A stretch of DNA of 64,000 nt from a plasmid. The notes under the pieces were generated by a model that was not told where the DNA came from, did no database searches, and was given only the letters and a program-made list of their open reading frames with translations. Below, piece after piece: positions 1-64,000 of the stretch. Location: the sequence record NZ_CP123987.1; one strand, written 5' to 3'. Both the position numbers and the translations under genes were made by a program. Every line of letters begins with the position of its first letter. The stretch's first letter is position 1.

Positions 1-378
1 ACGTTGATTGCTTGATAACCTTGAAATTCCGTATAAATTGCAGTTGCTGTTACCCTAATTCCTTCAGCCTTTAGTTTTTTCATGACTTCTAACCCATCTA
101 AAGTAGTTGGAACTTTGATGTATACATCCTTACCTACTTCATCTACAATTTTATGAGCTTCATCTATCATTCCAGATACTGAAGGTGCCACAACTTGTAC
201 GTGGAGTTCTCTTTCATCTTCAATGATTTCCTTTATTTTTTTAAGATGTGCGAATAAATCATCGCCTACTCCATCTTTTTTTAGAATCGTTGGATTAGAA
301 GTTACTCCTTTAACATTTAATTTATCACAGTAATATTTAATCTTTTTCAAATCAACTGTATCTAATAAAAATTCCATA
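1..378 (-). CDS. Fructose-6-phosphate aldolase / transaldolase family protein (Fsa/TalC-like), 3' end cut by window edge
   Basis: Reverse-strand translation from ATG at 376-378 gives MEFLLDTVDLKKIKYYCDKLNVKGVTSNPTILKK..., matching the N-terminus and the TSNPS(T)I motif of Fsa/Tal proteins. Gene extends past position 1. Confidence 0.7.
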
Positions 379-443
379 TCTATTTTGTCCTTTCATGCTA
401 GAAAAGCATAGAGAAACCTCAACGCTCCCTATGCTTCCCTAAT

Positions 444-824
444 TTATTTTATAATAGCAATCTTTGTACCTTCATTAATTTTAGGGTATTCCTTTTCTTC
501 TACGTACATTGATCCTGGTAATGTAGCAGTTTTATCCCCTGTGAAGTTAATGGCTATATGACCTAAGTTCTTCAAGTTAGTTTGAACTTCGTTACCTACT
601 GCTGTTATTTTATATTTTTCATCGTCAATTTGTAAAGTCATACCTGCCTTTATTTCACCAGATAATTCGTTTACTTTAATGATGTAGCAGGATGGTCTAA
701 GTGCATCTGGAGCCCCTTCACCAAATAAGATAACCATCTTAATTTCCTTGAAATTCTTAGCTTCTTCACCAATTTCTATAACTTCTGTTTCATAAAGCTT
801 AGTCTTTTTCTTTTGTAAGAACAT
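444..824 (-). CDS. srlB: PTS glucitol/sorbitol-specific EIIA component
   Basis: 126-aa ORF of the size and sequence character of SrlB/GutA. Last gene of an srl/gut operon on the minus strand. Confidence 0.8.
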   Translation of the reverse strand: MFLQKKKTKLYETEVIEIGEEAKNFKEIKMVILFGEGAPDALRPSCYIIKVNELSGEIKAGMTLQIDDEKYKITAVGNEVQTNLKNLGHIAINFTGDKTATLPGSMYVEEKEYPKINEGTKIAIIK

Positions 825-860
825 AACAAATCACACCTCATCATCAATTCATTTTTACTT

Positions 861-1886
861 TTATTTTCCTGAATATAATCCGAAACTAGCTAACCATGCT
901 ACAAATACTCGAGGTAAACCGTTTAAGAAACGTGAGTACAATACAGATGTAACCCCAACTTCAACTGTTTCTGGCTTAGCTTCTTCAAGACCTAAACCAA
1001 CAGGAATGAAGTCACAGGCATTTTGAGTATTGATAGCGAACAATGCTGGTAATGCATATTGTGGAGGAATATGACCTTTACCAATTTCAACACCAATTAG
1101 AGTACCGATAACTTGGGCAATTACAGCACCTGGTCCAAGCAATGGTGATAAGAATGGCAATGAACAAATGAAACCTAAAATCATCAAGCCCCAAACGTTA
1201 CCTGCAAGAGGTACCATGATTTTAGCGAACCAGTTACCAATACCGGAACCCATGATAATACCGATTAGCAAAGCAACAAATGCCATAAATGGAATAATTG
1301 TATTCAAAACTGTTTGTACTGATTCCTTAGCAGCTTGGTTAAATGTAGCAACAACTTTACCTACACCAATACCAATCTTAGCGATAAATCCGCCACCATG
1401 ACCTTGTTGTGTCAATGTTTTAGAAGTATCTATTCCGTCTTCTTTATCATCTGCAACTTCTTCTTTGGTAGCCTTTTCATTTTGTTGTTTAACAATTGCT
1501 TCTGCATCTTCAGCATTTACTAATGAAATTTGCTTTGGAGTTACAGCAGATACATATAATTCTGGAGTAATGTATTTAGCTAAAGGACCACTTTTACCTG
1601 TTGGAAGAACATTTACTGTTAAAATATTTTTACTTGGGTAAATACCACAACGTAAGGTACCACCACAGTCAACGATTGCTAATGCGATTTCTTCATCAGG
1701 AATTGCTGTCTTAAAACCATCAATAGCTTCCATACCTGTTAATTCAACAATTGTATCAACAATATCTGGTCTATTACCACCTGTTACATAAACTACTTTA
1801 TGTTTTTCTTCTGTTGGTGTTACAACGATTGGACCACCCCAACCACCTGAGCCTTTTACGATTTTAATACTGTTCCATTTACTCAT
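861..1886 (-). CDS. srlE: PTS glucitol/sorbitol-specific EIIBC component
   Basis: 341-aa ORF with a hydrophilic IIB-like N-terminus followed by a membrane domain. Operon context with srlA and srlB. Confidence 0.8.
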
Positions 1887-1902
1887 AGTTCATTACCTCC
1901 AA

Positions 1903-2445
1903 TTAATCCACTGTCTTAGATAACTTGATTCCAGTTGTGCGACATACATAAGCAGTTGTAAAGTCAGTTACCCAACCACCGATGAAGTTCATAACTAAAC
2001 CTACTAATAAGTATCTAATAGCTAAGTCCATACTATTCAAACCTAATTTTTGTACACCTTGTGCGATACCCATCCATACAAACAATTCACCTGGATTGAT
2101 GTGAGGGAATACCCCATTACTTGTATGACAGAATTGAGCTTGTGCAGCGTAGTAACTTGGCTTGTAGTATTCAGGTAAGAAACGAGCCATTGTAAAGGAC
2201 ATTGGATTACCTAACATAAATGCTGATAAGAATGGCAAAATTAGATAACGTGTAAAGATGTTCTTAGATGCCCCTCTAGCAATCTTATCCATCTTTTCTT
2301 CACCTAAGAATGCAATAATTGTATTCATTAAAACCAATAATAGCAATACAACTGGTACGATTGTCTTCATCCAACCAATGAATGTTTTTCCACCTGTTTC
2401 AAAGAGGTTCATAAAACCTGATGCAAGATTTACAACTATATCCAT
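1903..2445 (-). CDS. srlA: PTS glucitol/sorbitol-specific EIIC component
   Basis: 180-aa membrane protein of SrlA/GutC size, lying between gutM and srlE. Confidence 0.8.
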   Translation of the reverse strand: MDIVVNLASGFMNLFETGGKTFIGWMKTIVPVVLLLLVLMNTIIAFLGEEKMDKIARGASKNIFTRYLILPFLSAFMLGNPMSFTMARFLPEYYKPSYYAAQAQFCHTSNGVFPHINPGELFVWMGIAQGVQKLGLNSMDLAIRYLLVGLVMNFIGGWVTDFTTAYVCRTTGIKLSKTVD

Positions 2446-2456
2446 GAGATCATCTC

Positions 2457-2954
2457 CTAATTAAATTTCTTTGACATATTTGCCTTCAAATTGTTTGCCA
2501 TTAAACCAATCTTTGTAAATAATGGCATGTTGAACACATTTACACTTGTATCGTAAGCACTTGCTGACAATTTTTGTGTCTTAAAATCAACAAAAGTTTT
2601 GTAAGCATTCAATAAACATTGTCTAGTCAATTTATTCATTCTCTTTAACTCTTGATAATCTGCAGCTAAAACCGCGATGTTTTTACCTTCGAGTTTCTTC
2701 AATGTTCTAAATTTAGCGAACACTGTAACCCCTTGCATTAAACGAGCTTCTTTTATATTTCCATCATTATCTATCGCTATCAACATCAATGAACCTGAAA
2801 AGAAGCGTTTAGGATTTTTACCAATCAGAATGCGATAAGGTCCTAGTAATCTTAGTTCACGATAATTTCTGGAAAAATTTTTAATTTGAAAGATTCCAAA
2901 CAATCCTTGTAAGAGAAACGCCCCTACAACAATCAATCCTATTAAAATAATCAT
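2457..2954 (-). CDS. gutM: Glucitol operon activator protein GutM
   Basis: N-terminal TM segment plus conserved QI..F.R and TVFA motifs that align to E. coli GutM. Position between regulator and PTS genes as in gutFRMCBA operons. Confidence 0.75.
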   Translation of the reverse strand: MIILIGLIVVGAFLLQGLFGIFQIKNFSRNYRELRLLGPYRILIGKNPKRFFSGSLMLIAIDNDGNIKEARLMQGVTVFAKFRTLKKLEGKNIAVLAADYQELKRMNKLTRQCLLNAYKTFVDFKTQKLSASAYDTSVNVFNMPLFTKIGLMANNLKANMSKKFN

Positions 2955-4814
2955 CTATATTCCCTCCGTTATCTGTGTTAATGGTAAATCCATGTCATAT
3001 TCCAACAAATTATTATAAATTTCATCATATCCTGAAATCATAAAGATTAAGTCGTATACGCGAGACAGAATCTTACTCAATTTAGAGTTTAGATTTTGCG
3101 GTATACCTATTAAGAAAATGATTCTTACTTCTTTTCCCTGATATTTTACAGCTTTTGATAAGATGCCAACTGTCAACAATATTCTAGAATGATTAGATTT
3201 ATCAACCATATGCGGAATTGCAATCCCATTTTGGAAGACATTACTCATTTTTTCTTCTCTTTTCTTCCAATCTAGCTTAAATTCTGGTAATAATTCACCT
3301 GTTGAAATTTCTGTATCAATTAAATTCTCAACAGCTTTCAAATAGGAAATTCTTTCTTCAAATCTTTGAATTCTAAATTTTACTTGTTGGCTACTAATTC
3401 CCGCCATAACTTGCGATAGAGTTACTTTGCTAACTAATTCGTCATTCTTAAAGATACTCTGAATTCTAACAATTGGAGTTGTAACATCTTTACTTTCAAG
3501 TGGTAAAGTTGAAAATACAATCAAGTAACGTTCGGACGATTTCTTGAAACTTTCACTACTCTTGAAAACATCTGCTTCAGTTGTTCCTTGAAAAGTTTCA
3601 TTTAACCTACTAATAATCAAATTTTGAATACTTTTACTTACTTCACCAACAATCGCAACTTTATGATATTGAGGATTCCCTCTTTTTTCATCTTCTATTT
3701 CCATTTGATAATAAAGTGCTAAATAACCCAATTCTTTATCTGAAATCTTAATATGCAGTTTACTTTCTAATAAATTAACTGTCATAATAGCTAAATCTAC
3801 TGCCACTGGATATTTTTCAACAATTTCTCGACTGAATAGATCATCATTTCTCATATATGTGGCACTTCTATTTATCATGAAAATTGAATGATACTTTATC
3901 TGTTCAAAGACTCGATTGTAATCAATATCTAGACTGATATTTTCCTTAACTTGACTAAAAATTTCTGCAAATAATTCATCTATCCACATCAAGCGTTTAT
4001 TTATTCGTTCAGTATTTCTATTACTATAATTGATATTCAGTGGTATTAATAGGAAGCTTTTTTCTGCTTCTGTTATTTCCTTTGAATGTAAATACTTCTT
4101 TAATATAGATAGAATTTCGTCATTTACTTCAGAACTAGTTAATTCATAATAACAATCTGGCGTCGTTGAAATTTTTCTACCATGCTCATGTAAGAAGTTA
4201 AGTATTTTCAAATGTCTTATTATTAAATTACGTACTGTTTTACTTTTATCGTACTTTCTAACTAATTTGGTTATTTCCTGCTTTTCTTCAATTGCTAGTT
4301 TCTCACCCAAATCATAGTAGTCACAAACAAAGTTACGTAGAATGAAAGCAATCTGACAGTCTTCCTTACTTTCTAACATTACTCCGTTGTTACTTACCGA
4401 TCGAATAGTAGTATCGTAATCTTTTAATAGAAGTTTTATTTCTTTAATATCACGATTGATTGTACCTTTACTTACCATCAAATATTCAGATAAATCATCA
4501 AGTAACATATATCCTTTAGATTTAATCAGCATCAATAATATATATGCTTGACGTTTTAAAGGATTATTGAAATCCAAAGTTGTCTTTAAATAATGCGTCT
4601 GAAATTTAGCTAATCTAGCATAATCTTCGACTTTCAAATAATATTTTTGATTTTTTTCTTGAATCTCAGCTATTTCGCCTAATTCTTCATTCAAACTCGT
4701 TATATACTTTTGTAAAGTTTTCTTAGATACCTGTAACTCACTAACTAACCTATCTACTGTAATCGAATCATTTGTCGTAAGAATCTTAAACAATTGATAG
4801 TTTAATACATTCAT
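2955..4814 (-). CDS. gutR: Sorbitol operon transcriptional regulator (HTH plus PRD domains, BglG/GutR-like)
   Basis: 619-aa ORF with an N-terminal HTH-like region and PRD-like histidine-containing segments. Located between the dehydrogenase and gutM. Confidence 0.7.
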   Translation of the reverse strand: MNVLNYQLFKILTTNDSITVDRLVSELQVSKKTLQKYITSLNEELGEIAEIQEKNQKYYLKVEDYARLAKFQTHYLKTTLDFNNPLKRQAYILLMLIKSKGYMLLDDLSEYLMVSKGTINRDIKEIKLLLKDYDTTIRSVSNNGVMLESKEDCQIAFILRNFVCDYYDLGEKLAIEEKQEITKLVRKYDKSKTVRNLIIRHLKILNFLHEHGRKISTTPDCYYELTSSEVNDEILSILKKYLHSKEITEAEKSFLLIPLNINYSNRNTERINKRLMWIDELFAEIFSQVKENISLDIDYNRVFEQIKYHSIFMINRSATYMRNDDLFSREIVEKYPVAVDLAIMTVNLLESKLHIKISDKELGYLALYYQMEIEDEKRGNPQYHKVAIVGEVSKSIQNLIISRLNETFQGTTEADVFKSSESFKKSSERYLIVFSTLPLESKDVTTPIVRIQSIFKNDELVSKVTLSQVMAGISSQQVKFRIQRFEERISYLKAVENLIDTEISTGELLPEFKLDWKKREEKMSNVFQNGIAIPHMVDKSNHSRILLTVGILSKAVKYQGKEVRIIFLIGIPQNLNSKLSKILSRVYDLIFMISGYDEIYNNLLEYDMDLPLTQITEGI

Positions 4815-4829
4815 AACCTATCCCACTTT

Positions 4830-5633
4830 CTATCCGCGAGATTTTCCTCCGGCAACGTTTGTTGTAACACCTGTTATATAACTTGATCTGTCTGATAAGT
4901 AGTAGGCAACTAAATCAGCAACTTCTGATAATTTACCACTTCTTCCTAATGGTGTAGTACTCTTACTCTTGTATCCTGCACGGACATCTTCAACCGTTTT
5001 ATGTCTTGTATATGCCAAAGCTTCTTCATAAGCTAGTGTTCTTAAACCTGTTGCTTCCATAATTCCAGGAGCTACACCTACTACACGAACATTGAATTCA
5101 CCTAATTCTTTTGCCCATGAACGTGTTAAACCTACGATTGCTGCTTTAGTTCCTGAATAAATGCTTTGTCCTTGTGAACCTTCCAGACCAGCTTCAGAAG
5201 CCATATTAACAATTACACCTGATTTTTGTTTTACTAATTGACGAGCAACAGCTTGTGACATCAAAAATACACTCTTTACATTGACATTAAACATCTTGTC
5301 AAAATCATTTTCAGTTAATTCATATTTGCTATTGCTTTCCTTAGCATCTACTAACAATCTTGGTAAGTTAATACCTGCATTATTTACAACACCATCAACA
5401 TGTCCATGTTCTTCAACAACTCTAGCAACTAATGCATCAACTTGTCCTTTATTTGTTACATCTGTCTCTACAAATGTTAAATGATCATGTTCTTCCTTAG
5501 CTGGTTGTAAATCTGCATCATATACATATGCGCCGTCATTTAATAATTCTTTTACAATTGCTTCCCCGATACCAGAAGAACCACCTGTTACAATGTACAC
5601 CTTTTCATTTAAGTTCAGCCAGTTCTCACTCAT
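4830..5633 (-). CDS. srlD: Sorbitol-6-phosphate 2-dehydrogenase (SDR family)
   Basis: Rossmann TGGSSGIG motif, SDR catalytic YxxxK region, 267 aa. First gene of the gut operon. Confidence 0.8.
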   Translation of the reverse strand: MSENWLNLNEKVYIVTGGSSGIGEAIVKELLNDGAYVYDADLQPAKEEHDHLTFVETDVTNKGQVDALVARVVEEHGHVDGVVNNAGINLPRLLVDAKESNSKYELTENDFDKMFNVNVKSVFLMSQAVARQLVKQKSGVIVNMASEAGLEGSQGQSIYSGTKAAIVGLTRSWAKELGEFNVRVVGVAPGIMEATGLRTLAYEEALAYTRHKTVEDVRAGYKSKSTTPLGRSGKLSEVADLVAYYLSDRSSYITGVTTNVAGGKSRG

Positions 5634-5682
5634 AAGAATTCCTCCAATAACTTTATATCTTTATTACAATTCTTATTTTAGT

Positions 5683-5696
5683 GTTAACGGTTACAA
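5683..5696. promoter_or_regulatory. Candidate catabolite-responsive element (cre) upstream of the gut operon
   Basis: TGTTAACGGTTACA fits the cre consensus TGNNANCGNNNNCA and is near-palindromic. It lies about 50 nt upstream of the srlD start. Confidence 0.5.
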
Positions 5697-5999
5697 CAAT
5701 TAATACCAAGAATTTCTAAAATCTGAGAAAAATATTGCATGAATTAAATATTTAAATAAAATTATACAGTTAACATAAATTTAAATCAATATATAGTAGG
5801 TAATTATTTTAAATAATATTTTTTATCATCTTATATCCTTTAATACGATATTATTATTTTTTCTTTCCTATTTTCTCTAACTTACACAAAAGTTACTAAA
5901 AAGTACCTATGTTACTTTAAAGTTCGTACTTACAAAAAGTAACTAAATAGTATATATTATCTTCATCAACTTAATATATGAAAGGAAAGAATTTTTAAG

Positions 6000-7202
6000 A
6001 TGAATAAAATTTCACCTCGTTTAACATTATTTGCACTGGCTATTAATGCTTTTGCAATAGGTTCTACTGAATTTATTAGCGTTGGATTACTTCCAATGAT
6101 CGTTAAAAGTTTCAATATTAGTTTATCTCAAGCTGGACTAACTGTTTCATTGTATGCTTTAGGCGTAACTATTGGCGCACCTTTGTTAACGATTTTAACT
6201 GGTAAATGGAGCCGCCATTCCTTAATGCTAGGAATCATGACTTTATTTATAATAGGTAATTTACTTGCAGCTTTTGCTCCGTTTTTTGCTATTTTACTAT
6301 TGGGTAGAATTTTAGCCGCTTTAGCTCATGGAATATTCATGTCAATTTCAACAGTTATAGCTGCTGATGTAGTTGAACCATCTCGTCGTGCTAGTGCTAT
6401 TGCAATTATGTTTACCGGACTAACTGTTGCAACTGTTACAGGTGTTCCTTTGGGTACTTTTATTGGTCAACAAACTTCTTGGAATATGTCTTTTATCTTC
6501 ATCGCTACCGTGGGACTTATTGGTTTAATTGCTGATTATTTTCTAATTCCTAAATCTTTACCAATTCCTGGAAAAGTAGATTTGCATGGTTTTATTCGTA
6601 TCTTTACTAACAAACCTTTAGTTCTATCATTCCTGATTACTGCTTTTGGCTATGGAGGAACTTTTGCAGCATATACTTATCTTTCTCCATTATTAGAAGG
6701 AGTAGGCTTTTCAGCAAACGCCATTGTTATTATTTTAGTTATTTACGGAGTAATGGTCGCTATTGGCAATACTTTAGGAGGACGTTTTGCTAATACTAAC
6801 CCTCTTAATTCTTTAATAAAGATGTTTGAGTTGTTAATGACTACCTTACTTTTCCTTTTTGTTGCAGTTTTAGCTAATAATGGGATACTAACCTTACTAG
6901 CAAGTATATTACTTGGTCTATTCGCCTTTATGAACGTTCCAGGCTTGCAATTATATGTAGTTCAATTAGCTGAAAAATATGTACCTAATGATATTACTCT
7001 GGCTTCTGCTTTAAATATTGCAGCTTTTAATATCGGTATAACACTAGGATCATTTATCGGTTCCAGTGTGACTGATACTTTATCAGTTATATATACACCT
7101 CTATTTGGAGCCATAGTCGTGATTATCGCTATTGTACTAATTCTATTCATTAGAAACGATCGTCAATCTGTCTCTGATGTAATTCCTGAAGAAAATAAAT
7201 AA
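6000..7202 (+). CDS. MFS transporter (12-TM, sugar-efflux / DHA1-like)
   Basis: 400 aa with repeated hydrophobic helices and the MFS signature region GRILAALAHG. RBS GGAAAG upstream. Confidence 0.75.
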   Translation: MNKISPRLTLFALAINAFAIGSTEFISVGLLPMIVKSFNISLSQAGLTVSLYALGVTIGAPLLTILTGKWSRHSLMLGIMTLFIIGNLLAAFAPFFAILLLGRILAALAHGIFMSISTVIAADVVEPSRRASAIAIMFTGLTVATVTGVPLGTFIGQQTSWNMSFIFIATVGLIGLIADYFLIPKSLPIPGKVDLHGFIRIFTNKPLVLSFLITAFGYGGTFAAYTYLSPLLEGVGFSANAIVIILVIYGVMVAIGNTLGGRFANTNPLNSLIKMFELLMTTLLFLFVAVLANNGILTLLASILLGLFAFMNVPGLQLYVVQLAEKYVPNDITLASALNIAAFNIGITLGSFIGSSVTDTLSVIYTPLFGAIVVIIAIVLILFIRNDRQSVSDVIPEENK

Positions 7203-7207
7203 TCTTT

Positions 7208-7255
7208 ACAAAAACACGCTAAGGATAAAAATTTTTCTCCTTAGCGTGTTTTTAG
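7208..7255. terminator. Bidirectional rho-independent terminator
   Basis: AAAAACACGCTAAGGAG...CTCCTTAGCGTGTTTTT perfect hairpin flanked by A and T runs, between convergent genes. Confidence 0.85.
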
Positions 7256-7274
7256 CTTCAGTATTATTTTTTTA

Positions 7275-8174
7275 CTATTCCTTCATTAAATCAGAAATAA
7301 TTTCCGCAGCACTTTTACTCTCATGAATCATTCCAGCAACTGAACCAGCAAATATTATTCCATTTTCTACATCATCTTGATAAACAGCCTTCTGATATGC
7401 CTCATCTAACAATTGATTGAATTTTAACTTATCAGTCATTTTGTCTTCCAACTCATATAGCTCTTTAGCTTTCTTATTTACAACCGTTCGACTGGCTACT
7501 CCCATTTTTGTACCAATTACACCAATAGAAGTGTCCTTTGATTCAATAATCGTTTTCTTCCAATTATCACCAACGGGACTTTCCTTAGAAATCGAGAAAA
7601 TTGTACCACATTGTACACCTTCAGCTCCCATCGCCATTGCTGCCTTCACTCCACGATTATCAGCAATTCCTCCGGCTGCAATAACAGGAATATTTACGGC
7701 ATCAACAACTTGAGGCCAAAGAGTTTGCGATGCCATAGTTCCGATATGTCCTCCACTTTCCATACCTTCAGCAATAACAGCATCTACACCTAGATCTTCC
7801 ATCTTTTTAGCAATTTTTACATTTGGAATTACAGGCATTACTTTTATTCCTGCTTCCTTTAGTTTAGGCATATATAATTTAGGTGTACCAGCACCAGTTG
7901 TTACAATTTTTACTCCTTCTTCAATGACAACATCAACGATTTCTGGAGCCCTCTTATTTAAAAACATCAAGTTGACAGCAAATGGCTTATCAGTTAATTC
8001 TTTTACTTTATGGATTTCTTCGCGTACCTGTTCAGGTGTATCTTGCCCTGAAGCTAGCACCCCTAAACCACCAGCATTAGAAACAGCTGCCACCAATCCG
8101 ACTTTAGCTACATCTTGCATCGCTCCTTGAATAATTGGATATTTAATTCCTAACATTTCTGTAATTCGATTCAT
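7275..8174 (-). CDS. NAD(P)H-dependent flavin oxidoreductase, nitronate monooxygenase / FabK-like family
   Basis: 299 aa. The MLGIKYPIIQGAM N-terminus and GG(I/H)xG FMN-binding motifs are typical of the NPD/FabK family. Confidence 0.75.
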   Translation of the reverse strand: MNRITEMLGIKYPIIQGAMQDVAKVGLVAAVSNAGGLGVLASGQDTPEQVREEIHKVKELTDKPFAVNLMFLNKRAPEIVDVVIEEGVKIVTTGAGTPKLYMPKLKEAGIKVMPVIPNVKIAKKMEDLGVDAVIAEGMESGGHIGTMASQTLWPQVVDAVNIPVIAAGGIADNRGVKAAMAMGAEGVQCGTIFSISKESPVGDNWKKTIIESKDTSIGVIGTKMGVASRTVVNKKAKELYELEDKMTDKLKFNQLLDEAYQKAVYQDDVENGIIFAGSVAGMIHESKSAAEIISDLMKE

Positions 8175-8278
8175 GATTTCTCACCTCAATTATTTAAAAT
8201 ATAAAAAGGATATCTTACAACCATATAGTTATAAGATATCCCAATTGATATTAATGGTAATTACAATTTACTAAATAA

Positions 8279-10936
8279 TTAGAATTGATCGATCAACAAT
8301 TGACGAATTTCTTCCAAGTATGGTTGACGAGGATTTGCAGTTGTGCATTGATCATCGTAAATACGATCAACCATCTTATCAAGAGCTTTTTCAAATTGTT
8401 CTTTAGTTACACCATTTGCAGATAACTTAGGTTCAACGTCTAACTTCTTCATTAAATCGTTAATCTTGTTGCATAATGCATCTACTAATTCAGCATCTGA
8501 GTTGCCTTTCAAGCCTAATGCACGAGCAATATCTGCATAATCTTTTTGAGCACGATATACTTCATAACGTGGGAATGGTGTACGCTTTACACGACCAGAA
8601 GCACCGTTAAATTTAATTACATGTTGCATAGCGATGGAAATTGCCAAACCATGTGGTAATCCAAATTCCCCACCAGTCTTATGAGCGATTGAGTGGTTGA
8701 TACCTAAGAATGCGTTAGCAAATGCCATACCTGCTAATGTTGCAGCATAGTGCATGTTTTCACGAGCCTTTTCACCTTCCAATGTAGGATGTTTTGGATC
8801 GTAGTTGTATGAAGCTTCCAAGTTTTCAAATACTAACTTGATAGCTTGCATTGACCATGGACGTGTGAAGTCAGATGCCATAACTGATACATATGATTCA
8901 AGGGCATGTGATAAACTATCCAATCCAGACAATGCTACAGTTCTCTTAGGAACAGTCATAACAAATTCTGGGTCTACGATTGATACTTGTGGTGTCAATT
9001 CATAGTCTGTTAATGGATACTTAACATGTGTATTGTCATCTGTAATAACAGCATATGGTGTTACTTCGGAACCTGTACCAGATGTTGTTGGAATTGCAAA
9101 CATTCTTGTCTTCTTTGCATGATGGAACTTAACAATTCTCTTACGGATATCAACGAATTTTTGTTGTAATTCTTTAAATACTTCACTAACTTTTTCGTAG
9201 CTATCTAAGAATCCTGGTTCTTGATCTAAGGAGTATTCGTAGATATAACGAGCAATCTTTGTAGCATCCAATGCGGAGCCACCACCGATAGCAATAACTG
9301 TATCTGGTTCGAATTGTGCCATTTGTTGAGCAATTTCAATTGTTTGTCCTAACATTGGGTCAGGTCTTACAGTTCCATAAAGAGATATTTTAACTTCATT
9401 TTCTCTTGCTGCTAATTGATCGTAAACTTTGTCTACAAATCCAAACTTAACCATTCCTGGGTCAGCTACGATGAATGCACGGTTAATATCTTCAGTTTCA
9501 TCTTGTAGATAGCTGATAGCATTCTTTTCGTAGTAGATCTTTTCTGGTAAACGAACCCATTGAGGCCTGTTACGTCTCTTAGCAACTGTCTTAACATTTA
9601 ATAGGTCTGATGTTGATAAATTATGTGACAATGAATTCTTCCCCCATGATCCTGTTCCAAGTGTCAAACTTGCACGTAAGCCATCTGTGTAAATATCACC
9701 AATACCACCAATGGAATCAGGTTGATTTACCAAGATACGAGCTGCTTTAGTTCTATCACCAAATTCTTTTACAAATGGATCGGATTGAGAACCAATTTGG
9801 ATAGCAGCGTTATGGCCTGCACCTTGATAATCTAATAATGCAGCAACGGTCTTAATACCATCTTCACGATCTTTTGCTTTATATACTGACAATAATGGAG
9901 AAAGCTTTTCAGATGATAGTTTTTCACCGATGTTCTTAGCAGAAAGTTCGAATAACATTACATCTTTACCTTCTGGAAGTTCTACACCAGCTTGTTCAGC
10001 AATCCAGCGAGCTGGCTTACCAGCAACTGGACCATTTACACCATGTCTATCATTGAATACGAAATCTTCAATCTTCTTATAGTCTTTCTTAGGAACAACG
10101 TATGCTCCTTTTTCTTCCATCTTCTTTAGCCATTCATCATAGATAGGAGCTTCAACAACTGCAGAGTTTTCAGTAGCACAAATCATACCGTTATCAAATC
10201 TCTTAGATAGAAGTAAATCTTCAACAGCTCTGTCAAGGTGTGCTGTATGATCAACGTAGATAGCACCATTACCAGCACCTACACCCATTGATGGATTACC
10301 AGACTTCAAAGCTGCATTAACCATTCCTGGACCACCAGTAGCCAAAATAGAAGCAATCTTTGGATTTTGAATAAGAGCTGTTGTCTTTTCTAGACTTGGT
10401 TCTTCAATCCATTGAATAATGTTCTTTGGAGCACCAGCTTTTACAGCTGCATCATAAACGATCTTTGCAGCATGTGCTGAACTCTTTTGAGCTTGTGGGT
10501 GGAAAGCGAATACAATTGCGTTTCTAGTCTTCAATGCTAATAATGACTTAAACATTGCTGTTGATGTTGGGTTTGTTGTAGGTACAATACCTGCTAAAAC
10601 ACCAAGTGGAGCTGCAATTTTTACTTCGCCTTTAATCTTATCTTCTTCAATTACACCAACTGTTTTATCATTCTTAATAGCATTATAGACATTTTCAGTT
10701 GCGAAACGGTTCTTTGTATCCTTATCTTCTACAACCCCACGTCCAGTTTCATCTACTGCTTCATGAGCTAAAATCAAAGCAGCCTCTGAGCCAGCCAAAG
10801 CAGCAGCTGCAACAATCTTATCTACTTGTTCTTGTGAGAAAGTAGAATATTCTTGTTCAGCTTTTAATGCTTTTTCTACTAAACCATCAGTGTATACACG
10901 AGCATCTTCTTCTTTGTTGTTTGTCTTGTTAACCAT
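8279..10936 (-). CDS. adhE: Bifunctional acetaldehyde-CoA / alcohol dehydrogenase
   Basis: 885 aa with an N-terminal aldehyde dehydrogenase domain and a C-terminal Fe-ADH domain carrying GGGSxxD and histidine metal ligands. Sequence collinear with AdhE. Confidence 0.9.
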   Translation of the reverse strand: MVNKTNNKEEDARVYTDGLVEKALKAEQEYSTFSQEQVDKIVAAAALAGSEAALILAHEAVDETGRGVVEDKDTKNRFATENVYNAIKNDKTVGVIEEDKIKGEVKIAAPLGVLAGIVPTTNPTSTAMFKSLLALKTRNAIVFAFHPQAQKSSAHAAKIVYDAAVKAGAPKNIIQWIEEPSLEKTTALIQNPKIASILATGGPGMVNAALKSGNPSMGVGAGNGAIYVDHTAHLDRAVEDLLLSKRFDNGMICATENSAVVEAPIYDEWLKKMEEKGAYVVPKKDYKKIEDFVFNDRHGVNGPVAGKPARWIAEQAGVELPEGKDVMLFELSAKNIGEKLSSEKLSPLLSVYKAKDREDGIKTVAALLDYQGAGHNAAIQIGSQSDPFVKEFGDRTKAARILVNQPDSIGGIGDIYTDGLRASLTLGTGSWGKNSLSHNLSTSDLLNVKTVAKRRNRPQWVRLPEKIYYEKNAISYLQDETEDINRAFIVADPGMVKFGFVDKVYDQLAARENEVKISLYGTVRPDPMLGQTIEIAQQMAQFEPDTVIAIGGGSALDATKIARYIYEYSLDQEPGFLDSYEKVSEVFKELQQKFVDIRKRIVKFHHAKKTRMFAIPTTSGTGSEVTPYAVITDDNTHVKYPLTDYELTPQVSIVDPEFVMTVPKRTVALSGLDSLSHALESYVSVMASDFTRPWSMQAIKLVFENLEASYNYDPKHPTLEGEKARENMHYAATLAGMAFANAFLGINHSIAHKTGGEFGLPHGLAISIAMQHVIKFNGASGRVKRTPFPRYEVYRAQKDYADIARALGLKGNSDAELVDALCNKINDLMKKLDVEPKLSANGVTKEQFEKALDKMVDRIYDDQCTTANPRQPYLEEIRQLLIDQF

Positions 10937-11792
10937 TACTTTAGCCTCCTACTATAGCTAAATAAACTATAAGTTAATATTTAACCATTAATAAACGATA
11001 CAAATATAATTATGTTATCGTGAATTAATTCACAAATATTACACTTATAAAATAACATCATATACACAATAAATCAATACTATTTTTAAATTTATTTTAT
11101 TTTTTCTTTTATTTTGTTAAATAAGTCACTTACTTAAACGGATTAAAAATATAAATAAAGTATATAGAAAATATTAAAAATATTTTTTGTAATCGTTTTC
11201 TATAATGATTTAATCATATCTTATATACTGTTTTTTTACAATATATTTCAACAAATTTATCGATAAAAATACTTTAATATCAATTAAACAGCATGTATCA
11301 ATTCTAATTATGATTAAAATAATAATTCTTTACCCTTTCATTAGCCCTACCTAAGTTTATAAACCTAAAACTTATTGTTACTTAGTTTTAATTAATCCAC
11401 AATAATATAAGAATTTTAGATACATTAGTACTCACTACATATAATTTGCTTCTCTTCTTTTTTATTCTTTATCTTCTTGGTTAAACTATGAAGAAAAATA
11501 TAATTTTTTGTTAAATTTATTTGAAGAAATGTTTGAAAAAATATTTATTTTACTATATTCTAAAAGGGACGAAATGTATGAAAACGAATAAAATCATCAT
11601 AAAAATATCAAGTTACATTGTTCACATAATTAAAAATCAGAAGTTAGACTTATCTTTTACTATTTATACTTATTGTACTTTTCTAGATAACTATCAATAA
11701 TTATATTTTCTTATTTCTGATTAACTCTAAATTTATGATTTTCCATTCAATCCTGAGCATTTCTTAATTACTTTTAGAAAGGACAGATTAAT

Positions 11793-14700
11793 ATGCTTAA
11801 CAAGAATAATCATTATGGCAAACAACTTGCTAATACTCCACATACACCTCGCTACGCTCTTAGAAGGCTTAAAGTTGGACTTGTTTCAGTCGCTCTTGGA
11901 ACTGTCTTTTTCTTTACACCACAAGCTCTAGCTGATACAACTAGTGGAGTTGATACGAGTACAGACCCTTCTACATTAACCACTACTAATGCAGCTGAAA
12001 ATCACACAACTAATGCTTTGAGTAGTGCTAATGCTGCCAACAAAGTCAGTTTAACTAATACTACTTCAAAGAATACAGTCCAGGCATCTTCTACTTCCAA
12101 TAACACTGAAACTGTTACAAATATATCCACGCCGACTACTACAAGTGGAACAGAAAACAATACTGCTAATACTCAAAGTAGCAACACCAATGCTATCGAA
12201 AATAACACAGCTACCGATACTACAATAAAAGCTAATAATAGTAAGGTTCAATCGAAGCTACAAGCTACTCCAAGTAATACTAGTGCTTCAATCAGTGATA
12301 ACAACACTAATCAAGTAACACTTTCTCATGGTCAAGCACAAGGACAACGTGTCGTTAATATTACTACTGACGCTACTAGTGGGGACACTTTTACAATTGA
12401 AGTACCTTACATTTTTACAGCCACAAACAATGCTAATGGAGATCTCTTCTCTGCAGAGACGAAACTTACTCCCGTAAATAATCCTGCTTTTATTTCGAGC
12501 AAACCGCTCTTTAATACTACTTTTATTTATCATATTAAAAATGTTAATGGAAATATTTCATTTAACGTCAATTTATTACCACAGTTACGTGACTGGGCTC
12601 TATTAAAACCCGGTCAAGTATTCAAATTAACAGTAGCTCGCAATAATCAACAGGTAGGCGATATCACTTACACAATTGGCCCACAACCTTTAATAAATGA
12701 TGTAACGATTACCTTTGATCATAATCAAAGCAACAACTTACTTCCTAACCAGACATATATGGTAGGAATTGGACTACCTAATGATGGAGTAAATGACGGC
12801 GATAACTTCACTGGAACAATTAAGGTTGATGTTCCAGATGGATTTGTCTTTGATTCTAGCCGTTCTAATGGCGTGGTTACCGGTTCTAATATTGGTGACG
12901 ATTTAGGTATGTTTAATACTTTAGGTTCGATGGAAGGGATATCCATCAGTCAAGAAGCTGCTGGAAAACCTATTATCATTGAATATAACCGTACAAAATC
13001 TGAATTAGGTAAAGGATTCATCCTTCTTTACGGTCACTACACTAAGAATATTGATGCTAGTCAAAACACTTTCACAGCTACAGTAACAGCAACAACAACT
13101 AATGCAGATGGCGATAAAGCAAACTATGATGGATCAATTCAAACAATTACCAAGAGTCGTAATATTAGTATGCCAGTAGAAAATCCGGCTCGAAATTCTC
13201 TCGACTCTTCATTTGCTATTGGGGAAAACAATATTTATCGTGACCAGGTCAATCCAGATGGTAGTCATAGATCTGATGATCCAAAGTTAACATATGGGGC
13301 ACAACGTCGGATTGAAATTATCAATAATGGAAACCAAACTCAACAAGATGTTACTACCCATATCAATCTAGAACCTGGAACAGTACTTGTTAAGTTAAGT
13401 AATGGAAAATATGGATTGCTACTAAATTCTTCAGATATCAACAAACCAAAGTCAATAGTAGCTACTCTCGAGGACGGAAGAAAAGTAAATATTCCTATTA
13501 ATATCTCTACTTTCAGCGATGGTCGTAGTATTGGCTATGCTGCACTAATTACTTCTGACTTAGTTAATTCAGGAGTAAATGCAGACGGAACAAATATTAC
13601 TTCTCTTGATGTTACCTATACTTCACTGGAACCAGGAACAAAATTAGAAATTTCTTTTGGAAATAACGGTTTGATTTCTGACAAGAAACCTGGAGAAGTT
13701 GCTACTTACTCCTATACAGTAACCTCTGCTAATGGAGCTAGTCATAACGGAGTTCAATCTATTCCGATTGCCGATCCAAAGGGGTTTCAATATCAATTTA
13801 CTGGTTGGATTAACTTTGCTGGTGGCGATTACCAACCCAACAGTGAAAATGGTGGAAATATTGCCAAAATTTCCTATACTCTTCAACACGTTAATTATTC
13901 AGATGAAGCAAGTTCTTACCTAATTGAAATTCCTAGAGGATTCACTGTTAACCCAAGTGATCTTCGTCTCTTTCAAAATAATAAAGAAGTAAAAGATGGA
14001 AAGATTGAATATTTAGGGACTGTTGGAGAACACGGGGAACAAACTTTTGTTATTTCTCTCCCATTCATGCCCTTTTACGGAATTCCAGTTTATGTGAAGG
14101 ATGCTAATAACCAAGACTTAACCATAACGGCAACACCTAACCAAGCACCTGCGAACTACTCATATGCTCCAACTTTGGTTGATACTAATCCTTTAATTGC
14201 TGAAATTGTAACAGATAAGAATAAATTTACTCCAGTTTCATACCAAGCGTTCCATACTATTACTCGTGGTAATCAGACCTTTACTATTCTTAATATGCCT
14301 GGTTTCGGCCCAAACTGGGTTAACTATTCTTTTAGTTATGCTTCAACTTATAGTAGTTTTGATTCAATTCGTTCTAATGGCGATTATATTCAAGCTGGTG
14401 ACAGCTTAACTAATCCACCTAAATTAAACTATATTCAAAACGGCCAAGTGGATAACACCAACGGAAGTCTTAAACTTAATACTTATTTATCTGATCTTGG
14501 AAAATCTGATTGCAGTTATAACCTAGTAAATTTACCAGACGTTGCACTTGGGGATAATACAACTATTTCACTTACTGGACAAGGAACAATCAGTGAAAAT
14601 AGGAACGGAGAAAATGTACAGCTTCTTTACTCTACGAAACATATTAACAAAACTGAAGCTCTCACTGAAGATGACTTCAAAGACTTTATAACTGCTGATA

Positions 14701-16306
14701 AAGTTACAGATTGGTCTGCTATTAAAACTGTACTCCTAAAAGCTGGTACTCTTACTAGTCCAGGAAATATCACTGCTGAATTGCCGTTCAAAGTTACTGA
14801 GATGAAAGATGGAGAGATTAATACTAACGTAATCTTCAACACTAACTTCACTGGTTTTCATAATGCAATTACTCATAGTAATCCACAACTAGCACTTAAT
14901 GTGCAACGTTATATCAACGTTACTACCAAATGGGTAGACGATGATACTGATCAAGAGCTAGCTCCAAGTACTACCCAAATGGTACGCTCTGGCGATACTT
15001 ACCAAACTATCGCTAAGCCAGCTGATCTTAATCCAAATTATCGTCTTGAACGTGTAGAAGGAAATCAATATGGAGTTACTGGTGCTAATGATCTTATTGT
15101 TACTTACCATTACAAGGCTCTAACAGATGACTCGTTAAAAGAAAGCAAATCCATAACTAGAACTATTAACTATGTGGTTAATGATGGTCAAGTCCAAGCT
15201 CCAGATACGGTAGTCCAAGCTGTTACTCTCATTCGCCATGGAAGTAAGAACTTGGTAACTGGTAATATAACTTGGGGACAATGGAGTGATGATCAATGGA
15301 ATGAAGTTGTTTCTAAAACAGTTAAGGATATCACCCAGATAAAGAATCTGTAGCTCAACAAAAAGTAACAACAAACACTGATAATACAACAATAACTGTA
15401 CACTATATTAAGAATCCGATTGTATCTTCTACTGAAAGCAAGACTGTTAAACGTACTATTAACTATCTCGTTGATGGCAATGAAGTTTCTGCTCCAGATT
15501 CCGTAAACCAAGAGTTCACCTTCTCTCGTGATGTATTCACTGATACCATCACTGGTGATGTTACCTACGGTAACTGGAACGTCGATAATACTTCTTTTGA
15601 AGCTGTCGATTCTCCTTCATTGAAGGGTTATACTCCGGATCTTAAATCTGTTACGGCTTTAACTGTTACTCCAGATACTAAGGACACAGTCATTACTGTT
15701 ACTTATACTAAGAATCCAATTGTAACTTCTACTGAAAATAAGACGGTTAAACGTACTATTAACTATCTCGTTGATGGCAATGAAGTTTCTGCTCCAGATT
15801 CCGTAAACCAAGAGTTCATCTTCTCTCGTGATGTATTCACTGATACTGTCACTGGTGATGTTACCTACGGTAACTGGAACGTCGATAACACTTCTTTTGA
15901 AGCTGTCGATTCTCCTTCATTGAAGGGTTATACTCCGGATCTTAAATCTGTTGCGGCTTTAACCGTTACTCCAGATACTAAGGACACAGTCATTACTGTT
16001 ACTTATACTAAGAATCCAGTTGAAGTTCAACCAACTCCTAAACCAACAGAATCGGTTGACTCAAATAAGACTGATCCTGCTGATTCAACAAATACAATGA
16101 CAAAACATGTTAACTCAACTACAGTAACTGCTAAATCACAAATAATAAATCAAGTTGTTCCTTCCCAACCAGTTACAAAATCTAAGAAACTTCCACAAAC
16201 TGGTGAAGAACATAATAGTTTAGCTACTATCGGTCTCTTAATACTTTCATTAGCAACTGGCCTTGGTTTAAAGAAACGAAAAAAAATTAATCTTTTAATT
16301 GATTAG
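11793..16306 (+). pseudogene. LPXTG-anchored mucus-binding-type surface protein, split by a 1-nt frameshift near 15322-15328
   Basis: YSIRK-like signal peptide (RYALRRLKVGLVSVALG), a Ser/Thr-rich region, MucBP-like repeats, and a C-terminal LPQTG anchor with hydrophobic segment and KKRKK tail at the end of the second ORF (15620..16306). ORF1 stops at 15351-15353. Adding one G in AAGGAT restores a continuous frame through the 300-bp repeats. Confidence 0.8.
15395..16020 (+). repeat. Coding tandem repeat, two near-identical 300-bp (100-aa) units of a MucBP-like module
   Basis: 15421-15720 and 15721-16020 are about 97% identical (KTVKRTINYLVDGNEVSAPDSVNQEF...). An upstream diverged copy at about 15130-15330. 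Confidence 0.85.
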
Positions 16307-16311
16307 ATACA

Positions 16312-16341
16312 AAAAAGACGCCTAGAAAGCGTCTTTTTTTG
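16312..16341 (+). terminator. Rho-independent terminator of the surface-protein gene
   Basis: AGACGCCTAGAAAGCGTCT hairpin followed by a T7 run. Confidence 0.8.
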
Positions 16342-16375
16342 TACCCTTTTTCTTCAGTTGCTTTTTACTACCTAA

Positions 16376-16412
16376 AAAAACATCATCTCAAACTAGTTTT
16401 GAGATGACGCTC
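16376..16412 (-). terminator. Rho-independent terminator of fbp
   Basis: CATCTCAAAACTAGTTTTGAGATG hairpin. On the minus strand it is followed by a T run, directly after the fbp stop. Confidence 0.75.
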
Positions 16413-16415
16413 TAT

Positions 16416-18395
16416 CTAATCATAATTTCTCAATAAATTATACAAAACTCTAATTTTTTCTTTAATATTTTCACCAATATCAGTATCCGCAACTGATTTT
16501 CGTTGTAATTCATGCTTTACCACTCGAACCGTTGAAACGATATCTTTCCCGCTTCTAATAGCATCTTGTTTTGAAGTAAATGGTTGATGCGAAACTAGTT
16601 GCAAGCCATATGAATTATACAATAATGTATATCCAGCGATCCCTGTTGTTGGCTGATAGGCTTTGGAGTATCCTCCATCAATTACCAACATATAACCCTC
16701 TGCGCAGATTGCATTATGTCCCCTTTTAACTGGAGTGTGACCATTGATAATATGATTAGTATCATCGCCAGTAAATCCAAATTCTTGTAAAATTTTGATG
16801 CAGAAATCCTTATTTTCCCTTAATTTATAATATGGATTCTTTACTTCTTCATGACAAGCTTTATCTGCAATAAAATAACGTTCAAAAGTAGTCATAGATT
16901 TCTTACCGAACAGTGGGGAAAGAGCTCCTTGCCATAAATACCACATAAAATCAGTGGCAAAATCATCTTTTACATTTGGATTAGAGTAAGCTTTTCGAAT
17001 CATTTTTTCAGAAAAATCAAACAATTTTTTGCCAGAATATTCTTTACTACCAATCTTCAAGCTACAGAAATTTCCTTCTTCATCTGCAGGAATACATCCA
17101 TGGAATAAGAGATTGCCATTATATGTACGGTACATACTACCTTTATTCATCATAAAATCTAGATGACGTTTTAATTTTGTAGAATGTTGAATGGAAATTA
17201 ATAATTCATCTACAATCGCATTTTCTTCATCTGTTAATTCACTAGGATTTTTAGGGTCTACAGTGTTGAAACAAGTATTTTGTAACGGATATTCTTTACC
17301 ATTTAAACTAATTACATTTTTCTTGTAATCTATCTTATTAAGTAAATCTCGATCATCCATTTCCAATTCTGGTCTTCTAGCTATAACTTTCCCTTCAAGC
17401 TTAAATTGCATCATCGCAACAGCTTGATGAATTTGCGTGATTTGTAGCTTTTCGCCGTTGAATCTATACCCATCACCATTAGTCAATTTAGGTCTAAATT
17501 GAGGATTATCCTCATATTGCTCCTCAGCAAATCTCGAAAGGTGACGTAAGTTAATCCCATAAGCATCTTCTATGATGTTCAAGTTATTATATCTTGCACA
17601 AATTCTCAATAAATTCAACATACATAGTTTTGAGCCTGCCATTGCACCTAGCCATAGTAAATCATGATTTCCCCATTGCATATCGACAGAATGATAATTC
17701 ATCAATCTATCCATAATTTTGTCTGGTTCTTCTCCCCTATCGTAAACATCGCCCAGAACATGTAAGTGATCTACTACTAATCTTTGAATTGTGTAACAGG
17801 TAGCAATAATAAATTTACCTGCTTGATCTAATTTCAAAATATTCTTCAAAAGTTGATTAATATAACTTCTCTTATTAAATTCTTGTGGATCGTTATATAA
17901 TAATTCTTCTGTTATGTATACAAAATTAGGATTTAGTGCTTTACGAACCTTTGAGCGCGTATACTTGCTTCCTGATAATTCTAAAAATTCTAATAAGTGG
18001 GAAATGTTATCTAAGTACCATTGTTGTAGCTCATTTTCTGTACGTAATTTTTTCTTTACTAGAGCCAATTCATCTTCAGGATAGTAGATTAGCAAAGCAA
18101 AATCTTGCATCGTTTGTTCTGTCATTCTATCTGAAAAGTAATCTTGAATTTTCTGTTTAATACTCCCAGAACCATTTCTTAAAACGTGATCAAATGCTGT
18201 ATACTCCCCATGCAAATCACTTACAAAGTGTTCAGTTCCCTTTGGAAGATGCAAAATTGCTTCCAAGTTCATAATTTCGGTAATCACATCTTGTTTCGTA
18301 GGATATTTTTCTTTTAATAAGTTATGCGAATAAGCATTCATGTCAACTTGCTTATTTACTAATTCTTCATTATCATCAAAATTCATCGCCATCAA
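16416..18395 (-). CDS. fbp: Fructose-1,6-bisphosphatase class 3
   Basis: 659 aa. Size and sequence typical of Firmicutes Fbp (YydE), with calcineurin-like metallophosphatase motifs GDxxDRG. Confidence 0.85.
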   Translation of the reverse strand: MMAMNFDDNEELVNKQVDMNAYSHNLLKEKYPTKQDVITEIMNLEAILHLPKGTEHFVSDLHGEYTAFDHVLRNGSGSIKQKIQDYFSDRMTEQTMQDFALLIYYPEDELALVKKKLRTENELQQWYLDNISHLLEFLELSGSKYTRSKVRKALNPNFVYITEELLYNDPQEFNKRSYINQLLKNILKLDQAGKFIIATCYTIQRLVVDHLHVLGDVYDRGEEPDKIMDRLMNYHSVDMQWGNHDLLWLGAMAGSKLCMLNLLRICARYNNLNIIEDAYGINLRHLSRFAEEQYEDNPQFRPKLTNGDGYRFNGEKLQITQIHQAVAMMQFKLEGKVIARRPELEMDDRDLLNKIDYKKNVISLNGKEYPLQNTCFNTVDPKNPSELTDEENAIVDELLISIQHSTKLKRHLDFMMNKGSMYRTYNGNLLFHGCIPADEEGNFCSLKIGSKEYSGKKLFDFSEKMIRKAYSNPNVKDDFATDFMWYLWQGALSPLFGKKSMTTFERYFIADKACHEEVKNPYYKLRENKDFCIKILQEFGFTGDDTNHIINGHTPVKRGHNAICAEGYMLVIDGGYSKAYQPTTGIAGYTLLYNSYGLQLVSHQPFTSKQDAIRSGKDIVSTVRVVKHELQRKSVADTDIGENIKEKIRVLYNLLRNYD

Positions 18396-18734
18396 CCCCT
18401 ATATTATGGTCATCAATATGGTTTTTACATTACGCCTTGAAAAGGTTTTTGTCAATACATTTTAATTATTTAATTACAAACACTTATTTATAAATATTAA
18501 AACTTATTTATATGTAAATTAACCATAACTAACACTTAATTAAATGCAAAATTTTAAAAAAATAAACTTACCTAGCATTTATCGAATTATATGCAGATCT
18601 CTTTACTCAATATTTAAGTTAATTATATAAAGATACCCTCAAAAGATTCTCTATAACGCTTTTGAGGGTATCTTTGTATGTGATATAATTTCAGTAGTTA
18701 TAGTTGCAACGTAATTTTTAGTGAGGTGTTATAT

Positions 18735-19556
18735 ATGGAGTACCCTTATCGTGAAAAATTTCTATCTTGGGCTAAAGATGTTAAACATTATCGTGAAAGT
18801 ACCGTAATGTTGTACGATTATACCGTCAATAGTTTCTATAACTATTTTTATAGTCAATCAGAACATGGTAATGATATTCGTCTTGTCCGACCTCAAGATA
18901 TCACTAACTATCTTGTAAATATTCAAGAACAACATCATATTGTTGCTAATACTGCTAATAAATACTATTTTCACTTGAAAAAGTATTTTACTTTTCTCTA
19001 TAGTAATCAGTTGATTGATGAATATCCTTTAATCGATTTAAAAACTTACAAAGTCAATAAATACACTAATATTACACTTGGTTGGCAGCAATATCTACCT
19101 GAAATTTTCAAAATTGCGGAACTTTCTGATGATGCAAAATTAGAACTTTTTCTAATCTCTCAAAATATCGAACCAAAGGGATTACTTAATATTACTTTTG
19201 GACAGCTTCGAAACTTTAATACAGAAAATATTGGAATTTTGCTAGATAATATTGAAGTAAAACCTGATAATTATTTCGTATTCTCACTAAAAAACGATCC
19301 TGAAAAACCATTGAATTCGTTAAATTCATTATTAATGAGAGTTAGACCTGATGAAGAAATTTTGAATATGACACTAGCCCCTTCAAAATTAAGACAAAGT
19401 TATATTTACAATTATCTCCTTACTAATAAAGATAAATCCGAAATTGAACTTCTAGATCATCTTCATCTATCTATTAAGTCATTAGTATATTATCGTCAAA
19501 ACTTGCTCAATATTGACTTTAATAATTTTGTTTATGAAACTCCAAAAGAAAAGTAG
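18735..19556 (+). CDS. XerD-like tyrosine-recombinase family protein, possibly catalytically degenerate
   Basis: N-terminal core-binding (SAM-like) domain pattern. No clear R..H..R..Y catalytic tetrad visible. RBS GTGAGGTG before ATG 18735. Confidence 0.45.
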   Translation: MEYPYREKFLSWAKDVKHYRESTVMLYDYTVNSFYNYFYSQSEHGNDIRLVRPQDITNYLVNIQEQHHIVANTANKYYFHLKKYFTFLYSNQLIDEYPLIDLKTYKVNKYTNITLGWQQYLPEIFKIAELSDDAKLELFLISQNIEPKGLLNITFGQLRNFNTENIGILLDNIEVKPDNYFVFSLKNDPEKPLNSLNSLLMRVRPDEEILNMTLAPSKLRQSYIYNYLLTNKDKSEIELLDHLHLSIKSLVYYRQNLLNIDFNNFVYETPKEK

Positions 19557-19591
19557 TTTTTGCCCTTTCTCATCATAAGGAGATAATTAAA

Positions 19592-19858
19592 ATGAAAAAA
19601 TATTTATTATTTATTTTATCTATTGTTGTTGCACTACTAACTTGGATTCCGAACACTCGTCTATTTTTAACGGATTCCAATATAGGAACTATTCTTATAT
19701 TAGTTTTGACTATTTTTGTATGTGTTTTTTCTGTAATTTATAATAAACACTCTCGTTCTCTTTGGTATATATTTTCTTTTATATTAGGATTAAGTCCTAT
19801 ACTATTTTTAATTTTCGTTGGTATTTTTTTAGCATTAGAAATGCCTTTTGCACCATGA
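19592..19858 (+). CDS. Small membrane protein (hypothetical)
   Basis: 88 aa, 2-3 predicted TM helices, RBS AGGAGA upstream. Confidence 0.5.
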   Translation: MKKYLLFILSIVVALLTWIPNTRLFLTDSNIGTILILVLTIFVCVFSVIYNKHSRSLWYIFSFILGLSPILFLIFVGIFLALEMPFAP

Positions 19859-19891
19859 TTAACTTTCAAGTAGAAACCGGAAAAATTTAAA

Positions 19892-19930
19892 AAATCGCCA
19901 AAGATTTGCACTAATCCTTGGCGATTTTTA
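19892..19930. terminator. Bidirectional terminator hairpin
   Basis: AAAATCGCCAA...TTGGCGATTTT 11-bp stem. Confidence 0.7.
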
Positions 19931-19964
19931 CTTGGCGTAAGCTATTAAATTTTATCTTAAGTAT

Positions 19965-20822
19965 TCAGTCAGATTCGCATCCAGAATCCTTAACCCATCT
20001 TTCAAAGATAGCGTCACGTCTTGCTTCTTTATCCTTCAACATTCCATGTGTTTGTAACCAAACGTTTTTCGCAAAATTCAGTACTGCTTGCTCATATGTA
20101 TTACCACCACAATCCAAAGCAATATCATGATAGTAAGTTGTTGCGTATGGGACATCAGTATCATCTAAAACATGATATCCACCCTCAGCCCACCATTCTA
20201 CTTTTCCACTTGTTTCACTAGAAGTTGGATAAATATCCATAAAGTTTAAATTCATGTGTGATGTCTCCCAGAAGACTCTATTCCCATGAACATTTTCTTT
20301 CCAGAAATTAGGATGTGTCCTAAGCCATTCATAAATTAATAGAAAATTTTCATGCGTAAAACTGTCTTCTTTGACTTTCTTATCCAAATTTTTCCATTCT
20401 TGGTACTCATCTTCTAGGTTCTTAACACTATAGTCACCATGGTGTCTGAAAATTAGGTGATTCTTTGTCCAAAAGAAATCATCGCTCAAATTTCCAAATT
20501 CTCCTTTTTCATTAAGATCTTCATCTTCAGGTTCACCAAATACTTCATGTGCTATTTCATCTGAAAACCAAACTTCTCCGTCATTATCAGCTTGAGAGTA
20601 GGCTTCCAAGAAAGAATCATATACATAATCTACTTTTCCTAAATTTTCCTTATATTCCAATGAATATCCTAATTCCTCACTAAAGTAGATCCCCCATTTA
20701 TCATGTTTATTCTTTAGGATGATACGTTCTTTTTCAAATAGTTTTAGGTAATTAGGTGATTCTTTTACAAAATTAGGTATATCATAATTCAAAAATTTTT
20801 CTTCCATGTCATTCATCCTCAC
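19965..20822 (-). CDS. Hypothetical protein (Trp-rich, no recognisable domain)
   Basis: 285-aa ORF with coding-like composition. No family assigned from sequence alone. Confidence 0.5.
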   Translation of the reverse strand: MRMNDMEEKFLNYDIPNFVKESPNYLKLFEKERIILKNKHDKWGIYFSEELGYSLEYKENLGKVDYVYDSFLEAYSQADNDGEVWFSDEIAHEVFGEPEDEDLNEKGEFGNLSDDFFWTKNHLIFRHHGDYSVKNLEDEYQEWKNLDKKVKEDSFTHENFLLIYEWLRTHPNFWKENVHGNRVFWETSHMNLNFMDIYPTSSETSGKVEWWAEGGYHVLDDTDVPYATTYYHDIALDCGGNTYEQAVLNFAKNVWLQTHGMLKDKEARRDAIFERWVKDSGCESD

Positions 20823-21152
20823 TTGTTAATCTACAATAATCCTACCCTAATCTTTACGAAATAAAAATCTACCAGTGGTTTAATGGTAAAGAATATTCAA
20901 AAAATTTTTATTAATTATTATTTTTTAGAACGTTTTACTTTTGCAGCAACTAAGATAAGAAATAGTGGAATAATACCGGCAACTCACCCATATTTAAAAA
21001 TATCAATTATTCAATAGTAATAATACAATAAAAACTAGTATTGACTTTTTCATATGTACTCCTTAACTTCAAAATAAAAAATTAAGAAAAATCATTAAGT
21101 AAAAATATACTTTTTTAATTTGATTTTTCCTAACTTTCTTACTCTATTGATT

Positions 21153-21350
21153 TTAACGCTTTCTTTCATAACGTTTTGTTGTCACCAATGATTGATAGAC
21201 ATATCTTATACCTAGGTAAGTAAATAATATATCAATAATTGCAAATAAAAAATATCCTTTATCAAGAAAAATACTTCCTACTGCTATTGATAACATTACT
21301 AAACCGATATAAAAAGTATAATTTTTATAAAAATTTTTATTTATTTTCAT
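21153..21350 (-). CDS. Small membrane protein (hypothetical)
   Basis: 65 aa, 2 TM segments. Confidence 0.35.
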   Translation of the reverse strand: MKINKNFYKNYTFYIGLVMLSIAVGSIFLDKGYFLFAIIDILFTYLGIRYVYQSLVTTKRYERKR

Positions 21351-21857
21351 ATATTACTCTCCATTTCTACTAATAACTTCAGCTAGATTTTTCCATTATA
21401 TAATTTCATTTCCTAGTTTTAATTTATCATATTCTCAAATCATCGTGCCTAAATTATCGAATTAGGTCTTTTTTAATACATATCTGGCTTAACCAAATAC
21501 GCTTTAAAAAGTTCATATTAGGCTTGAAAAATCATCCTATCTTTCATTTGAAATACAATAACTATAGGTAATTATCTTAAATAAGGATGTGAAAAAAGTG
21601 AATAAAAGAATAGACTACTTTATTGGTATAGCCAATATATGTACAGGAATCCTAATGTTGTTTAATAGTAATAACTTATATCCCTTAATTTTTTGTATGA
21701 TGGGATTAATTTCTATAATTGCAACTACATTGAAGAAGTGAATACTAACTTTTATCTAATTTTGTTTAACATATTTAGCGACCCATTACTTTATATTGTA
21801 AATATATTAATAATAGTCAATAAACATTTGCAAAGATAATCATGAGATGTCATATAA

Positions 21858-21893
21858 AGAGGGTTGGAATACCCTAAGTTCCAACCCTCTTTA
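21858..21893. terminator. Terminator hairpin downstream of the QS operon
   Basis: AGAGGGTTGGAA...TTCCAACCCTCT perfect 12-bp stem. Confidence 0.8.
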
Positions 21894-22139
21894 TTAATTA
21901 TATTTTCTATTTTGTCTAATTTCTTTAATCAACATAACTATAAAAATCATTAATGTTCCCAATAAGATTAAACCTCTCATTGTTAACATAGGAGTTCGCA
22001 TAAGCCCATTTAAATTCAGTAATATTAACAATAGAAACCCTGCATACTTACTATTTCTCGTAAAATTCACTTTCAACCTTGAAATTACCATAAACCCTAC
22101 AATTAGCAATATAATAATACTTGTTTCTACCATGATCAT
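21894..22139 (-). CDS. Small membrane protein encoded downstream of the response regulator
   Basis: 81 aa, 3 TM segments. Last gene of the HK-RR operon. Confidence 0.5.
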   Translation of the reverse strand: MIMVETSIIILLIVGFMVISRLKVNFTRNSKYAGFLLLILLNLNGLMRTPMLTMRGLILLGTLMIFIVMLIKEIRQNRKYN

Positions 22140-22168
22140 TCACCACCTACACTAATAAACACAAAAAA

Positions 22169-22963
22169 TTAAACTGTTTTCAAATTATACCTTTCAATCA
22201 AACTTTTCATTTTAGCCTTACTTCTCCTAGGAAAAGTCTCCTTATATCCATCTTTAAAAGAAATACTCCTTGTTGACAGGTTAATTTCAACAATATTACT
22301 TGGATTAGCTAAACAAGATTGTGATATTTTTTCTAGAAAATCATTTTCTACCTCTAACTTCTTAATATCGCCTGTAAACTCACCCATACCATTAACTGTA
22401 ACTATTTTCAATCTATGTGACTTAGGAGTGGTAATAATATATAGAATATCATTGATATTTTCGTTAATAATTCTTCTGCCCATTTTATAGCTAAATGTCA
22501 TTTTCTTTATGGCATGAGATTCCCTAATTCTCCTTGCAGCTAATGATAAAGTCTCATTTAGTCGTTTTTGAATCACTTCATCATTATCATTTTTAGTAAT
22601 AAAATCCAATGCTCCAGTACGACGTCGATAAGTCATTGCTGCTAGATTTTCATAAGCTGTAATAAAAATTATCTGTGCATTTGGATCTTTTTGTCTAATA
22701 AATTCAGCTAAATCTATCCCATCTCTATCTGCTTTATCTTTACTAAGTTCAATATCTAAAAAATAAACTCCACTATCTACTTTGTTATCTTCCAAATAAT
22801 CGGCTACTTCAATATAACTATTAGCTTCCAAAGTTATTTTAAATTTTTTACCTTTACTGTCAGCAGAATCTTCTAAAGACCAAATAGCATATTTAACTAG
22901 ATCATGTATCCTTCTAACTTGATCCTTCTCATCGTCACAAATAATAATTCCATATTCTTCCAA
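22169..22963 (-). CDS. LytTR-family response regulator (AgrA/PlnC-like)
   Basis: N-terminal receiver domain (IIICDDE... D.. K) and C-terminal LytTR DNA-binding domain (YIITTPKSHRLKIVTVNGMGEFTGDIKKLE). Confidence 0.85.
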   Translation of the reverse strand: MEEYGIIICDDEKDQVRRIHDLVKYAIWSLEDSADSKGKKFKITLEANSYIEVADYLEDNKVDSGVYFLDIELSKDKADRDGIDLAEFIRQKDPNAQIIFITAYENLAAMTYRRRTGALDFITKNDNDEVIQKRLNETLSLAARRIRESHAIKKMTFSYKMGRRIINENINDILYIITTPKSHRLKIVTVNGMGEFTGDIKKLEVENDFLEKISQSCLANPSNIVEINLSTRSISFKDGYKETFPRRSKAKMKSLIERYNLKTV

Positions 22964-22976
22964 ATTAAACTACCCC

Positions 22977-24264
22977 TTAAATGCTCATAACCATAAGGAA
23001 AGTAAACCAACCATCTTTAATTTGATAATTAATAAAAATATCATTATAAGATTGACTTAATTCTTCTATATTAGCTAATCCTAATCCGTCATGATTCTTC
23101 TTAGTTGTAAAACCTGATTTTTTTATATCTTGAATTGTTAGATCGGTATCTCGATAACGATTTCTAATCTCAATTTCAAGTTCACCATTTTCTTGATAAA
23201 TCATAGTATCTATCTTAGCTTCATCACCAAACTCAAGACTTTCTTCAATTGCATTATCGTACACAATTCCTAATATTCTAACAATGTCAAACGAGTTATA
23301 CTTATTCGACAAGTTTTCTATCACAATTCGACATTCAAAAGAATATTGAATATTGTTTTGAAAGATTCTATTCAACTTACTGATAAATAGACTCTTTAAT
23401 AATTCATCTTTAACATTGTCAACATCATTAAACTGCCATAATACTTTATCTTCTAAAGTCTTACTTGAATATTCAGCTAGTTTATCTATTAACTCTTTAT
23501 CATGACTTTTTTTACACTGAGTTTCAAGCTTAATAGCATATTTTGATAATCGTGCTTAAATTTACGTAAACCTCGCTGGCTACTTTCTAACTGTTGTGTA
23601 TAAATTTTTAGATCATTAATTTGTTGTAAACTTAATTTATCCTGCCGTATTTTCTTATTAATGGAATATACAAATAATGAAAAGAACAATTGGCTAACAA
23701 CAACTACCGTAGCTATAATATACGATACTGCATCTATATTAAATACATATGTTGTTAGATAGTAAATAACCATTGAACTAATCCATATGTATAAAATTAA
23801 ATAAAAATACAATAATCCATACTCATCATCTAGTTTCTCTATTATAGTCGTCTTTGTTAAAATTATATATTCAAAAATGTTTAATGACACATCTAATATT
23901 ATCACACTGACCATTGTGTAATAATTTGTAAATAATGTAAAAAATAATGCTGAAGCACCGAATGTTATATAGGAAAATAAATCTAGCATTAACAACCTTC
24001 CACATAATCTGTAATCCAAAGTTAGTTGTCTGTATACAATATAAAAAATAAAAATTTCAATAAATGGTGCAAAAAAACCAATAATATCTCCAACACCATT
24101 AATTAAAAGAATTACAGGAAAAGTAAGAAGTATAAATAATAAATTATACTTCTTACTTTTCCTAGTAGGGGTCAAAAGATAAAAAAACTATATCTACAAA
24201 AAGTATTTATAAATAAAATTAGTGTAGCTACTATATAACCAGATGTTGAATTTAAATTAACCAT
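22977..24264 (-). pseudogene. AgrC-like (HPK10) histidine kinase, frame-disrupted
   Basis: ATG at 24262-24264 overlaps the IP stop (TAATG). The frame is lost at an A7/T7 tract at 24181-24187. The TM sensor plus H-box (RKFKHDYQNML) ORF runs 23489..24175. The HATPase part (GLGLANIEE) 22977..23375 is in the same frame but separated by TAA, TAG, TAG. The intervening 45 nt read sensibly (SHDKELIDKLAEYSSK) only in another frame. Confidence 0.7.
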
Positions 24265-24380
24265 TATTTACAAACACCAAAAAATGTGAATATACATTGC
24301 CATCTTTTAAAGCCACCCTTTTTGGTTGCTCCCCCAGCTATTTTCTGTAACTTCTTTTCTGTTAACACTTCAAACTTCAT
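24264..24380 (-). CDS. Induction-peptide (autoinducer) precursor with double-glycine leader
   Basis: Unannotated 38-aa ORF MKFEVLTEKKLQKIAGG/ATKKGGFKRWQCIFTFFGVCK. RBS GGAGAG 7 nt upstream. Immediately upstream of and overlapping the HK start. Classic IP-HK-RR arrangement. Confidence 0.75.
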   Translation of the reverse strand: MKFEVLTEKKLQKIAGGATKKGGFKRWQCIFTFFGVCK

Positions 24381-24499
24381 AAAAAATCTCTCCTTTGTTA
24401 TCTTTATTACAAATATAGTTTAACATTTTTTAATCTACTTTATTCGTTTTTTATCATATTCGGTTCATTTTAATGCTTATTTGGATGAAATTCTTAAAA

Positions 24500-24688
24500 C
24501 TATAGCCACCACATAAAATTTAACACCCACGCTCTCACATAACTTATTTTCTTATTCTTTTCTATGACTTTCTCATCAAATAACTTATGATGCCCCTCTT
24601 CTTTTAGACTAGTATAAATACTGATAAAAATACTATATGCAACTATTACAGTAATCCCAAATATCATATACTCACTTCCTAATCCCAA
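24500..24688 (-). CDS. Small membrane protein, candidate bacteriocin immunity protein
   Basis: 62 aa with one TM segment, directly downstream of the two bacteriocin peptide genes. Confidence 0.4.
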   Translation of the reverse strand: MGLGSEYMIFGITVIVAYSIFISIYTSLKEEGHHKLFDEKVIEKNKKISYVRAWVLNFMWWL

Positions 24689-24811
24689 AATATATTATGT
24701 TCTATTAAAAATAAAAGTAGTGTCAAATTTAGCTATATACTATAACTTACACTTGACACTACTTGAAGAAAAATAGATTTATTTCTTATTTTCTAATTCA
24801 TTAGACTTATT

Positions 24812-25018
24812 CTAACGGCAACTTGTAAAGCCACCAGAAATTCCACCCGCTACGGCTGACCAGGGTCCACCGATAGCTCCAATTAAAGCTCCACCTACGA
24901 TGCCAGCTCCACAGTGAACCCAGCGATTTCCACTACCACCATAACCATTTTTACCACCATTTACTGATGCTAAGTTATCTTCAGTCATAATTGTGAATCT
25001 TTTATCTAGATTTTTCAT
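24812..25018 (-). CDS. Class IIb bacteriocin peptide (beta-like), GG-leader, Gly-rich
   Basis: MKNLDKRFTIMTEDNLASVNGG leader, then KNGYGGSGNRWVHCGAGIVGGALIGAIGGPWSAVAGGISGGFTSCR with multiple GxxxG motifs. Resembles LafX/GatX-type peptides. RBS AGGAG 9 nt upstream. Confidence 0.8.
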   Translation of the reverse strand: MKNLDKRFTIMTEDNLASVNGGKNGYGGSGNRWVHCGAGIVGGALIGAIGGPWSAVAGGISGGFTSCR

Positions 25019-25035
25019 TTTAAATTACTCCTATA

Positions 25036-25227
25036 TTATAAACAAGTAAGTGCTCCGCCTACCATTCCTAAGTTTGCTCCACCTACAATACCAGCTGGTC
25101 CAAGTGGAACTCCTGCAGCTGCTCCAGCAAATAGACCACCTAAAAAGTTACCTACACAGTTAGGACCACGTTTCCCACCATCAACCTTTGCTAACTCACA
25201 TTCTGTCAATACTGTAAATTCCTTCAT
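25036..25227 (-). CDS. Class IIb bacteriocin peptide (alpha-like), GG-leader, Gly-rich
   Basis: MKEFTVLTECELAKVDGG leader, then KRGPNCVGNFLGGLFAGAAAGVPLGPAGIVGGANLGMVGGALTCL (GxxxG-rich, 2 Cys). RBS AAAGGA upstream. Start chosen at MKEF; an alternative ATG lies 3 nt upstream. Confidence 0.8.
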   Translation of the reverse strand: MKEFTVLTECELAKVDGGKRGPNCVGNFLGGLFAGAAAGVPLGPAGIVGGANLGMVGGALTCL

Positions 25228-25235
25228 CATGATAA

Positions 25236-25493
25236 TCATCCTTTCATATGTTTATTTACTTTCATCGCAGTATCTAATAAGTAAAGTAGTGTACTACCAC
25301 CTACTAGACAAAAAATAGTGACTATTATCATTTTAGGCGTTTGAATATAATCTAAATAAGACATTTCCTCATTACCAAACAGCCATATTCCTAGTGGAAT
25401 CAATAGTGCCCAAATAACTGGAGCAATAACATATCTCTTCTTTCCTCTAATGAATCCACCATCCAACCAAGTCTCCCATAGTTTTTTTAGCAT
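25236..25493 (-). CDS. Two-TM membrane protein translationally coupled to peptide alpha (immunity / accessory candidate)
   Basis: Stop overlaps the peptide start (ATGA). Start chosen at MLKKLWETW because of the RBS AAAGGGTG. Confidence 0.45.
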   Translation of the reverse strand: MLKKLWETWLDGGFIRGKKRYVIAPVIWALLIPLGIWLFGNEEMSYLDYIQTPKMIIVTIFCLVGGSTLLYLLDTAMKVNKHMKG

Positions 25494-25622
25494 GTAAGAA
25501 CACACCCTTTCTAAAACACTTGTGAAACATATACTTACACTTTTATTGTATTATCATTCCGTATTCAAATATCGATTTAGCGTAAAATACGTTATTCTAT
25601 ACCTAGTTGGTTACATTTCTTT

Positions 25623-25796
25623 TTAACTACAAATATTTTGATTTGAGTGTCTTAATCTTTTAAAAAATTTAGTATTAGCAATTGTACAGCCTATATCGTA
25701 ACCAAACTGTCCGCTATCTATATAATCATAAGAATTTCTTCCACCAATTATATGTGCCAATTCTTTCTTATCAACTTGTACAAAATTATTATTCAT
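25623..25796 (-). CDS. Unannotated GG-leader peptide (bacteriocin-like or pheromone-like), 57 aa
   Basis: MNNNFVQVDKKELAHIIGG/RNSYDYIDSGQFGYDIGCTIANTKFFKRLRHSNQNICS. RBS GAGGTG 9 nt upstream. TATAAT box about 30 nt upstream. Below the ORF-track length cutoff. Confidence 0.65.
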   Translation of the reverse strand: MNNNFVQVDKKELAHIIGGRNSYDYIDSGQFGYDIGCTIANTKFFKRLRHSNQNICS

Positions 25797-26028
25797 AACT
25801 TCAACACCTCATAATTTTAAAAATTTATTATAGCTATAATTTACACTTATAATTATTCACTTCATCTGCTCTTTTTGACTATTTCTTCTAATTTTGCTAA
25901 ATTTTATTCTTATTCTCTTTTTTCAACCAGATAGGCACCGCTTACTACCAAATTGGAAAAATCCCCTCAATTCATCACTTTCTATGTGATAATAAAAATA
26001 CTTTTATAATGAATTGAGGTAAAAAATT

Positions 26029-26292
26029 ATGAATAGTTTTTCTAATAATATTAATTTCAGCAAAATTTCTGTTTCACTAATTACTTTATTCCTGTTGATC
26101 TGGACATTAGTTGATGGAAATCTAATTCATCTTGGTATATTGGCTTTTTCTTCTTTGGTTACAACCATGCTACATTTTCACTATTTTGAATCTACTGATG
26201 ACAAACATCCATTAAATAGAATTGATTTTGGATTACAATTACTATTTATCTTTATTTCTATTATTAAGTTTTTCTTGATTTCAGGAAGATAA
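26029..26292 (+). CDS. Small membrane protein (hypothetical)
   Basis: 87 aa, 3 TM segments, RBS GAGGTAAA. Followed by the terminator at 26299-26340. Confidence 0.45.
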   Translation: MNSFSNNINFSKISVSLITLFLLIWTLVDGNLIHLGILAFSSLVTTMLHFHYFESTDDKHPLNRIDFGLQLLFIFISIIKFFLISGR

Positions 26293-26298
26293 CAATAA

Positions 26299-26340
26299 GC
26301 CTATCAGGTATCAAATTACACCTGATAGGCTTATTTATTA
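26299..26340. terminator. Bidirectional terminator
   Basis: AAGCCTATCAGGT...ACCTGATAGGCTT 13-bp perfect stem. Confidence 0.8.
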
Positions 26341-26650
26341 ACAATTTTGTACTTCTTTTTAAATTTTCTTTCTGGTATAATTTTACGATTAGTGAAATCC
26401 AAGTAATCGCCTATATACCCACTTGCATAAGTTGCCCACCAACCTGAAGGCTCATTAAATAAAGTCTTAAAATTCGTCCAAGCACTAATTTTAACAGGTG
26501 CCTTAACTCCATTCATAATAAATAACAATTTATCACCTGATCACTTTAGATAGTTAGCTTTAAATGCTTCTTTTATCCATTCAGGTTGTTCTGCTGTTTT
26601 ACTTATCTGCCATATTTGTACTTCTTTACCTTTATAGATTGCTTTCATAG
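26331..26650 (-). pseudogene. Paralog of the 28767..29120 protein, inactivated by an in-frame TGA
   Basis: MKAIYKGKEVQIWQISKTAEQPEWIKEAFKANYLK*SGDKLLFIMNGVKAPVKISAW...KKYKIVNK is collinear with MKAIYRGRKVDVWQVSRDNVQPDWVKDAFEHNGLRWLHGSGNKVRIYWPAV...KKYRIVSED. TGA replaces the Trp codon. Confidence 0.6.
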
Positions 26651-26869
26651 AAATCACCTTCTACATATAATTAAAGAGCTCTATTAATTACATTTTCATT
26701 ATACTATTTTCATAATACATCCAATGCTAAATTTCTTAACTAGCACTATTTCTTACTTATTTGGTAAATAGTCCAAATAAGTAGTTATTGCTACCATTCC
26801 AGCAGTTTATCACACTATGTAGACATTATTTGCAATAATTACATATATACGATTAGGGGGATTGAAAAA

Positions 26870-27841
26870 ATGAGATACATTAAATTTACTTTACTAATAT
26901 ATTCTTTTTTACTAACTTGGGGAATCACCACGAATAGTATATCAGCGGATGAAGTTACACCTACTACAACATCTGAAACAACAGTTACGCCTCAAAGTCA
27001 AAGTACACCTGTTGATTCTAATGATGAGGATGCTGCAATTGAAGAAAAATTTTACTCTCATGATGTTACAATCGATAAATATAATCAAAATGTGGCAAAC
27101 TTCAATAAAGTTAATACTGATACTGTTAAAACCATGGTTACTGAAAATAGCAACAATCTAGACCAAGTTCTTTACATTGGACGTCCTACTTGTTATTTTT
27201 GTCGGCAAGCTTCTCCACATCTACGTGATTTTAACCAACTAATAAATAATCAGCTTTACTACTATGATATTGATGCTGAACCTAATGCTCATGATTTTGC
27301 ATTTAAAGAAATTGGAATTTCTGGAACCCCAACAACTATGCGTTTAAAGAATGGTAAAGTTGTCAGTGCTTGGATTGGTGGCGAAAAAACAGGACAAGAA
27401 TTTTATGACTTTTTATTTTCTGCAGATGCTAACAAGTTAGCAGATTCCTATATCATAAAGAAAACTGTAAGCACGGATACTTCAAATCCTGTTATTACAA
27501 ATAATCAAAATGTTGAACCAACTGTTAAGCCTATATCAACAAATATAAATCAGCTTAAAGAGGAAAAAACTACTCCTGAATTGGTTAATACTACTTCACA
27601 ATCATCTAAACCTGTTAAAAAAATTCATAATCAAACTACTAATAAGAAAAACAAAAATTCTGTTCTACCACAATTAGGGGTTGTCCCTCTTTATCATCAT
27701 CCATTATTTAAACTTCCTATTCCTCGAATTATCCCTAAGCAATTAGAACGTACTATAATGTTAATTACTTTTCTAGTTCTGTATTTGGGGTTCTTAATAT
27801 ATTTATGGTTGAGCTGGAAAGACATAAATAAAAGGAAGTAG
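26870..27841 (+). CDS. Secreted thioredoxin-like (CxxC) protein with C-terminal TM anchor
   Basis: Signal peptide, CYFC motif in a thioredoxin-fold-like region (YIGRPTCYFCRQASPHL), Thr/Asn-rich linker, and a C-terminal hydrophobic helix plus KDINKRK tail. Confidence 0.6.
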   Translation: MRYIKFTLLIYSFLLTWGITTNSISADEVTPTTTSETTVTPQSQSTPVDSNDEDAAIEEKFYSHDVTIDKYNQNVANFNKVNTDTVKTMVTENSNNLDQVLYIGRPTCYFCRQASPHLRDFNQLINNQLYYYDIDAEPNAHDFAFKEIGISGTPTTMRLKNGKVVSAWIGGEKTGQEFYDFLFSADANKLADSYIIKKTVSTDTSNPVITNNQNVEPTVKPISTNINQLKEEKTTPELVNTTSQSSKPVKKIHNQTTNKKNKNSVLPQLGVVPLYHHPLFKLPIPRIIPKQLERTIMLITFLVLYLGFLIYLWLSWKDINKRK

Positions 27842-28005
27842 ATAAAGACGTAAAATATGCGATATAGCAATAGGACCAATTAGAAAATTTATGCAAATAA
27901 TCGATTTTTGTAGATTCAAAACTACATTTTTGCATAAATTAGTAAATTGGTCCTATCTTTATATTCAACTTTTTTTATTATGTTACTTTTATTATGCGGT
28001 AACTG

Positions 28006-28656
28006 TTATTTTGTTTTTAAATAATCAATAACATCGTTTAATGTTTTACAAACAGCAATAGTTTTCTCTAAATATTCTTTTGCTGGTCTTTTCATATCAG
28101 GTATACAAATAACTGGAATATGTGCATTGTAGGCAGCCATAATACCATTTTCACTATCTTCTAAAACTATTGCTTCATTAGTTGATACATTTGTTTTTTC
28201 ACAAGCTTTTAAGAAAACTTCTGGATTAGGCTTACTTAGTGTTACATCTTCACTAAATACAAATTCGTCAAAGTAGCTGAGAATATCGTACCCTTTTAAA
28301 ATAGAAATCGCTCTATCTTTGGTACTTGATGTTGCCAAAGCTACTTTATAATTATTCTCTTTTAGGTACATAAGTAGAGATTTTACCCCTACTTTTAATT
28401 CCACACCTTGTGAAATAAGTTTGCGTTCAATATTCAAAACTTCATCTAAACATTCCTGATAAGATACCGATAAGTTATATGTATCTATAAAACGTTTAAT
28501 ATTTTCTTTTTCTGTTTTCCCACTATAATGTTTTGCATATTCTTCTTTAGTAAAACTATATCCATATTCAGATAATAATTCCTGATATATTTTTAAAGAT
28601 ACGATTTCTGTATCCACTAGCAATCCATCAAGATCAAATATAGCCGCTTTAATCAC
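28006..28656 (-). CDS. HAD-superfamily hydrolase (subfamily IA, beta-phosphoglucomutase-like)
   Basis: DLDGLLVDTE motif I, S/T motif II, K and DD motifs. 216 aa. Confidence 0.8.
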   Translation of the reverse strand: MIKAAIFDLDGLLVDTEIVSLKIYQELLSEYGYSFTKEEYAKHYSGKTEKENIKRFIDTYNLSVSYQECLDEVLNIERKLISQGVELKVGVKSLLMYLKENNYKVALATSSTKDRAISILKGYDILSYFDEFVFSEDVTLSKPNPEVFLKACEKTNVSTNEAIVLEDSENGIMAAYNAHIPVICIPDMKRPAKEYLEKTIAVCKTLNDVIDYLKTK

Positions 28657-28766
28657 AATAAATCAACCACCTTTCATAATACATATTTATTATATCATAT
28701 AATTATTCAATCTTATTTTGACGTAAAAGTTGATTATCTTGTCATAGACAATTTAATACCTTTACC

Positions 28767-29120
28767 TCAATCTTCAGACACTATCCGATATTTCTTGGCG
28801 AACTTTTCGGCTGTAACGACCTTAGAATTGGTAAAATCGATAACATCTCCCTCAAAGCCAATGTCATACATCGACACGCTGCCACCAGCTATACCAACAA
28901 AAGAAGCTGAAATATCATTCAAAATAGTTCGTACTATTCCCTTTTTTGCCCTAGTAACTGCTGGCCAATAAATTCTGACTTTATTACCACTGCCATGTAG
29001 CCATCGCAACCCATTATGCTCAAAAGCATCTTTAACCCAATCAGGTTGGACATTATCTCTACTCACTTGCCAAACATCTACTTTTCTACCTCTATAGATT
29101 GCTTTCATTTGCTTTATCAC
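28767..29120 (-). CDS. Hypothetical protein (intact member of a 2-copy paralog family)
   Basis: 117 aa. Paralog of the 26331..26650 pseudogene. Confidence 0.5.
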   Translation of the reverse strand: MIKQMKAIYRGRKVDVWQVSRDNVQPDWVKDAFEHNGLRWLHGSGNKVRIYWPAVTRAKKGIVRTILNDISASFVGIAGGSVSMYDIGFEGDVIDFTNSKVVTAEKFAKKYRIVSED

Positions 29121-29128
29121 CTTTCTTA

Positions 29129-29398
29129 TTACTTTTTCCTATCCTTAATAGCCATAACTAATCTATATATCACTAATACTACATATACCAACAGTGCTAT
29201 TAATACTATTATATATAGTATTTTATTCTCATAACCTTCATCAAATATTGTAGTTACTATTAGAAATGTTCCTAATGTTGCTTGCTTTCTAGCTCGTTTA
29301 TCTAATTCACCATATTTTTTCTTATAATTAACTTCCAAAATTGCTGATGTTATAAAAAATATCCAAATAATTGCCTTAATAACTAAATAATCCATCAT
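29129..29398 (-). CDS. Small membrane protein (hypothetical), upstream gene of the 117-aa protein
   Basis: 89 aa, 3 TM segments. Confidence 0.4.
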   Translation of the reverse strand: MMDYLVIKAIIWIFFITSAILEVNYKKKYGELDKRARKQATLGTFLIVTTIFDEGYENKILYIIVLIALLVYVVLVIYRLVMAIKDRKK

Positions 29399-29582
29399 TC
29401 CACCACCTATTCTCTATTTTTGCCATTATTATACTATTTTAATTAAATTTAATTCTATATTTTCTTAATTAATACTATTTTCTGCTTATTTGGTTAACAA
29501 CATATCCATGTATATTATTTCAATAATTTATCTTTTCAAAAAAATAGCGACAAAAACATCGCTGTCTTGCCACTATTCCCAA

Positions 29583-30761
29583 CTATTTAAATAAATTAAG
29601 TTTTGCGATTCTATCAACTGCCTCTTCTAAACGTTCTGGTTCAATTAACAAACCAATTCGTACATAACCTTCTCCATATTCGCCAAAACCATTCCCAGGA
29701 GCTACTGCTACTCCAGCTTCATTTAAAAGCAGATCTGCAAATTCTTCACTACTATATCCCTTTGGTACTTCCATCCAAGCGTAGAACGTTCCCTTAGGTA
29801 CAAAAGCTTTCCATCCGATTTTTTCAGCAGCTTGGATGAACGCATTTCTTCTAGTTTCGTAACGATCTACAATCTTACTGATTTCAGCATCGCGTTCTGG
29901 GGCTTTCAAAGCATCAATTCCTGCATATTGTAGAGCTGGAAAGATACTTACAAATAAATGATCTTGGATAAGATTTAAAGCATCAATGATATCAGCATTT
30001 CCTACCGCAAAAGCAACTCGCCAGCCTGCCATGTTAAAAGTCTTAGAGAAGGTATAAAATTCGATACCAACATCCTTAGCTCCTGGAATCTCCATAAAAC
30101 TTAATGGTCGCTCTCCATCAAAACCAATTGCACCATATGCAAAATCGCTGATGATACCTACTTCATATTTCTTTGCCCAAGCAACTAATTCTTCGTAAAA
30201 TTCTCGAGTTGCGGTCGCACCCGTTGGATTATTAGGGTAGTTAATATAGAAGAATTTAGCCTTTCTAGCAAGTTCTTCTGGAATAGATTTCAAATCTGGT
30301 AAGAAATTATTCTCTTTCAAAAGCGGAACTTTCTCAAAAGTGACCTGCCCAAGTGTAGCTCCAGACCAATAATCTGGATAACCAGGATCAGGTAATAAAA
30401 ATACATCACCAGGATTCATCAAAGCTAGTGGTAGTTCGACTAGGCCAGTTTTAGAGCCACCAAGAACTGCAACTTCTTTTTCTGGGTCGAATGTAGTTTG
30501 ATACTTTTCTTGATAGAAGTCTGCTACAGCTTGTTTAAATTCTGGCTGTCCACGAAACAATGAGTACTTGTGACTTTGCGGACTAGCTACCCATTTTTGT
30601 GTGCTCTTGACGATATATTCAGGAGTTTGTTTATCAGGATTACCTTGTCCTAGATTGATAACATCTACTCCTTCTGCAATTTTTTTGTTAACTTTGATTA
30701 CCAAATTAGCAAAGAATTGCTTTGGTAGATTCTTTAGAATTTCGGATTTCTCAAATTCCAT
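29583..30761 (-). CDS. Class I/II pyridoxal-phosphate aminotransferase
   Basis: 392 aa with the SKTFNMAGWR PLP-lysine motif. Confidence 0.85.
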   Translation of the reverse strand: MEFEKSEILKNLPKQFFANLVIKVNKKIAEGVDVINLGQGNPDKQTPEYIVKSTQKWVASPQSHKYSLFRGQPEFKQAVADFYQEKYQTTFDPEKEVAVLGGSKTGLVELPLALMNPGDVFLLPDPGYPDYWSGATLGQVTFEKVPLLKENNFLPDLKSIPEELARKAKFFYINYPNNPTGATATREFYEELVAWAKKYEVGIISDFAYGAIGFDGERPLSFMEIPGAKDVGIEFYTFSKTFNMAGWRVAFAVGNADIIDALNLIQDHLFVSIFPALQYAGIDALKAPERDAEISKIVDRYETRRNAFIQAAEKIGWKAFVPKGTFYAWMEVPKGYSSEEFADLLLNEAGVAVAPGNGFGEYGEGYVRIGLLIEPERLEEAVDRIAKLNLFK

Positions 30762-30778
30762 CGTCTTTCCTCGCTTTC

Positions 30779-31564
30779 TTAGTCGTATAATTCTGGTCTA
30801 CGATCTTCAAATACATGAATTTGTTGAGTGAATTTTTCCATTTCGGATGTATCTAAATCATAAACTGTCAATGTTTCTTGATCGCCACTATCACTTAAAA
30901 CTTCACCTAAAGGATTAATTATCAGTGAATGACCATTAAATTTATTGTCAGGATTATCGCCCACTCGATTAACTGCAACAACATAAGCTTGATTTTCAAT
31001 CGCTCTTGCAACTAACAAGGCTTTCCATTGTTCAATTCTAGTTTGAGGCCATTGAGCCACGACATAGATTACACTCAATTTTTTCTTGGCAACTGTCCGC
31101 AACCATTCTGGGAATCGGATGTCATAACAGATGAACGATGCACTCTTCACACCAGCTAATTCAAAAACATTTTTTTGATCACCAGCAGCTAAATACTTAT
31201 CTTCATCCATCAATCTAAACAAATGAACTTTACGATACTCACTAATAAGCTTACCTTGTTTATCAACTATATAAGTTGTATTGTAAAACTGTTCATGCTC
31301 TTTAATCGCAACTGATCCACCAACAATGTTAACCTTATAGTCTTGTGCTTTAGCTTGTAGAAATTCTTTAGTTCGCTTCCCTTCAACATCTGCGATTTCT
31401 TCTAACCTTGCTAGGTCATAACCTGTATTCCACAATTCTGGTAAGACAACTACATCCACCTTAGCTTGTGCTGCCTTGCTTAAATATTGATCAACCTTTT
31501 TGTAATTTTCTTCAGGTTTCCCGTGTTCAACAGGAATTTGTGCCAATGCAATCCTTAATGTCAT
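30779..31564 (-). CDS. Carbon-nitrogen hydrolase family protein (omega-amidase / nitrilase-like)
   Basis: E-K-C catalytic triad context (LPELW..., ICYDIRFPE). 261 aa. Co-oriented with the aminotransferase. Confidence 0.8.
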   Translation of the reverse strand: MTLRIALAQIPVEHGKPEENYKKVDQYLSKAAQAKVDVVVLPELWNTGYDLARLEEIADVEGKRTKEFLQAKAQDYKVNIVGGSVAIKEHEQFYNTTYIVDKQGKLISEYRKVHLFRLMDEDKYLAAGDQKNVFELAGVKSASFICYDIRFPEWLRTVAKKKLSVIYVVAQWPQTRIEQWKALLVARAIENQAYVVAVNRVGDNPDNKFNGHSLIINPLGEVLSDSGDQETLTVYDLDTSEMEKFTQQIHVFEDRRPELYD

Positions 31565-31680
31565 GCAATCACCTCTTATTCAAGTAATTATGATAATTTA
31601 ATTATACTCTATCATTTTTAAACGAAAAATACGAATAAAAAATAAGGATCAAGACTTACATATCTTAATCCTTATTTTCA

Positions 31681-32181
31681 TTATTTGTCTAATCTATCTA
31701 AAATTTCTTTAGCCACTTCATGATTAGTATACATCCAGAAAATGTGACCCAATACTTCTGACAAGTGTTCTTCTAAAGGTTGACGTTTAGCACTTGGAAT
31801 AGTCTTCATAGCTGGCATAATTACCAAGTGGAAAGCGATCCACATAGCTACACCAAATGGAATACCTTGTTTCTTAGTTAACCAATTCATTTTCTTTTCC
31901 AATGCTAATGCATATGTTGTCGCAAAAGTTACTGAAAATCCAAAGTGAATTAGGAAACTAGCCCATGGCATTCTATGACCAGAATATTTATAAGTTGATT
32001 GTGTTATCTCTGCCGGTACTCCCAATTGTTGTAAGAAAGTTTGTGGAGGATTAACTTCATCGCGTTCTGGAGTTCTAGGTGGCATAATATTTTCCCAACC
32101 TAATTTAACTAAACCAGAAATAATCCCTGATGCAGTTCCAGCAATTAAAACATTTTTTAGACTTTTGTTCACAAAAATCAC
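31681..32181 (-). CDS. DUF1440 / YagU-like membrane protein
   Basis: 166 aa, 3-4 TM segments. Family call from overall pattern only. Confidence 0.4.
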   Translation of the reverse strand: MIFVNKSLKNVLIAGTASGIISGLVKLGWENIMPPRTPERDEVNPPQTFLQQLGVPAEITQSTYKYSGHRMPWASFLIHFGFSVTFATTYALALEKKMNWLTKKQGIPFGVAMWIAFHLVIMPAMKTIPSAKRQPLEEHLSEVLGHIFWMYTNHEVAKEILDRLDK

Positions 32182-32198
32182 CCCTCTTTGAATTGCTA

Positions 32199-32513
32199 CT
32201 AGTGTATCCCTAAAGCTAACTTAGCGTATCGACTTAAACGGTCTGTCGTCCACATTGGCTCCCATACAAATTCAACATCTACGTTCTTTATCTCTGGAAT
32301 ATCTCTCAAAGCTCTTGTAACCATATCTGCCAAAATGTTAGTAAGTGGGCAACCCATTGTAGTCAATGTCATTTCTACCAAACAGATGCCATCTTCATCT
32401 AAGTCAACGTTGTAAATTAATCCTAAGTTAACAATATCTATATTCAATTCGGGATCAACCACTGTTGTTAGCTTCTCTATTATATCATCTCTGACCTCTT
32501 TATTACTTCTCAT
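32199..32513 (-). CDS. DUF59 / MIP18-family Fe-S cluster assembly protein (SufT-like)
   Basis: Start set at MRSNKEV because the longer ORF would overlap sdaAA. Strong RBS AGGAAAGGA. Conserved D..V.L...CP motif (TTMGCPL). Confidence 0.6.
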   Translation of the reverse strand: MRSNKEVRDDIIEKLTTVVDPELNIDIVNLGLIYNVDLDEDGICLVEMTLTTMGCPLTNILADMVTRALRDIPEIKNVDVEFVWEPMWTTDRLSRYAKLALGIH

Positions 32514-32529
32514 ACGACTTGGTCCTTTC

Positions 32530-33411
32530 CTATAGATTTTTACCAAAAATACGCATTCTAATTTCTTGTCCAGTTGGAGTTCCTGCCAAACCACCAATTC
32601 CAGTTTCTCGTAGTGACTCTGGCATATTTTTACCGACCTTGTCCATCGCACTAATTACTTCATCTGCTGGAATCATACTTTCGCAACCAGCCAGTGCCAT
32701 GTCTGCAGATATCAAAGCATTGCTAGAACCAATAGCATTACGATTAATACAAGGCACTTCTACTAAACCTGCAATAGGATCACATACCAAACCTAATAAA
32801 TTACTAATTACAATCGCCATTGCATTAGCACTCTGTTTAGGAGTCCCGCCTGCTACTTCTACAGCCGCAGCTGCTCCCATTCCAGAAGCACTACCTACTT
32901 CAGCTTGGCAACCACCTGTAGCACCTGCAATGCAAGCATTGTTAGCAATAACCATTCCAAATCCACCAGCAGTAAATAAAAATCTCACCATTTGTTCTTC
33001 ATCTAATCCCAACCTCTTTTCAAGAGTAAATAATACTCCTGGAAGAGTACCTGAAGATCCTGCTGTTGGAGTTGCACATATAACTCCCATCGCTGCATTA
33101 ACTTCATTTGTAGCAATGGCTGATTGTACTGCTGACATTATCATATCTCCAGATAATGTTTTGTGAGATTTTCGATAATCTTTTATTTTTACAGCATCAC
33201 CACCTGTTAATCCTGTTTTAGAGTGTACTCCAATTCCATGGGCACCCCGACTAACTGCTAATCTCATAGTGTCTAAATTATGTTTCATTTTTCTCCATAC
33301 ATCATTTCTGGAAACGTTCATATCGTTACACTCAGCTTGAATAACCAATTCAGATATTGGTAAGTTTTTAATTGTAGCATCGCTAACTAATTCTTCTATA
33401 CTTGCATACAT
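32530..33411 (-). CDS. sdaAA: L-serine dehydratase, Fe-S dependent, alpha subunit
   Basis: 293 aa, collinear with SdaAA. Confidence 0.85.
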   Translation of the reverse strand: MYASIEELVSDATIKNLPISELVIQAECNDMNVSRNDVWRKMKHNLDTMRLAVSRGAHGIGVHSKTGLTGGDAVKIKDYRKSHKTLSGDMIMSAVQSAIATNEVNAAMGVICATPTAGSSGTLPGVLFTLEKRLGLDEEQMVRFLFTAGGFGMVIANNACIAGATGGCQAEVGSASGMGAAAAVEVAGGTPKQSANAMAIVISNLLGLVCDPIAGLVEVPCINRNAIGSSNALISADMALAGCESMIPADEVISAMDKVGKNMPESLRETGIGGLAGTPTGQEIRMRIFGKNL

Positions 33412-33423
33412 TTTAAATTCCTC

Positions 33424-34086
33424 TTATAGACAGATGATATTTTCATATTTATTAACAAAAAATCCTCTTATTCCTTCTTGTAATTGTTGTTTCAAATCAA
33501 ATTCATATATTGTATATTCATTATTTTTTAAAACTTGTTTCTTATCAAATGGAGCTAACCTATTCAAGTCCTCAATAAGTGATATTCCGTTATTCCTTTC
33601 TGTATTGGTGGTTACGTAAAGTATAATTGATAGTGGTCCGGTTGGTTTAATATCTATTCCATGAAGTCTAATATTACGAATCTCTATGGTTCCTCCACCA
33701 ATGGAACAACCTGAAATTTGCACCCTTTTATCTCCACCAATCAAATCTAAAACTGCAGTATTAGGATGATGAATAGGACTTTCACCGCTCTCTTCTACAA
33801 ACCTAATATCTATTCCTTGTTCTCTAGCAATTTGTCTAGAATTAGGAACTCGTGGATCTGATGCATCAAATCCTAAAACTCCTGCTGCAATTGCGTAATC
33901 TGTTCCATGACCGCGATGCGTCTTAGCAAATGAACCATAGTAATGTACGATTACTCTTTCAGGAATTCCGCCAAATAAATCATTAGCTGCCCTTCCAATT
34001 GCAACCGCACCAGCAGTATGAGAACTTGAAGGACCTATCATGATCGGTCCAATAATATCAAAAACACTTCTATATATATTACTCAA
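33424..34086 (-). CDS. sdaAB: L-serine dehydratase, Fe-S dependent, beta subunit
   Basis: 220 aa, conserved GPSSSHTAG motif. Confidence 0.85.
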   Translation of the reverse strand: MSNIYRSVFDIIGPIMIGPSSSHTAGAVAIGRAANDLFGGIPERVIVHYYGSFAKTHRGHGTDYAIAAGVLGFDASDPRVPNSRQIAREQGIDIRFVEESGESPIHHPNTAVLDLIGGDKRVQISGCSIGGGTIEIRNIRLHGIDIKPTGPLSIILYVTTNTERNNGISLIEDLNRLAPFDKKQVLKNNEYTIYEFDLKQQLQEGIRGFFVNKYENIICL

Positions 34087-34204
34087 ACCGAGTACCTACT
34101 TTCACTAGGATATTTGTCTACATTATTATAGCACACTGTTTAAAATATCACTTTTAATTATTTTTATATTTTTCACAAGTAATATATAATTTTTACCTAC
34201 TTAA

Positions 34205-34955
34205 ATCATAACCACCCGTAAAACGGGTGGTTTGCTCCACGGCTATAAGCCGTTAAGAACAGCCAGCGTCTCAAGGCGCTGGCTTTCTCTTCGTTCAAGC
34301 CAAATTGCTATGATTTCTTTGCCACCACTTTAAGTGGTATTAGTATCACTTTAACTTATTACCCTTAAAAGGGTCTGAATATTCTTTAGTTGTCAATTTA
34401 TCTATCGATAAATCATGTTTTTCTTGATCTCTTATATATTTTCGAATTGTTTGTTCATTCAATCCTACTGTACTAACATAATACCCTTCAGACCAAAAAT
34501 GTCTATTTCCAAATTTGTACTTTAAATTCGCATGTCTATCAAACATCATCAATGCACTTTCCCCCTTTAAGTATCCCATAAAACTTGATACACTCTGCTT
34601 TGGGGGAATACTTACTAAAAGATGTACATGATCTGGCATCATATGTCCTTCTATAATTTTTACTCCTTTATATTGACATAATAACTTTATAATCTCTATT
34701 AAATCTTTTCGGTATTGATAATATATTATTTTACGTCTATACTTTGGAGTGAATACGATATGGTATTTACATAACCATTTTGTATGGGCTAAACTATTTA
34801 GTTTATTAGCCATTTCAAATTATCTCTTTTCTTTTTTATTTTTTGGCCTGAACAACTTAATCTTAAAACCAAAAGAGTAATTTGTATATAATACTTCATT
34901 TTCCACTCGCATAGCGAGTGGTTTTTTGTTTCGTACGCTTTAGCGTACTCAACCA
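34205..34955 (-). mobile_element. IS200/IS605-family element (or RAYT-like) with GC-rich subterminal hairpins
   Basis: tnpA (HUH Y1 transposase) flanked by CCACCCGTAAAACGGGTGG (34211-34231) and CCACTCGCATAGCGAGTGG (34902-34920). Further palindromes at 34238-34252, 34261-34284, 34322-34340 and 34933-34948. Confidence 0.7.
34346..34813 (-). CDS. tnpA: IS200/IS605 family transposase TnpA (Y1 HUH)
   Basis: 155 aa with the HVHLLVSIPP HUH motif. Confidence 0.85.
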   Translation of the reverse strand: MANKLNSLAHTKWLCKYHIVFTPKYRRKIIYYQYRKDLIEIIKLLCQYKGVKIIEGHMMPDHVHLLVSIPPKQSVSSFMGYLKGESALMMFDRHANLKYKFGNRHFWSEGYYVSTVGLNEQTIRKYIRDQEKHDLSIDKLTTKEYSDPFKGNKLK

Positions 34956-34974
34956 GGTCTAAAGACATAATAAA

Positions 34975-35011
34975 AATTGCTGGTAACTTATTAAAAATTA
35001 CCAGCAATTGT
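34975..35011 (-). terminator. Terminator of the SSS transporter gene
   Basis: CAATTGCTGGTAA...TTACCAGCAATTG perfect 13-bp stem. Confidence 0.7.
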
Positions 35012-35027
35012 CACATTCAAATTGTAA

Positions 35028-36533
35028 TTATTTTTTAGTATACTCTACATCGATAGTTCTAACTGTTAATCCTGTTACATCTTTTCTATATTGTGGTGTA
35101 ACTAGACCTACAAGATAACTTACTACAAATGAAGTCAAGAAAGATACACTACTTGTAATGAATGGAGAAATATTCAAGGATTGTACGTAGTATGTTAAAC
35201 CAGCTGCAACAATCAAAGCAATTACAGCACTAACAGTATTTGCTTTTTCTGTAAAAATACCTGCAGCGAAAATACCTGCAATAAAAACACCAAATAACCC
35301 AGTTACTGCTAAGAATAAGTTCCATGTTTCTGAAGTATTACCAACTAATAAATAAATAGCAACTGCTAAACTAAATAAACCAGAAATTATAATAATCCAA
35401 CGAGCTAATGCAACATCACTAACGTTCTTAAATTTATCATTAAAAAATCTTTGTTTAAAGTCAACAATGCCACAAGAAGAGATAGCATTCAAACTAGAAG
35501 CAATAGTTGATTGAGCAGCAGCAAAAATAGCAGCAATAACTAATCCAGCAATACCAGCAGGAAGTTTGGTTACAATGAAGTATGGTACAACTGCACTTGT
35601 ATTAAATCCTTTTGGTAACATTGCTGCGTGGTTGTAGAAACTAAATAGAACTGTACCCATTCCATAAAAAATAGGAATTGTGATAAATGCTAAAATACCA
35701 TTTGTCCAAAGAGATTTTTTTGTTTCTTCCATTGTTGCTGTTGTTTGATAACGTTGTACAACATCTTGACTACCAGTGTATTGATACAAACTATTAAAGA
35801 ATTGACCTGCAAATATCAAGGGTAAGAATTTGGATAAGTCACTTATTTTCATATCAAATCCAGAAATTAATTTATGATGTGTAATTGCATCAGAAGCTAC
35901 AGTAGCCCAGCCCCCATCAATATAATGTGCACCTAAAATAATAACTAATAAGGCACCACCAAGTAGTAAAATGCCTTGGATAACATCTGACCAAATAACC
36001 CCTTCAATACCACCAAGGAATGTGTAAATGATACATAATCCACCAACAAATAATGCAATGATAATTGGATTAATATCAGAAACAGATGTAATTGCAATTA
36101 TAGGTAGGTAAATAACAATAGCTACTCGAGCAATATGATAAAGCATAAATAGTAAGCTACCTAAGATTCTCATTACTGGACCAAATCTTTCTTCTAAATA
36201 TCCATAAGCTGTTGGAACTTTTAATTTTCTAAAAAATGGAACATAATATTTAACCAAAATTGGAATAATAGCAATAATTGCTAGATTACCAATTGAGTAT
36301 GCCCAGTCGTTTAAGAAAGCTTGTTCAGGAGTAGACATAAATGTTATTGCGCTTAAAGTTGTTGCATATATACTAAATCCTGCGGCCCAAGCTGGAATTT
36401 TACCTTCGGCTGTAAAAAATGAATCTGTATTCTTACTTGCTTTTTTAGTAAAATATGCACCGACAGCTAACATTGCTAATAAATATAGAACTAGAACAAT
36501 CCAATTAAGAGTACCAAAACCTACTTTTTCCAT
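35028..36533 (-). CDS. Sodium:solute symporter (SSS family), sialic-acid transporter candidate by context
   Basis: 501 aa, about 13 TM segments, SSS-family signature. Neighbours nanK/nanA/nanE. Confidence 0.7.
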   Translation of the reverse strand: MEKVGFGTLNWIVLVLYLLAMLAVGAYFTKKASKNTDSFFTAEGKIPAWAAGFSIYATTLSAITFMSTPEQAFLNDWAYSIGNLAIIAIIPILVKYYVPFFRKLKVPTAYGYLEERFGPVMRILGSLLFMLYHIARVAIVIYLPIIAITSVSDINPIIIALFVGGLCIIYTFLGGIEGVIWSDVIQGILLLGGALLVIILGAHYIDGGWATVASDAITHHKLISGFDMKISDLSKFLPLIFAGQFFNSLYQYTGSQDVVQRYQTTATMEETKKSLWTNGILAFITIPIFYGMGTVLFSFYNHAAMLPKGFNTSAVVPYFIVTKLPAGIAGLVIAAIFAAAQSTIASSLNAISSCGIVDFKQRFFNDKFKNVSDVALARWIIIISGLFSLAVAIYLLVGNTSETWNLFLAVTGLFGVFIAGIFAAGIFTEKANTVSAVIALIVAAGLTYYVQSLNISPFITSSVSFLTSFVVSYLVGLVTPQYRKDVTGLTVRTIDVEYTKK

Positions 36534-36550
36534 TTTGTTTCACCTCATAA

Positions 36551-37741
36551 TTAATTAATTTGCTTCTTCGTGTAAATATCTTCTCTTTCTGTTCTTTGTA
36601 TATAAAATTTTAAAATTAATGGTGCAATCAAAGTTGTAATTACAGTCACAATTATCATGGCAGTATAGTGATTCTGATCAACCACATGTGCATTCAATGC
36701 CACATTTGCTACAACTAATGCCATTTCTCCACGTGATACCATCCCTGCACCTACAACATTCGATTCATCCCAAGTTAGACCAAAAGCTTTTGCTCCAAGC
36801 CCACAACCTATTTGTTTTCCAAGAATTGCTATAATAATTAACAATATTATAAAGAAAATATCATTTTTCATTCCTTTAAAACTAATACTCAATCCAATAC
36901 TTACAAAAAATACTGGTATAAATACAGCATATCCTATAGGCTCTACCTTCAGTGACAGTTTCTCTTTAAATTTCGTTTCAGAAATTGCTAGCCCTGCAAA
37001 GTACGCACCTAAAACATCACTCATTCCCATGGATACAGCTAAAGCAGCAAAACCAAAACATAAAATGATCGCTGCAGTTGTATCGTTTTCGCTTGCGTTC
37101 AATTTACTAAAAATTTCTAGAAATCTAGGAACAAACCATTTCCCTACAAAGAATGCGATTACAAAAAATAGCATCTTTGGACCAATTAATTTTAATAATG
37201 TTATTCCCGATGCTCCATTACTTCCAACAAAACTAATACACAACCCTAATAAAATAACACAAATAATATCATCAGCTACTGCAGCACCTAGAATCATTGC
37301 ACCTTCTTTACTATTCATACGATTCATCTCTCTAAGTACTTGAACTGTAATACTCACAGAAGTTGCACTTAAAACTAATCCAATAAATAATGCGGTTTCC
37401 CAAGAAAAACCAAATACTAATGCACATAAAAGCGCTGCACTCCCAGTCGGAACAATTACACCTAATATTGCAATTGTCACAGATGGTTTCCAATACTTCA
37501 TCAACATCTGTAAATTTCCTTCCAAGCCCGCGATAAACATTAGGATAATTACTCCTAGTTCTGAAAAATAGTGAACCAAATTAGTTGGGGTTAAAATCCC
37601 AAGCACTGCAGGTCCCGCAATAATTCCTACTAATAATTCTCCGATAACACTCGGAAAATTGAATACATTAGACACATGAGCCCCTATTTTGGTCAAAAGT
37701 AGTATTATAAATAATTCAATGAGATACGTCATTGATAACAC
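36551..37741 (-). CDS. Cation:proton antiporter (CPA family, Na+/H+ exchanger-like)
   Basis: 396 aa, polytopic. Confidence 0.7.
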   Translation of the reverse strand: MLSMTYLIELFIILLLTKIGAHVSNVFNFPSVIGELLVGIIAGPAVLGILTPTNLVHYFSELGVIILMFIAGLEGNLQMLMKYWKPSVTIAILGVIVPTGSAALLCALVFGFSWETALFIGLVLSATSVSITVQVLREMNRMNSKEGAMILGAAVADDIICVILLGLCISFVGSNGASGITLLKLIGPKMLFFVIAFFVGKWFVPRFLEIFSKLNASENDTTAAIILCFGFAALAVSMGMSDVLGAYFAGLAISETKFKEKLSLKVEPIGYAVFIPVFFVSIGLSISFKGMKNDIFFIILLIIIAILGKQIGCGLGAKAFGLTWDESNVVGAGMVSRGEMALVVANVALNAHVVDQNHYTAMIIVTVITTLIAPLILKFYIQRTEREDIYTKKQIN

Positions 37742-38473
37742 CTACCGTTTCATCAGTACATCCTCTACCTTCTTCATTTCATCAATTATTTTATTCTCAT
37801 CAATTCCATACTCTAGAAATACTGGTATATTTTCACCTAGTTTATTTAACATATATCTCCAATCTGTATCTCCATTATTTAACATCATCGTATTTTTGCT
37901 TTTAATATCTTTTAAATGAAATACAGAAATATTTTCTCTCAATTCATCAAAAGCAACATGAGGGTTTTCATTTATCCAATACCAATTTCCAGAATCAAAT
38001 GTATACCCTAATTTAATGTGATTATCATTCAAATAATTAAGTGCTTTTTTCATTTCTACTAAGGAACCATTATCATTAGGTTGATTTTCAATAGTCACAT
38101 TTACAGATGTATTATTTAAAATATCATTTAATTCATTAATATCTGTATTTTTAACATTTATATGACCTAAACTGTATTTTAAGTTTGAAACATTATATTT
38201 TTCTGCTAATGCAATTTTATTTTCTATATCTTGATTGAAACCATCTGAATTAAATAATTCTTGTGGAACGGAGTAAAATAATTTCCATCTATTCTTTTCA
38301 CATAAATTAGAAATTTCTTCTAATTCTTCTTCAACTCTTTCTTCATCAAAAAATTCTCCACGTACTTCAATACTATCTATTATTTTATCTGGTAATCTTT
38401 CTAAACATTCTAACTGACTTTTACCTTTTTTTATTTCATCTTCGAAAACAGCTGTGTTTATAGATAAATGCAT
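37742..38473 (-). CDS. Sugar phosphate isomerase/epimerase (xylose-isomerase-like TIM barrel)
   Basis: 243 aa with HLKD and metal-binding Glu pattern. Family-level call only. Confidence 0.45.
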   Translation of the reverse strand: MHLSINTAVFEDEIKKGKSQLECLERLPDKIIDSIEVRGEFFDEERVEEELEEISNLCEKNRWKLFYSVPQELFNSDGFNQDIENKIALAEKYNVSNLKYSLGHINVKNTDINELNDILNNTSVNVTIENQPNDNGSLVEMKKALNYLNDNHIKLGYTFDSGNWYWINENPHVAFDELRENISVFHLKDIKSKNTMMLNNGDTDWRYMLNKLGENIPVFLEYGIDENKIIDEMKKVEDVLMKR

Positions 38474-38712
38474 TTATATCCAACCGCCTTTCTTAATATT
38501 AACCCGGTGCAGTATTATATCCGAAGGTAGCACGTTTAAATAAAACGTTTTCATAAAACAACATTATTATATAAAAAGAAAATAAATATTTCAACACTTA
38601 AAAAAGATATTTATTTTCAAAACAAGGTTATAATTCTCTTATATCAGCATTTTATAGAAAGTAAATTTTTTTATTTTGATAAAAGTAAAAATATAATATC
38701 TGTAAAATAAAG

Positions 38713-38753
38713 AAAGCTAAGAATCACGTTAAATTAGTGTAATTCTTAGCTTT
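38713..38753 (-). terminator. Terminator of ndk
   Basis: AAAGCTAAGAAT...ATTCTTAGCTTT perfect 12-bp stem followed by a T run on the minus strand. Confidence 0.8.
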
Positions 38754-38768
38754 CATCTTTATTTACTT

Positions 38769-39206
38769 CTAAAAATTAAATTCTGGAAACCATATTTTAA
38801 TTTCACGTTGCGCACTTTCTACACTATCTGATGTATGCACCACGTTTTGGATATGTTTATAAGGCCATTCTCGCCCATAATCTCCACGGATAGTTCCAAA
38901 TTCAGCTTCTCCTGGATTTGTATTACCAGCCATTCGATGCATTGCTTTAGTAATATTTGTACCTGCCGCAACTATCCCCACAATTGGACCTGATTGCATG
39001 TAAGATAACATATCTGGAAAATATGGTTTGTCAACCTTATCATTGTAATGTTGTTTTAATTGATCCTCTGTAGCTGATACAACCTTTAAAGCTTCAATTT
39101 CATATCCTTTGCGCTCAATTCTAGTGATAATTTCACCTACATGACGACTTGAAACTCCATCTGGTTTAACTAAGATAAGTGTTCTTTCTTCTGCCAAATT
39201 TGTCAC
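38769..39206 (-). CDS. ndk: Nucleoside diphosphate kinase
   Basis: 145 aa with the NVVHTSDS active-site His region. Confidence 0.85.
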   Translation of the reverse strand: MTNLAEERTLILVKPDGVSSRHVGEIITRIERKGYEIEALKVVSATEDQLKQHYNDKVDKPYFPDMLSYMQSGPIVGIVAAGTNITKAMHRMAGNTNPGEAEFGTIRGDYGREWPYKHIQNVVHTSDSVESAQREIKIWFPEFNF

Positions 39207-39290
39207 TTCTCTTTCTCTTCTCGTTAAATTTACCTATCATTACCTATAAGTATAATCTAACACTAATGAATACTCAACAAATTTTTTTAT

Positions 39291-40154
39291 TTATATATTT
39301 ACTAGCTCAGCAATTCCACCTAAAAGTTGTGCTTTATTTGCTAAATGACTAACCTTAATTTGTGTCTGTATCAATCCTTTAGGAACATATTCTTCAAGAT
39401 GTCTTTCTACTAAATCAACTAGATATTCTCCTTGTTTAGCAACTGCTCCACCTAATAAGATAAGTTCAGGATCAAATAACAAAATAATTTCTGCCACACC
39501 TCGTGCTACTTCATCTCCCCAATCTTCAATAATCTTTTCAAATCTTTCATCACCAGCTTTAGCTTTTTCAAAAGCATCAATTACAGATATATCAAATTTT
39601 TTCAAGTAAGCTTCTAGACTTAAAGTAGCTGCTCTTTTCTGATAGTCTGTTTTAGTATTTTTATCATAAAGAGTATAACCAATAGAATTAGCACCAGCAT
39701 GAGCACCAGAAAATAATTTCCCTTCATAAAAATATGCACCACCTATACCAGTACCTAACGCTATACAATAAACATTGTCACTGCCTTTCGCACCACCAGC
39801 TAAACGTTCTCCTAATAAAGCAGCATCTACATCATTAACTACTGATACTGGTAATCCAGATAATTCCTCTAACTCCTTCTTTATAGGTGTTCCTATATAT
39901 CCTGGGATTGTTGGACCAGCATATTGAATTTCACCATTTTTACCAACAATACCAGCTGTACTAACACCAATTCCTAGTAAAGTGTAAGAATTCATCATTT
40001 CTTCAGTAATTTTCTTTAGGCTTTTTAAAATATGACCATCTTTATTTTCTAAAGTTGGACAACTACTACTTTCGATAATATTTAATTCAGAATCAATCAA
40101 GCCATATTTAATGGTAGTACCACCTACATCAAAACCTAAATAATATTTTTTCAT
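39291..40154 (-). CDS. nanK: ROK-family N-acetylmannosamine kinase
   Basis: DVGGT N-terminal ATP motif. 287 aa. nan-cluster context. Confidence 0.75.
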   Translation of the reverse strand: MKKYYLGFDVGGTTIKYGLIDSELNIIESSSCPTLENKDGHILKSLKKITEEMMNSYTLLGIGVSTAGIVGKNGEIQYAGPTIPGYIGTPIKKELEELSGLPVSVVNDVDAALLGERLAGGAKGSDNVYCIALGTGIGGAYFYEGKLFSGAHAGANSIGYTLYDKNTKTDYQKRAATLSLEAYLKKFDISVIDAFEKAKAGDERFEKIIEDWGDEVARGVAEIILLFDPELILLGGAVAKQGEYLVDLVERHLEEYVPKGLIQTQIKVSHLANKAQLLGGIAELVNI

Positions 40155-40350
40155 TTGATTACCTTCTTTCTAAAGGAATTTATTATAACCGCTTTCAATA
40201 TAGCATAAGATACTTTTTTTCTCAAATTAATTTTATAAAAATAATTATCACATTGATATAACAACGTTTACAGCTAATTATGATAATTATTATCTAAATA
40301 TGTTGTTGAAATAATTTTTTTCGTATTGTATAGTATAAACGAAGGTAGTT

Positions 40351-40364
40351 AAAGCGTTATCAAA
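40351..40364. promoter_or_regulatory. Possible cre-like site upstream of nanA
   Basis: TTAAAGCGTTATCA has one mismatch to the cre consensus. Confidence 0.3.
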
Positions 40365-40683
40365 AATGAATTGTGAGGTAATAGATTATGAAAAAACTTT
40401 ATTCTGCTCTTATGACTGCATTTAACGAAGATGGTTCTGTTAACTTAGACGGTGTTCGTGAAATGGTTCGTTACAATATTGATGTAAATCATATCGATGG
40501 ACTTTATGTAGGTGGTAGTACTGGTGAAACTTTCATGCTTAGTACAGAAGAAAAAAAGAGTATCTTCAAGGTTGCTTATGAAGAAGCTGCTGGCAAAACA
40601 CATCTTATTGTAAACACACTATAGTGTGACATTACAGATAAAAAGGCCCTCAAAATCACATTTTCCTAGTGATTTTGAGGGCC

Positions 40684-42210
40684 TTACTTTGTACAAATTT
40701 CTTTAACTTTAGAATTCCATGGCAAATAAGCTCCAACCTTGACATTTTCTCGTTTTTCTAATAGTGAGAAAATGTAGTTGAAATACTTGAATATATCTAA
40801 GCCATTCAACTTGGCTGTTTGAACTAAACTATAAAATATTGCACTAGCTTTGGCACCATCAACGCTTCTCGCAAACAATGAGTTCTTACGAACTAAGGTA
40901 GATAGCCTAATCACTTGTTCTATCGGATTGTTTGATAGAGGGAGTTCGCCAATTTTATATATATTTTCTAATCTAGGCTGAAATTTTTTGGCATATTCAA
41001 CAGCTTTCTTTAATTTACTGCTAGGATTAGGGATAGTATCCAGAAAATCGTAGAATTCATCAACATATTTTTTCAAATGAAGCTTCCGCTTCAGTACTTT
41101 TTCTTCTGCATTTTGATACTCAAGCTTCTTTTCTTCTTTAAAAATACGATTTAATAATTCTACCGCTCTTACTGCATATGATCCTCTTCCTTGTTTTAAA
41201 GATTTGACTATTTCCACAAAATGTCTGCGTATATGCACCAAACAGCTACCATATGTAATTTGTGGATACATTTCACTGCTATAGGCATTATAACCATCAC
41301 ACATAATTGCTCCAGTGTAAGCTCCAACCAGATTAGAAATATTTTCTTGCTTTCGGCTACTAGAGTAATTAAACACCACTATTTGATGATTTGAAAATTC
41401 TTCTGTCGTTCTCATTACCCAAAAATACGATTTACTTCGATTCTTTTCTTCCAACACCTGAAAAGGAGTTTCGTCCATATGAATAACCGGATTTTTCAAT
41501 AAAATCTTAGTAAGTTCATCGTGAACCGTTTCTAACTGTTCACTCAATTTAATGATGGCACGTGCCATATGCTTTGTATCTATTGGTAAGCCAATATGTT
41601 TAAAATATATTGCTTGTCTATTCAATGGTACAGCCATTAAATATTTAGAAGTAACTACTTGAGCCAATACACTACTGGAAAAATAACTATGTGGAAAAAT
41701 AGGACTAGTAGGTACTTTACCGGCAACTATTTTATCGCCACCTTTTGGGTGGCAATTTTCACATTTATAGGTTTGCTGATAATGATTACGACAAAAAAGC
41801 TCAGGTTGTTTCAAGCCTACCTCTCGATAAACACATTTTTTGCCAATTAGAGTGAGTTTTTCATGACAATCAGCACAATTTTTTTGTTCAAGATCATGAA
41901 CGACATCTACTTGTACTAAAGTATCAAGAAACTCAGCTCGTTGACCACGTGGTTTAACTTTTCGGTGGCAAACTACTCTAAGCTCTACTTCAACTTCTTC
42001 ATTTTCTTTAGATGAAATATCAGAATCTATATCTAATTCTTCTAATTCAGCCTCTGAAAAAAATGAAAGTTGATTTTTATCTAATTTTTCCGTTTTTTTT
42101 CCAAAAATACGGGCATTGAGAAGCTTAATAGTTTCAGACAATTCTTCAATCTTTTTATGAAGTTGTTGATTTTCCTTTTCAAGCTCCTCTATTCTTTTGT
42201 CTTTATCCAT
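40684..42210 (-). CDS. tnpC: IS66 family transposase TnpC
   Basis: 508 aa with a leucine-zipper-like N-terminus, CxxC...CxxC zinc finger and DDE region. Confidence 0.85.
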   Translation of the reverse strand: MDKDKRIEELEKENQQLHKKIEELSETIKLLNARIFGKKTEKLDKNQLSFFSEAELEELDIDSDISSKENEEVEVELRVVCHRKVKPRGQRAEFLDTLVQVDVVHDLEQKNCADCHEKLTLIGKKCVYREVGLKQPELFCRNHYQQTYKCENCHPKGGDKIVAGKVPTSPIFPHSYFSSSVLAQVVTSKYLMAVPLNRQAIYFKHIGLPIDTKHMARAIIKLSEQLETVHDELTKILLKNPVIHMDETPFQVLEEKNRSKSYFWVMRTTEEFSNHQIVVFNYSSSRKQENISNLVGAYTGAIMCDGYNAYSSEMYPQITYGSCLVHIRRHFVEIVKSLKQGRGSYAVRAVELLNRIFKEEKKLEYQNAEEKVLKRKLHLKKYVDEFYDFLDTIPNPSSKLKKAVEYAKKFQPRLENIYKIGELPLSNNPIEQVIRLSTLVRKNSLFARSVDGAKASAIFYSLVQTAKLNGLDIFKYFNYIFSLLEKRENVKVGAYLPWNSKVKEICTK

Positions 42211-42284
42211 AGTTCGCCACCTCCTCTTTTAAGATTATGCTTAAAAGCATACCAGTAGGCAGCGTTTTTAGTAAAGAAAAATTT

Positions 42285-42641
42285 TTAATAAAATGCACCT
42301 TTTGGTGCTAAATGTACTTTGGGTTGTGGTAAAGGATTAAGTCCACTTAAAAGTAAGTCAATTTGTTGGTTATCTAATTCTTTAACTTCTTCACTAGTTT
42401 TCGGCCAAGTTAAATTACCATTTTCGAAACGTTTATAGAGTAGTATAAAACCTTCACCATCCCAATAAAGAGCTTTAAATCTGTCGTTTCTTCGACCACA
42501 GAACAAGAAGATTGAATCATTATAAAGATTCATACCAAAATTATCGGCAATTAAAATTGCCAGTGTATCGATTCCTTTACGTAAATCAGTGTTGCCACAA
42601 ACAATATATACATGTTTAGGAGAGTGATAATTAACTAACAT
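42285..42641 (-). CDS. tnpB: IS66 Orf2 (TnpB) accessory protein
   Basis: 118 aa, conserved IS66 Orf2 pattern (DLRKGIDTLA...LYWDGEGF). Confidence 0.8.
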   Translation of the reverse strand: MLVNYHSPKHVYIVCGNTDLRKGIDTLAILIADNFGMNLYNDSIFLFCGRRNDRFKALYWDGEGFILLYKRFENGNLTWPKTSEEVKELDNQQIDLLLSGLNPLPQPKVHLAPKGAFY

Positions 42642-42882
42642 ATTTCTTTATCAACTCCCAGACGTCATTCATTACTTCAGTATCAACTCCGTGACACAAC
42701 AAAATTTTCACCTTATCAAATTTAATTTCAGCATCTAAATTCAATTTGGTTGTTTTAATTTTAGTTGCTGTTTTCCGTTTTTTAGTTGGTTTTACTTCAA
42801 CAATTTCAGTTTCTTCCATTGTATAAAAAATCCTCCTATACTTTTTATGATAATAGTATAGGGGGATTTCAAATTTTTTCAT
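42631..42882 (-). CDS. IS66 Orf1 (TnpA-like) small protein
   Basis: 83 aa, overlaps Orf2 as is typical for IS66. Confidence 0.5.
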   Translation of the reverse strand: MKKFEIPLYYYHKKYRRIFYTMEETEIVEVKPTKKRKTATKIKTTKLNLDAEIKFDKVKILLCHGVDTEVMNDVWELIKKYVS

Positions 42883-43586
42883 ATTCAGCTCATTATAAAG
42901 TACTTACATCTTATTGCTCAAGTAGGGTCTTTGAATTTAAATGAAGCAAAAGAATTAGCTAAATATGTGACTGATTTAGGTTACCCTATGATTTCTGCTG
43001 TTACACCTTTCTATTATAATTTCTCATTTGAACAAATTAAGAATTATTATAATTCAATTCTTGAAGGTGTAGATAATAAACTTATTATTTATTCTATTCC
43101 AGCTTTAACAGGTGTAGCATTATCTCTAGATCAATTTGCTGAATTGTTTGAAAATCCAAAAATTGTAGGTATTAAATATACTAATGCCGATTTCTATCTC
43201 CTAGAACGTGTTCGTAATCGTTTCCCAGATAAGTTAATTCTTTCAGGTTTTGACGAAATGCTATTACCTGCTCTTGCATTGGACGTTGATGGTGCAATTG
43301 GTTCAACATTTAACTTAAACGCTCCTCGTGTTAAAGAAGAAATTGCAGCTTTCGAGGCTGGAGATATAGAAAAAGCTCGTGAACTTCAAACATTAAGTAA
43401 TGACTATATTACTGATCTTTTAAATAATGATTTATATCCAACTATTAAGTTAGTATTTGAAAAAATTGGTGTTCATGCTGGCTACTGCAAAGAACCTATG
43501 AGCAAGCCAACTCCTGAAATGGAAGCTGGAGCTCAAAAGATTTATGAAAAATATTTCAAAGAATAGTAGAAATTGGGGTGAAGATT

Positions 43587-44276
43587 ATGGAAAATACCTT
43601 TCTTGATCAAGTTCATGGAAAATTAATTATTTCTTGTCAAGCACTTGAAGGTGAGCCTTTACATAGCTCCTTCATTATGGCACGTATGGCACGTGCTGCT
43701 AAAATGGCTGGTGCTCCTGCAATTAGAGCTAATTCTGTCGTTGATATTCAAGCTATTCAAGACGAGACTGGACTTCCAATTATTGGAATTATAAAAAAAG
43801 ATTATCCAGATTCTGACGTATATATTACTCCAACTCTTAAAGAAATGCGTCAAGTTGCTGCTACTGGAGTTGAAGTTGTTGCTTGCCAAGTAACAGGACA
43901 AGCACGTCCTAATGGAGAAAAATTGGAAGAAATCATTCCTCAATTCCGCGAAGAATTTCCTAATACTCTTCTTATGGCTGATACTGGTGATCTCAATGAT
44001 GTCAAAGAAGCTAATAGACTTGGTTTCGATATTATCGGTACGACTATGCATGGCTATACCCCTACTACTAAAGGTATGAATATTGCTGATAATGATTTTG
44101 AATATTTAAAAGAAGTTCTAAAAGTTGCTGAGCATCCAGTTATTGCTGAAGGTAAAATTGATCTCCCCCAAAAAGCTAAACGTGTTTTAGAATTAGGTGT
44201 ACATGCCTTAGTAGTTGGTGGCGCGATTACTCGTCCACTAGAAATTGCAAATAAATTTATGGACGCAATTAAGTAA
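43587..44276 (+). CDS. nanE: N-acetylmannosamine-6-phosphate 2-epimerase
   Basis: 229 aa collinear with NanE. RBS GGGGTGAAG before ATG 43587. Confidence 0.85.
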   Translation: MENTFLDQVHGKLIISCQALEGEPLHSSFIMARMARAAKMAGAPAIRANSVVDIQAIQDETGLPIIGIIKKDYPDSDVYITPTLKEMRQVAATGVEVVACQVTGQARPNGEKLEEIIPQFREEFPNTLLMADTGDLNDVKEANRLGFDIIGTTMHGYTPTTKGMNIADNDFEYLKEVLKVAEHPVIAEGKIDLPQKAKRVLELGVHALVVGGAITRPLEIANKFMDAIK

Positions 44277-44312
44277 AAAATTGTGCTATACTTGAGATAA
44301 ATTATATCAGGG

Positions 44313-45146
44313 GTGATGTTGATGAATTTGCTTAATAATATAGAAGCAATTTTCTCCACACTTTCTCGCCAAGAACGTAAAGTAGCTTTAAAAGTTCTTC
44401 AAAATCCTCAAGAAGTACAATCTATGAATATTACTAAATTAGCTAAAAAAGCGGGTGTTAGTAATGCTACTATCACTCGCTTTGTGCGTAGAATGGAATG
44501 TTCTGATTTTCATGATTTTAAATTAAAGCTCGCTATATCTGCTGCTAGCTCTCCTGAGGTTCCAGTTTCTTCTGAAAGCGATTCTATGGGAGATAAAGTT
44601 TACGAATTCTATCAAAAAGTACTTCAAGGTACTTGGAAGCAACTAGATACTGACACTATTCATAATATTGTCCATGCTATTACTAAGGCTCGTCGTGTCT
44701 ACGTTTACGGTTTAGGAAGTTCAGGTTATACTGCACAAGAATTCACTCAACGACTAATTCGTATGGGAATTGCTGCTTTTTGTACAGTCGATAGCCATAT
44801 GATGTTTATAGATAGTACTATTGTAAACTCTGATGATGTTATCATCGCCATTAGTCAATCTGGTAATACTGATGATGTAAATGTTGCTTGTTCTTTAGCA
44901 AAACAAAAAGGAACAAAAATTATCAGCATCACTGGATTTTATCAAAGTCCACTTATCGAACTCTCTACTTGGAGTGTAGTTGTTAAAAACAGTAATTTTG
45001 TTGATAATACTCGCTTTATTAATTCTCAGCTAGCGATCGTTTATGTTATCGATATTATTACAATGGAACTGATGGAAAAATCTGAATATAGTTCTACTAT
45101 GAATAAGACCGTTGAATTAATCATGGATCGAAAATTATCTAAATAA
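44313..45146 (+). CDS. RpiR/MurR-family transcriptional regulator (HTH plus SIS)
   Basis: N-terminal HTH (ITKLAKKAGVSNATITRFVRR) and C-terminal SIS domain. nan-cluster context. Confidence 0.8.
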   Translation: MMLMNLLNNIEAIFSTLSRQERKVALKVLQNPQEVQSMNITKLAKKAGVSNATITRFVRRMECSDFHDFKLKLAISAASSPEVPVSSESDSMGDKVYEFYQKVLQGTWKQLDTDTIHNIVHAITKARRVYVYGLGSSGYTAQEFTQRLIRMGIAAFCTVDSHMMFIDSTIVNSDDVIIAISQSGNTDDVNVACSLAKQKGTKIISITGFYQSPLIELSTWSVVVKNSNFVDNTRFINSQLAIVYVIDIITMELMEKSEYSSTMNKTVELIMDRKLSK

Positions 45147-45197
45147 CAACACCAATTGGGGTTTCTCAGTTGGTGTTTTTTGAAAGAAGGCATCGCT

Positions 45198-45815
45198 ATG
45201 AAAATTACCGTCGTTGGTGGAACTGGATTAGTCGGTCAAGGGATATTGTCCGAACTATCTAAAGATAAATCACTAGATCTCCACTCTATTTCACGTAATG
45301 GTAAACGTCCTAATTCCATTACTGGTATCACCTACCACTCTTTTGACTTAGCTCATGACACTAATTGGCATTATTTACTTCAAACTTCTGATTGGGTTAT
45401 TGATTGTATAGGAATTCTTTTCCCTAATAAGTCAAAAAATCAGACTTATGAAAATAGCAGCATTCAACCTGCTAAGTTAATTATTGATAATATCGTTGAT
45501 TCTGATAATAAATTTTTGTTCATCTCTGCCAATTCAGCTCCATTCTTTTTAAATAATTATTTACAAGCTAAAAGAACTGTTGAAAATTATGCTAGTAGAA
45601 AACTAGGTAATCGTGCAATATCAGTCTATCCTGGATTAATTTATTCTAGATTTAGAAGAAGCAACTATTATCCTGCTGTAATATTAGACTTTTTATTAAA
45701 ATTCAAACTATTTAGTTTCCTAAGAAAATTTCGCCCAATTAGTAGAGAAAGATTTGCTAAAGAAATACATTACATAATAGAAGGAAAAAATAGTAGTCTT
45801 ACTTATAGAATTTAA
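45198..45815 (+). CDS. NAD(P)-binding Rossmann-fold protein (NmrA / epimerase-dehydratase-like)
   Basis: MKITVVGGTGLVG dinucleotide-binding motif. Start moved to this ATG. Confidence 0.55.
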   Translation: MKITVVGGTGLVGQGILSELSKDKSLDLHSISRNGKRPNSITGITYHSFDLAHDTNWHYLLQTSDWVIDCIGILFPNKSKNQTYENSSIQPAKLIIDNIVDSDNKFLFISANSAPFFLNNYLQAKRTVENYASRKLGNRAISVYPGLIYSRFRRSNYYPAVILDFLLKFKLFSFLRKFRPISRERFAKEIHYIIEGKNSSLTYRI

Positions 45816-45987
45816 AAGCAATTAAATTTAATCATAATTTAATTTTTTATCATTATAATTTAAATATATTTACAGAAGATATTAAATCAATCAATTATTA
45901 AATTAATCATCTTTTTCTTAATTACTCAACTTTGTTTTAATCATTATATGCTAAAATAATCTTTATCATTTTTAAAGGAGATTTTTT

Positions 45988-47475
45988 ATGAATGATAAAA
46001 ATAAAAAAATAGGCTTATTTAGCTTAATCATGATGATTTTTTCAAGTATTTTTGGTTTTGCTAACATGCCAGTTGCTTTTTTGCAAATGGGATATGCTAG
46101 TATCATCTGGTATATTTTTGCAGCCATCTTTTTCTTTCTGCCAGTATCTATGATGCTTGCAGAATATGGCTCAACTTTTAAAGATGAGCAAGGTGGTATT
46201 TATGCTTGGTTAAGTAATACTATTGGTGAAAAGCTTGCATTTATCGGAACTTTCATCTGGCTTTCTAGTTGGATAGTTTGGTTAATAAATATTTCATCAA
46301 AAGTATTTATCCCCTTCTCTGCCTTATTATTTGGTAAAGATATGACACAAACTTGGGCTTTTGGTCCTTTCAGTGCTACCCAAGTAGTTGGAATTTTAGC
46401 TATTCTTTGGATTATTTTCGTTACTTTCTTTGCAAGTCGTGGTGCAGATGTTATTTCTAAGGTTTCTAGTATTGGCGGAACTTTCGTAACTGGAATGATT
46501 TTTGTATTTTTAATTGCTACTTTCATTTCTTTGTTTGTTACTCATGGACACTTCGAACAACCAATTACAGCATCTGCATTTGTTAAATCACCTAACCCTG
46601 CTTTTACTAACCCGGTTGCTACTCTATCTTTTGTTGTATATGCTATTTTTGCTTATGCTGGCATGGAATCTTTAGGTGGAATGATTGATAATATTGAGGA
46701 GCCTGAAAAAACTTTTCCTAAGGGTTTATTGATTTCTTCAATATTAATTGCAGTTGCTTACTCCTTCATGATTCTTTTATGGGGTGTCAGCGTAAATTGG
46801 AAAGATGTTCTTTCTAGTGACTCTGTTAACCTAGGAAATATCACTTATATAATGATGCAACATCTTGGTATCTACCTCGGACATAGCTTAGGATTATCTG
46901 CAAGTGTAAGTAATTTAATCGGAAATATTTTTATCCGTTTTGTTGGTTTAGGAATGTTTTTAGCTTATGTTGGTTCATTCTTTATTTTGATTTATTCTCC
47001 AATTAAATCATTTATCTTAGGATCTAAACACTTATGGCCAGAAAAAATGACTAAACTTAACAAGCACGGCATTCCAGAATTTGCAATGTGGATGCAGGCT
47101 CTACTTGTATGTATCTTGATATTCTTAATTTCATTTGGCGGTGGTCAAGCTAAGAGTTTCTACACGATTTTAACTGATATGTCTAACATATCAACTTCGT
47201 TTCCTTACTTATTCTTAGTTGGTGCCTTCCCTATATTTAAGAAAAAAGGATTTAAGCAACCATTTATTGCTTATAAAAATCATACTTGGACAAAAATTAT
47301 TACCTATATATGTTTCTCAATTATCTTATTTGGTATCATTTTCACTTGCGTTGATCCATTTATACAAGGTGATTGGGTAACCGGATTTTGGACTGTTATT
47401 GGACCAATTTTCTTTGGTTCTCTAGCTCTAGGAATTTATACTCGAGCAACAAAGAAAAATAAGAATAAAAATTAA
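45988..47475 (+). CDS. APC-superfamily amino acid permease
   Basis: 495 aa, 12-13 TM segments, APC family pattern. Confidence 0.75.
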   Translation: MNDKNKKIGLFSLIMMIFSSIFGFANMPVAFLQMGYASIIWYIFAAIFFFLPVSMMLAEYGSTFKDEQGGIYAWLSNTIGEKLAFIGTFIWLSSWIVWLINISSKVFIPFSALLFGKDMTQTWAFGPFSATQVVGILAILWIIFVTFFASRGADVISKVSSIGGTFVTGMIFVFLIATFISLFVTHGHFEQPITASAFVKSPNPAFTNPVATLSFVVYAIFAYAGMESLGGMIDNIEEPEKTFPKGLLISSILIAVAYSFMILLWGVSVNWKDVLSSDSVNLGNITYIMMQHLGIYLGHSLGLSASVSNLIGNIFIRFVGLGMFLAYVGSFFILIYSPIKSFILGSKHLWPEKMTKLNKHGIPEFAMWMQALLVCILIFLISFGGGQAKSFYTILTDMSNISTSFPYLFLVGAFPIFKKKGFKQPFIAYKNHTWTKIITYICFSIILFGIIFTCVDPFIQGDWVTGFWTVIGPIFFGSLALGIYTRATKKNKNKN

Positions 47476-47477
47476 AT

Positions 47478-47530
47478 TTAAAGCCCTAATTAGTTGCGAT
47501 GATTTATCGGACTAACTAAGGCTTTTTCTT
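47478..47530. terminator. Bidirectional terminator
   Basis: GCCCTAATTAGT...ACTAACTAAGGC imperfect 12-bp stem followed by a T run. Confidence 0.6.
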
Positions 47531-47635
47531 ATTTATTCTTTTTATGTGCTTTAATTATTTTAAGCGCACGTTTCTTAGTCTTACGATTACTGCTTCGCAA
47601 ACGACGATAAGCACTTGATAAATCTGTCTTTTCCA
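47528..47635 (-). CDS. Unannotated 35-aa highly basic peptide co-oriented downstream of rpsN
   Basis: MEKTDLSSAYRRLRSSNRKTKKRALKIIKAHKKNK. Starts about 20 nt after the rpsN stop. Below the ORF cutoff. Confidence 0.35.
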
Positions 47636-47655
47636 TTATATTCACCTCTCTTTAA

Positions 47656-47925
47656 CTACCAACTTGCTTTATGGACACCTGGTATTTTTCCTTGATGTGC
47701 CAACTCTCTAAAATTAATACGTGACATTTTAAACTTACGCATATATGCACGTGGACGACCATCAATTTCATCTCTATTTTTTAATCGTATAGGGTTAGAA
47801 TCTTTAGGTAATTTTCGCAAGCTCTCATAATCATGATTTACTTTCAACTGTTTTCTTATCTCTGCATATTTAGCAACTAACATTTGCTGTTTTCTATATT
47901 TAGCAATTTTTGATTTTTTAGCCAA
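47656..47925 (-). CDS. rpsN: 30S ribosomal protein S14, long cysteine-free (zinc-independent) type
   Basis: 89 aa collinear with S14 and containing no Cys residues. TTG start with GAGGT RBS. Confidence 0.85.
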
Positions 47926-47945
47926 AATTATACCTCATTTCATTT

Positions 47946-47966
47946 AAATAGTAATTATTACTTTTT
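47946..47966. promoter_or_regulatory. Candidate Zur (Fur-family) box
   Basis: AAATAGTAATTATTACTTTTT contains a 6-1-6 palindrome AGTAAT-T-ATTACT. It matches 17/21 positions of the Firmicutes Zur box AAATCGTAATNATTACGATTT and lies 21-41 nt upstream of the C-minus rpsN paralog. Confidence 0.45.
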
Positions 47967-48126
47967 TAAATGATAACAATTACTATTTAAAAAGTCAATA
48001 AAAATTATCATATTCAGAGTAAAGTTAAATAATTTGATTACTTTTTTTCAATTTTCTACAATTATCTTATTAACTACTCTAAGATTAGAAGGGAGAACGG
48101 CATTTTTTTTATTGCCTATTAATTCA

Positions 48127-50046
48127 TTGAAATATATTGTTACTGGAATTATTGCCAATGTTGATGCAGGAAAAACTACTCTTTCTGAAGCATTACTATA
48201 TCAAACGGGAAATCTACTCAATTTAGGTCGCGTTGATAACGGCAATACTTTCTTAGATACTGACCAACTAGAAAAAAAGCGTGGTATTACTATTTTTTCA
48301 CACCAAGCAAATTTAGAATATAATGATCTTTCACTGACAATTTTAGATACTCCAGGACACGTTGATTTTGTTACTCAAACCGAACAAGTTTTAAGTGTTC
48401 TTGACTATGCTATATTAGTTATTTCTGCTACTGATGGAATTACTAGTCACACTAGATCTCTTTGGAATTTGCTAAATCATTACCATATTCCTGTATTTAT
48501 TTTTGTTAATAAAATTGATATCAGCACTAATAAGGCCTCACAGATTTTATCTCAATTAAAAAGTGAATTAGATGAATCAATTATTGATTTTTCTTCTGAT
48601 AATATGATTGAAGATATTGCAACGTGCAATGAATCATTATTTGAAGAGTATTTGCAAATTAATACCATATCTGATGAAAAAATTCTATCACTAATCTCTG
48701 ATAGAGTTATTTTCCCATGCTATTTTGGCTCTGCTTTAAAGTTAGATGGTATTGATAAATTTTTACAAGGATTCAATCAATGGACAAAAAAGTTACACTA
48801 TCCGAATAATTTCCAAGCCAAAGTATTTAAAATTTCTCACAACGATAAAGGTGAACGTCTAACCTGGCTTCGTATTCTAGGCGGCTCTCTAAAAACTAGA
48901 GATGAATTATTACCTGAACAAAAAATTAGTCAAATTAGAGTATATAATGGTGAAAAGTTTTCAACTTACCCAACTGTTACTGCTGGTCAAGTTTGTACAA
49001 TTCCTGGGCTAGTAAATACCTATCCTGGTTTAAGCATTGGTAAAAAACAAGTAGATACAATTCCAATCGTTACACCTGTTTTAAGTTATGCTCTTGACCT
49101 CAATGGCAATGATATTCAAGCTTGTTTAAAAGCTCTTCATGAATTAGAAGATGAAGATCCTAAGTTACATGTTACTTGGTCTGAACATCTCAAAGAAATT
49201 AGTGTACAAATTATGGGAGAAATTCAGTTAGAAATCCTAGAACAAATACTCCTTGATCGATATAATTTAAACGTCACTTTTACTAAAGGAAATATTTTAT
49301 ATAAAGAAACTATCACTAATTCTATTGAGGGAGTTGGTCACTTCGAACCACTTCGTCATTATTCAGAAGTACATTTATTATTAGAACCTGGAGAAAGAGG
49401 CAGTGGTCTCCAGTTCGAAAATCAATGTAGTCTAGAAGTCTTAAATAAAAATTGGCAACATCAAATTATATACAATCTCAAGTCTAAAGAGCATCTAGGT
49501 GTATTAACTGGTTCCCCTCTTACTGATGTAAAAATTACCCTTTTAGGCGGGAAAGCTAGCAATGTACATACAGTTGGTGGAGATTTTCGTCAAGCATGTA
49601 GTCGTGCAGTTCGACAAGGTTTAATGATGCTCAGAGAAAATAATAATTGCCAACTCTTAGAACCTTGGTATCGTTTCAGACTAAAAGTTGATCGTACTCA
49701 AATTGGTCGTGCAATCAATGATATTCAACGAATGCATGGTACCTTGGATGAACAACAAGTTGAGGGGATACTAACTGGAATTGCTCCTGTTTCAGAAATG
49801 TACAATTATGCCACCAATGTACGCGCATATACTCATGGGAATGGCACACTAGAATTGGAAATTGCTGGTTATTATCCTTGTCATAATTCGACAGATATAG
49901 TATCTCAACAAAATTATGATCCTGTATCAGATTTAGAAAATACTCCACAATCTGTTTTCTGTGCTCATGGAGCTGGATATACAGTTGACTGGAAAGATGT
50001 ACCTACAACTATGCATTGCGAGTATTTTTGGAATGGGATGAATTAG
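48127..50046 (+). CDS. TetM/TetO-family ribosomal-protection-type GTPase (EF-G paralog)
   Basis: G1 motif ANVDAGKTT and the VDNGNTFLDTDQLEKKRGITI segment parallel TetM [21 protein letters not shown]. Also DTPGH and NKID motifs. About 640 aa from TTG 48127. The ORF track extends to 48034. Confidence 0.7.
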   Translation: MKYIVTGIIANVDAGKTTLSEALLYQTGNLLNLGRVDNGNTFLDTDQLEKKRGITIFSHQANLEYNDLSLTILDTPGHVDFVTQTEQVLSVLDYAILVISATDGITSHTRSLWNLLNHYHIPVFIFVNKIDISTNKASQILSQLKSELDESIIDFSSDNMIEDIATCNESLFEEYLQINTISDEKILSLISDRVIFPCYFGSALKLDGIDKFLQGFNQWTKKLHYPNNFQAKVFKISHNDKGERLTWLRILGGSLKTRDELLPEQKISQIRVYNGEKFSTYPTVTAGQVCTIPGLVNTYPGLSIGKKQVDTIPIVTPVLSYALDLNGNDIQACLKALHELEDEDPKLHVTWSEHLKEISVQIMGEIQLEILEQILLDRYNLNVTFTKGNILYKETITNSIEGVGHFEPLRHYSEVHLLLEPGERGSGLQFENQCSLEVLNKNWQHQIIYNLKSKEHLGVLTGSPLTDVKITLLGGKASNVHTVGGDFRQACSRAVRQGLMMLRENNNCQLLEPWYRFRLKVDRTQIGRAINDIQRMHGTLDEQQVEGILTGIAPVSEMYNYATNVRAYTHGNGTLELEIAGYYPCHNSTDIVSQQNYDPVSDLENTPQSVFCAHGAGYTVDWKDVPTTMHCEYFWNGMN

Positions 50047-50093
50047 CAAAAAGCGAAGTTAGACGAAAAGGTTAATATATTGGTTGTGTAATA

Positions 50094-50135
50094 TTTAGGA
50101 CTGATAATGTAGAATTTTTTACATTACGGTCCTTC
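50094..50135 (+). terminator. Terminator hairpin after the GTPase gene
   Basis: AGGACTGATAATGTA...TACATTACGGTCCT imperfect stem followed by a T run. Confidence 0.55.
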
Positions 50136-50342
50136 TTTTATTTTCTTCATTTTGCGTCAAAATAAAAGAGAGAGCCCACACGTCAATCTAATTAAAAAAA
50201 GGACACCATCTCTATGGATATACTTTTACTTGGAATTACAGACCCTAATTTAACTATTGATCTTAAATATCAATATATTTCGTATATTGAAGAAAAAACT
50301 ATTAAAAATAGTAAGGTTTTGCTCTGTCATCTATAGCGGTCG

Positions 50343-50500
50343 CCCATCTATTTCACCTTTATTTTTTTACGTACAAGATTAGAATCCTTAGGTAATTTCC
50401 GTAAACTCTCATAATTGTGAGCTGTTTTTAATTTTTTCTTAGCTCCACATATTTAGTAATCAATATTTGTTGCTTTCTGTACTTTGTAATTTTTGATTTT
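50343..50500 (-). pseudogene. Degenerate duplicate of the rpsN 5' region
   Basis: About 80% nucleotide identity to 47775-47925 (promoter-proximal half of rpsN), with multiple stops in every frame. Confidence 0.65.
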
Positions 50501-50506
50501 TTAGTA

Positions 50507-51316
50507 TTGGCTATTCTTCCAGAAGCATGGTTTGTTAATTTTATTATTTTAAGTGTGCTTCTAATTCTCTTACTTGCTTGTTTGTCAGCAACGGCAAGAA
50601 GACTTAGAGACGTTGGATATAGTGGTTGGTTTACTTTCCTATCTTTTATTCCTTATTGTGTAGGACTTATAATACTTTTATTTTTCACAACAAAACCCTC
50701 TAAAAAAGAAAACAATAAGTACATAGAAGATACACAATCTAATTTGGGCAAGTTTCTTATGCAATCGAATAGATCATTTATTGGTTCTTTATTAGTATTA
50801 GCTTTATTATTTGGTGCTATTGGCGCAACAGATACTGATAATAACAGTGGAAATAACAATAGTTCTTTTGCTGCGAATAAACACAGTTCAAAGCATAAGA
50901 ATAATAGCAGTCGCCATAAAAAGAAAAGTAGTTCTTCAAGTAAAAAGGATGAAGATAAACATGAAAGTAGTAGTTCTTCTGAAAATTCTAGTTCATCTAG
51001 CGTAGTAGAAGATTATCATCCTATAACTTATGATGAATTAGCTCGTAATCCCCAAAGTCATATGAGTGAGCATATTCAAGTTTCTGGTAGTGTAGTACAG
51101 GTTGTAGAGAGTTCTAAAGCGTTACTCGTAGACTTAAATGATGACCCAGACCAAGCAGTTATTGTAAGAATGTTAAAGAGTAATAATAATAACCGTATTT
51201 TAGAAGGTGATTGGGTAAACATTCAAGGAACCAGTGTTGGAACAATAGATTATAAAACTGTAATGGGAAACACAAGAACTGTTCCTGCTATTACCACTAC
51301 AAATATAACAAGATAA
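50507..51316 (+). CDS. DUF805-domain membrane protein, apparently 5'-truncated, with Ser/Asn/Lys-rich low-complexity region and C-terminal domain
   Basis: Contains only the C-terminal half of a DUF805 domain (ATARRLRDVGYSGW). The only available start is a TTG abutting the rpsN-like remnant. Confidence 0.5.
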   Translation: MAILPEAWFVNFIILSVLLILLLACLSATARRLRDVGYSGWFTFLSFIPYCVGLIILLFFTTKPSKKENNKYIEDTQSNLGKFLMQSNRSFIGSLLVLALLFGAIGATDTDNNSGNNNSSFAANKHSSKHKNNSSRHKKKSSSSSKKDEDKHESSSSSENSSSSSVVEDYHPITYDELARNPQSHMSEHIQVSGSVVQVVESSKALLVDLNDDPDQAVIVRMLKSNNNNRILEGDWVNIQGTSVGTIDYKTVMGNTRTVPAITTTNITR

Positions 51317-51399
51317 ATAACCATACAGGTATTGGTTCTGATGAGCTAATACCTATTTTTGTATGCAAATATGCCTGTTAGACGTACTTTAAGCATAAG

Positions 51400-51915
51400 T
51401 TCAAGTTATAATATGAATAAATCTCACAAAATGAGTTGCCAGATAAAATTATAAAACTTAGCTTTAATCGTTATAATACACGGAAAGATAAGTATGGGTT
51501 TAAGAGAAATTTAAAGATATATCAAGCTAACAAAATTCAACTATCATCAAAGTTAGATAAACTAGCTAAAACGCCTAGTAGACGTCAATAACAAATTCAA
51601 GTTAATCAAACTTGGAATTATTATAAAGAAAAAATAAAAGAAAACCTCTCTAGTGATGAAGGACAGGCCATTTATCGTCGTCGTAAGTATGATGTAGAAC
51701 CTGTTTTTGGTCGTATGAAGAGGAATTTTGGTGTGCGAAGAACACATCTTAGAGGACAAAAATCCGTTGAAAACGATATAGGATTAGTTTTAATGAGTAT
51801 GAATTTAGTAAAATGATAGCTCAGTTTAGTGCTAGATATATAGAATATATAAAAATTCGACTCCAAATTTTGAATTATTCAGAATTTTGGAGTCGAATTA
51901 TTTTTTAGGAGCTAG
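51400..51915 (+). mobile_element. IS1182/IS5-type transposase 3' remnant with terminal hairpin
   Basis: The last about 70 codons read ...YRRRKYDVEPVFGRMKRNFGVRRTHLRGQKSVENDIGLVLMSMNLVK*, the conserved C-terminal block of IS1182-family transposases. Upstream frames are broken. The inverted repeat AATTCGACTCCAAA...TTTGGAGTCGAATT lies at 51866-51912. Confidence 0.6.
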
Positions 51916-52055
51916 AAATCAATAGTTTTTTCATCCTCTTTATCAGTATATTATACATTATATTTTATTTATTTATATTATGGTAATTCATTAACACAAT
52001 GTTATTGTTTATCTTTTGTGATAGTTTAAAGATATCTCATTCCTACATTTAGATT

Positions 52056-53810
52056 CTACTTTCCACCAAATATTTTCCCAAAGAATCCTTTTTTCTTTTT
52101 ATTTCTCTCATCCATTGCGTCAACCACTTGTTTAACTAGATCTTTTTGTAAATCCATTTGAATTTGTGCTTGCATCTTAACTTGCCTATATGTTTCCTCT
52201 TTCTTATCAGTAATTCCGTGAGTATCCTCATACTTTTTGCGAAGAACAGGCTCTCCCATCCATTTATCGAAGTTATCTACATCGATCATGAATCCAGAAG
52301 TACCATACTTACTACTATCAGAAATTTCATACTTACGCGGAAGATTATTATAGTACAACCCCATCTGTGAACTACCATTATTTTTATTGGTCCCATCTGA
52401 CAATTTATTAAACGCTTGTTTATTAAATTGTGCTTGTAGCTGCTTTCTATAAAAGAAAAATCGTCTGGTTCTTTTACCTGTTCTATTAACATATGCCAAT
52501 CTGACTTACCTCTATATAAAGCATAGTCATAGTTATCTTTTTCAAAAAATTTCTCAATTTCTTGAAAAAGATCATATTTAACAAGTAAGTCCTTTAAGAT
52601 TTTCTTAATTGGATACAAAAAGTCTGCCTGAATTTTTATAGCATCCTCTTCTGAAATATCTTTAAAATATTCTTCCAATAATTGTTGGCATAAGTAATAT
52701 AGATCAGAGTCAGCACGATTTAGTAGTTCATCTACTTTCAAATCTCCTTCTTTACTGTTACCTTTAAATGATGATTCAAAAGATAAGAACCAAATACGTC
52801 TTGCAATTTCATGACGATTAGATACAACGCCCTTAGAATCATCCTCTTTATTCATTGTAAATATTGCAGTAGGCATTGGGCCAGTTATAGAGTTTGAATT
52901 GCGTTTAATCATATCTTCAAAATATTGTCTAGTTGTTAAATCAGGACGAACATCATCAATCATTAATGGACTAACTGGACCTGATGTTTGTAAATATTCA
53001 TTAATAACATCACTTATTGCTTTGTTAACATATTTATTTCTTTCTTCAAACTCACCACTACCCGTAAAATTTAGTGCACCTGTCAACTTAGCGGCTAATC
53101 TTCTACCTAATGTCGATTTTCCCGTCTTACCTTGTCCAATCAAAGCAACTGCTATTGGAACATCTTCTCTATGTTTGCTTTTATCCGCTAAATCATATAA
53201 ATCTCTTACCCTCCAAATAAAAGGTGCTTCATATAAATATAATAAAAATCCTAACGTCTGCCATCCTTCTCCTGATAACTTATACGTATCATACTCGTTG
53301 ACAATATCGCAGAATAATTGTAATTTTTCTTTTAATTCTTCATCACTCAATGAAACTTGTTTTAAAACTTGACCACCTTCGCCTACTTTGGATGCAGTAA
53401 ATAATTTTTCAAATTCATTATTCCAAATTAAAGCTGGTTTAGGGAAATAATCCACATCATTTTTTTTCTTAGATGATTTTTTTGAATTTTCTTGATACTC
53501 AATAATTTGATTTAAGTTTAAGATTTCACTAGTAGCTTTCTTTAAGGTCTTTTCTTTTCTCAGATTACCTAGTTCTGTAAATAACTTAATTGTTTGATTA
53601 ACAGTTACAGCTTCCTTTTTACCTAAATTGCCATTTTGAATTTCCTTAGTTGTATCATTTAAATACACTTTTACTTCATCAGAAGGAAAGTTTACCTTTT
53701 CATCTGTATCGGCAGAATTACTTAACATATTGATAGAATCAGTGTACACATTAAGCTGTGTTTGTTTTGAATTATCTTTTACAAGAAAACCTTTTAAGCG
53801 TTTTGAATCT
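52056..53810 (-). pseudogene. C-terminal part of a VirE/primase-associated P-loop ATPase gene, internally frameshifted
   Basis: Walker A motif VALIGQGKTGKST. The reading frame switches between the 52286..53836 and 52056..52499 ORFs at an A5 tract near 52452-52460; one extra A gives a continuous ...EPDDFFFYRKQLQAQFNK... frame. The N-terminus is continuous with 55328..55650 across the IS3 insertion. Confidence 0.65.
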
Positions 53811-53867
53811 TGAAGTGCCTTACAATTGTTAGACAAAGTCTAGCGATTGTGAGGTGCTTTTTTCGTA

Positions 53868-54385
53868 TGACTAAATATACTCAAAAATTCAAATTAGATC
53901 TTATTCAGGAATACCTAGATACTGGCTGTTCACAACGATGGATAGAAAATAAGTATTCTTTACCAAAGGATACCTTAAAAAAATGGTGGACTGTATACAA
54001 TTTAAAAGGACCCGAAGGGTTGAAATTACGACATTTCAAACGTAAATTTACTGTTGATTTTAAACTTCGTGTGATAAACTACTACCTAAATAATGATGTT
54101 TCAATGTCCAAAGTGGCAGCTTCCCATAATCTTTTGTGTTCACAGATATCTATCTGGTTGAAGTTGTTTATGGAAGGTGGATCTGAGGCCTTGAAACCCA
54201 AGAAGAAAGGTAGGCCAAGTAAGATGTCAAAAATGACAAAGAAGGATGCACGCAAAATCTTAAAAAAGGAAAGTGATGAAATTGCGGCACTAAAGAGTGA
54301 ATTACGTCAAGTCAAAATGGAGCGTGATATCTTAAAAAAATCGTTGACCCTGTTCGGACCCTCAAAGCCAAGGAGAAAACAATAA
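53868..54385 (+). CDS. IS3 OrfA (HTH transposase subunit)
   Basis: MTKYTQKFKLDLIQEY... with HTH and leucine zipper. RBS GAGGTG. Ends after the slippery A7. Confidence 0.8.
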
Positions 54386-55285
54386 TTGTGGATCAGATCA
54401 GGGTGGACCAACAAAACTTGCCCAAAAAGGAACGATATGGGATTGGTGAGCTTCTAAAAACGATTGACTTGAAGCGACCAACCTATTACGATGAACGCAA
54501 ACGTATCATCAATAAAAATGATAAGTATGCTGATGTTAAGGTGGTAATCAAGGAAATAGCGGAAAAAGGTAAATGGAGAGGTTCTTACACATACGGCTAT
54601 CGCCGTATAATGCCACTTCTTGAAAAAGCTGGATATCACATGGCTGAAGCCACTTTACGTCGCCTAATGAACGAATTAGGTGTACAACCAGCTATGTATA
54701 ATCGTCGTAAAAATAATCACTATTCTTCTTATAAAGGTACAGTTGGTAAGGTAGCTGATAACTTGTTAAACCAAACATTTGATGCTACATCTCCTTTTAC
54801 CGTTCTTCATACGGATGTTTCACAGGTACGTCTAGGTGATTCGACCTGGGCTTACATGTCAGTCATTTTAGATCAAGCTACCAAGGAAGTTTTAGCCGCT
54901 TCTGTTAGCCAAAGCCCAAATAAATTGTTGATTATGGATACATTAAACCAGCTTGAGGATAACCTCCCTAATAACTTTAGTCCAATTATCCATTCTGACC
55001 AAGGATGGCACTACCAATTAGAATATTACCGTGAAAAGATTGATTCGTTAAGTTTAATTCAAAGTATGTCCCGCAAGGGAAACTGCCTAGATAATGCCCC
55101 CAATGGAAAGCTTTTTCTATCTTTTTAAAGTTGAATCACAGCCTGAAATAAAGAAATGTAAGAGTATTTCTCAGTTCACACATTTCTTTAACAAGTATGT
55201 CAATTGGTACAATAATGACCGAATTTCCAATAAAACAAAAAACATGAGTCCGGTTGATTACCGAACCCATGTCTTAGCTGCTTAA
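54334..55285 (+). pseudogene. IS3 OrfB (DDE transposase) with extra C in a C-run near 55095-55102
   Basis: DDE region HSDQGWHYQ. The frame breaks at CLDNAPNGKLFLSF*. Reading GCCCC as GCCC restores CLDNAPMESFFYLFKVE...YNNDRISNKTKNMSPVDYR, the canonical IS3 C-terminus. Confidence 0.75.
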
Positions 55286-55327
55286 AAATATTTTATTTTT
55301 GTCTAACTTTTTTGTTGCACTTCATCT

Positions 55328-55872
55328 AGATATGTAGCAGAATTTTTCTTTATATCATCATACATTTGCTTATACAATTGATATAAATCATCATTTTTAC
55401 TTCCATAATCCCATATCAATTGCTCAAAGTTCTTTGACACTGCAGTTTCAGTTAAATTCATTGAACCTGTAAAACATTGATAAGTATTTTGTTCTTTATT
55501 TTCCATCAAGTAAACTTTAGAATGGATCAACTTATCTTTAGTAAATCGCAATCTTAAAGAGCCATCTAATATTCTTTTGGCAAATTCACTTTCCAAATTA
55601 TTTTCAACATAATTTACCCACGAAACACGCTTATCCATCAATTCCTGCATTCTTTATCCAATAGAATTATTACCATTATCTGATAGGCCTAGAATTAACT
55701 CTATATCTTGATAAAATGGTAACAACTTTTCTTCAATAAATTTTATAGATGAAACAAAACTTACTCCATAAAAACAATCATTCTCTTCTTTCCTACTTAA
55801 TTCCCAGAAATTTCCATCTGAATATAATTTATTTTTTTCTCTATCTAGGATTTGCAATGTCATTCTGCTCAC
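55328..55872 (-). pseudogene. 5' part of the IS3-interrupted VirE/primase-like gene (two same-frame ORFs separated by TAA at 55654-55656)
   Basis: The 55303..55650 ORF reads ...KKNSATYLD, then 6 codons of IS3 terminal repeat and a stop. After removing IS3 plus one TSD copy, the frame continues as ...ATYLDSKRLKGFLVKDNSKQ... into 52056..53810. Confidence 0.6.
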
Positions 55873-56038
55873 ACCCTTTCTTTTCTTATTTAATCGTTTG
55901 TTTATACACTAGACTCTTAACATAGCTTTCTTTGTCATTATAAACTTTTTTGTTTACTTTTTCATATTTAACTTCTTGTTATAATATAGATAGTTAAATA
56001 TTAATTTTGGTTCGTTATTTAAAAGGGGGGAAGTTACA

Positions 56039-56206
56039 TGACATATTTTTGGATTAGAACAATTGCTGGTATCCTAGTAGTAGCTACCATTTCTACATCA
56101 TACTATTTAAAAACCGGACACGCCTGGATTTTTATTGTTGTGGTAATATCTGCCCTAATAGAAATTCCTTTATCTTACTATCAGGAAAAGAAGAAAAATA
56201 AATAGC
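56039..56206 (+). CDS. Unannotated 55-aa small membrane protein
   Basis: Strong RBS AAAGGGGGGAAG before ATG. MTYFWIRTIAGILVVATISTSYYLKTGHAWIFIVVVISALIEIPLSYYQEKKKNK. Terminator follows. Confidence 0.5.
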
Positions 56207-56242
56207 CCAAAAGTTCAATAAACTTTCAGGCTATTTATTAAA
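56204..56242. terminator. Bidirectional terminator
   Basis: AAATAGCCCAAAAGTT-CAAT-AAACTTTCAGGCTATTT, about 16-bp stem. Confidence 0.75.
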
Positions 56243-56735
56243 AATTCCATTCCCAAAAAGCATTGCCATTCGCTACAATAAACATCTCTAACCATTTTAG
56301 AAAAGTACATTTAAAACACTTATCCATTTCCATACCTGGATAAGTTAAATAATCCTTTTTTTGCTTATAATTTCTGATATTGATACACATTTCACCATAA
56401 TCACGGAAAAGTAGTATAGGAATTAAGTCTTTATCTATTGATTCTTGATATCTTTGTAAAATTTCCTGTCCAGAATAAATTTTACAAACAGGTCCACCTA
56501 ATTCCATACCTTTGAATTCATCTTCGAATAAATTCAATCCATTAGTATACCTTAGTAGTTCAATTACTTCATCAGGTAAATTAAGTTCAATAAGTTTATT
56601 TGCTACATCATTAGGAATTTTATCAAAAAAAGTTATTCTAAAATTAAATACTCCACCAAAATCAGTGACAGGATATTTCTTATTTCCATTATCTGATATT
56701 TCTTTCAACATCGAAATAATACTTTCAGCTGTCAT
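56238..56735 (-). CDS. SMI1/KNR4 (SUKH-1) family protein, immunity-protein-like
   Basis: 165 aa with the LPDEVIELLRYTNGLNLF segment and C-terminal aromatic pattern typical of SMI1_KNR4 domains. Family call by pattern. Confidence 0.5.
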   Translation of the reverse strand: MTAESIISMLKEISDNGNKKYPVTDFGGVFNFRITFFDKIPNDVANKLIELNLPDEVIELLRYTNGLNLFEDEFKGMELGGPVCKIYSGQEILQRYQESIDKDLIPILLFRDYGEMCINIRNYKQKKDYLTYPGMEMDKCFKCTFLKWLEMFIVANGNAFWEWNF

Positions 56736-56899
56736 ATTATCCCCTCTCTAATTTAAATAAACATATCTCTTCCTATTATATATAATAAATTTCAGAGTGT
56801 AAGGTTAGTCTATAAAAATAAATTTTTAATTCATAAACATTATAGATATACATAATGTAAAAAACACATAACATTACCACAATGTATAATGTTATGTGT

Positions 56900-57400
56900 T
56901 TTTGATACTATTTTTACACTTCGAACATTATATTGTGCTCGAGGTGTAAAAATAGTCTTTTTTATACAGACTATTTTTACACTCCGAATAGATTCTGTCC
57001 CTTTTCCCTGTATTTCCTTACATTCCAACTTCTTTTTTTAGCTCTATTTAGACTATTCTTACACTTCGAAGTGGTCAATATGACCATTTCGGAGTGGAAA
57101 AATATCTTATTCCCCTTTTTCTTTTATTTTAAAAGACTATTCTTACACTTCGAACATTATATTGTTGCAAAAAAGGCCTTAAATTGCGCGTGTAAGCCTT
57201 GACATATCAAGATTCTTCAATTTTAATAAAATTATCAATTATATACTAAAGTGTTCTTTTCTCACTGTTATTAGATTTCTTGTGATTCGCATAATTACAA
57301 GCTTTATCTATGTAAAAAGTGCATAAGACCGGGATTGGTTTATGTCGAGGTGTAAAAATAGTCTGTAATGTATATCTATTTTTTCGCTGTGTAAGAATGG
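56900..57400. repeat. Iteron-like repeat array (7 copies of AGACTATT(T/C)TTACAC(T)TCGAA in both orientations)
   Basis: Copies at about 56906, 56945 (reverse complement), 56965, 57049, 57137, 57347 (reverse complement) and 57383 (reverse complement). Immediately upstream of a Rep_3-type rep gene. Confidence 0.7.
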
Positions 57401-57524
57401 TCTATAAATTCATTCAATTATATTGTAATTATTAATTCTATATGATTATAATAAACATAATGATAATTTATAGATGTTTCTATGATAATTCTTAGTTACA
57501 TCTTGTGTATTGTGAGGTGTTTGT

Positions 57525-58289
57525 ATGTCTAAAGAACCTGTTGTCCAACAGGAAATTGTAACAGCCTTCCCTAATACCAAGGAAGTTCGTTACGATAATG
57601 AATTAAACCGTATTCCTATTGGGTTTATGAATGAAAGTGAACAGAATATTTTCTTCGCTATCCTAAGTCAGGTTAAAGAAACTAGTGAAAGAAAGACCAA
57701 ATTATCTTTTACTCAAATTCGTGAATTAGCAAGTTTTCAGAAGACTTCAAACAAAGAGTTAATCAAGTCTCTTGATAATATGACAACAAAACTAGCCTCT
57801 TTAAATGTTCGAATCCATAACCAACAACAAATTATTAAGTTTACCCTATTCCCAACTTTTCAAATAGATGGGGATCAGCAAACTCTAACTGTTGCTGTTA
57901 ACGAAGATTTTCGCTATATCGTTAATGATTTAGCCAAAGGATTCGTAACTAACTTTGACATTGAAGAATTTACTTCTATCAAATCTAAATATGCGAAAAC
58001 AGCTTTTCGTTTAGCTAGAGAACACGAAAATGAAGTCTTTGATGTTGTATTAAAGGATTTTAAAGAACTTTTCTCTATTCCTAAATCTTATCGACCAACG
58101 GATATCAATAGATTAATTTTAACAAAAGTTAGTAAAATCCTACAGGAGTATTTTACTGTTTTTGAAATTACACCTGTACAAGATGAAAAAGGTAAAGCTC
58201 ATCGAATTATAGCTTACCGTTTTAATATTGGAAAACGTATTTTAAGAAATCTTGACGAACCACGTCAAATTTCATTATTGGATGACTAA
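57525..58289 (+). CDS. repB: Plasmid replication initiator, Rep_3 (RepB) family
   Basis: 254 aa. The N-terminal pattern ...NELNRIPIGFMNESEQNIFFAILSQV... is typical of Rep_3 initiators of theta plasmids. Preceded by iterons. Confidence 0.7.
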   Translation: MSKEPVVQQEIVTAFPNTKEVRYDNELNRIPIGFMNESEQNIFFAILSQVKETSERKTKLSFTQIRELASFQKTSNKELIKSLDNMTTKLASLNVRIHNQQQIIKFTLFPTFQIDGDQQTLTVAVNEDFRYIVNDLAKGFVTNFDIEEFTSIKSKYAKTAFRLAREHENEVFDVVLKDFKELFSIPKSYRPTDINRLILTKVSKILQEYFTVFEITPVQDEKGKAHRIIAYRFNIGKRILRNLDEPRQISLLDD

Positions 58290-58573
58290 ATAAAAAAGCC
58301 CCTACCGACCAAAGTAAGGAGCTTAGAAACTGTATGTGACCAGCATACAGTAAAATCTCAGTCAAGTACCACCAAGACTAAGAACAAATAATTAATATCA
58401 AACTTACGATAGCTCTTTATAAAAGTTAATTAAGCACCACCAAAATTAACTTGAGTTTTTTGCACTCATTTTTCGCTATCTATGTTTCTAATTATAGCAT
58501 TATTATGTCTTTTTTTCATCATTTTTAGTCTTGTGTGTACTTCAAATATTTTTTATGGAAGGAAGTTTACACA

Positions 58574-59566
58574 ATGAAAAGTCTTACATCTCGTGCATTT
58601 TTACCAATAAACACTGATTTATTCAACAATCCTAAGTATCAAGAATTAAGTTGCGATGCTATGGTTTTATATTCACTATATTCTCAAAGAAAAGAAGTAT
58701 CTGCTTTTCATTCTCAAACCGGTAATGACACTTTTACAGATTCAGAAGGTATTTTTATCTATTTTTCTAATGACGAAGCTTCAAAAATCCTTCGTATGTC
58801 TGTAAGAAAAATCTCTACTTTACGCTCTCAACTTATTGACTGTGGCCTAATAAGTGTTGTTCGTCATGGTCTTAAGAATTTTAAGATCTATGTAAATACA
58901 CCAGAAACAACTCCGGCTGAAACAGATCTTGTTTTGCCTTGGGCCAATTTTGACTTTGAAAAGCCTATTAAATCCGTTCCTGCAAATTCTGCTAGTACGA
59001 AGTCGCAAAAATTGCCTATAAATCAATCTAACAATAATCAAACCAAATTATTATTATCAAAAGAATCAAATGAATCAGTACCACAAAATCAGAGTAATAC
59101 TCCGGTTACACCTAAAAAATCCGAAAAAGATGGTTTAAATGATCTATCTTTAGATTCAATTATTACAAGACTTAAAGATACATTTAGTCTTCCTGTAGTT
59201 TCTAGATTGAAAGTATTAGCAAACAATTCATATACAAAATTAAAATGGTTTAGTGACACTATTTTTAAAGCTAAAAGTCAAGTAACTAAAAAATTATTAT
59301 CTAATGCTAAATGGCTATATAATCCTGCTAGTCAAGAAGCAACTCATTTTGAATCCAACGAGTTGTTAAAACGAGGATTGGAATCTGCTTTACTTCAGAT
59401 TGCTGAAATAGTCTATAAGGGTAAAGAAAAAGTACAAAATGAAGCCAAGTTTATTTATGTTTACTTACGTAATTTTATGGCAAATGCAGTAAAACAATAT
59501 TTGATAGACAATTATGAATTAACTGAGGATGATGAAATAGATTTGAATTTATTATTAAGATTCTAA
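58574..59566 (+). CDS. RepA_N-family replication-initiator-like protein
   Basis: The F.PIN..LF.....ELS.DA..LY.L...R...S.....GN........G..Y...S..E...IL..S..KI......L...GLI signature matches RepA_N. Start chosen at MKSLTS after RBS GGAAGGAAG. Confidence 0.6.
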   Translation: MKSLTSRAFLPINTDLFNNPKYQELSCDAMVLYSLYSQRKEVSAFHSQTGNDTFTDSEGIFIYFSNDEASKILRMSVRKISTLRSQLIDCGLISVVRHGLKNFKIYVNTPETTPAETDLVLPWANFDFEKPIKSVPANSASTKSQKLPINQSNNNQTKLLLSKESNESVPQNQSNTPVTPKKSEKDGLNDLSLDSIITRLKDTFSLPVVSRLKVLANNSYTKLKWFSDTIFKAKSQVTKKLLSNAKWLYNPASQEATHFESNELLKRGLESALLQIAEIVYKGKEKVQNEAKFIYVYLRNFMANAVKQYLIDNYELTEDDEIDLNLLLRF

Positions 59567-59616
59567 AAAAAGAACCTGTAATCATACAGATTCTTCTGGA
59601 AAACTTTTATATTAAA

Positions 59617-62969
<3,353 letters not shown>

Positions 62970-62987
62970 TATAAAATCCTCCATTTG

Positions 62988-63035
62988 AATTTAGTAAATG
63001 AAGGTTTAGCCAACTGAATGTAACTATCCAATAAT
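62988..63035 (-). promoter_or_regulatory. RAT element overlapping a terminator (BglG/LicT antitermination target)
   Basis: On the minus strand, GGATAGTTACATTCAGTTGGCTAAACC resembles the RAT consensus GGATTGTTACTG.....GGCAAAACC. It overlaps the hairpin CCTTCATTT...AAATGGAGG. Confidence 0.6.
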
Positions 63036-63041
63036 GATTTA

Positions 63042-63890
63042 CTAATCTGTATTTGTGTGTCTAATTAATTTTTCAATATGTATAGTTAGATAGATTAATT
63101 CATCACTTGCGAGTTCACAATGATATTCGTTTTGTATAAATTCCAGCACCTTTTTAGCAGCCTGGTAGGCCTCAGGATATTGAAGACTAATCATATCAAG
63201 CATAGAAGAATCATTTTTCTCTACAGATATTTGTTTAGAAAAAATTCTTTGTGCTAAATAACGTAAGTGAGTTATAAAGCGATAATAATAAGCTGAGTGC
63301 TCATTAATTTCTTGATGACAAGCATATTTTAGAATTTGAATTACTTTTTGGATAAACTGTGTCAATCCATCTAAATCGTCAATAGTCTGATTCATTTGTG
63401 CTTCTACAATATGCATTGTAATAAAACCTGCCTCATCTTCAGGTAGTTTAATTCCAAATTGTTGATTAATAATATCTAGTGCTTCTTTACCGACTTTGAA
63501 TTCTTCAGGATAGAATCTTTTAATTTTCCAAAGTAAATTATTTTTTAATTCAATACCAGAATTATATCGTTCTAATGCACTATGGATATGGTCACTAAGA
63601 GCAATAACTTTTGAGTCACTAACTTTGGTATTAAAAATATCTTCGGCATAATTTAAAATCTGGGTGGCAACCCTAATATCTTCTAAAGAAATATTGGATA
63701 ATAATTGAGAGACTGAAGATTCTTCATTATCTGATGAACTAAGAGAAAAACGTTTTTCAATTAAATTTTCATCGATATTATTTCCAGGTCGTTGTTTGAA
63801 ACCTAATCCTCTACCCATCAAAATAATTTCTTGATTATTTTGATCGAGAGTAATGACAATATTATTATTAATAACTTTAAAAATTTTCAT
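63042..63890 (-). CDS. licT: BglG/LicT-family transcription antiterminator
   Basis: CAT RNA-binding N-terminus (MKIFKVINNNIV) and two PRD domains. Strong RBS AAAGGAGGA. Confidence 0.85.
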   Translation of the reverse strand: MKIFKVINNNIVITLDQNNQEIILMGRGLGFKQRPGNNIDENLIEKRFSLSSSDNEESSVSQLLSNISLEDIRVATQILNYAEDIFNTKVSDSKVIALSDHIHSALERYNSGIELKNNLLWKIKRFYPEEFKVGKEALDIINQQFGIKLPEDEAGFITMHIVEAQMNQTIDDLDGLTQFIQKVIQILKYACHQEINEHSAYYYRFITHLRYLAQRIFSKQISVEKNDSSMLDMISLQYPEAYQAAKKVLEFIQNEYHCELASDELIYLTIHIEKLIRHTNTD

Positions 63891-63932
63891 GGTATCCTCC
63901 TTTCTGAATAGTAATAAAAAAACCAATATACA

Positions 63933-63990
63933 TCTTTGTAGAGACTACAACAAAAAAGATGTATATTGGTTTAGCTTACCCAAGCGCAAT
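63933..63990 (-). terminator. Hairpin plus T-run upstream of licT (terminator of the preceding gene or second RAT/terminator)
   Basis: AACCAATATACATCTT...AAGATGTATATTGGTT 16-bp stem followed on the minus strand by TTTTTTTATT. Confidence 0.55.
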
Positions 63991-64000
63991 AACTATCCAA

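Follow-up and report, generated by a model that had tools for sequence, protein, structure and literature searches.

A probable PedC-like thiol-disulfide oxidoreductase beside the ABP-118 class IIb bacteriocin locus on an L. salivarius megaplasmid

Gallocin A is a class IIb bacteriocin whose peptides need their disulfides for activity, and reduction abolishes this activity (PMC10100652). Deletion of blpT, which encodes a surface thioredoxin, abolishes killing by gallocin A, and in S. gallolyticus UCN34 the gene (gallo_rs10370) is co-regulated with the gallocin locus (PMC10100652). The same study placed ABP-118 together with gallocin A in one structural subgroup, the disulfides of ABP-118 being AlphaFold predictions only in that work (PMC10100652). 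In S. thermophilus LMD-9, the thiol-disulfide oxidase BlpG(St) is described as needed for the activity of thermophilin 9 (Fontaine & Hols 2008, as cited in PMC11564875 and PMC4919988), and PMC4919988 presents thermophilin 9 as a class IIb bacteriocin on which the enzyme acts. PedC raises the potency of pediocin and its correct disulfide formation (PMC4919988; PMC5465099). In addition, L. salivarius DPC6502 has in its bactofencin A operon the gene for DLSL_0053, an accessory protein with a Trx domain that is dispensable for disulfide formation in E. coli (PMC5465099). Among the probiotic-trait bacteriocins of L. salivarius, ABP-118 (salivaricin P) is the best studied. Accounts of the ABP-118 locus in the literature searched list structural, immunity, regulatory and export genes; the gene studied here, called trx below, is not listed.

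The stretch of DNA analysed (NZ_CP123987.1, 64,000 nt; hereafter the window) comes from an L. salivarius megaplasmid and carries the ABP-118 (salivaricin) class IIb locus. The locus is 99.9% identical to that of pLS2102-15_1 and syntenic with that of pMP118 of UCC118, where an ortholog of trx occupies the same position (LSL_RS10580 / WP_003703465.1, annotated 'thioredoxin family protein', 87% amino-acid identity). We consider it likely that trx encodes the PedC-like (BlpT/BlpG-type) extracytoplasmic thiol-disulfide oxidoreductase of this locus; judging from sequence and gene context, the enzyme would most likely close the single disulfide in the neighbouring ABP-118 peptides. The protein is an ordinary example of a kind of accessory protein that other bacteriocin loci, two-peptide ones included, are already known to encode. 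No experiments on it or on the disulfides of ABP-118 were found in the literature searched; papers on abp118/salivaricin and thioredoxin dealt just with cytoplasmic thioredoxin systems or other bacteriocins, and no mention of the gene was found under the old UCC118 locus tags LSL_1920-1925. The features of trx and its surroundings are collected in Table 1.

Table 1. Features of the trx gene and the ABP-118 locus, with positions in the window.
Feature	Position	Strand	Remarks
abpR, intact LytTR response regulator, presumed activator of the trx promoter	22169..22963	-	97% identical to UCC118 AbpR, full length
abpK histidine kinase gene, frameshift-split into 228- and 132-aa ORFs	22977..24175	-	tblastn
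abpIP induction-peptide precursor, possible substrate	24264..24380	-	PF19154/DUF5836 E 5e-30; mature Cys12 and Cys20 of 21
abp118beta precursor, presumed substrate	24812..25018	-	mature Cys14 and Cys45 of 46 aa
abp118alpha precursor, presumed substrate	25036..25239	-	mature Cys6 and Cys44 of 45 aa; 1 Cys in leader
third double-glycine peptide (salivaricin B-like), presumed substrate	25623..25796	-	mature Cys18 and Cys37 of 38
putative AbpR (LytTR) binding site	26772..26802	+	two 10-bp direct repeats, 21-bp period
left repeat TCCAAATAAG	26772-26781	+	
right repeat ACCATTCCAG	26793-26802	+	
extended -10 TGCAATAAT	26831..26839	+	28 nt 3' of right repeat
ribosome-binding site AGGGGGA	26855..26861	+	8 nt 5' of ATG; read from sequence
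trx, 323-aa PedC-like/BlpT-like thiol-disulfide oxidoreductase gene	26870..27841	+	starts ATG
predicted signal peptide, aa 1-26	26870..26947	+	cleavage between ISA and DE; sequence features, AF2 helix 2-20, conserved context
thioredoxin-fold domain, aa about 60-195	27047..27454	+	AF2 block pLDDT 88-98
active-site motif C108-Y-F-C111 (GRPTC-Y-F-CRQ)	27191..27202	+	between strand 98-104 and helix 109-124
T153-P154-T155, putative counterpart of thioredoxin cis-proline loop	27326..27334	+	directly before strand 155-160
disordered Lys/Thr/Asn/Pro-rich stalk, aa 196-289	27455..27736	+	pLDDT <50 for residues 200-289
LPIPR, degenerate LPXTG sortase-motif remnant	27713..27727	+	aligns with LPSTG, LPQTG, LPKTG of distant homologs
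C-terminal transmembrane helix (aa about 295-316) and basic tail KDINKRK	27752..27838	+	hydropathy; AF2 helix 290-322
long imperfect inverted repeat where trx and the HAD-phosphatase gene converge	27862..27964	.	two 36-nt arms, 81% complementary

The preliminary description, made from the sequence, had read trx as encoding an exported, membrane-tethered CYFC thioredoxin-like protein, and a predicted signal peptide, Trx domain, stalk and C-terminal transmembrane helix were indeed found. The N-terminus runs MRYIK, FTLLIYSFLLTWGI and TTNSISA up to the predicted cleavage site, with DE following it, and its n, h and c regions are arranged as in a Sec signal peptide; the cleavage context (A, then D or S, then E) is kept in distant homologs. 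The thioredoxin fold anticipated in the same description appeared in the AlphaFold2 (AF2) model as a confident block (pLDDT 88-98) whose best structural match is 1zma. Over most of residues 60-195 the pLDDT exceeds 90, with strands at 98-104, 129-133, 155-160 and 163-169 and helices at 109-124, 140-148 and 175-182, and the segments 17-59 and 200-289 are disordered. The model has the central beta-sheet and flanking helices of the thioredoxin-fold superfamily, and its CxxC motif stands, as in that superfamily, right before a helix (109-124). C108 and C111 are the sole cysteines of the 323-aa protein, and nearly all homologs have CYYC or CYFC as active site. P154 is invariant across the homolog alignment, the placement of its loop relative to the following strand being taken from the AF2 model; the window strain bears P152S in this otherwise conserved GIPGTPT loop. 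Compared with the UCC118 ortholog, dN/dS is 0.10 in the Trx domain and 0.27 in the stalk, and by this measure the Trx domain is under purifying selection. Of the 94 stalk residues, 12 each are Lys and Thr and 11 each are Asn and Pro, and the earlier description of the stalk as Thr/Asn-rich was roughly right, all four residues being abundant. Kyte-Doolittle analysis found a single transmembrane-grade segment, at about residues 295-316. Homologs from other species bear LPNTG, LPSTG, LPQTG or LPKTN at the C-terminus, and LPXTG_anchor had no match in the window protein but was present in one homolog (P0064). A sortase-anchored wall protein was rejected, as the motif reads LPIPR instead of LPXTG, although the hydrophobic stretch and the basic tail do exist.

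Foldseek returned 363 PDB matches to the Trx model at E<=0.001, of which the best 50 are thioredoxin-fold proteins or thioredoxin fusions. The top match, 1zma (TM 0.80, rmsd 2.2, E 6e-8), bears the name 'bacteriocin transport accessory protein', and thioredoxins come next. The isolated Trx domain scored 25.9 bits against PF00085, with a cut-off of 23.5. The protein matched TIGR01295 (PedC_BrcD) with an E-value of 1.4e-15, compared to 1e-5 for generic thioredoxin; its 57.5 bits stay below the equivalog cut-off of 120, as do the 62-78 bits of relatives from other genera. BrcD belongs to two-peptide brochocin-C. By these profile scores, the trx protein belongs to a related clade outside the PedC/BrcD equivalog family. 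PF20207 ('PedC-like') has precomputed matches for a 94%-identical protein (P0001) and for other CxxC-bearing homologs. Over 122 aa of the Trx domain, the trx protein is 52% identical (E 1e-43) to a S. gallolyticus 'bacteriocin biosynthesis protein' (P0197), and it is 45% identical to a S. infantarius protein of a gallocin-like locus, which bears LPNTG. Many lactobacilli, streptococci and enterococci have homologs of it among the thioredoxins of their bacteriocin loci. A DsbA/BdbD-like enzyme was also considered and rejected, the AF2 model being without the inserted helical domain.

The mature forms of Abp118alpha, Abp118beta, the third double-glycine peptide and the induction peptide hold exactly two cysteines each, as had been noticed before. 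The name of the salivaricin B-like peptide is taken from PMC10095417, and abpIP is annotated as AbpIP family in the loci L001 and L002. At 0.73% Cys, the frequency in the long ORFs of the window, the joint probability of exactly two cysteines in every one of the four peptides, given their lengths, is about 4e-7. The preliminary description had suggested a PedC-analogous oxidoreductase for these two-Cys peptides. The fold, the specific though sub-threshold TIGR01295 match, the homology to the S. gallolyticus protein that fits BlpT and the conserved locus linkage all argue for such a function, and the likeness to PedC is more than analogy because the trx protein is homologous to PedC-like proteins. 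The further claim, that it is unusual for a class IIb system to be paired with such a protein, is not supported, as BlpT with gallocin A is already published (PMC10100652) and BlpG(St) with class IIb thermophilin 9 is cited in PMC4919988.

We propose that the protein would be exported by Sec and that cleavage of the signal peptide would leave the Trx domain outside the membrane. The C-terminal helix would hold it in the membrane, since the ancestral LPXTG has decayed to LPIPR, and transfer to the wall is improbable. As each peptide leaves the AbpT/AbpD exporter, the oxidised CxxC motif would then hand its disulfide on to the cysteine pair of that peptide. Abp118alpha, Abp118beta, the SalB-like peptide and perhaps the AbpIP pheromone are the candidate substrates, and the disulfide would staple a predicted helical hairpin in the peptide. 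AbpR would probably switch on trx together with the remaining locus.

Loci with related genes in other taxa support the association with bacteriocins. Among 21 such loci, 20 have an AbpT-like C39 ABC exporter, Cys-paired GG peptides, or both, the exception being a weak Muribaculaceae match (L023); their GG peptides contain exactly two cysteines, or four in one pediocin-like peptide. An AbpT homolog lies within 10 kb of the trx-type gene in 17 loci. The Muribaculaceae match is one of the four loci without it nearby, and the other three are short or at contig ends and have two-Cys GG peptides. Homologs from other genera, at 38-65% identity, likewise lie within bacteriocin loci; the trx-type gene of several lactobacilli stands directly 3' of the exporter genes, and a mouse-gut Lactobacillus MAG has Abp118alpha/beta-like peptides beside a short form of the enzyme. 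An uncharacterised protein of about 110 aa accompanies the trx-type gene in L. salivarius, streptococci and Enterococcus and could be a further part of the module. A word-indexed protein search with the neighbouring 117-aa protein of the window returned solely L. salivarius sequences.

The region upstream of trx resembles the AbpR-type promoters of the locus. A position weight matrix (PWM) for the AbpR site was trained solely on the repeats of the abpIP and 87-aa-ORF promoters. Scored on the repeat pair alone, the trx site reached 11.5 and ranked 28 in the window, its right repeat being weak; the corresponding repeat of the UCC118 ortholog, ACCATTTCAG, is better. Upon addition of a gap of 28-29 nt and an extended -10, a spacing criterion set after the trx site had been inspected, four sites were found in the 64 kb, all within the locus and trx included, against 0.055 expected. 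The geometry of the trx promoter agrees with that of the abpIP, 87-aa-ORF and UCC118 abpT promoters, and the UCC118 abpT promoter matches the model independently. The abp118 operon's own promoter was missed by the model, and searches upstream of trx with 9-mer direct repeats (19-23 bp spacing) and with the single motif WCCRRATWWG were ambiguous. No -35 is recognisable near the extended -10 of trx and a generic sigma-70 scan finds no -35/-10 pair, which is expected because the promoter would be activator-dependent. A 12-bp hairpin at 26753-26784 has the left repeat as its 3' arm and could be a terminator or an operator instead of an AbpR box. An operon of trx with the upstream 87-aa ORF was rejected, as a strong bidirectional terminator (26294-26335) and an opposite-strand pseudogene lie between them. 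The inverted repeat downstream of trx is probably a bidirectional terminator.

Within L. salivarius, trx is present on 20 of the 22 plasmids with complete abp118, a co-occurrence confounded by the physical linkage of 1.4 kb and by nine near-identical badger isolates. The megaplasmids of B4311 and SNK-6 have complete abp118alpha/beta genes and a trx gene reduced to residues 258-323. The exporter is present in B4311, and the supernatant of this strain is reported to inhibit Listeria (PMC11617682; PMC11007469). Since B4311 is anti-listerial though without most of the trx gene, the enzyme appears not to be strictly required, unless a chromosomal enzyme substitutes for it or another bacteriocin explains the activity. 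Abp118alpha and Abp118beta made cell-free are active without the trx enzyme (PMC10095417). The blpT deletion phenotype in S. gallolyticus, on the other side, speaks indirectly for a requirement (PMC10100652). All four plasmids that keep just the C-terminal half of the gene lack abp118, and many isolates have truncated (about 190 aa) or N-terminally replaced, CxxC-less (218-222 aa) forms. In the window itself, no homolog of AbpT or AbpD is present in the 64 kb; in UCC118 the trx ortholog lies about 5.4 kb from abpT, inside the locus. The tblastn segments of abpK (23989-23492 and 23534-22980) are in different frames. With abpT/abpD absent and abpK frameshifted, the enzyme is probably without an exported substrate from this locus, which is probably non-producing here, with trx intact but idle. 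The preliminary description had noticed neither the absence of the exporter nor the break in abpK.

The state of the locus bears on whether trx is, in this strain, a functionless relic heading for decay like the broken abpK and the missing exporter. The loss of abpT/abpD and the frameshift in abpK would fit this, as would the truncated or CxxC-less forms in many L. salivarius isolates and the P152S exchange in the GIPGTPT loop, but the ORF, the ribosome-binding site and the promoter-like site are all intact and the Trx domain has a dN/dS of only 0.10 against UCC118. We regard the relic as possible though on the whole doubtful. It concerns the present use of the protein and not its identity, and is compatible with an oxidoreductase of the ABP-118 locus. 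A different question is whether trx encodes an extracytoplasmic thiol-disulfide oxidoreductase that serves other surface and secreted proteins of L. salivarius as a general housekeeping enzyme and was placed beside the locus by megaplasmid accident. The gene is monocistronic, on the strand opposite to the bacteriocin operons and with small ORFs between, strains can drop it yet keep abp118, and the plasmid segment is a mosaic that includes metabolic genes. However, homologs of other genera (38-65% identity) sit in bacteriocin loci, several directly after exporter genes, the nearest characterised relative is bacteriocin-specific, abp118 is absent from all four plasmids with only the C-terminal half of trx, and an AbpR-type promoter-like site lies upstream of the gene, which together make a housekeeping role very improbable.

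Two readings keep the enzyme within the locus and change its target or its direction. The main target might be the pheromone, the enzyme cyclising the two-Cys AbpIP and thereby controlling the quorum-sensing induction of the locus. Mature AbpIP has Cys12 and Cys20, two cysteines also occur in an AbpIP variant on an L. salivarius-like contig (L007) and in a pheromone-like peptide of E. columbae (L022), and an AbpR-type promoter would yield a feedback loop. In Lactobacillus and Streptococcus loci with homologous enzymes, however, the likely pheromones contain no cysteine and the bacteriocin peptides contain two, therefore the conserved substrate class is the bacteriocins, and AbpIP as main target is quite unlikely. 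It is compatible with the preferred reading, in which the enzyme matures the bacteriocin peptides. A combined form, in which the enzyme, itself AbpR-dependent, would oxidise AbpIP to a disulfide-cyclised pheromone besides maturing the toxins, such that induction would be gated by extracellular redox via positive feedback, we consider unlikely. The enzyme might also work in the reducing or isomerising direction, for instance reducing incoming or re-entering bacteriocin at the producer surface for self-protection, or just proof-reading wrong disulfides as proposed for PedC. Some relatives are named 'Immunity modification protein' in databases, the NCBIfam label of the PedC/BrcD family is 'disulfide isomerase', and gallocin A is inactivated by reduction (PMC10100652), so that in principle the cell could be protected by a reductase at its surface. 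Against an isomerase, two cysteines per peptide leave nothing to isomerise; against a reductase, loss of blpT cut the killing by the producer and not its survival (PMC10100652), and no electron donor of the CcdA/DsbD type is found beside trx in the annotated neighbourhood. We give this direction very little credence, and the oxidising enzyme of the ABP-118 locus remains our preferred reading.

Should efficient disulfide formation depend on the enzyme, above all in the anaerobic gut, trx ought to accompany the locus into heterologous hosts and to be taken into account in the typing of producer and non-producer strains. In practice the gain would be modest, as pediocin, thermophilin 9 and gallocin A have already established the principle and natural strains without trx appear still active.

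Among the known systems, the DsbA/BdbD oxidases resemble the trx protein as extracytoplasmic CxxC proteins of the Trx fold that oxidise exported proteins, whereas the Trx domain of the trx protein is plain, with about 135 aa and without the inserted helical domain, and no gene for a DsbB/BdbC-like partner is annotated in its neighbourhood. DLSL_0053, likened here by description, comes from the same species and is paired with a bacteriocin with one intramolecular disulfide; unlike trx, its gene shares an operon with its transporter. The PedC/BrcD family consists, like the trx protein, of secreted CxxC proteins of the Trx fold from class II bacteriocin loci. However, PedC serves a four-Cys class IIa peptide in which the pairing must be chosen, while only one disulfide is possible in each peptide beside trx, and PedC-type proteins are short (model of 152 positions), without the long stalk and C-terminal anchor. 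The structure 1zma, the best match to the trx protein, comes from S. pneumoniae. BlpG(St) is a thioredoxin-like CxxC protein whose locus, of the blp type and under quorum-sensing control, encodes multiple double-glycine peptides that contain cysteines; its relation to trx is drawn through the shared PedC-like family, and the two are likened by description. The closest counterpart is BlpT, with P0197 equated with it from species, annotation and architecture rather than a locus tag. Deletion revealed what BlpT does, whereas the function of the trx protein is read from sequence and context and its partner exporter is missing in the window; BlpT is co-regulated with its locus and trx has an AbpR-type promoter-like site. 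The linkers and stalks of the two proteins are unrelated in sequence, and P0197 ends in LPKLG, a hydrophobic stretch and a basic tail where the trx protein has LPIPR in otherwise the same arrangement. Both proteins begin with a signal peptide and an N-terminal low-complexity linker, continue with a Trx domain that contains YxGRPTCY[YF]CRQ and then a stalk, and close with a C-terminal sorting-like signal; this same order of domains together with the homology makes the trx protein BlpT-type. Similar to blpT, trx adjoins the genes of a two-peptide bacteriocin in which each peptide has two cysteines near its ends.

The trx gene is monocistronic: upstream it is bounded by a strong terminator and a pseudogene on the opposite strand, downstream by a long inverted repeat. 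In its product C108 and C111 are the sole cysteines, in the context GRPTC-Y-F-CRQ. The N-terminus, MRYIK / FTLLIYSFLLTWGI / TTNSISA|DE, is laid out like a Sec signal peptide, and homologs in other genera show the same small-residue-A|acidic context at the cleavage site. The AlphaFold2 model, with a 19-sequence alignment as input, revealed a plain thioredoxin fold in the folded domain, with the CxxC motif between strand 98-104 and helix 109-124 and the T-P154-T loop, invariant in the alignment, ahead of strand 155-160. Two residues ahead of this proline, codon 152 (window 27323-27325) encodes Ser in the conserved loop (GISGTPT), whereas all other aligned CxxC-bearing homologs have Pro (GIPGTPT). 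Lys, Thr, Asn and Pro abound in the stalk, and hydropathy gave one transmembrane-grade stretch at residues ~295-316, followed by KDINKRK. The CYFC thioredoxin motif, signal peptide, stalk and C-terminal membrane anchor named in the preliminary description are thus borne out by sequence, AlphaFold2 and hydropathy, and the thioredoxin fold for which it had proposed structure prediction was indeed predicted.

Features of the trx gene and its product, and positions of homologs of the flanking 117-aa protein in related loci
Feature	Position	Strand	Remarks
trx ORF	26870..27841	+	323 aa
Ribosome-binding site AGGGGGA	26855-26861		strong; ahead of trx ORF
N-terminal helix	residues 2-20		AlphaFold2
Confidently folded domain	residues ~60-195		AlphaFold2, block pLDDT 88-98
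Disordered segments	residues 17-59 and 200-289		AlphaFold2
C-terminal helix	residues 290-322		AlphaFold2
117-aa homolog	L017 8402-8704		S. infantarius
117-aa homolog	L016 8403-8705		S. caballi
117-aa homolog	L022 11450-11782		E. columbae
117-aa homolog	L015 13169-13486		S. pacificus

The top solved-structure match to the Trx domain was 1zma, an S. pneumoniae protein named 'bacteriocin transport accessory protein' (E 6e-8, TM 0.80, rmsd 2.2), and ordinary thioredoxins ranked after it. The best NCBIfam model was TIGR01295, 'PedC/BrcD family bacteriocin maturation disulfide isomerase' (E 1.4e-15), with generic thioredoxin reaching only 1e-5. However, the TIGR01295 score of 57.5 bits is well below the equivalog cut-off of 120 bits, which relatives from other genera likewise miss. 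In precomputed Pfam tables, the CxxC-bearing homologs carry PF20207 'PedC-like'. This combination places the window protein, by sequence, in a sister clade of PedC/BrcD within the PedC-like family. The C-termini differ across the family, being absent (162-193-aa proteins), LPXTG signals (LPSTG, LPQTG, LPNTG, LPKTN) or a basic tail. The L. salivarius end, LPIPR plus IIPKQLERT, a hydrophobic helix and KDINKRK, aligns with the LPXTG sorting signals of homologs, and a profile search with the LPXTG-anchor model gave no match in the window protein; we interpret this end as a sortase signal that has decayed and serves today as a plain membrane anchor.

Scanning one genome per species yielded 18 loci, one a weak match, and exact look-ups of distant homologs added 3 contigs, for a total of 21 loci. 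The 18 come from lactobacilli (Lactobacillus spp., L. johnsonii, L. delbrueckii, Limosilactobacillus reuteri), streptococci and enterococci (Streptococcus infantarius, S. caballi, S. pacificus, S. henryi, Enterococcus columbae), a Lachnospiraceae bacterium, a Bacillota MAG and a Muribaculaceae MAG, with Trx-domain identities of 33-97%. An AbpT-like C39-peptidase ABC exporter, Cys-paired double-glycine peptides, or both lie within 10 kb of the gene in 20 of the 21 loci, the sole exception being the weak Muribaculaceae match. The mature double-glycine peptides in related loci have exactly two Cys (four in one pediocin-like peptide). Several lactobacilli share the gene order kinase, LytTR regulator, exporter, LcnD-like protein, thioredoxin and bacteriocin peptides, and in one Lactobacillus MAG from mouse gut the enzyme, in a short and unanchored form, lies beside Abp118alpha/beta-like peptides.

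A 307-aa S. thermophilus protein (P0073) shares 88% identity with the S. infantarius enzyme (L017 9662-10705) and is probably an inactive copy, because an internal deletion takes out the first strand through to the CYYC motif. The trx gene is flanked on one side by a Cys-free 117-aa protein (28767..29120, -) and on the other by its frameshifted paralog (38 + 65 aa; 26331..26657, -). The 117-aa protein matched no Pfam or NCBIfam family and carries the conserved motifs MKAIY.G..V.VW.IS....QP.W and GY.GD..DFTN. Its homologs (35-38% identity) lie 1-2.5 kb from the thioredoxin homolog in four streptococcal/enterococcal loci, and such proteins are rare: 1.84 billion proteins include 47 cluster representatives of the family.

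The region is 99.9% identical to L. salivarius plasmid pLS2102-15_1 and syntenic with megaplasmid pMP118 of UCC118, where the trx ortholog LSL_RS10580 is annotated merely as 'thioredoxin family protein'. On the strand opposite trx, the locus encodes Abp118alpha and Abp118beta (class IIb bacteriocin ABP-118), a salivaricin B-like peptide and the induction peptide AbpIP, with the AbpR and AbpK genes downstream. As the preliminary description had claimed, the mature part of each of these four double-glycine peptides has exactly two Cys, for which the joint chance is ~4e-7 at the Cys frequency of the window's long ORFs (0.73%). The Abp118alpha leader (MIIMMKEFTVLTECELAKVDGG; 25174-25239) has a third Cys, lost on processing; the abp118alpha start is uncertain owing to two in-frame upstream Met codons, and the RefSeq product has 64 aa.

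No AbpT or AbpD homolog was found anywhere in the 64-kb window, and a frameshift splits abpK (22977-24175) into a 228-aa and a 132-aa ORF, with abpR intact. Segment 19900-22170, in place of UCC118 abpT/abpD, holds a 285-aa ORF without a Pfam match alongside small membrane ORFs of 81, 65 and 50 aa. Judged from gene content, the ABP-118 locus is in a non-producer configuration, as reported for strain P1CEA3, where Abp118 went undetected (PMC10095417), and for the exporter-less 'Type B' non-producers (PMC11617682). Since AbpT and AbpD are missing and abpK is split, the intact trx gene is probably idle in the window strain as regards this locus.

A position matrix was built from two pairs of 10-bp direct repeats with a 21-bp period, the clearest ones, which lie upstream of abpIP and of an 87-aa membrane ORF. 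The next-best matrix site in the UCC118 locus was the abpT promoter, which was absent from the training set and whose geometry equals the model (repeat pair, 28 nt, TGN plus -10 hexamer). Upstream of trx we found TCCAAATAAG-N11-ACCATTCCAG-N28-TGCAATAAT, the right repeat being ACCATTTCAG in UCC118. A composite criterion of repeats, spacing and -10, its spacing rule set only after the trx site had been inspected, gave four sites in the window, all at 21.4-26.9 kb and including the trx site (0.055 expected from simulated sequence). By repeats alone the trx site, with its weak right repeat in the window, ranks 28th; its left repeat doubles as one hairpin arm, and the abp118 operon's own promoter does not fit the repeat model. 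The site suggests that trx transcription is AbpR-dependent.

Of the AbpR-type repeat pairs in the locus, the best one, ACCAGATAGG-N11-ACCAAATTGG-N28-TGTGATAAT (25926-25993, +), faces the unannotated hydrophobic 87-aa ORF (26029..26292, +), which had no family match and is possibly an immunity-like membrane protein. This site is conserved in UCC118, where the PLSDB gene table, itself incomplete, lists no gene. A further promoter-like site, GCCAGATATG-N11-ACCTAATTCG-N28-TGATAAATT (21488-21421, -), lies within the segment replacing abpT/abpD, ahead of a 65-aa membrane ORF (21153..21350, -), so the AbpR regulon seems to reach into the replacement cassette.

Comparison of the window with UCC118 gave dN/dS values of 0.10 for the Trx domain, 0.27 for the stalk and 0.48 for the C-terminal anchor. 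Among PLSDB plasmids, 21 carry the full trx gene, 22 complete abp118alpha/beta/abpIM and 20 both, although physical linkage limits the proof value of this co-occurrence and 9 of the 20 are near-identical badger isolates. Four plasmids (NZ_CP027645.1, NZ_CP097640.1, NZ_CP101686.1, NZ_CP062072.1) retain only the C-terminal half, without the CxxC, and all four lack abp118; two others retain only the last 66 codons, both with complete abp118. Decayed versions occur in many L. salivarius isolates (P0023/P0025 and P0028-P0059), either ~190 aa long and ending just past the Trx domain, or as 218-222-aa ORFs with the N-terminal half, including signal peptide and CxxC, swapped for unrelated sequence.

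One of the two 66-codon plasmids belongs to strain B4311, which has the exporter genes and whose supernatant is reported to inhibit Listeria (PMC11617682; PMC11007469). In addition, cell-free-made Abp118alpha plus beta is active (PMC10095417), and the bactofencin accessory protein is dispensable in E. coli (PMC5465099). These cases argue against a strict need for the trx enzyme. They could be explained by spontaneous oxidation in air, by a substitute enzyme encoded on the chromosome or by a different bacteriocin; even so, the trx enzyme is more likely an efficiency factor than essential. Anaerobic conditions have been suggested as those where BlpT matters most (PMC10100652), and the trx enzyme may also be most important there.

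With the fold, CxxC motif, topology signals, homology and conserved context of the window protein established, we propose a working mechanism. AbpR would activate the trx gene, and the product would be exported by Sec and cleaved after A26. The C-terminal helix would hold it in the membrane with the basic tail inside, and the flexible stalk of ~95 residues would let the domain reach the peptides as they exit the exporter. The CxxC disulfide would then be handed to the peptide's Cys pair, a simple transfer being favoured because each peptide can form at most one disulfide. The two-Cys pheromone AbpIP is a possible extra substrate. No DsbB/BdbC- or CcdA-like gene was annotated near trx. Homology and the comparative context lend good support to an oxidoreductase role for these peptides, as first suggested.

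A search with the S. infantarius protein retrieved P0197 from S. gallolyticus, 337 aa long and annotated 'bacteriocin biosynthesis protein'. It fits what has been published on BlpT (gallo_rs10370), which is a co-regulated surface protein of the gallocin A locus with an extracellular thioredoxin domain (PMC10100652). The window protein is 52% identical to P0197 across the 122-aa Trx domain (E 1e-43) and has the same domain order, P0197 ending in a degenerate LPKLG motif; the co-regulation reported for BlpT (PMC10100652) parallels the AbpR dependence suggested for trx. Deletion of blpT abolished E. faecalis killing as fully as in a bacteriocin-null mutant, both gallocin A peptides need their disulfide for activity, and ABP-118, brochocin C and thermophilin 13 are grouped with gallocin A in a Cys-paired, helical-hairpin class IIb subgroup (PMC10100652). 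Earlier studies of PedC and BlpG(St) led to the same view, that oxidoreductases of this kind act on several bacteriocin classes, with thermophilin 9 as a class IIb example (PMC4919988). The class IIb pairing, initially called unusual, is therefore not so, given BlpT with gallocin A and BlpG(St) with thermophilin 9, and the claimed novelty is not supported, this type of accessory enzyme being already known. L. salivarius itself offers another case, the accessory oxidoreductase of the bactofencin operon (PMC5465099). On sequence grounds, the window protein is a further candidate of this known bacteriocin accessory type, with a putative decayed sortase signal and a probable AbpR promoter as its special features.

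Follow-up and report, generated by a model that had tools for sequence, protein, structure and literature searches.

A common, resident insertion sequence (IS) of the IS66 family has, in our reading, hopped into the N-acetylneuraminate (sialic-acid) lyase gene nanA in a strain of the gut bacterium Ligilactobacillus salivarius, where it constitutes a recent, strain-specific loss-of-function polymorphism and not a regulatory device; we put the probability of this reading at roughly 0.93. The window (the whole 64-kb stretch of DNA that was analysed) is part of an L. salivarius megaplasmid of the repA type. The layout of the interrupted locus, given below, agrees with an earlier note on this DNA, which had proposed an IS66-family insertion with an 8-bp duplication in a split nanA and all of whose coordinates hold.

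40388..40609, + strand: nanA 5' fragment, codons 1-74
40602..40609, unstranded: target-site duplication, left copy ATCTTATT, 8 bp
40610..42907, − strand: IS66-family insertion sequence, 2298 bp, with a small orf1, tnpB and tnpC
42908..42915, unstranded: target-site duplication, right copy ATCTTATT, 8 bp, a perfect match to the left copy
42916..43566, + strand: nanA 3' fragment, codons 75-290, with the Schiff-base lysine motif GIKYT (K161)

Identity and boundaries of the inserted element

The 8-bp word ATCTTATT occurs just nine times on the + strand of the whole 64-kb window, so that the probability of a chance repeat falling exactly at both ends of the IS is ~1e-4. The terminal inverted repeats are imperfect (GTAAACACACTATAGTGTG vs. 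GTAAGTACTTTATAATGAG, ~13/19 matching) and both start with GTAA, a signature of the IS66 family in ISfinder descriptions. The features inside the element are as follows.

40643..40685, − strand: hairpin, intrinsic terminator of tnpC, with UUUUUAUCU directly after it on that strand
40684..42210, − strand: tnpC, IS66 DDE transposase, 508 aa, intact
42285..42641, − strand: tnpB, IS66 Orf2-type accessory protein, 118 aa
42631..42882, − strand: orf1, occupying the place of tnpA, 83 aa if read from its first ATG

TnpC matched PF03050 (Pfam, E 4.4e-74), with positions 1-283 of the 284-position profile covered, alongside LZ and zf-IS66 domains, and scored 295.6 bits against the NCBIfam equivalog NF033517 (cut-off 180); the exact protein is present in 3639 collection blocks, where it is named IS66 family transposase (L. 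salivarius). TnpB, encoded 74 nt upstream of tnpC, matched PF05717 (Pfam, E 3.9e-33) and NF033819 (NCBIfam, 103.9 bits, cut-off 50). The start of tnpB overlaps orf1 by 11 nt. The latter appears in public gene calls as a 62-aa version (42631-42819; L012-L020) and carries no recognisable TnpA domain, with no Pfam or NCBIfam match even at E = 10. With TnpB and TnpC above curated cut-offs, GTAA ends and an 8-bp duplication, the assignment of the element to the IS66 family is confirmed, while no ISfinder-style name for the L. salivarius IS66 element was found in the literature. We rejected a second IS copy, or a composite transposon, within the window, since the IS matched itself alone when compared with the window by blastn.

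The strong hairpin that had been noticed just inside the IS end (40641-40688) is real and lies within 3 nt of the arms that we computed (40643-40659 and 40669-40685), which pair at 17/17 bp around a 9-nt loop and fold at −30.5 kcal/mol (z = −7.5). It overlaps the tnpC stop codon and is the terminator of that gene, present in every IS copy, and hence no special feature of the junction. A search for structured RNA in the window, hairpin included, yielded no Rfam family at gathering score.

Reconstruction of the split nanA

Joining 40388-40609 to 42916-43566 in silico, i.e., excising 40610-42907 plus one repeat as the earlier note had suggested, did give the expected 290-aa NanA, as an 873-nt ORF containing ...KTHLIAQVGSLNLNEAKEL... 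The restored protein scored 426.8 bits against the NCBIfam N-acetylneuraminate lyase model NF003164 (cut-off 281), 142.6 bits against the dapA model, which is under that model's cut-off, and 356.6 bits against the stricter TIGR00683, below its cut-off of 382. It aligned to the solved NanA structure 4woq over residues 1-288 (E 4e-115). A protein named N-acetylneuraminate lyase on 424 public contigs has exactly its sequence, and the restored DNA is 100% identical to L002.

As it stands, the 5' ORF continues past the insertion point to a stop at 40624 within the IS, for a product of 78 aa that ends in VNTL. The catalytic residues of E. coli NanA are S47/T48, Y137 and K165; here the GSTGE motif (S44/T45) is on the 5' fragment, and Y133 and K161 are on the 3' fragment, 2.3 kb apart. 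Because the catalytic residues are not on one polypeptide, nanA in its present form is a pseudogene, and its two fragments should be annotated as one. No second nanA is present in the 64-kb window, in which tblastn found the two fragments only. Upstream of the gene, a candidate nanA promoter is identified by consensus match only (10/12).

40306..40334, + strand: candidate nanA promoter TTGAAA-17-TATAGT

The empty site and the age of the insertion

In 31 related L. salivarius plasmids (PLSDB) both flanks match as two abutting pieces, and the IS is there in 0/31. A near-identical plasmid among the comparisons is pLS2102-15_1 (NZ_CP090412.1), which aligns collinearly along the full 64 kb at >99.9% identity, has an uninterrupted site and shows no other large difference from the window across the 64 kb; its matching length is exactly 2680 bp (4986 − 2298 − 8), and the two sequences differ by three SNPs in 18.7 kb, none of them in the nan genes. 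A single copy of ATCTTATT is found at the empty site in L021. The comparison with strains lacking the insertion, which the earlier note had called for, thereby also bears on its description of the event as recent: an IS that is 100% identical to other copies, a perfect duplication and a near-identical plasmid with an empty site make a recent insertion well supported.

The element itself is mobile, as it recurs in identical form at eight or more locations and an empty nanA site exists. Eight other full-length copies occur at different sites in the 1.74-Mb record CP116812.1, seven of them identical to the nanA-site IS and one with a single mismatch, and all eight have the same ends as here (GTAAGTAC...GTGTTTAC). 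Each has its own 8-bp duplication, which differs by site and is perfect in 7/8 copies (7/8 bases in L015), and a ninth copy (L020), with an alignment of 2299 bp, likewise sits between perfect 8-bp repeats. At the DNA level the IS is 100% identical both to chromosomal copies and to the copy on plasmid NZ_CP011404.1 (strain Ren). The nanA insertion thus documents present-day activity of this IS66 element in the lineage.

The multi-copy nature of the IS (at least eight in one 1.74-Mb record) also raises the question of an assembly artefact, in which a contig mis-join would have placed the element in a nanA that is really intact in the strain. Short-read assemblies do break at this IS, and the transposase is on 2-5 kb contigs in 3171 of the 3639 blocks. 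A mis-join would, however, not yield a perfect 8-bp target duplication with the nanA halves in register, and an independent short-read assembly (Logan SRR24294555) matches at 100% over 5248 bp and continues from nanA across the left junction for 26 nt of IS sequence, so we regard this alternative as having almost no chance of being correct. No independent record of the right junction was found; the product expected there would be cut by the contig end and is thus not retrievable by exact look-up. A 211-aa C-terminal product was considered as an independent record of that junction and was discarded, its exact matches being frameshift alleles (A7 to A6) instead. For the insertion allele, with its exact 78-aa product, a single run is the only record.

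The neighbouring nan genes

The remaining genes of the nan cluster, which has already been described for L. salivarius in the literature (PMC2693436, PMC12103040), flank the insertion on both sides.

35028..36533, − strand: SiaT-like sodium:solute symporter, probable sialic-acid transporter, 501 aa, intact (PF00474)
39291..40154, − strand: ROK-family sugar kinase, nanK by context, 287 aa, intact (PF00480 ROK)
43587..44276, + strand: nanE, N-acetylmannosamine-6-phosphate 2-epimerase, 229 aa, intact (PF04131)
44322..45146, + strand: RpiR/MurR-family regulator (HTH_6 + SIS), 274 aa, intact (an 825-nt CDS in the reference)

All four are nucleotide-identical to the uninterrupted reference NZ_CP090412.1, which bears out the claim that the other nan genes are intact as far as their coding sequences, to which the word applies, are concerned. 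The transporter was likewise correctly recognised: the symporter is a clear homologue (E 1.4e-118) of 5NV9 (PDB: 'putative sodium:solute symporter'), the SiaT of Proteus mirabilis, and its length equals that of the annotated CDS in the reference, with no SNP. It lies four genes away, with ndk, a TIM-barrel gene and a cation:proton antiporter gene between it and the kinase gene. The kinase, whose gene is transcribed divergently from nanA and does not differ from the ROK CDS annotated in the reference, has the family and the context expected of nanK and yet misses the NanK equivalog cut-offs of NCBIfam (NF047821, 87.7 vs. 450 bits; NF003461, 92.4 vs. 283), and the label nanK is accordingly one that we infer from gene context only. 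NanE scored 297.9 bits against NF002231, and the exact protein is in 1455 collection blocks.

Probable mechanism and consequences

In the sequence of events that we propose, the resident multi-copy IS66 element of L. salivarius would have transposed into codon 74/75 of the megaplasmid nanA, with TnpC cutting the target at an 8-bp stagger and gap repair giving rise to the ATCTTATT duplication. The N-terminal 74 residues, with the carboxylate-binding motif GSTGE, are severed from the remainder of the TIM barrel, where Y133 and the Schiff-base lysine K161 lie, and neither fragment is predicted to be active as a lyase, so that Neu5Ac would not be split into ManNAc and pyruvate. The antisense IS, 2.3 kb long and with a strong hairpin, would probably also lower transcription of nanE from the nanA promoter, and perhaps that of the regulator. 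Since no more than 20 nt separate nanA from nanE and the two probably share a transcript, a polar loss of nanE expression appears likely from the gene arrangement.

L. salivarius grows on Neu5Ac, a NanA homologue has been reported in its type strain, and among six Lactobacillus species detected in piglets it was the only one with such a homologue; sialic-acid use has been linked to acetate production and to the advantage that the species has over competitors in suckling piglets (PMC12103040). From the loss of lyase activity that we infer for the present strain, we predict that, unlike most L. salivarius and barring a second nanA elsewhere in its genome, it would be unable to grow on Neu5Ac, which is relevant to the choice of probiotic strains.

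Is the insertion a switch?

The earlier note had called the inactivation precisely reversible. This holds on paper only, where excision between the 8-bp repeats would restore the ORF exactly. Precise excision of IS elements between such repeats is a rare replication-slippage event and not a switch. A selected switch would require either that loss of NanA is adaptive in the niche of this strain, with reversion by precise excision once sialic acid is on offer, or that an outward promoter of the IS rewires nanE and the regulator. An outward promoter towards the nanA 3' fragment and nanE was rejected, there being no + strand consensus match in 42558-43020, and the genes of the IS are oriented away from nanE. 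As a separate observation on the minus strand, a candidate hybrid promoter is seen at 42921-42892 by consensus match only, with its −35 (TTGAGC) in the flank and its −10 (TATAAT) in the IS.

The possibility of exact ORF restoration and the independent nanA breaks in other L. salivarius data, a recurrent loss compatible with selection, speak for such a switch. Those breaks include an A7 to A6 slippage in six runs from at least two sequence backgrounds, a +1 frameshift allele in 82 collection blocks, the nonsense change L82* and indels in CECT 5713. Two short N-terminal NanA fragments (P0064, P0070) were tried as more IS insertions and set aside, as their contigs are without IS ends and either run out within plain nanA or have a nonsense codon. 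Recurrent loss is, however, predicted equally well by relaxed selection on a plasmid-borne accessory trait, precise IS excision is rare, and the insertion allele is known from a single run, so that a selected switch seems to us very unlikely, if somewhat less so than an assembly artefact. Less remote, and still doubtful, is the broader idea that nanA is a contingency locus repeatedly turned off (by A7 slippage on several backgrounds, other frameshifts, a nonsense codon and IS66), in which selection in certain hosts or niches would favour loss of the lyase with uptake, NanK and NanE kept, and an occasional return to ON would be possible through the A7 tract and the IS duplication.

Comparison with known systems

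We thus retain the reading of a recent, strain-specific knockout by a resident IS. Since frameshifts and a nonsense mutation disrupt nanA in other strains as well, the IS knockout is of an ordinary and already-known kind; an IS that knocks out an accessory catabolic gene is a textbook event, and conceptually nothing about it is new. Like the other L. salivarius nanA pseudogene alleles, the present one has a truncated NanA and keeps the downstream nan genes, whereas those alleles arose by point events and this one by transposition, being potentially polar and marked by a duplication.

The gene set is shared with Gram-positive nan clusters (sialic-acid catabolism) of the type found in Staphylococcus aureus and Lactiplantibacillus plantarum (an SSS-family SiaT/NanT, NanA, the ROK kinase NanK, NanE and an RpiR-type NanR), from which the window differs in its interrupted nanA, the symporter that stands apart and a kinase under the NanK cut-offs. 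With the canonical three-ORF IS66 (tnpA, tnpB, tnpC) the element has in common the TnpB and TnpC domains, a length of 2.3 kb, imperfect terminal inverted repeats with GTAA at the ends, the 8-bp target duplication and the order orf1-tnpB-tnpC, in which orf1 overlaps tnpB and is a putative tnpA by position, but its orf1 is short (62-83 aa) and without a detectable TnpA or HTH domain. Finally, it has the same DNA as the L. salivarius IS66 element of Ren and others ('IS66 family transposase' plus 'IS66 family accessory protein TnpB'), with the insertion site alone being new.

IS66 insertion in nanA

In the window sequence, the two parts of nanA (40388-43566) are separated by 2298 bp that start with GTAAACAC, finish with AAGTACTTAC and are bounded by an 8-bp direct repeat, ATCTTATT, at 40602-40609 and 42908-42915. 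This 8-mer has nine + strand occurrences in the 64-kb window, and thus the probability of a chance copy exactly at the element's other end is p ~ 1e-4. Joining 40388-40609 to 42916-43566 in silico (i.e., excising 40610-42907 plus one repeat) yielded an unbroken 873-nt ORF of 290 aa, with KTHLI immediately before the junction in the restored protein and AQVGSLNLNEAKEL after it. The earlier note had described an IS66 insertion that splits nanA with an 8-bp target duplication and a 290-aa NanA upon excision, and both hold, the former exact to the base. Mechanistically, a simple insertion by a DDE transposase, with target cuts staggered by 8 bp, would account for this arrangement. The element is filled by three ORFs:

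40684-42210, minus strand, tnpC: 508 aa; DDE_Tnp_IS66 (E 4.4e-74) plus IS66 leucine-zipper, zinc-finger and C-terminal modules
42285-42641, minus strand, tnpB (IS66 TnpB/Orf2): 118 aa; PF05717; NF033819 at 103.9 bits (cut-off 50)
42631-42882, minus strand, orf1, in the tnpA position: small ORF with an 11-nt overlap with tnpB

The tnpC product scored 295.6 bits against the NCBIfam IS66 transposase equivalog (cut-off 180), while orf1 matched no family up to E = 10. Both termini of the element start with GTAA and match at ~13 of 19 positions.

Copies of the element elsewhere

The public collection lists the exact TnpC protein, named "IS66 family transposase [Ligilactobacillus salivarius]" in source records, in 3639 blocks, chiefly on 2-5 kb contigs, which is the typical pattern of a collapsed repeat. 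The 1.74-Mb record CP116812.1 contains eight full-length copies at different sites (seven identical, one with a single mismatch), all with ends exactly as in the nanA copy. Each of seven is bordered by its own perfect 8-bp duplication (TGTAAAGA, ATTTTTAC, GTTTATTC, GTTTCAAC, TTTAAATC, ATTTATTT, ATGCAATC), and in the remaining one (locus L015) the duplication matches at 7/8 bases. Another contig carries one more copy (L020; alignment length 2299 bp), with ATTTACTA on its flanks. Since these copies share the same ends and carry their own duplications, the boundaries of the element are fixed independently of nanA, and the duplications show an AT-rich target without an obvious consensus. Plasmid-borne copies were found only in L. 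salivarius (10 plasmid records, 99.1-100% identity), and the window holds one. The element is a known IS66-family member, 100% identical to annotated copies.

Empty site and age of the insertion

Among the L. salivarius plasmids of PLSDB, 31 align with both nanA flanks in two abutting pieces, and the element is absent from this site in all 31. The best match, pLS2102-15_1 (NZ_CP090412.1) from a human isolate, has a match length of exactly 2680 bp (4986 - 2298 - 8) at 100% identity and is annotated with an unbroken N-acetylneuraminate lyase gene. This reference plasmid is collinear with the entire window at >99.9% identity, and over 18.7 kb it differs by three SNPs (window 32810, 37598 and 48133), none of them in the nan genes. 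No other large difference separates these two near-identical plasmids, and the insertion is thus recent, as the earlier note had it. Independent read processing confirmed the left junction: the Logan assembly of SRR24294555 agrees with the window at 100% identity for 5248 bp and extends 26 nt into the element; the 78-aa N-terminal product is recorded in no other run.

Apart from the insertion, the only structural change relative to the reference is a small indel near 57134-57151 (~16 bp in the window, 11 bp in the reference). It is situated upstream of the replication initiation gene (57525-58289) and possibly reflects a repeat-number change near the origin. The SNP at 48133 falls within an EF-G-like GTPase gene (48034-50046, + strand), annotated in the reference as a TetM/TetO-family ribosomal protection protein and kept at the same position in many L. 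salivarius megaplasmids. A 516-aa ORF (52286-53836, minus strand), overlapping other ORFs and without a Pfam match, corresponds in the reference to a 1551-nt hypothetical protein beside an IS3 transposase.

With respect to reversibility, slippage between the 8-bp repeats would delete 2306 bp and restore nanA exactly, so that "precisely reversible" is right in principle, but precise excision of IS elements is generally rare and transposase-independent. Nothing in the analysis indicates that the insertion acts as a switch.

Consequences for NanA and the neighbouring genes

Against NF003164, the N-acetylneuraminate lyase equivalog (cut-off 281), the restored protein reached 426.8 bits, and against DapA it scored far lower. 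Its alignment to solved NanA structures extends over the full length (4woq, E 4e-115), and an identical protein, named N-acetylneuraminate lyase [L. salivarius], occurs on 424 contigs. The E. coli NanA residues with known roles are S47/T48, Y137 and K165. Their counterparts are divided between the fragments, with the GSTGE motif (S44/T45) in the 5′ part and Y133 and K161 (GIKYT) in the 3′ part, and from these roles neither fragment would be active. The 64-kb window contains no second nanA. Two of the neighbouring genes are:

43587-44276, nanE: intact; exact protein in 1455 blocks
35028-36533, SiaT-like symporter: 501 aa, four genes away; matches 5NV9, Proteus mirabilis SiaT (E 1.4e-118)

The RpiR-type regulator and the ROK kinase are full length and nucleotide-identical to the annotated reference genes. 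The claim that the neighbours stay intact consequently stands for coding sequence, but the kinase falls below the NanK equivalog cut-offs and is "nanK" by context only, and expression is a separate matter. Because nanE starts 20 nt after nanA, it is probably transcribed from the nanA promoter, for which TTGAAA-17-TATAGT at 40306-40334 is a candidate; such transcripts must now traverse 2.3 kb of antisense IS, making a polar effect likely. An IS200/IS605-type Y1 transposase gene (34346-34813, minus strand; PF01797, E 1.9e-40) adjoins the symporter gene, and its presence in the reference plasmid makes it older than the IS66 insertion.

The strong hairpin noticed just inside the IS end is present, with fully complementary arms (17/17; 40643-40659 and 40669-40685), a 9-nt loop and a folding energy of -30.5 kcal/mol, compared to -11.9 +/- 2.5 for shuffled sequences. 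On the minus strand it begins at the stop codon of tnpC, with UUUUUAUCU after it, which identifies it as the intrinsic terminator of tnpC, carried by every copy since the copies are essentially identical. Its plus-strand tail (ACUUUGU) is U-poor, so that it would impede nanA transcripts only weakly, if at all.

A second inverted repeat (42828-42869, minus strand; 18 nt, 89% complementary, 6-nt loop) lies near the orf1 end and spans an AGGAGG ribosome-binding site 5′ of the 62-aa version of orf1; read-through transcripts might thereby have the site sequestered, as happens in certain other IS elements. At 42892-42921 (minus strand), a promoter-like consensus match combines a -35 TTGAGC in flanking nanA DNA with a -10 TATAAT inside the IS end; this candidate junction promoter, a consensus match only, would be specific to the nanA insertion site.

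Recurrent nanA inactivation in L. salivarius

Overall, the observation is correct, well described and ordinary, as a known element has recently knocked out a known gene in a strain-specific event, and its sole mildly interesting angle is that nanA is inactivated recurrently in this species. In six public runs (ERR11869360, SRR24757197, DRR162207, SRR32022536, SRR32022434 and SRR32022432; loci L023-L028), an A7 tract at 40551-40557 (nanA nt 164-170), unaltered in the window, is shortened to A6, giving 76-aa and 211-aa products. Two of these loci (L026 and L027) are 10-14 SNPs from the others, which places the frameshift on at least two backgrounds, and slippage may be especially frequent at this tract. 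One locus variant (L029-L031, and L007; protein P0065) has a DUF386 gene in place of the ROK kinase (nanK), the TIM-barrel gene, the antiporter and the SiaT-like symporter, and in many datasets (82 blocks) its nanA also bears a +1 frameshift following codon 70; in this lineage decay extends to the entire nan cluster. Independent pseudogenes are also seen in a 34.9-kb metagenome contig (L034, ERZ1310651), with an L82* nonsense change (nt 245 T>A), and in CECT 5713 (L008, plasmid CP002037.1), where two 1-nt insertions cut the product to 229 aa. Such recurrence could reflect selection, although relaxed constraint explains it equally well.

L. salivarius grows on Neu5Ac, its nan cluster has been linked to successful competition in suckling piglets (PMC12103040), and the species is among the gut commensals whose nan cluster is flanked by transposases (PMC2693436). 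Together with the broken alleles, this portrays sialic-acid catabolism as an accessory, plasmid-borne and often lost trait, of whose frequent loss the IS66 insertion is one more instance.
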